NCBI GenBank assembly: GCA_044892525.1 | Contig: CM097885.1 | Coordinates: forward strand, 11,658,001 to 11,722,000 | Direction of reading: 5' to 3' | Source of the DNA: Schmidtea polychroa | Taxonomy: Eukaryota | Length of the DNA stretch: 64,000 bases | Part shown: positions 1 through 64,000 of the stretch, piece after piece | Numbering within the stretch: the stretch's first letter is position 1 | How the letters are laid out: every line of letters begins with the position of its first letter | Made by a program: the position numbers and the translations under genes | The notes under the pieces: model-generated | The model's input: only the letters and a program-made list of their open reading frames with translations | Told to the model about the DNA's origin: nothing | Database searches by the model: none

Positions 1-860
1 GTTAGCTTTTAAATTTTTTGGAGGTTTGTTTTATTGAATCATTGTAAGTTTCGAGAAATTTAAAAGATTTTGGTTTTTAAAATAAAAATAAAATTGTGTG
101 AATGGATTTGGAATATTTTTTAAAATCATTTTTGTATCATGTTCCTCAGAAGATATCAGACAATTTATGATTTCTACCGGATCAATTTTGTTGAAAAATA
201 TAAACGAAAAATTCCAATTGAATCTCTTTATGAAATTAAATGATTTATTAAAATATCACGAGAAAGATATTTTAACTAACTTGAAATTTGCATTTTCTAA
301 TCTTGCTAAACTTTTCATGTCATCTCACAATTCAATGAATGGCTCTATAGCTTTTAAAAATTATGATTATGTCTCATGGAAAATTAAAAATATTGTAAAC
401 ACTAGTAACAACTTGGATGTGAGTTCAGAAAGTAAAGAATTATTGAAAATCTTTTCTGTTCAACTTCAGTTAAAATCACAAAAGTTACGAGACGCTGCAA
501 AAGGTTGTTTGATTCGAGTTGTTGTTGTGAGTTCTGAAGCAGAAGCAATAAAAATTTGGCTTAATGTGTTAATTATTCTATTCAAGTATGCTTAATGTTT
601 TCAGAAACACAGTCTAAAAGTCTTATTGCATTGGATTATTTATGCAATCGGAATCGATCCGTTGATTGGTCAACCGGAATTTGCTAGTTGATTAATTTTT
701 AAACTTTATAAAACTTAATTTAATATTTTAATTAACCTGTATAATTAACCTCTCAGCAACAAAATGTTTAACTAATTTATAAATTTTTAATAAATCTATT
801 TTATCTCTAATGAAATTAAATAAATTTAAAATAATTTAGCAAATTATCAAAATCTTTTAC

Positions 861-1397
861 CGCTTGAAAATAGAATTTCTCTGACCATAATCCATCGAGA
901 CTGAAAATAGATATTAATTGACACGAAATGGCCTGTACGTTTCTTAAGATCTATCACTATCCATCTTGTGTCGAAATTCTCCCTGTCTTCCTTTATCGCA
1001 TGATTGATAGATTTTCCTCTATCAAATCTAAGCCCGTCAGAACTAAATGCAATCTCTACTCTTTTTGGGAGTGCTACTGATGCAGTCCGATAATTAGCAG
1101 CTCTTATACTGACATTTACAAATTTTCTATAATTAATAAATCGAAACAAAATCTGAATATTGTCAAATTTGAAATCGGAACGACTCCAGCCAACAAAGGG
1201 GCACGAAGACATGTTAAACGGATTATTGTCATTTTTCTCGTAGTCATGGTCGGTCAGTTTTCCTAGACCTGATTTCAGCATTCCCGTATGAAGGAGGACA
1301 CCGTCATATGATTGATCTGTAAAATATGGTTCTTTCATATTTTTTCCTTGGTCATAGTATAAACTTCCATCAACCATTTGATATTCTATGATGTTAT
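861..1397 (-). CDS. DDR-like receptor, exon encoding the discoidin-like (DS-like) domain; gene continues beyond the left window edge
   Basis: ORF 847-1425 has YDG...GLGKLTD, FVGW, I.F.F...RKF..V.I.A.N and WIMVREILFSS, typical of the DDR DS-like domain. Acceptor ttgtag|AT at 1397 and donor AGCG|gtaaaa at 861; phase matches the upstream exon. Confidence 0.85.
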
Positions 1398-2182
1398 CTA
1401 CAATAAATTTCATTAAAATCATCATCAGTAATAATTTTACATATAAATATGCTGTTATTCATTTTGAACATATTTTAAATGGAATCAAAAGAAATTGAAA
1501 GAAAAGTAATTAAAAAAACGGACGTGGTATGTCTTTTAAAATTTTAAACAAAATATGCCATTAATTAAGACATTCAATTAGAAAATATGTTAACTATGTG
1601 GTTAATAGAAATTTATTAAACATTTTTGACAGGCAAAAATAATAAATATAATTAAAATATCGTTTTCAAGGGCTTTACATTGTTTAAATGATTTTTAGTG
1701 TTTAAATAGCTAAAAGTTCATAATTTGAATTAATTTATTATTAATTATTTTCATTAACGAGTTCTTTTATTACTAATAAATAATTTTCAAATTTTCGTTC
1801 AAAAATAGGTTTATTTATTTTATACTTTTATATCTTACTGACAAATAATGAGTAAAATATTAAGTTAAATTTCATTTAATGATCTGCTATCATTTTTGGA
1901 TTTAGAATTTAGTATTTTATATATTAAATAAATTTATACAATATAAATTTTTTATTGAGGTTATTTTTATTTGGGAATATATCTCTTCAAACTTTACGTT
2001 TTATTATTGAATTATTAAGAGTATTAATGATATTATATTATACCAACTCATGGAAATGACGGGTATTCTTTGCCTTTTATTGAGGCTATAGAAAAATGTT
2101 ATTCTGTTTTTGTTATGCACCGAAAATTTAGAGTTTCAAAGATTTAAGTGCCAAAATAATAAAAATAAATAAAGTAAAAAAA

Positions 2183-3931
2183 TAATATATAATATATAAA
2201 GATGAAAGTTTGTTTGTTTGTTTGTTATCCATATAATTCCCCACCGTTGGACCTAGGGTGCTGAAGTTTTGCATGTGACCCTCATTTGACTCGAGACAGG
2301 TCATGTTTCAACCATACTCAGGGTCACCTTGATTTACTATAGTAGGTAAAAGAAGGTAAAATTGGCAAAAATGTTACAAATAAAAGTTGTAGATCATGTT
2401 AAGTTTATAAAATAGGATTATTTCAATTTTTCATTCGATCCATTTTTTACCGGCTGGGTGCCGTTTTAAATTTTACATTTAAATAAAAAAATTGTTTAAC
2501 CAAATTTCGCCGAAAGTTAATTTTCCTGATTTCTACATTTCTGATTCTCCAAAAAAATAAAGACAAAAAAGGTAATTATTGAAGTTTTTATTTTAAAATA
2601 CAATTTATTTATGCTTTAAGAATGAATTAAATTATTCTGTTTATTGATGCTAAGAAGTGTGAATTAAATAAAATTTATTTGTGTTAAGAAGAATAAGTGA
2701 AATTAATCTCTTTAGAATGTGTTTTTTAAGATTTTACAATCACTAGCCTAACTTAACCAAACTTGAAGTAGTAAACAAGTTTATTTATTAGCCTATCTAA
2801 TAACTTTCAGCCATTTTGGTGATGTTAATAAAATTAATTAAACTCATCTGTTTATTGATGTTAAGAAGGATGAATTAAATACATATATTTATTGTTGCTA
2901 AGAAGGTTAAATTAAATTAATCTCTTCTGAATATTTTTAAGATTTTACAATCAATACAAAATATCACTAAACAAATTATATATCTAAATTTTAAATTTAC
3001 TTGACCTGTTTTACAAATGTCCAAACACAATTTTTTATGTTTATCCTCTAAAATGTAGCTATCATTGAAAGTAAAAAAAACCTAAATCCGGCAATAGTTT
3101 TGTAGGCATTTGGCAATTCTGAATGAAGTTGAGTTTTGAGATTTTGAAATTTAATTAAAACTGAATTTATTTTGTTTTAAATTTTATTATGCTTTTTTGT
3201 ATGTTAAGAATAATAGTTAATAGTTGTTTTACCTCATCAATGAATATTTACTACCGCTATAAATGTGATTGTGGATTAAAATTATAACTTGATCAATACA
3301 GTAATGTCAACCATGAAGTGGAGGATAATTATTATTGTAATAAGAAACCTTAATTTATAAAGAATATTGAATAGAAAGGAAAGGATATCAAAGATGTCAT
3401 TCCGAATATTGTCAATGTCTTCCATATCAATTAAAGTATTTTAGAATGGAATTTCGAACTCAATCATTATTGGTAAAAATCGACAGAAATGCTTTTGGAA
3501 AGAGAGTCTGTCATTTAATAACATATTTTATCAAAGCTCCTATTTGATTTAATTTTAATAACCAAAGGGTAACATTTCAAAGCAGTTGTACATTAAAACA
3601 ATATATAAGCAATTACGTTTCAATTTTTCTTCAGAGAACTCATGCCCCCAAAAGGAAAAACTCAACTAGGTTGTGTTTCTAAAACGGCAAAGAAGCAAGC
3701 CTTACATAGAGAAAATGAAACCATTGAGCAAACCCAGGCAAGACTTGCAGATGTGAGAGAAAGAGTTTCAAGCTTTATCATAAGTGATAAATAAATTACA
3801 TGCACTTTTTTTAATTAAATTTTTATGTATTTTTTAAATTATTTTTTTTAAATGAATAAATTGAAATAAATTTCTTCAATTTGAATCTGTTTACTATTTT
3901 TTAAATCGTGCAACACCGGGTACCCAGCTAG
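2183..3931 (+). mobile_element. Non-autonomous Helitron
   Basis: 5' TATATAATATATAAAG plus (GTTT)n; 3' GCAACACCGGGTACCCAG-CTAG|T; decayed RepHel-like N-terminus (MPPK...RENETIEQTQARLADVRER) at ~3642-3770. 5' boundary approximate. Confidence 0.7.
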
Positions 3932-4669
3932 TATTAGATAATGTTCGTAGGATTGAATTTCTATTGGATTGATTTAAATATGATTGGATTGATTTAAATA
4001 TGATTGAATTTGATTAGATAACCGCTATTATATTATATTTATCATTAATTAATTAAAATTTAAATTAATTAAATAAAACCGTGCATTTGACTTTATTAAT
4101 CAAAAATAATTAAAAAATATTGTTAATAGGCGACTAATAAAATATGAATCATTGATCTGTCTAGATCAGAAACATTTCTTGCAACAATTACCAAATCTTT
4201 TCGTTGTCGTAAATGGCTAAAGTGACGTCTCGATATTCTATTAGAAAAAAGACGATCAAATAATGTAGGAGCGATAATTATGTCTAATAATCACTCAAAG
4301 CTAATATTTTGATGGATAATGTCTTTGAAAATCGTCATTTTCCTTAAAAATGTATTAATTATTCACTGTAAGAAAATTACAAAATTAAGTCTAATAAACT
4401 ATCAATGACAACATTATTTTATGAACTATTACAAAATTAAGGAAATAATTGTAAACAAATTCTAATTATCAAAATAAAATGATTAATAATTATTAAATTA
4501 GTAATATTGAATAGTTCAAAATTTTGCAATATAATTCCTAATTTTAAATAACATCAAAACAATTTCAAAAATAATTATAATTTAATTGAATAATTACAAT
4601 TATTGTTGAGATAAATATGTTTATTAAAAATAAATGTTGTTATAATAATAATAATAATTATTATTATTA

Positions 4670-4776
<107 letters not shown>

Positions 4777-4964
4777 TATTATTATTTAAAACAATAAAGT
4801 GATAATTTAAACCTTTTGCTACAAATAACGTATCAATCAAGATTGACAAGGACTATCTTATAGTCGAATTTTTTTCAATAAATACATTATTTGCAGCAAA
4901 AGGCTCAAATTATCACTTTATTGTTTTTAATAATAAATGCTGCTACCAAGAAATCATCACTTTA

Positions 4965-5061
<97 letters not shown>

Positions 5062-5086
5062 ATTATTATTATTATTATTATTATTA

Positions 5087-5397
5087 CTAGGGGCTCTGCC
5101 CCTGTTCGCTTCGCTTCACCAACCCCGTTAGAACGATGGAAATAATCGCGGGAATAACATCGGATCAGCATGTCATGATGTATTTTTAACGTAATCATTG
5201 TACTTCTTCCCCTTTGGGTAAACCCTAATGTCTACACACCCTGGAACTTCTCTCTCTCTTGTAGTTGTAACAGCGGCAATGTCATCACACGTAGAGAAAA
5301 AAATAAAATAAAAAATAAAAAAAATAAATAAAAAATAAATAAATAAATAAAAAAAAAGTAAAATTCGGATTCTTAGCTTTTTTTATATATAGAGAGA
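5087..5397 (-). mobile_element. Short non-autonomous Helitron
   Basis: Minus strand starts TCTCTCTATATATAAAA and ends with a GC-rich hairpin GGGGCAGAGCCC-CTAG|T; inserted in (ATT)n. Confidence 0.7.
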
Positions 5398-5481
5398 ATA
5401 TTATTATTATAAATATTATTATTATTATTATAGAAAATCGCCAATTAAGTATATTAAAATATAACATTGCTATTTATTTAA

Positions 5482-7192
5482 GAATGGTTATTAACTGTGC
5501 ACCTAAATTTATTAATAGGGAAGATAAACTAACTGTGACCACCTTTTTATTAACTGTGCGCATAGAATTATTGAATTTGTGCTTAAAGAAGTTTAGAAAT
5601 GTGCTCAAAATTTTACAAAAGTGTGCTTAAAAACATTTTTTGTCAGAAGGAAATTAATTTTAAATAAGTGGAAAAACACCTCATTTTTTTAAGCTTTGGA
5701 CACTTGAAATCCGATTGTTCCCATTGTCGATTGATCATTATCAATATATTTTGACTTTATATATTATGATGTGTCACAATATTTTTGTACTACATCCCTT
5801 TCGGTATTTTTATTCAATTAAAAATCCTATTAGAAAAAGATCATGGGATCAACCCTATATAATGACTGTCGCCATAATTTTATTTACATTGTGTAGCATT
5901 GTAGCACAGGTGCTTATTAGTATACCTAATTAAGTATATAAACAAATGAAAAACACCATATTAACAATTAAACATTTATTAATTTTTTAAAAAGACAAAT
6001 ACGATAAATATGAAAATAATTAAATGCTGACTTCAGAAAGCCTGTTAAAAATACTTATTTGATTGTTGATTTTACCTTTGACGTTTTTGGAGGGTAGTTG
6101 GGTATTATTCTGAGATGTATTTTTGACACAGATTTCTTGAATTGGTTCTGGTTGAACTTCCAATGCCTTCCTTGCTAATATTCGCCAACCTTTTTTCGCT
6201 TTTCCCCAATCGGAACAGTTTTTGCCAAATTTGGGATTATGACTAGTTTAAGTTTAGCTGCAATTCCAATTATATGCTTGCAAATGTGAATTTTTTGAAA
6301 GAATGGACAGGAACATCTTGCTTCTTTCCAATTTGTTTTACTAGTATCAGTACGAAACTCAGCACACCACATTGAGAAAAATATTCTGTGATACTCATCA
6401 AAGGACAGGGGTGAACAATTTGTTGCTCTACAGTATTCTTTAATTTGTATTTTTGTGATCTGCTCTTCAATCCAACGGATCCATCATATGGTAAAATTGG
6501 TTAGTAAATTGCTTCAAGTCATACTTGCAGGCTTTCAAACACGAATTGAAAATCTTCTTGTCATTCATTTGTGCACACTAAAATTCCAAATGGATGAAAC
6601 ACTTTATCCATGTCATTGGTGCCGCAAATAAGGACAGGAAAATTGTTCCAAATTAGTTTGTAAGTGCTCTCTGCATGAATGAACTTTGCTGTTGATGAGA
6701 TTGATAACAAGCGTCTAGTTGTGACAAAAAAATCGGAATGACTTTCTTTTTATTGGGATGTTGTTTGATCTCTATTTTGAAAAAGCTGAATTGCATCGCA
6801 ATTTTTAAACAATTTGGTTTTTTGGCAACAGGTTCATTGTCTTCATCAGAATCTTATTAGTCCAATTCCTGGAATTCATTGCTGTTTTTCATTTTGCTCA
6901 TTATTATATGTTATACAAAAATATAAAGCGCAAACACAACTTTTCCTCAAATAGTTAAAACAAGTTGGAAAGTAATAATTAATATTAAAATTGATTTTTG
7001 TTTTTAAATTTAATTTAATTCTCTTTGATAATATTTATCTACCCTATGTGTCCAATTAATAAATCCATGAGCACAGCAATTTCTTGATGTCAAATAATTA
7101 ATTAATTATTACATATTATAAATCCATGGACACAATCAAGTAACTCATTAGCACAGTAGTGTTATTTTTTTGAGCATATTTAACAATACCCC
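5482..7192 (-). mobile_element. Degenerate Mutator-like (MULE) element with SWIM zinc-finger remnant
   Basis: 9-bp TSD TTTATTTAA at 5473-5481 and 7193-7201; degenerate TIRs; ORF 6175-6372 has CSCPFFQKIHICKHIIG. Confidence 0.75.
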
Positions 7193-7702
7193 TTTATTTA
7201 ATAGTCTTCTTCAGGCTCGAAATCGTATTAATAACAACTAAATGAAAATAATAATTGTAATCAAATTTTATCAAATTAAATAGTATTTTTATAATCATAT
7301 AAAAATAATTTTAATTTTAGAAAACGCACAGAATTGTTAACATTTTCATACAAAACATTTTTTTAAAGTAAATATAATTAATAATTTTAATTTAACTTTA
7401 AAAATTAAAAATTGTTTTCAAACATAATATTTAACAATAAAATCATAAAAAAAATCAATAAAAAATATGCTATATTATTTAAATAAATTGAAAAAATCCC
7501 TCTAAGCTGGGCACTTTGAATATTAATTATAGGATTTTAAGATCTCATTAGCAACGCCTCGCACGTTACTCATTCCCAGTAATTACTCAAACTCTTCGAA
7601 AAGATCTTAAAATCATCAATACTTTTTTTTTACTGGTACACTTCTTAAAAAAATCACTAATGTGGGTCAATTCATTCCGTCGGCAATGCTCAAGAACTCC
7701 AC

Positions 7703-7966
<264 letters not shown>

Positions 7967-8689
7967 ATCAATTTAATAAAAATACGAAATTAATTATCCA
8001 TTTTGCGCAAGGTTCAATTATCCGAATGTATGAATTTGTTAACTTCCCTGTCAATATTTTCACTCATTTGATTATTCAACAGACACGTTCGTCAAATTAT
8101 AGAAATCTCCTGGGAATAATAGAAATTTAATTGCAAAATTAGTGAAACAGAATTAAATTATTTATTACCTATTCGACTTGTTTAGTCGAAATATAAAATC
8201 ATACTCATAATCTCAACATCGATTCTAGTGCTTTGTAAACATATTTTTATTAAAAAATTAATGGAAAATATTAAAATAATATTAGTAAAACTAATTATTT
8301 TTTGTTTATCCTTCACCTGCTTTTGTTTTTTTTTAACAAGTTCATTTATTTGCATTTATTTATTATCACTTTAGATCAATTTCAATTTACCTGTGTAACA
8401 GAAATTTTATATTAATTATGATAATAATCTAAAAAATCATAATAATAATAATAATTTTAAAAAATTAAGAAAATCAAAATAATAATAACAATAAAAATAT
8501 TTTAAATCCAAAAAATTGTTATAACAATCGCTAAATAATGGCATCGATAAAATTGCTCTTTTTTAAACAAACTAATTAACTAATTCATTAATTTTTTTTA
8601 AATTAATTTCGCTAAAAATTTACAAAATTCTGTTTTTTATATTCCAACTTTAAAAATTATAAAATTTTTAAAATTTTTAAAACTTTTAA

Positions 8690-9090
8690 AACTCACAAAA
8701 GTTGAAATCAAACAAGATTCTAATAAATTTTCCACAAAATTGTGATTACTAATATTAATCAATTGTTTCAGTCGATAGTGATCTGGAACTTGAAAACGGA
8801 GATGACGGACAGTCATTCCAATGTATGTGACATTGCACCCATGACATAAATATTCATAACCAAGATCCGAAAACAATCTAAGTAATAATTGAAATCCACT
8901 AATAAACACGAAGTTTAAAAAACAGAAATTTGATACCACCTTCCAACGTTGAATTGTAAGCCTAAACAAAAAACTGTGCTTGCTGATATAAATCAATTCC
9001 CTCAGTCGACAGTTATCTAGAAATTGAGAACGTAGATGACGGGCAGTCATTCTAATGTATGTGGCATTGCACTCATGACATATATATTCA
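8690..9090 (-). mobile_element. Two tandem Penelope-like GIY-YIG endonuclease fragments
   Basis: YEYLCHGCNVTYIGMTVRHLR, with a second copy ~240 bp away (MTARHLRSQFLDNC). Confidence 0.7.
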
Positions 9091-10206
9091 AAACCAAAGA
9101 TAAAAAAACCTTAAAACCATAGATAAAAAATTATGTTTCATTATGTTTTAGTTATTCCATATTTGAAAGCTTTAAAGGATTTGAAGATTTCTGGCATGAA
9201 ATTCTGGCAACAATTCTTTAAAATCTTTAAAATGATTAAATAAGTTGAGAGATAAATCCCAAATTCCAATAGATTTAGTGTATGTCTGTATGAGTATAAT
9301 TGTCACATACACTGGAAAGACTTCCTTCATCTCAACTCACACATTCAGGAACATAATCGGTTGAAAAGCCGGAATTATATACTTGAGCATAGGAAACAAA
9401 TGTGTAAAGTTACAACTAATTTAAAATGTTTTAAAATTTTATAATAAAACTTTAATAATAAGTGGGTTAATAATAAGACTTTTATGTGAAGCATTGGTTA
9501 TTGAATCGCAATTCGCTACAACTCACATTCAATCAGCAATGAATTTATTGAGATTATTTAATTACTTCATTAACCCAGATGTTGTCAAAACTATTTTATT
9601 CAAAAAAAAACATAAAACTTCTATCATAGAACTAAATACCGCAGTGTATACAAAATCAAGAATAAACAAAGAAGTTAACTGGTCAAGACTTGTAATTGTG
9701 ATGTGCTAAACACATTCTTATTATAGATATCTCTAAATAACTAGCGTATGCAAAATAAAAAATATATATAAGGAGCGTTCTTTTAAAAGGACGGTGGCAA
9801 CATTTGGGTTAAATCATAACTATTACATCATTATAGTTTCCGTATATAACTGTTAAAAGAGATTATGATGTCAGACTGATGAAATATATTTCAATCCTTC
9901 TTTGAAATGTAACTTTTCATCGTCTTTCATTATTGAAGTAGTTTTTTTATTTATTTAAAGTTTATTCAAACAACAAATTTAGTTAGCACTATTTAATTAA
10001 CTCGGGCTTCATAGAATTATTTTTCTTTAATTTAACTATCTTTATTTGTATAATTTTATTGTTTTACTACTCTCAGATTTCTTTGTATTATCAGAATCAC
10101 TCAAAACACTAAGTTAATAAAAAATTGTTTTTATTTAATTTTTTATTTTAAATTTTTTTTATAAATTAAAATAATAATAATAATAATAATATTAATAATA
10201 ATAACA

Positions 10207-10243
<37 letters not shown>

Positions 10244-10245
10244 TG

Positions 10246-10334
<89 letters not shown>

Positions 10335-11940
10335 TAATTTAAAGTGAAGTCTGCTAGATCATCGATATTGTTTATGAACCAAAACAGTAATTTGATTACG
10401 GTGGATTTTAGGTGAAAAGTTGATTAAAGATCTGTACTGATGGCAGCTTCATTCGGTATGAATATCCAGCTGAGATATATGATAGAAATTGTAGATATTT
10501 ATTAATCTTGTCGACCGAAAATATATATTTCATCAACTATATTTCCTTTATTCATTATATACAAATGGAACTTAAAAATTGAGTTTCTATATTTGAAACA
10601 GATTAACAAATATGGAAGTCACTTACCTTTTGTACGTCATAGATAAAATGAATAAAATTTTGTGAAAATATTATACACTTAATTTAGTTTAATCTGTGAG
10701 ATTATTAGGCCGTGACTTACACTGTCTCATTGATGATTGTCTCGCCACTTTTAAGCTGGAAAATTATTTGAATTCTTTAGTAGTTTCAAAATTTATCAGC
10801 CTGCACGTTATCAAAACTTGGTTGTCTTTTGACTTTTTGCATCTTTTTCACTTAAGATCTTTGACCTTGATTGATAGGAAATATAAAATTAAGAAATCTT
10901 GAGTATTTATATTTTTCTCTTTAATTCTTTCAGTCATTCTTTTGAAAAGATTAAATGAATCTCAAATCCATTTATTGAATTATAATTTAATTAATTAAAT
11001 TAGTTATCGATTTTTTTAAATCCTTGAATTCTACTGATCCTACCAAATTCATTTTTTATTTTTATTTAATATGTGTATTTAATCTAGGAATATGTAATGA
11101 AATATGATATGAAATATTTTTTTTACAAATTTATATTTTAAATTTTATTAAAATAAATAATTTATAAATTATTAAATAATAATGAAAAGAACACCATTTT
11201 TTTAAAATATAGATTTTCAATATATTTCAACAGTTCAGTTGGCATCATCTGCCACAAAAAATTCAATAAAATACGAACATATAAATACATGCGCGTTTAC
11301 TAATAAAAATGCAGTTAGTATTATCTGTATAATTATGTAGTTATTATTAAACCTATAAGTATGATCATTTTTAATGAATTTGTTTAGTATTTAATACGTC
11401 TGAGCTGACAAAATAGGTTTTTATAATAGTTTTCTTTTATAAATAAACATATTTATTATTAACGCTTTTGTTGATGTTTTCAATTAATATTAAAGTTTTA
11501 CATGACTTGTCTTTGCTTTACCTAAGCTTAGTTGTATTTCGATTGTTTTGTTAAATATTTATAAATGATGCGAAAACAATCTGTTATTATCCTTAAAAAT
11601 TACAGATTAAAATTTATCTTTTTTAGTAAAATTAATTGTTTTTTAATTTTTTTTTGTTTTAATATTATAACAACAGAATATGAGTATATTTTTAAAAATA
11701 TATTTTTTATATTTATCAGCACAATTTATATCTATAAATTAGTATGTTGTTTTCTATTAAATTGAAAACGAAACATTACTCTGAAAATTAATGAAATTCT
11801 AAATAAAAAATTGAAAGTTAAGATGATATGAGATAATGAGAGATTGTAAGATCGTTTTAGCATTTTTAGTAAAATTTAAAATTTTAACAAAACTATATAT
11901 AATCTGACAATCAAAATCATTACTTATATAAATATTATTA

Positions 11941-12195
<255 letters not shown>

Positions 12196-15100
12196 GAAAT
12201 AAGTCAGAACGATTCAGTCAACATATCTAATCGAAAAGTTATGAATCCATATGAATGCATTTAAATATATAATGAAAATGACACAGATTATTTCCTTACT
12301 AATATTTTTTTATTAATTATTTAGGCCGCTTTGTTTTTCTTTGTTTTCTTTTACTTTGAAACTTTAATGGAAATGACATAGCAAAATCCCGGCATATAAT
12401 CTGTCATTTCTTTATAATTTTCATTATTAATTATATTTTAAATAAGTTTTGTAAATATTTATCAAATTAAATTTTTAAAAATATGTACTTTTTAATCAGA
12501 CAATTTTAAAGGCAATGTTAAAAATAGACAAAAGTCGAATGGATAGTAAGAATATATTAAATTAAATGTTATTACAGTTTACATATTATACTTTTTAAAT
12601 ATCTTTAAATTCTCAACGTACACTTATGTAGCCCTTGTTGTATTTAACCTATATTTTATAGTTTATATTTATTTATAAAAATAATATCATAAATAAATGA
12701 TTCATGTATATACTTTTTGTATGTTCTTTAAACTGTTGATAATTATGTAACTTTCTAGATGCAAAATGTGACTATTTTGATGTACTTGGAATTTACTTTA
12801 TATTAACTGTATGAACAATATCATATGAAGAAAATGAAGTTCCTTGTCATCGATATTTAAGGTCTTCCTGAATATATCCTACAATTACATTGGGTTAATA
12901 ATACGAAGATTAATACAATTAAAATTATAGTAGTAAAGATTAACAAATAATATCAACCTTTTTTGTGAAAAAAATATATTTTTAAAATAAATTGCGTATG
13001 AAATTAACGAATATTATCACTTTTAAATATTTATTAACTTTCTTAAAAAATAAATAGTTTTAAATATATGTATACCCGTTTATTTTTATTATTAAGATTT
13101 TATGACAAATTATGAAAATTTCACGCGTTAAATTAGTAATGGCACAATTATTTCAATGAAATGTAAGTTATTTTTAATTTTTAAATTTATTCAATAAATA
13201 TTAAAAAAATTTAAAAATTTAGATACCCAATATTTTTAATATGGTGTAAATTATTTTTTAACAATAATTTAACAACGACTATAAATTATAAACAATTAAA
13301 TCTCACAAATTTCTTTTTTATTTCCCCCAAAATGAAAGTGTACTTCGAGTACTGGTTTTTAAATGTATTCCAGTTTATTATAGAAATTGCATTCATCGTA
13401 TTTGTATTTTTCATTAATTTTGCTAACCCTCTTTGAATCCTATCATAAATTGGTAGTTGTACCTGCTAATCTATTTTCAGCGCACAGGCAAGTTTGTATG
13501 TATCATGTAATATGATTTATTGATTACTTTTGATATTATCTGCAGTTTTTATCAAACGCAATGCAGTTTATGACAACCGTTCTTTTGACAATCTCACTTT
13601 ATTATTTTATTCTGTTTGTTGTGTTCAAGTAACTATTATTAAACTATTAACACTTTGTGTTCTTTTTAAACCTCTTGTTAACTTAAATAATAAATAATAA
13701 CAAAATTTTACGATTTACCCAATTAACTGTCCTTAAAGTAATAGAATAAAGCATTTTCAATTAATATTTGGAAATATACAAATTTTCTTTGACGATTTTT
13801 TTATATACATTTCCCATGCTAAAATTTCTTTATTGGATTTTTTCCCAGTAATTTTTGTTTGATCAAGCTGATAATGAATTTGCCCTAGTTAGTTTAACAG
13901 TAAAACAATTCATTATTTTCTAACATTTTAACATCAATTCCCGGGAAGATTATTTTCTAATCTCAGTTGGATTAAATCGAAAATAGTTTGTTTGGACTTC
14001 ATCCTCCGTTTCCCATCGGGATTTTAAGTTAATAAGAAATATATTTTTTTTATTCTCGATAAAAGACCGAATCATTCATCAAATCGTTTAATGTTAAAGC
14101 TATTTCTCATAGTTTATGCTCTCTGTAACCTAGAAACTTTGTAAATCTTTCTACATTTAATTAAATACACACTGCAAAGCAAGTTGGCTTTACTCCTTTC
14201 TAAGTCAAATGTTTTCTGACTAAAACAATAAAAGTTCATAATTTTTATGTTTTAGGTTACGAATTTTTGATATATCGGTTGAGCCTATGAATGCATTCAG
14301 TTCTTTAACCTCCTTCGTTCATTTCCAAAACCTTGTTCCATTTAAAAACGTTGTATTTTAAATCTTTTGAAAAGTTTCACTGTATGCAATGCGCCATAAG
14401 GTATGTTTGAAGCTTGTTGTGAAATTTTAAACATTATATCGCGTCCATTAATATTTCAGTCCATTTCATAAATTAAAATATTTCAACTAAAAAAAACAAA
14501 TATTTTTCAATTAATATAATTTAATTATTAAACTTTTATTATAAATTTAAAAATTTTTTTTTTAATTTTAAATGAAAATTTTTCATAATTTTTAATTGAA
14601 TGAATAAAAACTAAAAGTGCTAAAAATCTTAATTATAATCATATAAAGTTGATTAGACTTAGCAGTTCATTCAAAGAAATCAAACTATTTTCATTTTATT
14701 TATATATACTCAAAAACAATTGATATTATTTTTCTTAAAAATCTAAATGGATTTTCTGAAAAAAAAACAAAATATTTTCTCCACTGAATCCTAATTATCT
14801 ACCACTGAACTTGAATATTGATTTCCTCAGTTTATCTTCTGAAAAATTCTTTTGATTTTTCTTTTTTAAAATAAATTGCAAAATTTTAATTTGAACACAA
14901 ACTTTATTTTGTTCATAAATATTTCATTAACTTTTTTCTGATAGAAAAGAAGTATAGGTTTCATGAAGGAATTAATCAGATGGCATAATAGTGAATAAAT
15001 TTTGGCATTCTCCAACAAAATAAATATACATAAAATAAAAGTAATACTAATATAATAATAATAATGATAATAAAAGAATTGACTATAAGATAGTCCTTGG

Positions 15101-15211
15101 ACTATCTTATAGTCGAAAATTCTTTCATTAAATACATTATTTGCAGCAAAAGGCTTAAATTATCATTTTATTGTTTTAAATAATAAATGCTGCTACCAAG
15201 CAATCATCAAT

Positions 15212-15370
<159 letters not shown>

Positions 15371-15388
15371 GTAATAATATTAACATAC

Positions 15389-15536
15389 TTGTATAATGAC
15401 ATCCGTAGAGCTGTAAATTTAAACAAATCATTTCTGGATGGCTAGATATTGGATAGATTCTAATCCATCTCGTAACAATACTTGGCGTGAATAAATTGAA
15501 TTTTTCTGTTAAATGATCTTTATTCCCGGAAATTTT
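15389..15536 (-). CDS. DDR-like receptor exon, C-terminal part of the discoidin (F5/8 type C) domain
   Basis: Manual translation KISGNKDHLTEKFNLFTPSIVTRWIRIYPISSHPEMICLNLQLYGCHYT matches the discoidin GN.D...P.I..R.IR.YP...C...LYGC motif. Bounded by tttag and gtatgt; phases 0/1 fit the neighbouring exons. Confidence 0.85.
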
Positions 15537-16099
15537 CTAAAAAGCATATTATTAATAAATAAAACAAAAATAATAAAATTATATTTTCCAGTATCGATTA
15601 TTTTTAATGTATCTAATTCAACTAAAAAATCCATAAATCGTAAATTTGCAGAAACAGACGAAAATTGAAAATATTTTCACTAATAATGAAGATCAAAATA
15701 CAAATTTAAATAGAAATTTAAATTAAAATTAAAGAAATTTATTGATTAATCAATTAGTTATTCGATAAAGAAGTGAAATAAATTAATATCATATTTGGAA
15801 TTGTTATTTACAAATTCTTTTTTCAAAAATCGATAATGTATTAAAATGTTATCGCCTCCATTTTGTAATTAGGCAGGTTGTTTTTTGCAATGAAAATTTT
15901 TAATTAGAAAAATCTTGTAATTATGAATAACAAAATATAATTAAAATTGATTAAGGATTTTTTTTAATTAAAAGCATGTTAAATTTGGAAATAGCAAGGC
16001 AAGTTTTTTTTCAATCATTTTGAAAATGATTTAATAAATTTTAATAATAAATAACAATTGTAATTGCTATTTAAAAGCATTATAATTTTGCTTTTTTAA

Positions 16100-16309
<210 letters not shown>

Positions 16310-17219
16310 TTGCATAATAATTTATGAATTTGAACAATTATTATTAAGTAACAGATATAACATAGCCTAAATGTAAATAAGTTATTTACTTGCATTGGCA
16401 TTTCAATAAATTATAGTGTTATAAATTATAAAATCCTAGGAGATGGAGCCAAAGGGGTCGTTTGATAAGGCTTTTTGTATTCAGGAGACCTTAAAAATAT
16501 AGCTAGCAATACTATTGAAAGCTATGCATTAAAACGATTAAAAGGTTTATTCCATACTTTTACTTAGGGCAACAAAAAGGTTTCTGTAATAAAATCTATT
16601 ATAGCTATGAGAAACCGTTAGGTTTGACTATCTTCACTTACCTCTTATTTAGACTGTTTAAAGCTTGATAAGTGCATTTTGTTTTTATTTTTGGATATTT
16701 TGAATGAAATTGTTTATTTTATTTTAAATTATTATATTTTTGATCACAAAAACGTAAAGGATTTTTAAAAGATTTTTAGTACATGAGGCTATACATATAT
16801 TACTAGACCTGGGCCTCTAAATGGTTCTCACAAGCACTGTCTATTATTAAGTGGCATTATTTCATCTTTTTTCTCTAATGTACTCAAATAAATTTATTAA
16901 GTATTGAGATAAAGTACTTCAGTATTTATAGGGGGATGGGGGGTAGGAACTTTAATTCTAGATAATACTTGATGTCTTATGACTTTACCTTTTTATATAT
17001 TTTCAATTTTTTGTCTTTATCTTTCACTTAAAAAAATTCTTTAGACAAAATGCACTAATATTTCAACAACTAGAATTTTAATAATTGTAAATACAATTGT
17101 AAATAATTGTCAGTTATTTGATTCAAACTTAAAAAACAGTCTAACCATTTCTTGAAAAAGGGTTTAAATGTCCATTGGAATGAAATTTCGTTTAAAGGAA
17201 TTGATAACCTTATTATTCC

Positions 17220-17407
<188 letters not shown>

Positions 17408-20128
17408 ATTATTATATTATTATTTGTTTTAATAAAAAGTGATGATATCAAAATGTCACACTTCGAGTAGAAAACTTTTCCGATGATTAATACTTTTACT
17501 AGTGTCACTATATTTTTAAAGTCATTTTATTATTTTATTAAAATAAATTAATTAATTGAAAGAATATTAAAATTTTTAAATAAATTTCTTGATTTTCAAT
17601 TTAAGTATATTACTAACATCTTTTTATAATTTGAGAGACTCAGCAGTTAATGGATTTTAAATAAAGTTTCGTTTTTTGTTTTAATACGCTATTTAAATTT
17701 TTTTGTAGAACTTTACTAGATGCTTACGAAAATTCATTGGATTAAAATATAAAATAATTGAATTATTTGTATTTATTTTAATTACTTGAAATTTTTTTTT
17801 CAAAACATCTTGACAATTAATTAGAATTAAATAGAAAGATTTTTAATCGCAAATTTTATTGTTTTCCTATGAGCAGTTTGTTTTTTAATTGAATGAGTTG
17901 CAACTGCTGTACCGAGAATATTTGTAACTTATATACCGTATTAACCCGAATATAACGCGAGCCCGAATTTAGAAAAAATTACTCATAAAAAAATTAAAAT
18001 TAAGGGAAATTCAATCAGATAAGCGTTTGGTTAGGTAATTAAAAGTAATACATAGGTTATATTCATGACAATAAATTAAATTAATTTAAACCAAAATTTA
18101 ATAAAAATAAAATGTTAAAAAATGTCGTTGTATATTCTAGCTAATATGGTATTATAAAAATAATAATATCTTAGTCTAAGTTTATATAAATGACTGTTTT
18201 GTTTTAATACTTTGTATGTATAAGAAATAATTTTAATAACCGAAATCCACAATAGAATAGTTAAATACATTTTTGGCAACATCTCTATTCATTTATGATA
18301 TCACTTCTTTGCTTTGGAATTATAAAATCCTTGAACTTACATTTCGAAGTATTTATATCTTTAGATTAATTTCTACCGAGTGATCTTTTGTATATTGTTA
18401 TTATCTGTTTTATAATATTATCTTTTGAATTATTATGAAATTTCGAAGTCTATCAACGCACTTGGGTGTCCATAACTGTTACGTTATTCCAGAAGCACTC
18501 GTGTTATATGTTAACTCTTTAAAAAATTCATTCACATCTGGACAACTCTTTTTGTTGGAAGGTTGGAACTTTATTTTGCTAAAGAATTCTCACCATTATA
18601 AAGACAGTAAGACCTTAAATGTGAATTCACATTCTTTTCTTTATCTCAATCATTTTCTAAATGTTGAATAAATTTTTGAAAGATTTAAATTTACTTTCAA
18701 AATATTCGAAATTTATAATTATTTTTAATAATTAAATTAGAATAGTAAATCAATTTAATTTATTTCTCTCAAATAATTCATAAAGATTTATTTCCTTTCT
18801 TTTCATTTTCATAACACATGATTAACAAATACCACAAAATATATACTCAAAGTTTTCTTTATTTATTGTAATTTTTTAAAGTTAACATGCAAAAATAACA
18901 AATGTTTTTTTATTTAACTATTTCCCGATTGAATCTGCCAGAAGCAGACAATTTGTATATCACACTCATGTGACATTTTTATGGATCTATACAAATTGTC
19001 AATGTATCAATGCGCAAATAACTTAAATGTGCTTGTAAATCATTTTAACTTGTATATGTTCAATTATATCTGGATAAGTTATTCCCGTGAATCTGACTGT
19101 ATGTCACTAACAAGTGTATATGCTTCCATTAGGCAGTGTACAAATTCTTTCTGCTTATATTATTTAAATTTGAAAATGATATATATATATAATTTAAAAT
19201 TTTAATTGAAACCTGAACCATCAGTTACTCATGTATTTTCTAATTAAAGAATTTTTAAAATTATAATTTAAATAAAAAATCATTTTTCAATTTATATTAA
19301 AAACTTTTATATATATTTATTTTAAATTAAAAAGTTATCTGTTTTGTAAAAATTATAATTTTAAAAATTTGTTCATAATTTTTTTTGTGTTTTCTATCAT
19401 ATCTGATGATAACAAGAAAACAGTCGCAATATATCGTAAAGCGAATGTTTGAATGACCTTTTCTTATAATGAAATCATTATTTATAATGTAAGTATTATT
19501 AATGAGAAATTCGTTGTGTTTTATTATATGATTCAACGGCAGAATTTAAATTTAAATAAATTTATATCAATCTTGTTCTTATTTTTAACATAAATCAAAT
19601 AGATAATAATGGAATGTGATAATTAGATTGCAACGAAGATGTCAAATGTACGGTTTTTACAAATTGTAAGTATAATAAATAAATGGTTTATTTGAAGATA
19701 TAAAAATAATGCAAGACTGGTTTTATTTTTATTAGGTTAATTTTTCGGCAAAGGAATTGTAATTATTGTTAGTAATTATCAAAGGGGCGCCATCAGAATG
19801 GAAGGATAATCCTTGAATATAATAAATCAGTCATTTATTCTTTAACACTAGAACTACCAGGCCAGTCAAAATGACTGGTTTTACTTTTTTCATTAATTCA
19901 TCATTAATTTTTAATTATTTAATGAATTATGTTATGACTTTTCTAGTGATACCTGTCATACATTTTGAAGGTGCCTTATAATTCTCAGCATATGGGGCTC
20001 CAAATGCTATAAAATGCCACTGATTTTTGCAATTTCTAAATTTACAACCGGAAAAATCCTATTAGTTATGATAAATTCTAAATTGATGATTTTTTTTATA
20101 CAAATATTTTCCTAAATAAAATGAGAAA

Positions 20129-21317
20129 AGTAGTAAGATGTGTCACCTCCAGGACATGTCACCTCCAGGACACATATATATAAGTAGGTCAAGTTAAAAT
20201 TAAGTAGATCAAGTTAAAATTATGTAGGTCACGACTATATAGGTATTAAAATATGTAGGTCAAGTTACTTTAAATATATGTTACCTCCAGGACACTATAT
20301 AAATAAATAAGTCAAATTAAGTAGGTCACGACTATATAGTTTATAAAAAATATGTAGGTCAAGTTATTTTTAACATGTATCCCTATAATATATACATCAT
20401 TCAAAAGATATTTGAGAGTAGAGTACAATGATCATACCTTCAAAGGTGTATGGTGAATCCCTAACCTTCAAAAGGTGCAAAACCCTCGAATTTTTTCAAA
20501 CTCTATAATACATGTCATTCAAAAGGTAATTGAGATGTGAGTATGATGGTCATACAATCAAAGGTGTATGGTGAGTCCTTCACCTTCAAAGGGTCAAAAA
20601 ATTTCGAATTTTTTCAAACTTTATAATATATATACATCATTCAAAAGGTATTTGAGAGTAGAGTGTGATGGTCAAACCTTCAAAGATGTATGGTGAGTCC
20701 TTACCCTCAAGTGTCAAAAACTTTGATTTTTATTCAAACTGTAAATTGATCATTTCAACAAATTTTCAATCCCCAAAATAAATTTCCCAACTCAAAAATT
20801 TCCCAAATTTTAAAAATTCCCAAAAACAATTTTCCCAACTCAAATTTTTTCAAAAATTAAAAAGTCCCAAAAATGAAATTCCCCAAATTTCCCAACTCAA
20901 AATTTTTCAAATTTTAAAAAGTTTTCAAAACTATTTTCCCAAATTTTCCAACTAAATAGTAAAAGAATGTTTTACAAATTTTTTTTTTTCCTCGAATACA
21001 TCAAACCAAAAATTTAACAAGGTTCGTCACACAAATCTAATTTTGAAATCAAACAAATGAATTTAATAAAAATTAAAATCATCGACATACACAACCGCCG
21101 TTCGCCCGCCCGCCGCCCGTCCGCCGCCCGCCGCCGCCCGCCCCGAAGGGGCTGGCGCGGTAGTTTGTAAATTTGGTTTAGTTTGAATATTATTATTTGA
21201 TACATAGTTTTATTATTTACAATATTCAAAGTATTAATAACAAAGGTAAAGAAATAAATGTTTATAGTATGATACTCATTAATATACATTGAACATGCTT
21301 TACATTTGCGAACATTT
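20129..21317 (+). repeat. Left terminal inverted repeat of the Polinton
   Basis: Near-identical reverse complement of 27791-28972; contains 16-bp, ~120-bp and AAATTTCCCAA-type subrepeats and a GC-rich (CCGCCGC)n tract. Confidence 0.95.
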
Positions 21318-21671
21318 TAAATTTGAATTTTAAGGATTACTTTCGATAGATTATATTGAATAATGGTTCATTAAAAAGGTCTCATTTTTTTTTTTTTTTT
21401 TTTTTTTTGGATTTTTGTGAAAAGTTGTAGGTTAGGCTGAAAATTAATTAGTAAAAAATTGACACTTTTTGTGTTGTTGAAATAATTGAAATAAATATTT
21501 TAAAAAATGTAAAAACTGAAACGTTAAATATCATTGCAAGTTTGCTTGTCTTTTTATTATATGTATCGTGTTGAAATATCTAATTTTCTTATAATCTATC
21601 TATCGATCATCTTGTTGCTTTTGAATAATAGTATAAACATAATTATTTTTTCATTTTAATTATTTTCAACC

Positions 21672-22063
21672 ATGTCGGAAAAAGGTAAAATATGAATTTT
21701 ATGTTTATTAATTCTTTTTTTTTTTTTTATTTAGCATATATAATCAATTTTTTGATTGAAAAATTAGAGGAAATATCTAATGTAAAAATTAGAGAATTTA
21801 TGAATGTTCCAGAGAAATTAAAATGGCCGTATTCAGACGATGAAATTAATGAAGATGATATGTCATATGAATCTGAAAATATTTCCCAGCAAGAAGATGA
21901 ATATACTGATTTGCCTAGTGAAGAACTTAAGTCATGTATTGAGAATTCTACAACAGATAAATTACCAAATGAATCTAAACAAGAAGATGAATCTATTGTT
22001 TTTACTAATTGTATTGATCATATTGTTGAAAATATAATGAAAAGAGATTGTATTGAAGATTAA
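21672..22063 (+). CDS. Polinton small acidic protein, predicted 2 exons (21672-21684, 21735-22063)
   Basis: ATG TCG GAA AAA G|gtaaaa...tttag|CA TAT gives MSEKAYIINFLIEKLEEI..., in frame with ORF 21692-22063; 50-bp GT-AG intron. Confidence 0.65.
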
Positions 22064-22135
22064 TAAATTTAAAACTTTAGTTATTTTCAATGATTTAAAA
22101 ACACCAAAACACTAATAAAGATGTATTAAATAAAT

Positions 22136-22730
22136 TTAACATGAACAATGTTCCTCTTCAAACTTATCTTCGGCTTTTATAATTTTCCAAATTGGTTTGA
22201 TTCGGTCTCTGCTTACATTATACCCTTGAATTAATATGGTAACCATGCAGGTTATTTTGTTCATCTTACCACCATTGGGAATCATATCCAAATCGTTTCT
22301 AATGAACATATCTTCATCATCAAATTCAATATTTTCATTGATCCTCTGAAATAATTGTCCCAATAGCATCTTGTCGTGAAACTTGATTTTGGAAAGTCTC
22401 ACATTGTAGAAACATTTTTCCAGAGTTACTGGTTCCTAACAATAAATAATAATAATAATAAAATCCAAAATAATTTATAGAAACTTACCTTAAATGTATA
22501 GGAAATTGGACAATACAAATAATTTAGTTTGTATTGCATGAATTCGACTGGCTTTTTTGTATCCACTCGAACATTGACCAAGGTTTCCGTGGATAATGTC
22601 GCTTCTTTAAATTTCCTTTTTCCGAATTCCTGAGCGGCATCTGCATTTTTTCTCTTCAAAACTCCTAGATTAAAAAACTACTAAATGGAATATGTGTAAA
22701 CGACAACAAACCTGTAATTTGATTATCCAT
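22136..22730 (-). CDS. Polinton hypothetical protein (164 aa), predicted 3 exons (22730-22712, 22664-22489, 22435-22136); possible OB-fold ssDNA-binding protein
   Basis: GT-AG introns of 47 and 53 bp join ORFs 22426-22659 and 22136-22402 into one frame: MDNQITGVLKRK...YTFK|EPVTLEKCFYNVRLS...EEEHCSC. Confidence 0.7.
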
Positions 22731-22932
22731 TTGTAGTTATAATATTTAATAATTTGAACCAGATATTTTATACTAATTTCATTGTAAACAAGTTTCAAGT
22801 GACAGGCATGATCAAAACGTGATCAACTAGTTCATTTTATGCTAAATAACAAAGTCTGAAATGATTTATTGTACACAAAGAAATATTATAGGTTAATTAA
22901 GGTTATCACAAAACAAATATAATTATATTTTA

Positions 22933-23283
22933 TTACAACAATACATTTTTTCGCAATTCCACAAGTAATGCATGAATTATTTCTCGTTTCTCGTTTCTAT
23001 CATCCCCACAAGTATTCTGCATATTATTTTTACAAAAATCACAATTTTCAACATCATCGGTATAACATGTAATCGTAGCATGATCCATATGAATTAAATC
23101 TATTACATTTATTCCAGTTATTTCATAAATTTTCTAAAACACAACTTCTGGAGCACAATACATTAAGGAATTGTTCAAATTCGGATAAAAATCTTCAATT
23201 TTATCAATCAAAATTTTTAGTATAGTTTCTAAACAAAAATCAGTAAATTTAAAATAAAAACAGTTACCTTCATGTTCAATCAT
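22933..23283 (-). pseudogene. Polinton small Cys-containing protein with a predicted 39-bp intron (23229-23267) and one in-frame TAG (23134-23136)
   Basis: ATG overlaps the end of the TBP ORF; spliced reading MIEHEETILKILIDKIEDFYP...VVF*KIYEITG...CDFC...ELRKNVLL. Confidence 0.5.
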
Positions 23284-23788
23284 TGTTGAATAAATATTCA
23301 AGCAAATCCTCGTTACTTATATTTGAAGAAATTGTTAAAGATCCAATCAAATCCTTTACATCGTTTATAATTCCTTCAACAATAGTATGAAAATCTAAAT
23401 TTTTAATACCTAGTACAACTATTTTACCACTCGAAAATATATTTACACATAGTGGATTATATTTTGTATAACGCAGAGCGGGAAATAATTCAGGCTCATA
23501 TATACAATCTCCATCTAATAACTTTGCTAAATTATTCAAATTAATAGATTTTTCAACCTTGGTAGCTATAGTAAGACTTTGAACTTGAATATCTTTGATA
23601 TTATATTGCAAATTCTCGAATTCGATAGGCTTCTTACAACCCATTATACGACATTTACCATTTTTGAAAAATATAATAGTATATTTTCCAGTTTTGTCAA
23701 CATATTGTTGTGGTTTACACTTGGGGAAATTCATCATACCAACAGTTTCCAAAGACACACGACCTCTATAATTAATATTTGTCAACAT
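23276..23788 (-). CDS. TATA-binding protein (TBP)-like protein encoded inside the Polinton
   Basis: Intact 170-aa ORF with two TBP repeats: TIIFFKNGKCRIMG and INLNNLA...YEPELFPAL...VNIFSSGKIVVLG. Confidence 0.9.
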   Translation of the reverse strand: MLTNINYRGRVSLETVGMMNFPKCKPQQYVDKTGKYTIIFFKNGKCRIMGCKKPIEFENLQYNIKDIQVQSLTIATKVEKSINLNNLAKLLDGDCIYEPELFPALRYTKYNPLCVNIFSSGKIVVLGIKNLDFHTIVEGIINDVKDLIGSLTISSNISNEDLLEYLFNND

Positions 23789-23910
23789 TTCTACTGAATA
23801 TTTAAAAAAAAAAAATCAAGTATATATATATATATGTTATATTATAGAGTAATTAAATCAATTTATTTTTTACGATATAAACAAAATTAATTTTTAAATA
23901 AATATTAAAA

Positions 23911-24537
23911 ATGGAACTAAGAAATGATGCTGTATATCAAATAGTCGGACCAAGTGGTAGCGGCAAAACTTTGTTTGTTTGCAAATTACTAAAATCACAT
24001 TTATTTGAATCAAAATTTAACAAAATGTATTGGCATCGAGGTGCTGATCAAGAACACGGATTGACTCAATCAAGTTTCTGTAAATTGAAAAATATAAAAA
24101 TAGTAGAGGGATTTGATAAAAATTGGTCCAGTAGACTAAAGAAGGGGGATGTCATAATTATTGATGACTTGTATCAAGAAGCTAATAAAGAAAAGAATTT
24201 CAATAATTTATTTACCAAAATCAGTAGACACGTTGGTGTAACTGTTATTTTTATAACTCAAAATCTATTTCATCAAGGTGGTGCACATCGAACACGTAAT
24301 TTAAATGTACAATATTTAGTTATTTTCAAGAATCCTAGAGATGCAACAGTGATTGATTTTCTTGCACGTCAAGCATACCCTAACAATCGTAATTTTCTTA
24401 TCAGTGCATTTCAAGATGCTACAAAAATACCTCATGGATATATATTTCTTGATTTCACACAACAATGTCCCGATGATTTACGAGTAAAAACAGATATTTT
24501 CAACCCAAAAGGTGCCATGGTTTATAAACAAAGTTGA
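23911..24537 (+). CDS. Polinton DNA-packaging ATPase (A32/FtsK-HerA superfamily)
   Basis: Walker A GPSGSGKT, Walker B IIIDDL, and the SRH...VIFITQNLF, FKNPRD and PHGYIFLD motifs. Confidence 0.93.
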   Translation: MELRNDAVYQIVGPSGSGKTLFVCKLLKSHLFESKFNKMYWHRGADQEHGLTQSSFCKLKNIKIVEGFDKNWSSRLKKGDVIIIDDLYQEANKEKNFNNLFTKISRHVGVTVIFITQNLFHQGGAHRTRNLNVQYLVIFKNPRDATVIDFLARQAYPNNRNFLISAFQDATKIPHGYIFLDFTQQCPDDLRVKTDIFNPKGAMVYKQS

Positions 24538-24555
24538 AAACCTCTATGAATAATA

Positions 24556-25089
24556 ATGTTTCTAAAAGCAAGGGTGAAAAATATTAGGAAATTAAGAAAA
24601 AGTATTAAAAAGAGTATTAAAGTTCCAAAAGTTCCACCAACAACTAGTTATACACCATCTAAAAAACTTGTAACTGGAAATTTCTCTGCAATGAATCTTA
24701 TTTCGAAAAATCCTAAACCTAAACGTGAAACCCGTAAAACCCGTAAAGCCGGTAAAAAAGTAATTAAAAATCATCGCAGTTTTCCATTTTTTAATGCATT
24801 GTTAAAGGCCCCGAGTATGAAAAGAATGAATATATTGCAATCATTCCCAAATTTTGTTGTCGATGATTTACTCAATATTATACTTAAAGTAGTCAAAGGC
24901 AAAATTAAAATCAGTAAATCAAAAAAGCATTTATTGAGCAAACATAGGAAACCTTTGTTATCATTAGTAAATAATAAAAATCGTAAGCAAATGAGGAAAA
25001 TTATATATAAACAACAAGGTGGATTTATTGGTGCATTGATACCTCTGGCATTATCATTATTAGGTGGAGTTGTAGGAAATCAATCATAA
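24556..25089 (+). CDS. Polinton basic core/virion protein with C-terminal GG|F amphipathic peptide
   Basis: Lys/Arg-rich 177 aa ending QQGGFIGALIPLALSLLGG; located between the ATPase and integrase. Confidence 0.7.
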   Translation: MFLKARVKNIRKLRKSIKKSIKVPKVPPTTSYTPSKKLVTGNFSAMNLISKNPKPKRETRKTRKAGKKVIKNHRSFPFFNALLKAPSMKRMNILQSFPNFVVDDLLNIILKVVKGKIKISKSKKHLLSKHRKPLLSLVNNKNRKQMRKIIYKQQGGFIGALIPLALSLLGGVVGNQS

Positions 25090-25150
25090 ACAATGGGTGC
25101 TAATCCTTCATTACCTAATTTAAATTTTAATTTTAAATCTTCTTGCTGTA

Positions 25151-26296
<1,146 letters not shown>

Positions 26297-26300
<4 letters not shown>

Positions 26301-26536
26301 ATTTTTATACTATTTTACCGAGCAATAGTTGCCCATTAATTCATCCAGACAATCAAGCCAGTAAATTTATGGTCAATCTCCAGAATCCGATTTCTTTAAA
26401 TGGTGACTGGGAAGTTGCACTGCAAGATTTTACATTCGTGTACAACACATTCCCATTTTATAGTCAATGTAAGATTGATTTCAAAAGGAATATTGTGAAA
26501 ACATGTAGCGGTATCTTTGTAAGTAAAAATAAGTAA
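26297..26536 (+). pseudogene. N-terminal fragment of the Polinton minor capsid (penton) protein
   Basis: NFYTILPSNS...PDNQASKFMVNLQNPISLNGDWEVALQDF is the typical Polinton minor-capsid N-terminus; truncated at the deletion junction. Confidence 0.8.
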
Positions 26537-26541
26537 GTAAG

Positions 26542-26916
26542 GGTGTAGGATATAGTGAGTGGGTTTTCTTGCGACCAAAGTGCTACAGTCTTTTAGGAAA
26601 TAAATCTACTATGAGAGCTAAGGGCGTAAAATTACCAGGTACAGATATAAAACATCAATCTTATTTAGACTGTTACAACAACAACACAGTTATTTCTGTA
26701 CCTCAGACTAGAATAGGAACCCGAAATCATCAGCTTTTTACCTTTAAAAACTCAAAGATTGCTTTAACTAATCATGATGATAAAAGAGCTTGGGTAGAGA
26801 AAAACTCTAGTTTTGCATATGGTCATTATTTAGGGGTTGATGTCATTGATAATGACGATAATGATATTCAATCAGGAGCAGATCCCGATCTCATCAATCA
26901 ACATCTACAAGATTAA
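26542..26916 (+). pseudogene. C-terminal fragment of protein-primed family B DNA polymerase (pPolB)
   Basis: EWVFLRPKCYS, AKGVK, Y.DC, KIAL..HDDKR and AYGHY motifs. Confidence 0.9.
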
Positions 26917-27009
26917 TTTAATTCTGTGATCGGACTTGTTTGAATTTTTGTAAAATAGAAATTATTGTAAAGTCTCTTTTTCGTTTTATAATTATCGGTT
27001 TTATTTCTT

Positions 27010-27044
<35 letters not shown>

Positions 27045-27296
27045 ATTTGATGTGTAAAAGTATTTTATTAGAATGTAGTTTGTTAATAAAAATAATAATA
27101 AAAATAATAATACTTACTATATTGTGCACAAACATTATATCTTCAAATATATAACCATTGGATAGAGCTCTTCAAGACCTTTTTAATGAACCATTATTCA
27201 ATAAAATCTATCGAAGATAATCCTTAAAATTACCATTATTGATTTTAAATTATTTTCTTGTTTAATAAATGAGTTGTTTTAATGTATCTTTTATAA

Positions 27297-28073
27297 ATGT
27301 GTGCAGAATATAAGTATTTTCATAAATTTATTAAGAAATTACTGATGACCACGAGATCATTCAAGTTTTTAAACTACACCGTTGAAGATTTTATGAACAA
27401 TTATGATACTCTCACTGAAAAGGAAACCATAAAAATTTTAGAAATTTTCAAACATTCCTCCATTGGATATTTGATTGATTTATTTAATTACAATAAATGC
27501 ATTTTGAAGTTATCGATTTATTTGATGCATTTAGACAAAGCAATAGTAGATAATGATTCATTGAATGAATGCTTTTGGAATTGTATGGATTTAAGGCTGG
27601 AACCAGGATATAGTAGTAGATTGATTTATGAATGGATATCGAAATCCGAATTGATTGAAAATAAGCTAAGGAAAAAACTCAATGATGGTAGGAAAATGTA
27701 TTTAACTTGTTACATTTGTAAAGAAAATCAAGTATCGGTTTTGTTTTTACCTTGCGGACATGTAATTGTATGTTCTAAATGCCATGATTCAAATGTTCGC
27801 AAATGTAAAGCATGTTCAATGTATATTAATGAGTATCATACTATAAACATTTATTTCTTTACCTTTGTTATTAATACTCAAAATAATATTCAAACTAAAC
27901 CAAATTTACAAACTACCGCGCCAGCCCCTTCGGGGCGGGCGGCGGACGGCGGGCGGCGGGCGGCGGACGGGCGGCGGGCGGGCGAACGGCGGTTGTGTAT
28001 GTCGATGATTTTAATTTTTATTAAATTCATTTGTTTGATTTCAAAATTAGATTTGTGTGACGAACCTTGTTAA
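27297..28073 (+). CDS. Polinton C3HC4 RING-finger protein (IAP/MDM2-like RING); 3' part runs into the right TIR
   Basis: CYICKENQVSVLFLPCGHVIVCSKCHDSNVRKCKAC. The tail after the RING is low-complexity TIR sequence and may not be genuinely coding. Confidence 0.8.
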   Translation: MCAEYKYFHKFIKKLLMTTRSFKFLNYTVEDFMNNYDTLTEKETIKILEIFKHSSIGYLIDLFNYNKCILKLSIYLMHLDKAIVDNDSLNECFWNCMDLRLEPGYSSRLIYEWISKSELIENKLRKKLNDGRKMYLTCYICKENQVSVLFLPCGHVIVCSKCHDSNVRKCKACSMYINEYHTINIYFFTFVINTQNNIQTKPNLQTTAPAPSGRAADGGRRAADGRRAGERRLCMSMILIFIKFICLISKLDLCDEPC

Positions 28074-28972
28074 ATTTTTGGTTTGATGTATTCGAGGAAA
28101 AAAAAAATTTGTAAAACATTCTTTTACTATTTAGTTGGAAAATTTGGGAAAATAGTTTTGAAAACTTTTTAAAATTTGAAAAATTTTGAGTTGGGAAATT
28201 TGGGGAATTTCATTTTTGGGACTTTTTAATTTTTGAAAAAATTTGAGTTGGGAAAATTGTTTTTGGGAATTTTTAAAATTTGGGAAATTTTTGAGTTGGG
28301 AAATTTATTTTGGGGATTGAAAATTTGTTGAAATGATCAATTTACAGTTTGAATAAAAATCAAAGTTTTTGACACTTGAGGGTAAGGACTCACCATACAT
28401 CTTTGAAGGTTTGACCATCACACTCTACTCTCAAATACCTTTTGAATGATGTATATATATTATAAAGTTTGAAAAAATTCGAAATTTTTTGACCCTTTGA
28501 AGGTGAAGGACTCACCATACACCTTTGATTGTATGACCATCATACTCACATCTCAATTACCTTTTGAATGACATGTATTATAGAGTTTGAAAAATTTCGA
28601 GGGTTTTGCACCTTTGAAGGTTAGGGATTCACCATACACCTTTGAAGGTATGATCATTGTACTCTACTCTCAAATATCTTTTGAATGATGTATATATTAT
28701 AGGGATACATGTTAAAAATAACTTGACCTACATATTTTTTATAAACTATATAGTCGTGACCTACTTAATTTGACTTATTTATTTATATAGTGTCCTGGAG
28801 GTAACATATATTTAAAGTAATTTGACCTACATATTTTAATACCTATATAGTCGTGACCTATATAATTTTAACTTGATCTACTTAATTTTAACTTGACCTA
28901 CTTATATATATGTGTCCTGGAGGTGACATGTCCTGGAGGTGACATGTCCTGGAGGTGACACATCTTACTACT
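27791..28972 (-). repeat. Right terminal inverted repeat of the Polinton
   Basis: Reverse complement of 20129-21317 apart from a few substitutions and small indels. Confidence 0.95.
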
Positions 28973-29083
28973 GAGAAATTTGCATGCAAAATGATTTCCA
29001 CATGGATAATAACAAATCTGACATCAAAAGACCCTGCACGAGATATCAAAATCACATTTGAAAGTAAGAAATGTATGATTATT

Positions 29084-29114
<31 letters not shown>

Positions 29115-29163
29115 AAAGTGAGTTTGAAGACTATAAATCAGTAATATATCTATGTTTATTGAT

Positions 29164-29200
29164 ACTCACGAATTTTCGGCACTGCCTTTTTCAAGTGAAT
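29164..29200 (-). ncRNA. Second copy of the U3-A8 hammerhead-like motif, inside a fold-back repeat (~29113-29330)
   Basis: Minus strand reads ATTCACTTGAAAAAGGCAGTGCCGAAAATTCGTGAGT. Confidence 0.55.
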
Positions 29201-29581
29201 TGTCACTTGATTATCAACAAACATCGATATATTACTGATTTATAGTCTTCAAGCTCTCTTTTTAATAAATTCAATGGAAAAAATAATCAGTGGTGAAATT
29301 GTAAGAAATAAAAGTTCTTATAATAATATATATATATATATATATATCTGAGGTTGTATATAAAATACATGAATTATGTTTTTTTAATGAAACTGTCTCA
29401 ATCAATAAAATATTTTTACCATTTCATTAAAAAGTATTAATTAATTTTTTGTTTTGAAATTTTTCAATACTTATATATACCCGAAATTTAAATGAGTTTA
29501 TCACAAAAAACTAGACTCTCATACAAAACATTGCCGATTCGTAATATGAAAATCGTAAGTGCTTCCATAGAATTAACAAAC

Positions 29582-29665
29582 CTTGAATTCACTAACGTTT
29601 CTATAACGTATCCATTCCTGCTTTTCTTCAATCTTATACTTGATATAATAATATGATGCTGACTT
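29582..29665 (-). CDS. DDR-like receptor exon (discoidin domain, Y.I.Y...W..Y segment)
   Basis: 84-bp exon KSASYYYIKYKIEEKQEWIRYRNVSEFK bounded by tttag and gtttgt; phase 0/0; fills the expected gap in the domain. Confidence 0.8.
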
Positions 29666-29711
29666 CTAAATTTTAATTGTAAACAAAATATTTATAAATG
29701 TAAATATTTAC

Positions 29712-29850
29712 ATAGCCATGCCGACTTAGACCCTTTGTCATGATCATCTTTAAAACATAGATTGATCCTAAGTCGATTGATATGAATTCTTTGGTAGTAT
29801 TGTGAACCTTGTATTTAGGACACCATGCTTTCTCTATTAAAGACGAATCT
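29712..29850 (-). CDS. DDR-like receptor exon (discoidin domain, AWCP...FISIDLG...TKG)
   Basis: (R)DSSLIEKAWCPKYKVHNTTKEFISIDLGSIYVLKMIMTKGLSRHGY; tttttag acceptor and gtaaat donor; 46-bp intron to the next exon. Confidence 0.85.
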
Positions 29851-30767
29851 CTAAAAATATAGATAAATAAATAATAGAAGTAACAATCATTTATTAACCA
29901 CAAAATATTGGTGTAAAAATTTTTTTAATATTAACCAACCAATTTTGTTTCTGAATCTAGCGTTTCTCAGAATAATTTAATTGGTTAAGAACGTTTTAAA
30001 TCTAAAAGACAGATTTGCTGAAAGAGGGGTTATTTCTTTGATAAAGAAGAGCTTCAAAATTAGAAATATTTGAAACAGTTTTTAATAATATAATGAATAG
30101 CAGATGATCGAGTGCTAATGGGATTTATACGATTCTAATAAGTATTGTATAAAGGTTACTGTAAGTTTCATTTGTGTATCTTTGGTATACGGATTATTAA
30201 AAGCAGTATCATCATGTTGGAAAGATATGCAAAAATATCACTTTGTGATGAATAATATCACGATTTCATTTTGAGTAATTTTAACTGTAAATTCTTTAAT
30301 TTGGTCTGTGTAGGACGAAAAATGTCACAATAACATAAAAATTATTAAATATTGTAAATTTCAAAAATAATCGGTTATTAAAAATAGAATGCGAAATTTT
30401 GTAAAGTGTTATTGGAGAGTTATTAAAAATTAAATTGTAAAATTGCATGAAAAAACATTTTAGTGATTTGTTTTATCAATGCATTCAATTTTAATCACAA
30501 TCCTATTTGATGATATTGAAATTATAGTTAAAATTAATTTTCTTTAATACTGATGACTAATGACAATGGAAATAAATTTTGTAGTGGAATATATTTTACT
30601 TCATAAATTTTAGCATAAATTCTGAAATAAATAAATGCAATATTATTGTAATATTTCGTAGATTTGTCTATTTTTTTTTCCTTTTTTTAAAGTAAGTAAT
30701 TTTAACTTAATTAAGAAATTATTTTAAAATTAATTTAAAATTAAAAATAATTATTATAATTAAAATG

Positions 30768-30965
30768 ACGATTTCTTGGTAGCAGCATTTATTATTTAAA
30801 ACAATAAAATGATAATTTAAGCCTTTTGCTGCAAATAATGTATTTAATGAAAACATTTTCGACTATAAGATAGCCCTTGTCAATCTATCTTATAGTCGAA
30901 AATTTTTTCATTAAATACATTATTTGCAGCAAAAGGCTTAAATTATCATTTTATTGTTTTAAATT
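30768..30965. repeat. Fold-back (hairpin) dispersed repeat; related copies at ~4780-4962 and ~15075-15212
   Basis: ~75-bp inverted arms (AAAACAATAAAATGATAATTTAAGCCTTTTGCTGCAAATAATG...) around a GACTAT-CTT-ATAGTC core. Confidence 0.8.
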
Positions 30966-31623
30966 ATTATAATTATTATAAAATATTGTTAGAGTTAAAT
31001 TTGATTTATTAAGTGAATTTAATTCTTTCTTTTAATAATGAATATGAAATTATTTTAGAAAGTCTTCAAAATAATATGATTACATTACATTATTATACTA
31101 ATAGGACTTATTTTTTTATGACACTTAATAATATATATTATTTTCCTTTCATTTCTAGTTATAATGAAGTCATTATAGCTTAAGGATAAAATGGAGTTAT
31201 TAGGTTTTCTAAGGAGAAACTCATAAATTAAGAGGCATTAATTGAGATTGACTTTTTATATTCTGAGAATGAAAATTGGCTATTTGCCCAGATGGAGTCC
31301 AGATTCTATTATTGATGCAAATCTAAATTTCTTTTTATTTTAATCCAAAATAAAGATACATTCTTCTTTTGTTCTAAATTTAATATATTTATCATGATTC
31401 TATTTTGTTTTAATCAGTCGTTAAATGTATTATTTACTATTATTAATATGTTATAATGACTTTTTTAACATTTTTACAAATAGATTTTTGTAATTTTTAA
31501 TTTATTATTATTAATAATTTTTTTCATTTAATCAAAATTTGAAACCAATAAAAAGGCAGAAAATGAATTTAAACAAAGATCAAAAAAGACTTATCTTATT
31601 ATTTATTTTTTTAATACTATTAC

Positions 31624-31774
<151 letters not shown>

Positions 31775-33257
31775 TTTATTTTTTTTATTATTTATTGCAC
31801 TTAATATTAGTCAAAAATACGAATATCATAAATTAAATATTTTGAAACGTCAAAAAGTAAAAATAAGACAGCGGGATGTTATAAAGACTCTTCTTGAGCG
31901 TAATCATAGAAACGTTGCCTACTCAATAAATTCAATTACCTTCACCCTAGAGGCGAATTTCTTGATTATAATTATCAACTGACCAATGATTAAATACCGA
32001 CTTTCTTGAAACGAAACCGAAAATTTACCGGTCTAATATTATAATTTAATTGTTTTAATTTTTGTAGTAAAACGAAAACAAAAACTAATTTTTTTTATCT
32101 ATTTATGTATTGATCGGTGGCAGTGAATTTCACAATATGGATCAATAATTGTTTTGATAGAGGATATGGAGGAATTAGGGAATGTAAGAAGCTTAAAAGT
32201 GTGTAAAGAAACTGACATAAGAAAGAGATGTGGAAGGGCGAGGTAGAAGAGGGAGAAAAATTGAAAAATTAATCATAATATTATAAATATATTTTTATTA
32301 TTTTAAATTTAATTACAAAATATTTATTTTAGTTCATTTAATATATTTTTATTTTCAAAATGCTTTTATTTATTAAAATGATTTAATCGAGTGCAATTCT
32401 TAATATATTTTAATATTTTACAAATCGAAATCACGTATACAATATATTTAGACAGATTCACCGGCATCCAGAAAAAATGAAAAAACTATAAAAACTAAAA
32501 AATTGATCATTCGAAAAAATTATTATATATCTTGAAAATCATAAAATAGATAATTAATTAATGTTCAAAAACTTTACATAAACTTTATTTTTAAATTATT
32601 TTAAATATTTTAGTACTTCTTATGTCTGTTTTATTTTTTTGATAATATTTTAATTATTTTCATTCTGACAAATGATCCAAAATTAATTCTTATCAACACA
32701 AATTTTAGGATTTTTCTTTAACAAGTGTTATTTAAATTATTAACTTACTTTTATTAGTGTTTATTAGTGAATTTCAAATTCTTGTTAGATCATATTCTTA
32801 TCTGGTTTATCTATCAAAACGTGATAGGCACAATTTCAATTATAACGGAATTTTTACTCGTCATCTCCGTTTAGAAGTTTTTGATCACTGTCGATTGAAG
32901 GGATTAACAATACGGGATTAAACAGTAGTGTATATGCAAAGAAGAATGAGTTTGTGTTTGTATTGTCGTACTTGAAGTGGTATATGGAAAACTAATATGC
33001 AAAATGATGTCAACATGTGTGTTTTGAATGTTTTGTATAAAAATATTGTAATGTTAAATTCAAATAATTTGATTGCTTTGTAAAAATAATCCATTTATTA
33101 TATTTAATAGAAAACGGTTTATTTAAGTTTTTATATTAAGTTTTTAAAATTAATTAATTATTTGGTTTATGATTTTTATAAATTTTTCGAATATCAATTT
33201 TCAATATATATTTTTTCTTTCTTCATGATGATGTTCGAGTAAAGTTGTTAATATTTA

Positions 33258-33308
<51 letters not shown>

Positions 33309-35552
33309 TACAAGTTGATAATAATTCTATGCTTTAAATCTGTCTAAATTGAATGTTAGAAAATTTCTGATTTTTTCTTTGAAATAAATGAGTATCAATG
33401 ATTAAAGCACAAAAACTACTTTGAGGTCTAAAAGTTATTTTATGAGTTTAATGAAAACAAATTGTTTGTTAGCAAAATTATTTCAAAATAAAGAACAAAT
33501 ATTTAATTAAAAGAAAATTCAAAGTTTTGCTGTTGAAAATCAAAATCAAGTAATCTTAAAACACAAAACTGTATGAAAAAGAGATAATTTAGAATTAAAA
33601 GGATTAATGTTTGTTTTTTCCATATTATACAATTTAGTGGTAGCATTTTTCATTTTGGACTATAAACTATGATAAAATATTTATACATTCAACTTTTATT
33701 GAAAATGACAGTCAATATGTGTAAATATAGCGTAAAGAAATATATTTCTACAAGTTGGTTCATGTGTTTTAATGAAGAAGTTATGCAATTCAACTAAATT
33801 TTTAAATTACTTTATAAACCGCCTGCAAACAATTTGCATTATTAATAATATTAACAAATAATATGTAAAATATTTTGAAAATCCATTAAATATTTCTACT
33901 TGAATAAACGAAATTTTTTAAATGCTTTACTTATTTTTGGCAAGAAATGTTTGTTTTTGTAATTTAAAAAAAACATTTATATTTTGTTAATAGGCGTTTA
34001 TGGATGACTTGAATAAAACAAATGTTGAATGTGAAATCTTCCAAAATCTTTCGTAAGCAACACCAAAAATATATATAAAAAATAAAAAATAATAAAAATG
34101 GTAACTAAAACTATAATAAAATTGTTTTTTAAGTTAGGCTTTATTTAAACAATTAATTAAATAGAAGTTTTTGAGTTACTATTTCTTACAAAATAAACAT
34201 ATTAAATAATTTACAATCATTCATATAATTTTAATATTAAATAATCTTCTTAAAAATAATAAATAAAAATATTTATCAGAAATATTTACAAATATTTACA
34301 AAATTTAGTAAAACACTTGCAATGGCTGTACAGAAAGTTTGTGTTAAATCAAAAATTAAACAAATTATAATCTGAAAGCTATGGCAATAAATAAATATGT
34401 AAAACATTAAAAAGTTAATCATTGAAAAAGTTTCGATAAAATTCTTGTTTTCATATGTAATTTATGGCGAAGTTCTTGTTTCATTAAAGTTAAATATGAA
34501 AAGCCAATTTTGAGCATCAATGTTATGGGGAAGGGTAAATATATTTGTATTGTTTTCCTAGCCAAGGTTTTGTATTTATTCGAAAACTTATCAAAGATCC
34601 TTTGGCAAATTAGGTTTGTAGATAGTTGATTGAATAACATTTAACTAGAACTAAATATTAGGATCATTTGTCGTCTTTTTAAATTTAAACCTTCAACTTT
34701 TAAATCTAAATTTATAATTTTTGCAAATTTTTACACAAAAATTCTCATGAAATACTTGATAACAATTGGACTAAAGTAGCAGTTTTAAAAGGTTTTTTTA
34801 CACAGGCCTATGCTTTATGGGACGCCTTCAAACTTCAAAAGTATTCGGCACCAAGAAACGTGCTAGATACTAACTTTTGACATTTTCATAAAATTACTAT
34901 CTATATTTCATTTTTTTGTATTTATTTTCAAAACGTTTAAATCTACATTTTAAATATAATTTTTTTTAATATTTTGTTTAATTATGTTTAACATAATATG
35001 AATGTCCGAAACTTATTTATTAGGCTTAACAAATGCATGACTAAGGTAATTAAAATTCGTTTTGCTATTTGTTGATTGTTAATACGAATGATATTTGTAT
35101 AAATGTTTTGGTTAATTTAATAATTAATGTTTTGTTTAAATAAATAGTTATTTTTTAAATTAATTTATTAATTATTTTATAATTTAATAATTGTTTTAAT
35201 AATTTATCTTCTAGAATTAAAAATTAAAAATATGAAAAATTTTATTTCAGAATTGTATTTAATATTTTTACGTATTATTATTTTTATTTATTTATTTTAA
35301 AATGCAAAAATATATTTTCGGAATATTTAACGATAAATTAATCTAATTTAATTATAAAATATCATCTTTCTTTTTTGCGACTATAGATCAATGTATTTTC
35401 ATAAATACAGAGTTTCAACTAAATATAAAATATTTTCCATTAAATATTTAAAAATTTAAGATAAAATATACATTAAAAATGATAAATAATACATTAAATA
35501 TACATTAATATATTACGTAACTAACATTTCTATAAATAAATTTTTTTGTACC

Positions 35553-36360
35553 ATGAACGAAGAAAAATCAAGAAAAGTTAAGAAAACAGTAAAGAAAGAT
35601 GTTTTAAAATCAGTAAGGGAATCCATTAATAAGCAATTGAAACATAAAGAAATAGCAGAAGAGGTAAAGTTTTCACTTAGTTGCCCAATAATGTTGAGTG
35701 AAAAAATCTTTAAGAACTTTTCGGTTGATGATAAACTATCAAGGAAAAGAGGAAGACTGACTAGAATGGATCAGAAAATTGTAAACGAGATTCGAATGAT
35801 CATTGAAAGTGATCCTTCAAACACCCTGAAATGTATTTCTGATCATTTGATGTCGCATAATATAACATAAATATATATTTTACCATAAAAATGCTTTCTA
35901 TAGTGCCTAATGAGAGAAATATAGCCAATTAACAATTTATGGCAAGCGTGTTGTAGACGCTTGAATAACATTCCATATAGTAATTTAATGCTTTTGGATG
36001 AAACAGGAGGATTCAGTCTGAATAAGAAAAAGCATTATGGTTATTCCCACGAAAATATGAAATGTTTTGTAACTCTTCCTGCTAATTGAGGGGAAACTTA
36101 AAGTCTCGTCATTGCAATTATTAATATTGGAGTAATTGCACATGAAACGCGTGAAGAAACATTTGACAGGAATCTATTTATTGCCTTCAGTACCAAACTT
36201 TTCAAAATTTACATTGAGCAAAATTAGCAAGATATCTTAGTCATGGACAATGTAGTCTTTAATCATCGAAAAAATATTAGCTCTACGTTTTTATCGCCAT
36301 ATTCTACTCAATTAAATCCCATTGAAGAATATATCAGTCATTTTAAGGTTACGTTTATGG
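35553..36360 (+). pseudogene. Decayed IS630/Tc1-like DDE transposase
   Basis: HTH-like ORF 35553-35870, then frameshifted LLDETG, ILVMDN and FLSPYSTQLNPIEE motifs. Confidence 0.75.
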
Positions 36361-36789
36361 AAAAATCGCAAGTTTAATCCATAATGAAGTCACTTCGTTC
36401 GAAGGTTGGTATAGGCACATGCGAATGTGACTTGAGAAACGAATCAACCGAGATTGGGTTTGCAAAGAATCTTTATTGATCGGTTGTTTTAAAGGCAGTA
36501 CCAGAAAAAAGCTGGCGTGGCCAACTCTGGAATTGAAACTAAAGGATTGGATTCTATAGAAAGGAAAACCAATAAAAGAATAATTACATTCAACAATCTG
36601 CGAAATAAAGCCATTGAAATAGCTAAATCATTAGATATTTTAGACTTTATTGGAAGTAATGGATAGATTACCAATTTTTTATCAATAAATGGATTTTCAT
36701 CAAGAGAAATCACAAGTATTGGTCAAGAAGATAGCCGAGATCCATTGGAAATCAAAGCCATTGCCCAAGAGCCTGTTGGTTCAAATCCC

Positions 36790-37495
36790 GTGTGCTCAAC
36801 GTGTCAATCGCGATCAACTGGTAGATCGGCAAGAATCCCGAGAAAATTTATATTTGATAACGTTTTTTAAATCTTTTCATTTGTTAACGTTGTTAAAATT
36901 ATGTATTTTACGAAAAAATTTCAACAATTTCAACAAAGGTTTGTGGACTTTGAAAAACTTCGTCCAATCACATAGTTTTTATTAACACCAATTTCTAAAA
37001 TCAATATCGAAAATATAGCTGTACTAATCGGAGAAGAATTTAGTATGAACGTAGGGAGCTTGGAAATGGAATTAATTGAACTACAATGCGATATTAGCTT
37101 GAAATTGGTTGATCAACTTGAAATATGGAAGTTTATTACGATTGAGAAATATCCTCTATTAAAAGATGTTTATCTTAGAGTCCATTCCTGTTTCGCATCC
37201 ACATATTTATGCGAATCGTCATTTTCGCATATGAATTATATTAAATCTAAATATCGTACACGTATAACTAAAAATCATCTTGACGACTGCTTATGTTTAG
37301 CTGTCAGTAATTACTCAAAAATAGTTGATAATATTGAATGTCAACCATCTCATTAAATAAAGGTTTTTTTTAAATGTTAACTTTTTTTTGTTTATTTTTT
37401 ATTAAATTTTACTAAAATGCTAAGTATTTGCATTTAGTCGATCGCCATTTGTTCAGAAAAAAATGTAGCTCTCAAGTTCGCAAAGGTTGGGCATC
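36790..37495 (+). mobile_element. hAT (Charlie/GTF2IRD2-like) transposon remnant with hATC dimerisation domain
   Basis: ORF 37045-37356 contains YPLLK...FASTYLCESSFSHMNYIKSKYRTRIT..HL. Boundaries approximate. Confidence 0.8.
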
Positions 37496-38806
37496 AGAAA
37501 AAGATGACTTTTCTATTTCCAGCACTATTATCGAAGAAAATAAATATAATAAAAAAATTTAATGATGTGTTTGCTTGTGTTTATTTTATAACTTTTAGCA
37601 AATAAATATTTATGTACTCGAGAATAAGACCATGTTCTTTTTCTCGAATTCGCAATTATTGAAAAAAGGTCCAAAAATTTATGTTTTATGGGTGGTCTTA
37701 CTTTCGAGAAAATCCGGTAAATGATTTTATAAATCACTTTTCAACTGAACCCCAAATTCGGCTTTTTGTAAATTATAAATAGTTATATTCTTTATATTTA
37801 TTGCAAAAATGTTTTATAATTTATAAAATGTCTTTTTCCATTTCCAATTTAATTTAATTATTATTTTATTATTTAAAAATAAATTATAATAAATTTATAA
37901 ATTTTTATAATAAAAATTGTTAAATTTTGGAAAAATAGTTTATGGAGGTCGTTCAGACGTTAGTCATATAAGTCATAAGTTGACGACTGACTGTAAATTA
38001 AATGAGATAAAGTGACATTGTTTAAATGATGCATAGATAAGTAAATGACAGGCTTCATGAATCCGTTGAAAGATTATTTTCATCATTTATATCGCTTTTT
38101 AAATTTTCTGAAAAACCTTTATCAAAATTTTTCGAGCTATCAAAAACTATTATGCCCAATCAGTTATATTTCCAAGATATTTTTCAGTTTTTTATTGTTT
38201 TATTAGGCCAATATTTCGTTGAAAACGCAATTTTTTCAAGAGAAGTCTAATGACATAATGACCATAATAAATTATTTGTTTTAATTGCTAACATTTTTAA
38301 ATTAAAATCCAAACAATATTAAAACTCATTATTTAAATATTTGTGAAAAATTAAGTTTACTCAATCCTTTAAATAATTAATGGAATTAATTTTAACCAAC
38401 TCTCTTGTTTATGTATTTTATATAATTTCATGAATTAGAATTTGCTCCTGCCGTAATGGGGGGTGCTATTTGCTTTTGACAGAACAAATAGAAATAGTAT
38501 ATAAAATCCACAGATCACTATAGATTCAGAGAATTGAAAATAGTTTAATTCTAGATAAAATCTCAATGAAATTTTTGAAATTTGTTTATAGAAAAAACTC
38601 AATATTTTACTGTGAAATATTTTTAATTGAACTATTTATATTTATATTTTTTTTAAATTTTTTTTTAATAAAATTAGTTTTTAAAATATTTTAAATTAAC
38701 TCATAATTATTGTAAAATAATTACTGTTATTTATTTCTTTTATCTTTTTTTTTAGACTATAGATCAGTGATTCATAACCACTCGGTTTAGTAGATTGTTC
38801 ATTATT

Positions 38807-38887
<81 letters not shown>

Positions 38888-39120
38888 ACATTTATTCCTT
38901 TCTCCATCACCAGTCATCTATCCAAAATATTTATTGGTGAGGGGAGAAAAGGAATAAGTGCGTCATTTATTTGTGTTGATATTTTTGGTTTTTATTTTTT
39001 AATGATAATATGTTATACTTATTCACATTCTGTCTTCAATCCTGTTATTTGATATCAAATTAATGAACTGCCAACACTATAGATTTATTGACACATCATT
39101 TTACAACTCAAAATATAATA

Positions 39121-39349
39121 CACTCATACCTCGCTATACGGCTGCTCTTTATACGGCTTTTCGCTATAACGGCCTACTTTAATTACGGCACTTTTTCGAT
39201 TTACGGCCTAAAATGTTTCGTTATACGGCCAAAACAAGTGTGAAATTTATATGGAATTGTATCAAAATGTATTTGATTCGTTATGCGGCGTTTCGCTTTG
39301 CGGCCAACTTTCCTGGAACGTATCTAGGCCGTAAAGCGAGGTATGAGTG
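39121..39349. mobile_element. Tc1/mariner-pogo-type MITE
   Basis: TIR CACTCATACCTCGCT.TACGGC / GCCGTAAAGCGAGGTATGAGTG; TA on both sides; internal TACGGC repeats. Confidence 0.85.
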
Positions 39350-40831
39350 TACTGAGATTCAAAATTTGTGAATAAATTGTGTGTAACTACAGTACTACGT
39401 CGTGTATGCAAACAAATACACACTGGCTATGAAATTCAATAGTGAGACGATGCTGTTAATGGAATAATGGAATAAATAACGGTTTGCTTAAATCTACACT
39501 TAATAACGTAAAATAATAATTTCTCATTAATTTCTTTAATCAGTAATTTTAATTTAAAAGTAAATAAAATCTGATTATAATATCTCTAAGAAAGGGTTCA
39601 TAATAAACAACATTTTCTCAAATATTTTCTATTTATTAAAACTCGATCATCGGTTCATTTACATGTGAGGCGTAAGTTTGAATTATTAATTCGTCATTAA
39701 ATCCAAATATATAATAATGATGTAAAAGACCAATATAAGATAAATATGATCTTTTATACATAAACTTATGTACTCAAACTGATTTCTTATTTTTTTTTGT
39801 ATCTTTACTTTCATAAAAGCTTAATTGGGTCCAATACCTTTCCACGCTCATAAAATATTTGTACTTTACTGGCAAAGAACTGATCCAGATGATTTTTACC
39901 TCCTCATTTCAAGTAAAGGTTTTACCGCCTAGAAACATTCATGTCTCCCCTATAATTTTTTTTGAATTTTTGTTTTGACTCGAGGAAACCTGAGGATCCA
40001 CAGAACATAGTTTGAAGACTACTGTATTAAAATAATAAACTATATCATCCTTTAGAGTACAACACACTTTATACCGAATATTTTCAAGTTTTTAAATACT
40101 TCCCTCAAAATGTTCCCAAGAACTATCATTAAGTTGGCATTTTCAATAGTTTTACAATTCAAAATATATTTATTAAGTAACCCTTTCATAATTTGTAAAA
40201 GGTTTCATTTCTTTATTAAAACTTTCAAAAGGATTTAAATTGTTTCAGAAATTTCCATTATTTTCACTGGGAATAATATCTGTAGAATTAGATTCGTATT
40301 GAAGGCTACAATATTTAGTATTTCCTTTGAAGCATTGACCATTAAACTTTCCAAATCCATAACACTTATTATTACAGCATTCAATGTCTTTCGAATTAGA
40401 TCAAATATGTCGTGATAATTAATATAGGTTACTATTTGCAAATCACTTCATAAATAGCAATAGGTCCAAAGGTATATGGCACAGTGTTTACTGAAGACAA
40501 CTTGGGAGAAAGTAGAACATTTATCATGGTCCATCACCATTTTTCACTTAAGAATATTGAAGCATAATACACCAAAGAGTTCCTTCAGTGGAAACTCTAT
40601 AGTTCTCCTTTTTGTATTTGTATAATTAACAATAATTGTATATGTTGTCATTTCATAATAAACTTGACTTTATTGAACCCTCAAGTGAAGGTTATGTAAG
40701 GATCATAAAAAGGCTTGTTGTGGAACACAGTAAGCACTATGGTTAATTGGATGAAGATAATTAACTGTATTTATTATTATTTAAAAAACATTGTAAATTA
40801 GAAAATAGAAATTATAATCAAAACCAATTAC

Positions 40832-40937
40832 CTTGCGTATTTCGGTTCATAATCTATTTCAAAGCTTGAAACGACGAATGCATCATCAGGGACATTTGTA
40901 CGGTTAGTTAAAAGTTTCTGGTAACAGCTATCTTTAT
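40832..40937 (-). CDS. DDR-like receptor exon (start of discoidin domain)
   Basis: KDSCYQKLLTNRTNVPDDAFVVSSFEIDYEPKYAR matches C..L....IPD....SS....P..AR; cttag acceptor and gtaatt donor; phase-2 end joins the 29850 exon. Confidence 0.8.
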
Positions 40938-41032
40938 CTAAGCAAAAATAAAATAATTTTTCTCAATGCAATTTGTATTATAATTTTACTTTATTTATTT
41001 ATATATTATTATTTTTATTAATATATAATTAC

Positions 41033-41164
<132 letters not shown>

Positions 41165-41530
41165 CGAATCCATAATTTATTTTTTTAAAAATAGTTTTTT
41201 CGAGGCCGTAAGAAATTTAAATGTTTATCACATTAAAAGTAGATTTTAGACGTTAAAAAATATTTAGATGGCAGAACGTGTGTTAATTTTAAAAAATGAA
41301 TTTTCTGTATTTTAGCAGGTAAATATGCAATTAAAGAATGAGTCCTTAAAATTCTCTCGAGAATATAATTGCACTTGCGGTTCTTTCAGATTTGTCTTTT
41401 CAAAAAAATTAATTATTTGCAAGCATAAAATTTTAATTTCGACAATTTTTATTTCATATAATTTTTTAAATTCTTATTAATTTTATTAGAATTATTTATT
41501 TGTTCTTATTGCATTATTGTTATTAATTAA

Positions 41531-43690
41531 AAATCGACAACTAAGTATATTAAAATATAACATTGCTATATATTTCGACCGTTTAACAGTCTTTTTCAGT
41601 CTAGGAATCGTATTAATAACAACTAAATAAAAATAACAATATTCAAACAAATTAATCAATAATAATCGTAATCAAATTGTATCAACCTAAAAAATATTTT
41701 AATAAAATTTTTCTTCTTAATGAAAATAAAAACATTTTCTTAATCATATAAAAACTATTATTTTATTTTAAAAACACACACAAAATTGTTAAAATACTGG
41801 TTATGTTAACAAAAATAAAAAACAGGATATTAAGGGCTTCATGGTACTGAAAAATATATTTTAAAAAGATATCAATGTTTGTAAATATGATAAATGTAGT
41901 TGTTTAGTGATTTTGGACCATGACGTCTATATTAACAAATTAAATAATGTTTTATTATCTCCGCAGTTTATGAAAGTGTATATAAGCCTTATTAATGGGA
42001 AGTTACCACCGATGAAGGATGAATTAGTTTTGTTAAAACTGTTAAAGGAATTATCAGATAAAACACATATTGACATTGACTTGGCTAAGCTATTCAACCG
42101 AAAGGATCTCAAGCAGCAAATCTTTATGGATTACTTAAAGTACACAAATGAGAACTTCTCCATACAAAATTGCAAAGTTTTTGGATGGGTTATTAAAACC
42201 TTTAATGACTATTGATTTTTAATGTAAGGATAGATTTCAATTTTCAACGTTTATTACACAGCTGATTAAAAAAGGTACAGATAAATTTATGGTATCATTC
42301 GATGTGTGTAGTCTATTTACGGGTGTCCAACTATTAAAAACGATTGATTTTTGTGCAAGATGTGGAAAAAATATGTTATCTAACATAAAAAAGTTGATGA
42401 AATTGAATTTCGTAAGTTACTTGAATTTTCAACGTCGAGTGTGAATTTTATTTTTAAAAATGAGTATTATAAACAGGTGTAAGGTGTTGCTATGGTTTCC
42501 TCATTGGCTCCAATAATGACGTCTATTTTCATGTCAAATTTGAAAAAAAGAAACAGTTTGAAAAAAGAAAAAAAAATTTGAAAAAAAAACAGTCATCATA
42601 CAATTTAACTAAACCTGATGTGTATAAAAGTTTTGTTGATGATATATATTTCTATTAAATTTACATGTAAAGAAAGAAAATGTATACTATATCGTTTTTG
42701 GATCTGCTTATTCAACGGAAGGTAAAAGACTATCAGATTGAAATATACAAAAATGCAACCAATAAAGATCTTTATTCTACTCCTGATAGCTTTTGTGAAT
42801 ATAAATACAAACGAAATATGTTGAGAGGATTCTCTGGTTAAGATGGTTCTTAAAAGTGGATATTCTAAAGACGGTTGATAAATGGATGTTGAATATTCAA
42901 GATACTTGCACATGTTCATCTGAAGATGATGATCATTTTGATGCTGAAGTTAATATGTTGTTAAGTTCGAAAAGTGAAAAATCAGATCTAAGCACATTGG
43001 TCCAAAATATGTTTGATATATCCTTATTCTGAGGGCCTCAGGGAATTCGAGCATAAGATCTTTAAACATGTAGATAAGCCTAAATTTAGGATTATTTCAA
43101 CATCTTTCAAGGTTGCTAGCATGTTCACTAATTAGTCTTCACCTCCAGTTGGTCTGTGTTCAGAGTTGTTGTATTAATTTTTATTTAATTTCGTGTAATA
43201 GGTGTAAATCCATTGGAGAGACTGCCCGTCAACTTTGCACTTGAGTTCTTGAGCATTGCCGACGAAATGTATTGACCCACATTAGTGATCATAAGTATTT
43301 TTGATTTTAAGATTTTGTCGAAAATTTTAAGAAATTACTGGAATGAGAACGTTGATAATTAGATCTATAAATCCTATAATTAATATTCAAAGTACCAACT
43401 ATACAGGGATTTTAAATGTATTTATATAATTTAACGTTTTATATTTATTATTTGGGATGATGTTATCATTTGTTATATTTATTTATATTAAAATAAAATA
43501 ATAATTTTTATATGATTTAAAAAATGTTTTTTATTTTCAAAAAGAAGATAAATTTTATTAAAATTATTATTTGTTTATTTGTTTGAATATTCCTTTTTTC
43601 ATTTAGTTGTTATTTATACGATTCCTAGCCTGAAGAAGACTGTTAAAATGTCGAAATATATAGCAATGTTATATTTTAATATACTAAGCG
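41531..43690 (+). mobile_element. Decayed Penelope-like retroelement (RT plus GIY-YIG) flanked by inverted pLTR copies
   Basis: RT remnants (DK..C.VILD, SFDVCSLFT, YYKQ..GVAM), GIY-YIG remnant at ~43140-43330; 41531-41775 is a reverse-complement match of ~43485-43690. Confidence 0.8.
43628..43664 (+). ncRNA. Minimal hammerhead-like motif in the Penelope pLTR
   Basis: GC-CTGAAGA-A-GAC(tgttaaaat)GTC-GAAA-tata-TA-GC; stem I is only 2 bp in this copy. Confidence 0.5.
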
Positions 43691-43725
43691 ATATTCAGTT
43701 ATGAAAGCTTTGCATCCATTCTTTG

Positions 43726-43945
<220 letters not shown>

Positions 43946-45145
43946 TTCATTATCATGTAACAAAGCGTAGAAATAAAAGATTTAAATTACACATTAATAA
44001 AAATTATGTGTTACATGTCTTATATAAAAACAATGAAAATTAAAAATTAATTGAACGATAAATTAAAACAATTTAAAAGTTTAGAACTGAGAGAATGTTA
44101 ATAAATTATTTTTATAATTTTTTTTATAATTTTTTACAATAATTATACTTATAAATGGTGTTTTATTAATATTATTTAAATAATTGCCGTATTTATTTCA
44201 TTATATAATTATTATTTTACATTATCTCATGTTATGATCTTTGAAAACTAATGATTAAAATTTTCATCGAGGAAAATATAATTCATAGTAATATTAGAAA
44301 GAGATCAAACATGAGACAGGCTAGATAAAATTAAAAGATAGTCTATGAGAAACGAAATTTGAAATAATTAAAAATATTTCAAGATTGATATGAGAACTGC
44401 AATTAACAAAATATCAGATATCTCAAAGTTAAATCTCTTGAAAAAAAGGATTTATCCTTGAATTCTCTTTCTGTTTTTACTTTAAAGATTTTAAAAGTAA
44501 ATTTCAAATAAAAAGAAAAAATATATATATAAAATTTGTTAGGGTTACAAAAAATTGATTAATTAAATCAAAAAGAGATAACAAATAAATTTCTGTGCTA
44601 GCAATAGAAATGAGATAAAATTCTAAAATTAACAATGAAATATTATATATTTACGTCGGAGGGTTTTTTAGGATGTTTAAACATAAATAAAAAATTTAAA
44701 CTGTTTTATACAACCTCAATAGATTATTAGAAATTCAATTGACAATAATAATTGAAATTTGTAAGACAGATAGAAAAAACTATAAATATTATTAATTTTT
44801 TTAAGAACTTTTTGTATTAATTTCACCATTGATTTTTTTTTCCATTGAATTTATTATAAATAGCTTGAAGACTACAAATCAGTAAAAACGTCGATATATT
44901 TACTGATTTATAGTCTTCAAGCTCTTTTTTATAAATTATAAATTTATTTTTAAAAAATTAAAAAAACCTTTTTGAATATTGGAAAAAGTTTTATTTTATT
45001 TTTGTTTAATTAATTATTTTTAAATTAAAATATTGTTAAAGGATTTTTTATAAATTGAATTATTTTAAAAGTTTTTAATATTTTTGAAAACAGTTTTATT
45101 TAAAAATAATTGATTATATATATATTGAAATTTATTTGATACCAC

Positions 45146-45307
<162 letters not shown>

Positions 45308-46471
45308 TTAACCGATTTCAGTTAATATTACAACTGGTTGACTCTATATAATGTACACAAAATGTTCTGTATCAAATAAATGTATCAAAAGTTACAAATT
45401 GATCAGTGTACTTCAGCTTAAAAATATTGTCTTAGTGCAGTGTTGCCCAATCTTTTCATACTACGGACAACTAAAAAAGTTACCTAGTCGAGGGCTACAC
45501 CAAAATTTTTAAATGAAGATAAGAAAATTCACTAGTAATAATACTAATAAATAAGATTTATTTATATGCAGGTAGTAAGTTATTATTAAATTCATATTTA
45601 TAAATATTATGTATTAAAAATAAATTACATTTTTCATTAAATAATAACAATATTCACGTTTACCATAGCTTAGCCATAATGATGACAGTATTTAAGAAAG
45701 TTGTTAGTGAGATCATTTGCTTGAATTGAGTTTAGCAATTTTCTTAATTTATGGTTGATAATGAGTAACAGTCACTATCGTCAAATTTTCAAAATGTTCA
45801 TTAGTTGGCAAGTTTCGTTTTTTGACTTAATGTTTCTGTTTCGACTAGTCAGATGTAGGAATAGCTTTTCCATCTGAGTGTCTGTGTGTGCATCACTGTT
45901 TTTCTTTGTTGTCGCGTTTGTGTGAGCGTTTTCATTATTATTGTTAAATTTATTCTTATTCGTGTATGTGTGAATTTTTTATATTTTTGGAAATTGTTAG
46001 AATATTCGAATTCGGAACTTGCTGGAAACAGAGATTTTCAAATGTTAAAGATTTTTGGGAACTTAACGGAATTTTAGATATCTATGAATTATTGTCGTAT
46101 TTGTTTGCAGTTTTTGAGGTTATCAAGATGTTTTGCTTCTAATGCTGTACATGTTTCTAATATGTACAAGTTTCAAAATCTATTCAGCCGGCAGATGGAA
46201 GGGCATCTTGTTGTAATTATTGCGATCTATTCAATATGACTTTCCATGCTGAAAAGCCAATAGGCTTAGTTCTACCCAAACAGTGGTTATGGGAAATAAC
46301 TGGTGGATTCCTTTGTCGGTGTCGGTCGTTTTGCCGTTTGAAAGAAATAAAAATTTGGATTTATATTTTAATTGAATTTGACATAATCAGTTTGTCATTG
46401 CAAATAATACGGTTTCACAAACGTAAGATTTCCCAAATATTGTGAATAGCTTTTACTAAATTATAACCATT

Positions 46472-46757
46472 CAGAGGCGTAACTGTGATGTTTTGCGCCC
46501 GAGGTCAAACTATAAAATTGGCGCTTTGTCATCTTCCCGTTTAATAAGGAAAAACAATTTTAATTTTAATGAAACATTGTATTTAAAGAAGCAAATATAT
46601 TTTTTTGGTTTAGTAGCAATTCGCATACAGATTGGAAAATAATTATTAAATAATTTTTTTGAAATTATTTAAATATTATTTTTGATATATTACCCTTGTT
46701 CGCTTTGGCGCCCGGGGACATATGTGCCCTACTGCCCCCCCCCTAGCTACGTCTCTG
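46472..46757. mobile_element. hAT-type MITE
   Basis: TIR CAGAGGCGTAAC / GCTACGTCTCTG; 8-bp TSD TAACCATT. Confidence 0.85.
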
Positions 46758-48150
46758 TAACCATTTAAACTTTCCAATGCAAAGATTGCCTAACATCCAA
46801 ATTACTTTATTTTTACTAAGACACATCATCACTTTTTTTCATTTAATAATAAAAACAAAATTTCCTACTCAAATTATTTACCCAAACACAGACAAAATTT
46901 TCTGTTTGATTTATCTCAAAACTTGAACAAAAGAAATATAATTATTTTACAAAAATTTGAACTTGTGATTGAATAATTAAATATGCTTTTTATGACGAAA
47001 CCTGCAAAATGTTTTGTTTTAATGTGCAATTCTAGTTTTGAATGTATGAGTAAAATTATTTTAATAAATATTATTTATTTAGCATAAATATTTGATGGAT
47101 GAATAACTTTCTTGCAGTTGGACAAATCTGATAAAATTTGATTCAATTTTGTGCCAAATTCGGAAAATGTACAATGATTACGGACTTTAAGAGGAACACT
47201 TGGACTTACAATATCTTTTAATATGTTTATTACAAGTTTTCTTAGGTATTATCTTGATAAATGACCCAATTTCCCTTTTTTCTAACATTTAAGTGTCCAT
47301 GATTGAACCAATTTTTGTAAGTGGGTCCATTCATTTCTCTCTGTCATTGCCATTGTTTCTGCAGTTTTATAGATTAGGGGCGCTGTCTTAGAGAAGTCAT
47401 AGAGGGTCACCATGTGGAATGAATTCGCAAACCTTTTGTAACAAAATCCATATAGATTATGCCACTTCGATCCCAAAACATTATCAACATCAATGATTTT
47501 CGATGATATGTTTCAAATATCATCATCCTGGAACTCGTTTTTTCAAGAAATTTTTATTAACTATACTCATGCTTTGTCTCAGAAACATACAGGGATAAAG
47601 GAGTTTAATCCACAGTAATGATATTTCTGAGGAATTGGTCACCATGTTCATCAAACATAAGAAGATTTATCAGGCAGCATTCTCTAGGATATTTACATAT
47701 TTCAACGTAGAGAAAACATGGATCAATCCTGAATGCCACTTTTTTACACAAGATTCATTCAGGAAGGTACGCACTTTTCATGTATTTACATTCAACCGAT
47801 GCGAGATATCCTTGATAGTGATAAGGTGTTCTTCCTTCATAATTTACAGACATTCCTCTTTTTTTATATATATAGTAATAAAGACTTATATTATTACTGT
47901 TTATTACTTTTTAATAATTTTTATTATTTTTAAAATAATTTATTTATATTTTGTTTTTATTTATATATAAGTTTAAAATACGTTATTCAATTATATACAA
48001 AAGAAAACCAAAAATACTTCAAAAATAGAGAAGAAATTTTATTTTAATATCTAGAAAATGGCAGACAAGATAAACGTCAATAGTATCAAAAGAAGAATTC
48101 AAATATATTTCAATATCTAAAAATTTAAAAATCCATTCAGTTCATTTCAG

Positions 48151-48523
48151 GGTACTTCCGTGTTATCTTACCCCCAAAAATTAAATTATAAAATACAATT
48201 AAAATAACAATATAAAAAATGAGAGAATACATTATTGATGACGTTATTGAACATTATTGAACATGGATTTACTAAGGCAATCTGTGATTTATGTGATTAT
48301 GTGATTATGTGAGTTTATGTGGCGCAAACGTGTTCTAAGCAACAGTGCCGATGTGTTCGACACTATTCTCAACGGCATTGCGGTTTTCTGACCACCTGGA
48401 TGACCATTTACAAACTCTTTACAAACATTTCCTGAGTTTGTAACTGTGATTTAGAAAATAAATACAATACTTATGTGTTCTTTTTTAATTTAATTTTTGG
48501 GGGATAGATAACACGGAAGTACC
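48151..48523. mobile_element. Merlin-type MITE
   Basis: ~40-bp TIR GGTACTTCCGTGTTATC...CCCCCAAAAATTAAATTA; 8-bp TSD CATTTCAG. Confidence 0.8.
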
Positions 48524-48728
48524 CATTTCAGATATATGTTATAGAAATAAGTTGAATAAATATTTATATGGAGTTTTGATTTGTGTTGTATATGAAACTT
48601 CACAGTAAGTTTCGTTAGTTATAAATAAATTGAATTTATAAGTAATAAATAAATGAATAATTATTATTTTTTACATCCTTTCTGACTTCTCGTGTTATTT
48701 GGTATCAATCAATGACTCCAAACAATAT

Positions 48729-49129
48729 ATTACTTGTTTTTAATTCACCCCATAAAATATTTTTTATTGTTTGCATGAAATATCGATTTTATTGCTATTA
48801 ATATTTCTGTAAATAAAATTTAAGTTTCAATCGCCAGACTGTGAACCACTCTATTTACTGCATAGATCCAACGACAGGAAAACATACTCAACACATAGAA
48901 CGGGTATGGAAAACTGCTAAAGATCACAATAAAAGACATAATTGAACTCAGGAGCATTATAGATTTATGCACGTGTAAGGTGCCAATGGAACTAAAGTAT
49001 TTGATAATATTCTCCTGGACATAATGTTATTCTGGTCACCGAAAAAAATGACAGTTTTTTAACTAAATATTGTTTTAATTCAAAAAACTTTTAAAAAAAT
49101 GTTTTGGGGTGAATAAAAAAACAAGTACC
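48729..49129 (+). mobile_element. Internally deleted Merlin (IS1595/ISXO2-like) transposon
   Basis: TIR TACTTGTTTTTAATTCACCCC / GGGGTGAATAAAAAAACAAGTACC; VNHSIYCIDPTTGKHTQHIERVWKTAK at 48841-48921. Confidence 0.8.
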
Positions 49130-51833
49130 AGAAATATATTTAGTTAATTTAATCCACAAAAGGTTTAGTTCGATTTTTCCGTAAATTTCTTTAGGTCTTT
49201 TCATTCATTACTACTCGTTCTCTACTCGTTCTCACTTTCCTATTTTGGCTTTGCATTTGGTTTTATAATTTCATTTATCTATATTATTTAGCTACTCTTG
49301 GATCTTGTTTCTGGTTTATTCTTTTATTAATATTTTATTTATATTTATTATTAATATTTATTAATATTTGTTAATATTTCTAAATTCTTTGTTTGAACTT
49401 CATGTTAATTAATTTAAGTTTTATGCTTTTAATTAATATTTTAACCATTTTTTTGGAAACTTTAATACTTTTTGTTTTATTTTTGTTCACGGTTAGCTCT
49501 TTTTTTGCATTTTTCCATTACTCCTCATTACATTATTACTTTAAATTTACAATGTTAATAACAACTATTATAATAATAAATGTTGATAATAATAATTAAC
49601 AAAAGTATTATCATTGAAATATATGAATTTGGAACAGAAAAATAGAAAAAATGAAAACATTATTTATTTATGTTGCCTTCATAATACTGGTTATACATTG
49701 TTTTGTTTAATCATACTATCAAAATTATTCAAGCATGAATTCTCGGCCGGTTGATCAACGAAAACATTTCTAACCGAAAATGTAACAGAGATGTGAATTT
49801 TTAATGGGTTAATCGTTTTATTATTTTTACATAATTAATTAGCAAAGTCTGAAATCAGGAAATGATCACTTTTTTGTCTGTGTATTATATTTATTATTAT
49901 ATAATTTGTTCGGTTTTTACATATATTAAGCTTTTTAAACTTTACTTTAAAAGGCTTCTATTAAAATTAAATTCTCTTATTTAAATAAAATAACAGAATT
50001 TGTAAAATTTTATTTTAGATTATATTTCGACAAATCAAATGTCATCATCTGGCACATATTGTAAATGATCAAATTGATTGGTCAACTAGTTATAACATAA
50101 TCACGAGTGTAATCCAATGAAAACGTGCTATTTTATATATTGATATAATAAGGATAAGTAACAATAAATGAAAATATATTAATAAAAAACAAACAATTTT
50201 CATACAACTAAGATATATTTTTACCACTAAAGTTGTTACAAATTAATTTTCCTCGTTTGAAATCGAATGAATAGTCAAAATTCAAAAAGTTCAGAAAATT
50301 TTATTGAAAAAAGATCATTGTTTCTGCGCCTTTGTGATACTACTCCCTAGATGGGAGCCGTGTATGCCCAACACTCGTAACAGCGCTGACAGCATATTTA
50401 GCATTATGTATAATTGAGATAAATAATAAACAATGTTATAATCTGAGGATCTAGACAATCAAGATTAATCAATCAAACATATAAACATTCATACATATTA
50501 ATTATAAGACTTCGCATAGCATTATATAGGGATCATGGATATCAAATATGTCAATACAATTACATCACAATTGATATTTAGCTAAATATTTCAAAATATA
50601 TGCGGAGTTAAATAAATTTATCATTGGTGCTTTATAATGTTTGGAAAATTATTCTTAAATTTATTTTTAAAATAAATAGTTAAGATGTAATGAAATGTTT
50701 TTTTAATGTAAGTTAATTAGGTTGAAAGTAAACTACTTAGTTTAATACGTAACTAATCCTTATTAATTAAATTTCTTTTTATGTTTTTCATATTTACTTC
50801 TAATTTGAGTACATTCTGATGTCTAAGGTAAATCAATCCAGTGTAGCTATATCAAAGAGTTTAAGCTGTTTCTTACAGCAAAAATGATTTATAAGTACTT
50901 AATATAAGAAAATATATATGTGATGTTAGGAACTAGAGGGTTAGAAATACACAGACTATTTGTTAGATATAAAGAAGGAAAAAGAAATATAGTGTATTGA
51001 AGTATATACAATGTATTATTCATACATTTTTATGTTTCTTTTTGTTTTACCAATGATAAAAACAGCATCAATGCCTTGTACTGCCTATTAAATTGGGATT
51101 AGTATTTGCAATCCCGGGATTCCACAATTTTCAAATGAGCGTTTTTTCCGATGCTGGAACGAAAACTTTGAAATTATTTAAGGAATTCTATGTATTTTTT
51201 TCTTTACATTTACTGTAAAAAATACGGGAAAATTATTTTATTCCGTGAAATAAAAACATTTTAACTCATCTTTTTATATATTAAAGAATGATTTAATTCT
51301 TTTAGTAAGAAAAGGTAAATATGGTCGCTCTTTCTGTACTAACCTACCGTAGTGTTTAAAAACTGCATTAGTTTATTTTTTTGAATAATACGATTCCATA
51401 TAGATAATAAACGTCATTGACACCGGTTTTTATCCTTTTATCTGTTTTTAATTATTTTAGTTTAAATTTTTCATTTCTTAATTAGAAAGATTTTAAAATG
51501 TCATTTGTATAAATTATAAAATCTTATTTATTCAAACTAGCACGAATAGAAAATGTAAAATTCTGTAAAACGTTTTCAACCTCTGCTTTAGCTTTGCGAT
51601 AAATCCTCTGACTTCCGCTAAATAACGGAAACAAGTTTCTGATGAATTGGCTTGTTTCAGAAAAAAAATTGATTGTAGACACATTTTTCCTGCGCATTTT
51701 TCATTTTTTCTTTTCGTATCCTTTACAATTGTAACAAACGTCTCAACATAAGATTGAAAGTTCTCAATGAAATTAATTATAAGATTTTCTTAAGTCTTAC
51801 TCTCTTAAACAAATAAAATTTACTAATACTAAA

Positions 51834-52095
<262 letters not shown>

Positions 52096-52103
52096 TTAAT
52101 AAA

Positions 52104-52140
52104 ATTCACTTGAAAAAGGCAGTGCCGAAAATTCGTGAAT
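52104..52140 (+). ncRNA. Minimal type-I hammerhead-ribozyme-like motif (U3-A8 variant)
   Basis: ATTCAC-TTGAAAA-A-GGC agt GCC-GAAA-at-TC-GTGAAT: 6-bp stem I, 3-bp stem II, palindromic AATT at stem III. Confidence 0.6.
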
Positions 52141-53473
52141 ATCAAAACATCGATAGATTTACTGATTCAAAGTCAAGCTTTTTGAATAGATACAATTGAA
52201 AAGAAATCAGTGGTGAAATTTGAAAAAAAATAATAATAATAACAATAAAAATTATTATTATAATAATAATAATTGTAATAATAATAATAATTATTATTAT
52301 TATTATTATTATTACATTCGACTTTTCACTGATAAACAAATCATTTGAAAAAACTTGATTATCAAAGCTTATTATTTAAAATAACTTTCTTTTTTTTAAT
52401 AGGTTACTTTTAAACTGAAAAAAAAATCAAATTAAATTTAATTTCTCCTGCCTCATTAATGTTGTAGACAGTTTTAAACAAGTGTTTTATCATCAAATTA
52501 ATTAAACTTTGTTTAAATCTTCAACAAATGTTAAGGAGTAAATTTAAATTTTCAATTGTTTTTAAGGATAATTAATTTATTTTGTAAACTAATTTCCAAT
52601 AAACTGTAAATTTTATTTTTGTTTTAAACAAGTTTTATAGAGGTTTTCCTACTTTCCAGGTAAGCCAATGTGAGGAAATAAATGGAAAAATTAAAACACT
52701 AATTTTAATAAATTATATTTAAAATTAATATAAATACTTATTTATTTATTTTTATTTCTATAAAGCTGGAAAAAGAAGATAAAAATGACAAAACATGACT
52801 TACAAACTCAGATATTATGTTATTTATCACTGCAGTGGAATTGTTTGCGTCTGGGAAGTGTAAAAACACTTTTAAATAAGTAATAATTTCAAAATGTAAA
52901 TTTTATTATTAACTAAAAATAATTTTATAATCATAAATTATAAATATTATTTGCAACGAATTATAATTTGTTTAAATTAAATCATATCAAGCTTCCTTGT
53001 CTCTTTCTATTATGAAATCAGTAATTCTTTCCCTTAAACATAATTCAATTTTATAATCATTCGATAGCAGTTTTTAATTAATATTGTTTTTTATATTTTT
53101 AAGTGAGTATAGTAAAATAGAGTTTTTTTCTTTTCTTTCTCAAACCTCTCACGACATGAAGAGAGAAAGACGTCATCGACATTTAACTCATTGAAACAAA
53201 TATTTACAATATGTTATTTCCCTACAACAATGTTATCAGAAGCTTTTATTTGATAGATTTCAGTAACTTCCAAAATAAATCGTATGGCTCAATAAAAGCT
53301 GATGGTATTTTTTCAGCGGAAATAGTTTATCATGCCACTCAAAAAAATAAACATTTTTCAAAACATTAACGATATTTTGTATACAATTCTAGTTATTTAC
53401 AGTTAGAAATTTATCCTTACTTTATATTTTCTTTTGTTAATTATTATTATTCTATTTATTTTTATTCTTATTC

Positions 53474-53565
<92 letters not shown>

Positions 53566-56048
53566 GCGGATGCCTAAATAAAAAAGCCAATAATTATTAA
53601 ATGACTAAAATGATCAAGAAGAAAATGTATGAAACGGAGGATGGGTTGCTCCAGAATTTTGAGAAACAAAAAGTGAGCTAAAGAAATTTGAAAATGAGAG
53701 AAAATAATAGATCCAAAAATAATGAAATACGACAAGGTTGTTTTTGATTAACATATACAAAAGTAAATAAGAAAAACAAAAAAAGTCGAAATTAAATTTG
53801 CATATTTCGATAGCCTGTAAAAATATTTTATATATTTTATATATCTCAACAAATTTCAGAGATTATAGAAGAACTGCAGATGACCGGATGGAATGTCCGG
53901 GAAATAGAAATCTAAACTGAATATTACTACAACAGAATATTTATTAAATTACCATAATATATAAATTTATGTATTTGATTTATTGAAAAGAGCTTGAAAA
54001 CTATAAATCAGTAATATATCGATGTTTTTTGATATTCACGAATTTTCGGTACTGACATTTTCATAAACATTGTTATATTACTGATTTATAGTCTTCAAAC
54101 TATTTTTAAAAAATAAAATGGAAACAAAATCAGTGGTGAAATTGGAAAAAAAAGTTCTTATAATTATATATTTGAATTAATATATAAAAATATTTTACTT
54201 GTTGGAAAAGACTTTCCTAATTTACTCTAGCTGTTGAATGATTTCAAAATGAAAATTTCTATATCGCCATTTTTTATAAATTGATTAGGTTACATGATAT
54301 AGCACTGAAGTCCTGGCGTGATCATCATGTTAGATGGAATTGTTATTCAATTTTTATTTAATATGTTACAACCAGAATGTTAAAACTATTTATAGTACTT
54401 CCAATTTGTGTAGAAAAGAGTATATTATTAGTTAAAGTGATATTATTGATACAGATTACATACATACTTATTCCACGTCATTGCATGCAAACATGTCTGT
54501 GTCAGTCATCAAGCATTAAAGACACAGTGACCTAGTTATATAATTGTTTTATTATAAATTAAAATTATGTCAATTTGCATCTATCATATTCTATGCAATT
54601 TTTAATGGTAAACAAGCTTATCAGTTTATTTGGTTCACATTGGCATCATGTAAGAAACTCAATCCTCACCAGAATAAGATCTAATAACTTTTGTAGTCAG
54701 ATACAAGAATTTGGTCAGATTACGATTCGAACAACTCAACAAACGATGTAAATCTTTAAAGTAAAGTTTCTCTACATATCTGTTGAAATGCTTCTTTTTT
54801 CTTCTCTTCTACTCTTCATTTATTATTGCAATATTTTATAATAATTTGTAGAAATCATCATTTCCATTCGCTGCTTTTCTTCGTTTCTATATTTTAGTTA
54901 AATATTTCAAATTTGATTATTAAAACAAATAAAATACCCAAAATTTATTTTTAATTTACCCATAGCTTTGAAAAGCTGTTATTTTCTGCACATTTAAACA
55001 GTAAATTAAACTATAATCAAAATGTTAAAGAAATTTTAAAAGAACATTTGGGAAAGCATTTAAACAATAAATTATTAAACATCAATCCCGATAATACTTA
55101 GACAGGAATCTGTGAATCACAGAAAATTCAGAGATGAAAACAAAAATTATACAATGGCAGCAGAAGAGATTAGGAAAAACTGGCTGTAATTGTGATGAGT
55201 TACGTTTCTACTTTACCATAGAATTTGTATAGGATTTTAAAAGTAGTATTTTTGTTTGAATTCTCACGATTTAAAATGGAGATTTTTTTATTAAATAAAA
55301 TGTGTTACCTAATTTCAATGCTTAAATTTATTTCCTTTTTGCACTTTTCAAAAAAAAAATCAACTTAAAATTATAAAAACGAAAAAATGTTTGATGGAGT
55401 TCACAAAATGGATTCACAAATAAATATATTTTGTAAATATCATAATATTTTAATTTTTAATTTTTAAAACAGTAGTGTAAAGACAAGGATTATCCTAGAG
55501 TAAACAAATGTTAGATTGGACAACTTTCTTATTAGAACAAATTGTAGGGTTCACTTTCGTTTCTTAAAGTATTACTATAAATAGGGAAAACCAAGGTACG
55601 TTATTCACTTTGAATTGAATGTCTTCAATTGTTCGTTTTGACTTTGAAACGAAAAGGTATACATGTAGTTCATTAAAGAAAATTATAGGTTCAATATATT
55701 AGTCTCCGCCATTTTCATATTGCTACAGAATTTGTGTGATCGTAACTTATTTTCTTTTTTTCTGTTCAAGATTTTAAAAAGGACAATCACCTAGAACTCT
55801 GTTTGATAGATTTAAGATAAACCTTAACTATTGTTTCTAAACTTCCAATACTCAAATTTTTCAAATTTTTCACCGATTTTTCTAACAGTTATTTTTAATT
55901 TTCATGCAATAAATTAAAACATACACGTTTTTATTCAATGTCCATCTAGTACTTTTTATAAAAATCGAGAATGAAAATTCTGTAAAGGCTTTGTATATTT
56001 ATGATAGACCAATAATTGTTATTATAAGCACCATTATTATTATTATTA

Positions 56049-56157
<109 letters not shown>

Positions 56158-56166
56158 TATTATTAT

Positions 56167-56199
<33 letters not shown>

Positions 56200-59100
56200 T
56201 ATTAATATTATTATTATTATTATTATTACTATAAATCTAATGAATTCATAAAAATAATTCAGTTACTCTTTATTGACATAAAGAAAAAAGATATTTAATA
56301 CTATAATTCATCTCTTTTATTTGTGTTATTGTCAGTGCAATCAGCTTTTTCGTTTCTTTTGTAAATATTCTTTATCTGAGAAATTATTCCGAAATTTGCA
56401 TTATTTATGACGGAAATTAATCGGGGTTTTATTATGAATTTTATTAATTTTAATGTTTTATACTTCTCATTAATAAACTATTTGCTATTACATTATTTTT
56501 TCCTTAATTGCATAAATGAAAAATGATCAAATGTTTTCACTGTACTATTTTTTGCAAACCATGTATTGTGTTATAAAAGGGTGCAGGAAAGCGCTTAATT
56601 AAAACTCGGGTGTAAAAATTAGTTAGAACTCAAAAGATGCAAAATCGAAAAATTGTGAGTGCAAAATTACTTAAAGGTTTTATAATCTCATTAAACGAAT
56701 ATTTTTTGCGAAGTGAATGTATGACCAGGTGACAAATAGACAGCGGAATTACGAAAATACAAATTAAGTTATTAATTAATTAATATTTTGTTGACGACAT
56801 GATTCATTTCCTTTGAAAAATAAAATGGTCGATCCTGGCTCGCGTAATAGCGGCATGTCATATGGTAACAAAATAATAAACATGTGTTTGTTGATTTAAA
56901 GATATTGTCAATAAATGGGGGAAATCATTGATATGGTCCATAGAGTGAAGATGAAGATTGCTGCAGTTGCAAGTAAAACAATAAATAGTGTTTTCAGTGC
57001 ACAAGTATCAAGTTTATACATTTAAAAAGATTCATATTGTGGTAAAGCTTCATCCGTTTGCGTTAAGGGAAATTTATAATGGGAAACTTAGACGAGTATT
57101 TGTTTAATTGATGTAACATTAGACTTCATTAAAAGAAAATTTGTTGGCAAAAATGCAATAATCAGTTAAATGTGGGTTGTTTGATTATTTGAAATTATTT
57201 ATAAACCCAACAATATACCCGAAATGCCTGAAATTTCTCATCAAACTGATATTATACACAAAATATTTTATGAAAATATCACGCGGTAATCAACCGTCCA
57301 TATCCAATATTTTAATACATAAATTCAAACCACATGTCTTTAATTTGACAATAAAAATGCCGAATGAATTAAAATATAAAATTTACTTACAGGGGACTGT
57401 AATTTTCTTAAGTATTTTAATAGCATTTTAGAGATTAGATTCTATGTTAAGTTCGTAAGTGGGTTGTACAACTAATACACTCACTCGAGCGGACTCCAGG
57501 GGTTTATGTCCAATAAATCAAAACTACAACTCAACTTTGACAAAAACTATTTATTTATATAGAATATAAATACATAATATAGATTATACAATTAAAATGA
57601 CAATAAAACGTGTTGCAACAAAAAGCTGTCGCAAATAAGCAGAAGATATATATCGGTTACACAAACCTTCCTAATGTATTTCTAAGACGGCGAATACAGA
57701 ATCCTAATTGATCAACACCACCACTCAACAATGACATGCAAAAGACGATGGATGCCCGAAGTTTACTACAATCGATTACTACTCAGAAATTATTAGTAAC
57801 GTTGGTCTAGATGTCTATCCTCTGTTATGTGTCTTTTTTGATATCTTTTATGATTCAATGTCAAGCTTTTAATAAATAAAATAAAAATATATATATTTCA
57901 ACAATTTCAAATTTCTTTATTTAACAAAATCTTTTTTTATACAAAAAAACAATGTCTCATGATATTTAAAATTTTATGATTGGATAATTTTAATTTCAAT
58001 TTATTAATCTGCATTATTATAATTTTCAATCGGTGAAATGCCTCAGATTTTAATTGTTGTAAAGATATTATGGGAAAAACTAATTTCTCTTATAAATTTC
58101 TCTCTTATAAAAATTTAATTTTCTTCATCATGCTGTTTGTTATAAAAGTTAATTAAATTGAGCACATTCTGTCGATTTTACTGGAATAAAATTTACAAAG
58201 TAAATGATTATAGAAATCATAAGTAGTATTATTTATTTCTTATATTTTACACTATGAACTAGAAGCTTTGTATTTAATAAGTCTTTAATTAATCTTAGAT
58301 ATTAAGTGTATTTATTATAGCGGCCATCGATATGAGAAATATGGGACTTATATCCTTTTACTTTTGTTTATGGATGTAAATTGGTTTTGGAACCCTAACA
58401 AATAAGAGCAATTTTATATGTAAGAAGGAAACTATTCTCTGCAAATGTATTATTTTTCTTATGACAATAATTTCACTTTTTATACAACTTTCTCTTGCAG
58501 ATGAAATTTAGATTTGCAATAGTTAATAGTGAAGAAAGCATACATTTCGGGATCAGCTTTTGTTCTCCTGAAATGATCTTTAGAAAGCATCGGTAAAGAG
58601 TAAACGATCTTATGGCATGTTCTTGAGGTCCTCACATAAGGTGATAGTAAAGAAGATTATATTCTCTTGTATGGATTTGATAAGAACGAAAGTAATATTT
58701 TTGTTTATGTGGTATCAAAGTAAGTCTTACCCTTAGTGGAAACGTCAGCCTTGTCAATTATACCTCTCATTCTTTCTTTCACTAATAGCGAATAAAATAT
58801 CGGAAGAAACTAAAAGATAATATTTTAGAAAATTATTTGCATGTCAAAAATTAATTTACGTTTAAACAAAGCAAACATACGTTTTTGATGTATTTTATAT
58901 GTCATTGATGTACCAAAGTCCAGAATTTATGAGAATGTAAAAGACTGATACGATTCCATTGATAATTTTGTGGATGATAATGGGAAGTGATGTTATAACC
59001 TATAAATAAAACTAACAAAAGACAATAACATAGTTATTATCTTCCAGTTGTATTGTGGGGGGGGGGGGGGGGGGGGTCATAAGTAATCAAATGTTAAAGA

Positions 59101-59783
59101 AAGTACTAATCTCAATGATTTTTCTTTGTGTGAAAATTTACTTTATTTTATTTATAACCAATTATATTTGTATTATTATACTAATTAAAATATACAACTA
59201 TTAATTGGCAGTAAAAACTTTATTATCATTCAATTCACAATGAACTGAAAACCACCGACAAAATAAAAGGTAAAGAGTTAAGTGAAGGGTTAAGAGAAGG
59301 GTTAAGAGAAGGGTTAAAAGAAAGGTTAAGAGAAGTTTTACATTATATTTTAAAGCTTTACAATTCCTAAACTGGTCAATAAATGTAATATATGTCATTT
59401 TAATTATAGTAAATAATAATTTAAAATCTCATGAAAAAACTATTTTTCATTAAACTCATTAGGTCTAATTAGTCAATTCTATGATTATAAAATTCCTCTT
59501 TGAATGTTGATAGAAACCTTTACATGTGCAATTATTGAACATCGTGTAGAGTTAAAAAAAATTCCTCCTTTTACAACTCTGATGGTTTTGATATTTCTTC
59601 CATTTATTTCCGGTAGAATGTTTTTTTTGCAATTTTTGACTTTATTAATTTTTGAATTACGTTTGAAAATAATTAAATATTTCTTTCTTTTGTCTATGTT
59701 CCATATCTAATTGGTTTATTAAATTTTTTAATAATTCGTAATTATTCAAATATTAAAAATATTTTAATATTATCGATTTAAAC

Positions 59784-60002
59784 CAGGGATTCTTAACCTT
59801 TTCAAACTTATGGACCCCTGAAATGTTAAAAAATTAATAAATTGATAGTAAAACACATACATTTTTTAATAATTATTTATAAATCTGTTTATTCAGCTTC
59901 AAACAAAAATAATAAAAGATTTTTGTAAATAGTTCCGCGGACCACTTGGAACCCGTTCGCGGACCCCCTGGGAGTCCATGGATCCCAGGTTAAGAACCAC
60001 TG
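59784..60002. mobile_element. hAT-type MITE
   Basis: TIR CAGGGATTCTTAACCT / AGGTTAAGAACCACTG; 8-bp TSD ATTTAAAC. Confidence 0.88.
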
Positions 60003-60063
60003 ATTTAAACTAATGTGTGTGTGTGAATTTTTATGCTAATATTCCTGTGTCATTAGGTAAATA

Positions 60064-60270
60064 TTATTGTGTTATATATAAAAGAACTTGAGTGCAGAGA
60101 TGAGGAGCAGTCTCTCCAATGTATGTGGCATTACACCCATTACATGAAAATTGATAGACGAGTTCTGAACACAGACCAACTGGGGTTGGAGACTTATAAG
60201 TGAACATGCTACCAACCTTACAAGACGTTGAAACCATCCTAAATATAATTTTAATTACATGTTTAAGCAT
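60064..60270 (-). mobile_element. Penelope-like GIY-YIG fragment
   Basis: LVYQFSCNGCNATYIGETAPHL; nucleotide similarity to 43060-43260. Confidence 0.75.
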
Positions 60271-60688
60271 ATAAAATTTTAAAATATAATATAATGATTT
60301 TATCCAATGAAATCTAGTATAAATAATAGAAAATCATTTAAATATATGTAATTTAAAATATTGTTGACATTCTTTAATTTAACGCAATGCAATAATAACT
60401 TCTTTAAATATATAATTCAATTCTAAATACTTTTAAATTTCTATTCGTGTTTTAATATTTCTTTCTACTTTTGTAATATTTTTTATATTCTGATAATGCT
60501 AAATAATATTAAATTTCATCAAAACAAAAATATTTCTAATTTATGCAAATTTGAAAATTGTTTTTAGGAAAATTTAATTTTAATATTTTATTTGCAGTAA
60601 AATTAATTGAATTTCAGTTAAAATATATGAACGATTTGAAATAAAATTCGTATTTTTCTTTATTATCGAAAATATTATTATTAAGAAA

Positions 60689-60731
<43 letters not shown>

Positions 60732-60747
60732 TAATAATTATTATTAT

Positions 60748-60842
<95 letters not shown>

Positions 60843-61215
60843 TAAATATATTAATGACAATTACAAATTGAAATAAAATGCAATATTTTATTAATTTCCA
60901 ACGGTGATGTGAAATTTTAAAATGCAAAATCCTATGGGAAAATTCATCTGACGCCATTGATATTAATTTAATGTGTAATTACATTTGTTTATCTTATTTA
61001 GCAATAAAATGTCAATCAACAAATTGTTAATTTTAATAATAGACACACAGAAAAATTTAATTAGTTAAAACAGATAAAACTCATATTAAATTTTAAAAAT
61101 AGTTTTAAATATTATATATATATACATAATTATTTCTTTATTTTTATTAATATTATTCTTAAAATAAAATATAATAATTATTCATCAAGAAATATAAAAA
61201 TAAATCATCGCTCAC

Positions 61216-61273
61216 CTTCTGTTAATGCATTTTTAATTGAGAGAATCGTTATAAAATTCATCATGAAATGCAT
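61216..61273 (-). CDS. Candidate first coding exon (signal peptide) of the DDR-like gene
   Basis: MHFMMNFITILSIKNALTE+G, then a strong donor G|gtgagc; phase 1 joins the 40937 exon in frame (G+AT = Asp). Inferred only. Confidence 0.45.
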
Positions 61274-61589
61274 TGTTCAAACTGAAATTTTCGCAGTTAA
61301 TCTGAGGGTTTTTATTAAAATTATAGGTATTTCTCTATTTAATAATAGGTTCAGCAATTATCCAATAGTAATGATGAATTGTTTTTAGGTTTATTTTATC
61401 TCTCTCGGTGGAAATTTAGTAAAACTTTGGCCAAATTTCTCCCGTAAATTGATGAAACACTGATACATTGCAATTAGATTTTTATCGCAAATTTAGTGTG
61501 GTGATAATCTCGGTTTATGGCTATTTTAATGTTTACTAGCAAGTAATGGGTTCGCATATTCTTTCGTATGCCTTTCTGTGCAACTAATG

Positions 61590-61665
<76 letters not shown>

Positions 61666-61880
61666 GTTATTATTATTATTATTAATTTTATTATTATTAT
61701 TAATATTATTAATATTATTGTTAAAAAATTAATTATTAGATCATCTTTTTCAATTTCAATCCTTTTCAAATTGATAAGGATTATCCTTTAATCGAAATAT
61801 TTATCATTTAGAACATCTTTTCATTTAATTTAAGCTTCCACTAAGAAACCATCATTTTATACTATTAATATTAATATTAA

Positions 61881-61924
<44 letters not shown>

Positions 61925-61928
61925 TTTA

Positions 61929-61989
<61 letters not shown>

Positions 61990-64000
61990 CTATTTATTTT
62001 TCTAGTTAATCTTTTAGCGTTATCATAACTCCTTTTCGAGGACACAGAATGACTAGGAGAAATGAAAAAATGCGTATTACCTTAATAATCTAGAGATCTC
62101 ATTGGTCACATTTATGTGTGGTATAAAATTCATTAAACTCTCCAGTAACATACGAACGGAAGCAAAAGATTTTAGCCAAGGAAAGAAATGGGTTTTGAGT
62201 TTATATCATTTTGATGCCTAAATATTTTACGGTGGATTTAGTAAGTTCCATTTGTGCTTTCTTAAATTTAGTTAGACTTAAGTAACTAAGGTTCTGAAAT
62301 GGGTTACTTCAATAATTTTAAATTTATTGAAATATTTAAATACCTTATCAATAACAAAAATATTGACTTGCCCCACTTTTAAAATAAACGGCTTAAACGT
62401 TAGTTACTTGAAATATTTCTTCATTTTTTTCTATAATTTTTAATTTCTCATTGAATTCTATTTCTAAGTAGAAATCAACATAGAAAATTAAAAATTTAAT
62501 TATAAGATGGAAAATTATTCTTGGCAAAACATCTAAAGAAGCCTTGAATTTGACAACTGCCTTTTATTCAATTGATTTCATAATATAATGTGAAAACACA
62601 TAAAAAACATCTTTGTGAATTTATTTAAAAATCAGTGCTAAAGGTTTTCATGATAAAATCAAATAATATTTGAAATATTTTATTAATTAATTTTAAATTT
62701 TAGGTATATTAATTAGATTCATTTTATTTAATCATATTCATTTAATTATATGAATTATATCTAAATTTTTAACTTTTGTTTTTATTGATTTATAGATTTA
62801 TTAACTACAGAGAAAAGAAATTAAAAATATACGGAAAGTGAAAATCCGAGCAAATCGGCATTTTGCCTCAGCTAGGGTAAGAAGAAACCGAGTTAAGAAT
62901 AGGTAAAACGAATTAAGGAAATTAGGGAAAAAGAAGAGATAGAATAAGAATAAAAAGTGAGAAAAGGATCAAATCAAACAGAAAAAAAAGAAAACGTTGG
63001 TCAAGAGCACCTAAGAGAATAAAAGGTGAATATTATCTTTATCAAAGCATCAACACCGAGCGGAGAATCGGTCAAACGTAACTTTGATTATTAATTGTAA
63101 AGTGGTGAGAAAAGAGTGTAAATTTTGTTATTTCAATATACGTTGGGTCGTTATTGTTTTGATTTAAAGGACACGAGGAGTCAGAGGTAACCGACTTAAA
63201 TTAACCAAAAACCCAACATATAATCTAAATAAAAATCAATAAATTTATAGTATAGGAACACACAAACTTACCTGTGTGTAGAAATTTATTGTTCCGAAAT
63301 TTAAAAACTTTTTTATAGAAATTGAGAAGATGACAGAAAAATAATTGACCATACCAACACAAAACACAATGAAAAATGCATGCAAATTTATTATAGCGTT
63401 TTTTGTTCCGAAATTAATAACCATTAACATATTGTTAACATATTATTAAAATATAATTATTTTAAAATTATTAAAAAATTATGCAGGAAAATATTTTTAA
63501 TTTAGAATCGGACAGCTCTACCTTGAGCTTCACAGAAAAAGAAGAAAATATGTAAAGTTTAATTATAAAATAATTTAGAATATAAACTTTTTTTAGATTT
63601 ACAGATATTTCTCAGGATACACTGCCTTTTCGCGAAGGTAAAAATCTGACAATGTTATTTTTAGAAATTGAATAAATGAAGTTATAAACTTCATTTTTAT
63701 GTAAATTGTGAGTCACCTCAACTGGTGTGCACACCAGTGTGAATTATAGAGGTTACTAAATTTCGGAATTGGGTGTACCCAGTTGTTAATTATTAAATGA
63801 AATTGTTTGGTATGTGTTGGAGAATTTATATCTGAGTAGGTGGAGGAATCTAGACCACTCTTACATGTACGATGTCGATAAGACCGTCCAATGACTTAGT
63901 ACAAATTCATACATACAAATTCAGCAGACTATTTTCAAAAATTAATATTGATAAAAATTTTTATTCTGAAATTTTTTCCAATCTTTAATAAACTCATCGG

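Follow-up and report, generated by a model that had tools for sequence, protein, structure and literature searches.

A TATA-binding protein homologue conserved in a Maverick/Polinton clade, and a YATAAAC box upstream of most other genes of the element

Known TBP-fold factors of viruses and animals

Giant viruses that carry homologues of the TATA-binding protein (TBP) have an RNA polymerase of their own. Their homologues (those of Heterosigma akashiwo virus and Terrestrivirus, and the ASFV-type B263R) resemble the protein described here, which we call the element TBP, in that a TBP fold is encoded by a virus (best BFVD E value 3.6e-8), but they are longer (186-547 aa among the top matches) and only 11-21% identical to it. 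Animals possess a TBP paralogue, TRF2/TLF, which acts at TATA-less promoters and lacks the kinking Phe pairs, three of whose four positions are kept in the element TBP. A diverged TBP that serves a special class of promoters would be the point of likeness here, whereas the TRF2-like gene of the host (L050) groups with the cellular TBPs, apart from the element TBPs. To our knowledge, neither Polintons/Mavericks nor adintovirus-like viruses have an RNA polymerase of their own.

The beta- and gammaherpesviruses encode a TBP mimic (KSHV ORF24, EBV BcRF1, HCMV UL87) for late promoters with a TATT motif, as described in the consulted parts of PMC7498053 and PMC12529657, and the consulted part of PMC7498053 also describes direct binding of these mimics to Pol II. 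The likeness to the present case would be one of function, by analogy: a DNA virus of the nucleus that has no polymerase itself brings a TBP-fold factor to recognize a variant of the TATA box at late genes. The herpesvirus mimics are, however, large proteins whose folds match only distantly (BFVD E values of 8.9e-4 for U58 and 1.1e-2 for BcRF1), and the element TBP probably does not belong to that family.

Among the papers listed by a search of the literature on TBP in Polintons, Mavericks and adintoviruses, only one adintovirus paper from 2021 (PMC8502044) and its preprint were relevant. The legend of Fig. 5 in that paper bears a 'TBP' gene label for MELD viruses with adintovirus-like PolB genes, and the resemblance is that a linear dsDNA virus of middle size, with a PolB of adintovirus/Polinton type, has a TBP-like gene. 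In section 3.4 and the legends of the paper the gene is labelled only, and these parts contain no analysis of its architecture, spread or promoters.

The element and its TBP gene

The element TBP is encoded in what we call the window, the whole stretch of 64,000 nucleotides of Schmidtea polychroa DNA that was analysed. The element spans positions 20129-28972 and is bounded by TIRs and a TSD, as the preliminary description stated. The TIRs measure 1.2 kb, and the TSD is a perfect repeat of 6 bp, with GAGAAA at 20123..20128 on the left and at 28973..28978 on the right. The left TIR (20129..21382) begins AGTAGTAAG and contains, at 21014-21316, part of the 3' end of the RING gene in inverted orientation, while the right TIR (27175..28972) overlaps that RING-finger (C3HC4) gene, which encodes a protein of 258 aa on the plus strand (27297..28073; PF13920, 38.8 bits against a cut-off of 27). 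The TBP gene (23276..23788, minus strand) and the packaging ATPase gene (23911..24537, plus strand; 208 aa, Pox_A32 type, PF04665 at 29.3 bits against a cut-off of 22.8) are divergent, also as first described, with a spacer of 122 bp between them. On the plus strand there follow a basic protein of 177 aa with a hydrophobic C-terminus (24556..25089), which matches no Pfam family but is conserved and adjoins the ATPase in relatives too, and a probable integrase with an rve core, a chromodomain and an in-frame ATT-microsatellite run (25212..26300). Both integrase domains score under their cut-offs (rve, E 2.9e-5 and 24.7 bits against 32.6; Chromo, 21.0 bits against 25.1). An acidic ORF of 123 aa occupies 21692-22063 and has a plus-strand box upstream. 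The overlap of the end of the TBP gene with the next ATG, at 23283, was confirmed, but the minus-strand ORF that begins there (23134..23283) is not an intact gene, as an in-frame stop at 23134-23136 leaves 49 aa of the 122 aa present in a full-length relative. No counterpart of this ORF was found in the metagenome relatives.

That relative, which is 16.2 kb long, has genes for a double jelly-roll capsid protein, an adenain-type protease (Peptidase_C5, PF00770, 29.5 bits against a cut-off of 21.3) and a 1300-aa pPolB. An hmmscan of the 1300-aa ORF did not find PF03175, and the ORF is called pPolB because it is 58-72% identical to genome frames that pass PF03175. The 407-aa capsid protein of the same relative lineage was modelled by AlphaFold2 with a pLDDT of 73, and the model gives VIA Z values of 25.6 against the capsid protein of PBCV-1, 21.2 against that of Sputnik and 19.6 against that of mavirus. 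Neither the capsid gene nor the protease gene is present in the window copy. At the point that corresponds to the deletion junction of the window copy (26518..26536) the relative has 7.45 kb extra. This stretch holds the capsid and protease genes, an ORF of 120 aa, and the greater part both of an ORF of 355 aa and of pPolB; a C-terminal remnant of pPolB persists in the window (26533..26916, plus strand). Since the missing 7.45 kb includes the capsid genes, the window copy is an internal-deletion derivative and not a complete virus, and the earlier wording of a virus carrying its own TBP does not apply to this copy. The TBP gene is conserved across a broad clade of Maverick/Polinton elements, whose gene set also includes a double jelly-roll capsid, an A32-type ATPase, an adenain-type protease, pPolB and an integrase.

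Four runs of contigs, which are only guessed to be RNA, were compared with the element and are not counted as expression evidence. Run X1 covers the TBP gene, and run X2 has A/T runs of 11-17 letters, resembling poly(A) tails, after positions 24581 and 26199 and before positions 22110 and 20979.

The TBP ORF is intact from ATG to TGA and encodes 170 aa. Pfam TBP (PF00352) matches it in two stretches with 61.5 bits (cut-off 22.9; E 6.9e-17), in agreement with the two repeats first described. All of the 35 PDB sequences matched by the ORF are TBPs; a profile of the family (65 members) likewise matched 35 PDB sequences, all of them TBPs, with scores of 57-80 bits that show no clear break among archaeal, microsporidian, plant, yeast and human proteins. 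AlphaFold2, supplied with an alignment of 65 sequences (the 170-aa ORF and 64 relatives), returned a model with a pLDDT of 94.7 and a pTM of 0.82, and every one of its 44 Foldseek matches in the PDB at E <= 0.001 is a TBP (TM 0.57-0.67). The TBP fold was upheld by both the HMM and the structure prediction, and the 170-aa ORF is confirmed as a true TBP homologue in a Polinton/Maverick.

The model has five strands per half, which together form a ten-strand saddle, with a shortened repeat 1 (about residues 1-62), a complete repeat 2 (about residues 63-156) and an additional C-terminal helix after it. The element TBP shares with cellular TBP (PF00352; yeast, human and archaeal proteins in the PDB) the two-repeat saddle, the EPELF stirrup of repeat 2, the GK..G strand motifs and Phe at three of the four kinking positions. 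Aligned to the host TBP core, repeat 2 keeps E98-P99-E100-L101-F102 and F118, and repeat 1 keeps F41 (in IFFKNGK). At what we take to be the four kinking-Phe positions of cellular TBP, F41, F102 and F118 fill three, and the fourth is Y29, which is variable across the family. Unlike cellular TBP, the protein is only about 150-170 aa long, has no N-terminal region, comes from a mobile virus-like element and falls in a clade of its own. Its repeat 1 lacks most of helix H1 (5 aa), 5 aa of the stirrup and 13 aa of helix H2 relative to host TBP; the strands are kept and both helices are mostly gone, with just H13-17 and a three-residue turn in the model. These results bear out the preliminary description of an acidic stirrup with both Phe in repeat 2, a repeat 1 that is shortened but keeps IFFKNGK, and an absent N-terminal extension. 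At the central minor-groove positions, which in cellular TBP are presumably two Asn and two Thr, the alignment places N4, M49, S71 and L126, and this fits an altered sequence preference of the element TBP.

Nine columns are invariant in the 65-sequence alignment, among them F41, E100, F118, G121 and G127, while E98, P99, F102 and P103 are kept in at least 90% of the sequences, and the shortening of repeat 1 is common to the whole family. As modelled, the element TBP is an asymmetric, 'one-and-a-half' TBP with a ten-strand saddle, three of the four kinking Phe and a C-terminal stirrup. It offers a natural 'minimal TBP' for asking which TBP surfaces initiation needs.

A box upstream of element genes and its possible reader

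Upstream of the element genes we observed a box, YATAAAC(A), which is new in this analysis; ahead of the ATPase, integrase and capsid genes its distance from the ATG is about 35 nt. For the counts, YATAAAC was scored in sense orientation over the 150 nt upstream of the ATG, and the expectation was taken from shuffles. The box precedes the ATPase in 27 of 29 cases, the integrase in 17 of 20 and the capsid gene in 10 of 11, as well as p120 (7/8), p177 (8/10) and p355 (9/14), against a shuffle expectation of 0.6-1.4 boxes per gene for these six; the antisense control gave 0 or 1 per gene. Before TBP, by contrast, the box was found in 2 of 75 cases where shuffles predict 3.4, and it is low throughout the farther 150-nt bins upstream of TBP (2/66 to 8/39). 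One of seven upstream windows of PolB contains it, a count to which we give no weight. In 36 of 84 instances the box lies 31-45 nt ahead of the ATG, and its seventh base is C in 78 of 92 windows, as compared with A in 6, G in 5 and T in 8.

Within the window, TATAAACA occurs on the plus strand at 23876..23883, 35 nt before the ATPase ATG and inside the divergent TBP/ATPase spacer, where the same strand has no gene upstream. It occurs again on the plus strand upstream of the gene for the 177-aa basic protein (24523..24530, 33 nt from its ATG) and upstream of the 123-aa acidic ORF (21632..21639, 60 nt from its ATG). A TATAAAC box on the minus strand (23363..23369) is situated within the coding sequence of TBP and precedes by 86 nt the ATG of the ORF that overlaps TBP downstream. 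Where a gene abuts another upstream, the box may act as a poly(A) signal of the latter. In the 16.2-kb relative a box is also present 957 nt upstream of PolB, in the protease-PolB gap.

In cellular TBP, the stirrup of repeat 2 (EPEL) contacts TFIIB and the convex side of repeat 1 is the surface gripped by regulators. On the fold, conservation, synteny and box distribution observed here, we favor with moderate confidence the view that the ORF encodes a functional TBP homologue of the element that acts as an initiation factor at YATAAAC(A) promoters, to which it would bind. Made from a promoter without the element's own box, the element TBP would bind the YATAAAC(A) boxes that lie some 35 nt upstream of the start codons of the packaging, core, integrase and capsid genes, and its retained stirrup would recruit host TFIIB and RNA polymerase II, giving the element a switch of its own for these genes. 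The loss in repeat 1 may allow it to evade host regulators whose point of contact is the convex side of that repeat. The earlier suggestion that the protein redirects Pol II/TFIIB to promoters of the element is indirectly supported by the sequences, in that the box precedes most element genes but not TBP. A conserved, compact TBP together with a conserved promoter box would provide a concrete and testable model of Polinton gene control.

More tentatively, we propose that this animal-associated Maverick/Polinton clade has a private switch, in which a stripped TBP without the surfaces for host regulators would read YATAAACA before nearly all other genes, and the TBP gene alone would be under host-type control. 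If this is true, no smaller self-contained viral system of promoter recognition that works with host polymerase II would be known, and it could explain the timing of capsid-gene expression in these elements.

It is possible, although we consider it unlikely, that the box is read by the host, through its own TBP, a Forkhead-type factor or the poly(A) machinery, and that the element TBP binds DNA for some other purpose, such as replication or packaging at the termini, or transcription by polymerase III. The box does contain host-type motifs: TATAAA is the host TATA core and also a variant poly(A) signal, and ATAAACA fits the Forkhead core RYAAAYA. The host TATA consensus, however, prefers A or T at the seventh base (host-type form for comparison, TATAAAAG), where the element box has a nearly fixed C, and the strict sense orientation and the peak at 31-45 nt before the ATG also speak against a host reader. 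Contigs of run X2, of possible RNA origin, terminate in stretches of A or T close to the ends of genes, as poly(A) processing would have it, whereas the box in the divergent spacer and the box before the first gene after the TIR have no upstream gene needing a poly(A) signal. The TBP gene adjoins the packaging ATPase in many loci, which would suit this reading, but its position relative to the ATPase differs between clades.

Quite improbable, in our judgment, is a decoy or competitor that ties up TFIIB or Brf, or sits on host TATA boxes, and so damps host transcription or shifts polymerase choice during replication. The conserved TFIIB-contact stirrup would serve such a protein, and with the convex helices of repeat 1 gone it could bind DNA or TFIIB yet fail to assemble a full complex. 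Against this, the saddle and the kinking residues have been kept through deep divergence, and the position-fixed box before the element's genes and its absence before TBP are more simply explained by a positive role. An initiation factor at YATAAAC(A) promoters is the reading that we retain.

Spread, co-inheritance and selection

The TBP gene is widespread in metagenomes, where we recovered 80 loci, which are not mutually independent and include some near-identical ones. At least one other element gene accompanies it in 41 of the 80, and among contigs of at least 5 kb with TBP, 13 of 15 have other Polinton genes. TBP identity tracks ATPase identity (Spearman 0.77, n=28) and integrase identity (Spearman 0.76, n=20) across loci. 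In IMG/VR, the TBP alignment found only one distant locus (L059), which matches in repeat 2 alone with 33% identity, and the ATPase alignment, which might have supplied TBP-less Polintons as a control for the co-occurrence of box and TBP, found no relatives. Look-ups of the family proteins gave no name past the automatic 'TBP' label.

In the tree, a branch with 100/99 support splits off 31 Polinton TBPs and an unnamed representative (P0191) from the four host paralogues and 29 two-repeat TBPs, the tree representatives being without taxon labels. Host TBP gives only a 32-aa local match to the element TBP. The element TBP is therefore neither a host retrocopy nor private to the window copy, and its divergence, separate clade and tracking of the other element genes support long residence rather than recent capture from the host, as had been proposed from the window alone. 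A TBP is less novel in Polintons than had been assumed: the gene is common in this clade, with thousands of candidate genomic copies besides the metagenome loci, and a 'TBP' label already stands in the Fig. 5 legend of PMC8502044.

Relative to a diverged genomic copy, the TBP gene shows five synonymous changes and one non-synonymous change. Copy L057 shows one synonymous and four non-synonymous changes. The left arm of the diverged copy is unusually similar (pS 0.03-0.05, as compared with 0.2-0.5 rightward), which points to recombination. The 30 genomic loci were chosen by TBP protein score, which biases the count of 29 copies that share one protein, and the selection data are thin. That the gene is a decaying passenger, a captured fragment of host TBP without function, is scarcely credible and largely refuted: the shortened repeat 1 and the four non-synonymous changes of L057 would fit it, but the host match is short, the clade is separate, the same shortening runs throughout the family, nine columns are invariant in 65 sequences, and a complete TBP ORF of 130-200 aa is present in 58 of the 80 metagenome loci although the pPolB of those elements is just 32-53% identical.

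Sister Polintons with the same TBP-ATPase layout were found, the layout being collinear in most of the 30 genomic loci, and the TBP gene and the box can serve as markers when animal genomes and metagenomes are annotated for this clade. Copies of the element number about a thousand or more in the genome. At least 150 scored TBP copies, taken from 4072 first-look candidates, have at least 99% protein identity, and 149 of them are without stops. A second TBP family has 54% identity.

The element TBP: sequence, fold and residue map

An unbroken frame of 170 codons, running from ATG to TGA, is found at 23276-23788 on the minus strand. When the ORF was compared with Pfam, it matched the TBP family in two stretches (E 6.9e-17, 61.5 bits, cut-off 22.9), and a sequence search of the PDB gave 35 matches, all 35 of them TBPs and the top two archaeal. 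An alignment of the ORF with 64 relatives was used as input to AlphaFold2, and the resulting model has a mean pLDDT of 94.7 and a pTM of 0.82. All 44 matches of this model at E <= 0.001 in a Foldseek search of the PDB are TBPs (TM 0.57-0.67). The preliminary description reported an intact TBP ORF in a Polinton and named HMM and structure searches as checks. Both return TBP; the ORF is borne out as a genuine TBP homologue by the Pfam score, the PDB sequence matches and the AlphaFold2 and Foldseek results, and the observation as a whole by the frame, Pfam, fold and TIR/TSD data.

Each half of the model has five strands. The sole helix of the first half is five residues long (13-17) and the long second helix is absent; the second half has helices at 84-91 and 134-156, plus an additional C-terminal helix. 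Using the core of the host TBP (locus L047) as reference, we observed that E98-P99-E100-L101-F102 and F118 are retained in repeat 2 and F41 in repeat 1. The remaining kinking position is Y29, which is variable within the family. Relative to host TBP, repeat 1 is shorter by five residues in H1, five in the stirrup and 13 in H2. The central groove contacts of cellular TBP are two Asn and two Thr, for which the element counterparts are N4, M49, S71 and L126. Nine positions are invariant in the 65 family members (N6, P26, F41, M49, E100, N116, F118, G121 and G127). The earlier account of the protein, with a shortened repeat 1 and a stirrup and Phe positions kept in repeat 2, is therefore accurate.

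The window copy and its full-length relative

Inverted repeats of about 1.2 kb (20129-21382 and 27175-28972) bound the element, and the hexamer GAGAAA lies immediately outside them (20123-20128 and 28973-28978). Divergent from the TBP gene is an A32-type ATPase gene (23911-24537, plus strand; PF04665, 29.3 bits). Also on the plus strand are genes for a 177-aa basic protein (p177, 24556-25089) and an integrase with chromodomain (25212-26300; rve E 2.9e-5, under the Pfam cut-off), a short polymerase remnant (26533-26916) and a RING-finger gene (27297-28073). The last of these extends into the right TIR, and part of its 3' end, with a G+C-rich stretch, is therefore repeated in inverted orientation within the left TIR (21014-21316, minus strand). 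An in-frame ATT microsatellite at about 25540-25690 in the integrase gene encodes a long Ile run and is a source of spurious Pfam matches. A small ORF (25090-25281, plus strand) starting MGANPS lies directly after a CATAAACA box, and ORFs starting MGN are found just before TBP in the distant metagenome relatives L110, L114 and L129. A Gly after the N-terminal Met could be a myristoylation site.

Two relatives found in this genome align with the window between the left TIR and about 26518, beyond which they carry different sequence. One of them, 16.2 kb long, shares its TIRs with the window copy, and 7.45 kb of it is missing from the window copy (junction 26518-26536; relatives at loci L043-L045). 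The missing part comprises a 355-aa ORF, a 120-aa ORF, the capsid gene, the protease gene and most of a 1300-aa polymerase. The window copy is a deletion derivative, and it is one still mobilised, because its TIRs and TSD are intact despite the 7.45-kb loss. The suggestion that this copy is itself a virus does not hold, as it is without the capsid gene, the protease and most of the polymerase. Broken frames were observed in both relatives examined, in the ATPase and capsid genes, and no copy was picked as intact.

The protease of the 16.2-kb relative is of adenain type (PF00770, 29.5 bits). Over about 1100 residues, the 1300-aa polymerase ORF shares 58-72% identity with genome frames passing PF03175; hmmscan of the ORF itself did not report PF03175. 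Residues 596-635 of the polymerase ORF at L046 score 22.3-23.1 bits against Endonuclease_7 (PF02945), just below the cut-off of 23.6. For the capsid, a 407-aa protein was modelled (AlphaFold2, 11-sequence alignment, pLDDT 73). This model aligns with the PBCV-1 capsid at Z 25.6 (rmsd 3.0, 344 aligned), with that of Sputnik at Z 21.2 and with that of mavirus at Z 19.6; structure ranks 1-16 are all capsid or capsid-derived proteins. The top-ranked BFVD entry is an uncharacterised protein assigned to a Cotesia bracovirus (E 8.9e-23). Judged from the model, the 407-aa protein matches double jelly-roll capsid proteins. The element family is therefore a bona fide Maverick/Polinton.

Distribution, origin and conservation of the TBP gene

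A protein search of the 781-Mb genome gave 150 scored places, a subset of 4072 first-look candidates, at 99-100% identity, 149 of which are stop-free. With the neighbouring gene, a DNA search gave 40 scored places at about 100% identity from 1667 candidates. Searching the genome with Pfam TBP adds the host canonical TBP, several host paralogues and one more TBP of the element type, 171 aa long and 54% identical to the window TBP. This second family, found at L058 (G000 C1:89111543-89114776) and further places, is sister to the window TBP in the tree, and ORFs of 163 aa may represent a third type. Host and element TBP share only a local match of 32 residues (56% identity, E 3e-5).

Beyond this genome, a collection of 5.8 billion proteins yielded 107 matching proteins, mostly of 144-165 aa and 40-60% identical, and 127 clusters of a representative library match at E <= 1e-10. 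A metagenome scan confirmed 183 stretches, of which 80 were kept and searched with the other element proteins. At least one other element gene is present in 41 of these 80 loci, the proportion being 5/29 on contigs under 2 kb and 13/15 on those of at least 5 kb. The gene order near TBP differs among loci: TBP and ATPase lie on the same strand or diverge as in the window, and protease-TBP and polymerase-TBP-ATPase orders also occur. TBP identity tracks that of the ATPase (Spearman 0.77, n=28) and of the integrase (0.76, n=20). These comparisons show a conserved, asymmetric TBP that has a fixed place among the genes of a Polinton clade.

Other ORFs adjoin TBP in these loci. The most distant of the metagenome clades has a conserved ~134-aa ORF just 5' of TBP (L110 3994-4398, L114 9086-9487, L119 771-1214, L129 1793-2221); its YxGPG...HD..Y pattern may be that of parvovirus-type phospholipase A2 domains. 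In the nearer clade, an ORF of about 110-120 aa, conserved at 28-61% identity between loci and absent from the window, adjoins TBP at L062 1788-2138, L060 2756-3085, L072 1503-1841, L082 1696-2064 and L073 1253-1822, belonging in L073 to a 189-aa ORF.

In a maximum likelihood tree of 65 rows, whose bootstrap was not fully settled, a 100/99 branch separates 31 element TBPs and one unnamed representative from four host paralogues and 29 two-repeat TBPs. Against the family profile, TBPs of archaea and of eukaryotes obtain similar scores (57-80 bits). Long residence rather than recent capture had been proposed, and the separate clade, the 32-residue host match and the co-varying identities agree with this; the TBP gene is old in this virus lineage and no recent host capture.

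The main evidence on selection is deep conservation, with a complete TBP ORF in 58 of the 80 metagenome loci and nine invariant columns. Data from within the genome are sparse. In 30 genomic loci, a biased sample picked by TBP protein score, the protein is identical in 29 and carries a single private change in the window copy; synonymous differences number up to five. Against one diverged copy, pN/pS is 0.05 for TBP (5 synonymous, 1 non-synonymous), 0.15-0.32 for the ATPase, p177, the integrase and the 355-aa and 120-aa ORFs (p355, p120), and 0.63 for p124, a neighbouring ORF. This diverged copy (L041 and L042, compared with window 21600-26500) is a mosaic: synonymous divergence is 0.03-0.05 for the 123-aa ORF and TBP, which lie in the left arm, and rises to 0.2-0.5 for the ATPase and everything to its right. 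Because the low divergence is confined to the left arm, recombination explains part of the TBP likeness, and module exchange between subfamilies is suggested. Another copy, L057, has one synonymous and four non-synonymous changes.

A TATA-like box upstream of element genes

When words enriched before ORFs were sought, (T/C)ATAAACA emerged both from the full-length relative and from distantly related metagenome elements. We counted sense-strand YATAAAC in the 150 nt preceding each start codon in one genomic element and the 80 metagenome loci. The box is present in 27/29 windows for the ATPase, 17/20 for the integrase, 10/11 for the capsid, 7/8 for p120, 8/10 for p177, 9/14 for p355 and 5/11 for the protease, and in 2/75 for TBP. 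Shuffled windows expect 0.4-1.4 boxes for ATPase to protease and 3.4 for TBP; antisense boxes number 0 or 1 per gene and 5, respectively. For the polymerase (1/7 windows), the count was treated as uninformative. The box starts 31-45 nt before the ATG in 36 of 84 instances, and 67 of 82 instances have A as the eighth base. At the seventh position the box is specific despite the A+T-rich sequence, with YATAAAC in 78/92 windows versus 6 for YATAAAA, 5 for YATAAAG and 8 for YATAAAT. Upstream of TBP, successive 150-nt bins contain the box in 2/66, 5/58, 3/51, 8/47 and 8/39 cases. These counts show that a conserved TATA-like box, oriented and fixed in position, stands ahead of most genes of the element, the TBP gene excepted.

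In the window, boxes lie 35 nt before the ATPase ATG (23876), 33 nt before p177 (24523) and 60 nt before the 123-aa ORF (21632), and within the TBP gene at 23369-23363 (minus strand), 86 nt before the overlapping ORF. The 16.2-kb relative has a TATAAACA box at L044 6159, which is 957 nt ahead of the main polymerase ORF, in the ORF-free stretch between protease and polymerase.

The box also resembles motifs of host type, namely TATAAA, the Forkhead core and a poly(A) signal variant. Where genes abut, it could possibly be the poly(A) signal of the upstream gene; this role is excluded by layout ahead of the ATPase, where the spacer is divergent, and ahead of the first gene after the TIR. As a putative promoter element, the box is predicted to be bound by the element TBP, whose altered groove-contact residues would account for the fixed C, and the retained stirrup would recruit TFIIB and polymerase II. 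Packaging, core, integrase and capsid genes would be switched on by the element TBP, and the TBP gene itself would be under host factors. The preliminary interpretation, that a virus redirects transcription to its own promoters, is upheld in part: the TBP homologue is genuine and old and the box gives indirect support to a promoter role, but the copy is deleted and not a complete virus.

Giant viruses and herpesviruses already provide examples of virus-encoded TBPs. In its mode of action, the element TBP would be most like the TBP mimic that beta- and gamma-herpesviruses use together with a variant late TATA box; the likeness proposed is one of function, not of shared family. Full-text searches combining Polinton, Maverick, adintovirus or Polintoviricetes with TBP, TATA or TFIID found neither the truncated TBP architecture, nor a TBP gene conserved across a broad Polinton clade, nor the associated box. 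These searches led to one relevant source, the adintovirus paper PMC8502044 with its preprint, where the legend to a figure of MELD viruses carrying adintovirus-like PolB genes labels a 'TBP' gene that section 3.4 and the matching passages leave unanalysed; the matching passages of a paper on Cymbomonas refer to TBP genes of mirusvirus-like elements rather than of Polintons. The TBP-box pair is of interest because it yields a model of gene regulation that can be tested directly, in viruses for which there is none.

Contigs of run X2, the nature of which is not recorded, end in 11-17 consecutive A or T not present in the window, as poly(A) tails would. These ends fall at 24581, 26199, 22110 and 20979; those at 22110 and 20979 are 26 and 35 nt beyond minus-strand stop codons, and that at 24581 is 44 nt beyond the ATPase stop. 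Run X6, with an organism label unlike those of X1-X3, contains pieces with 95% or higher similarity to the 3' end of the ATPase gene, to p177 and to the 5' end of the integrase gene (24258-25445), with high depth there and little of the TBP gene.
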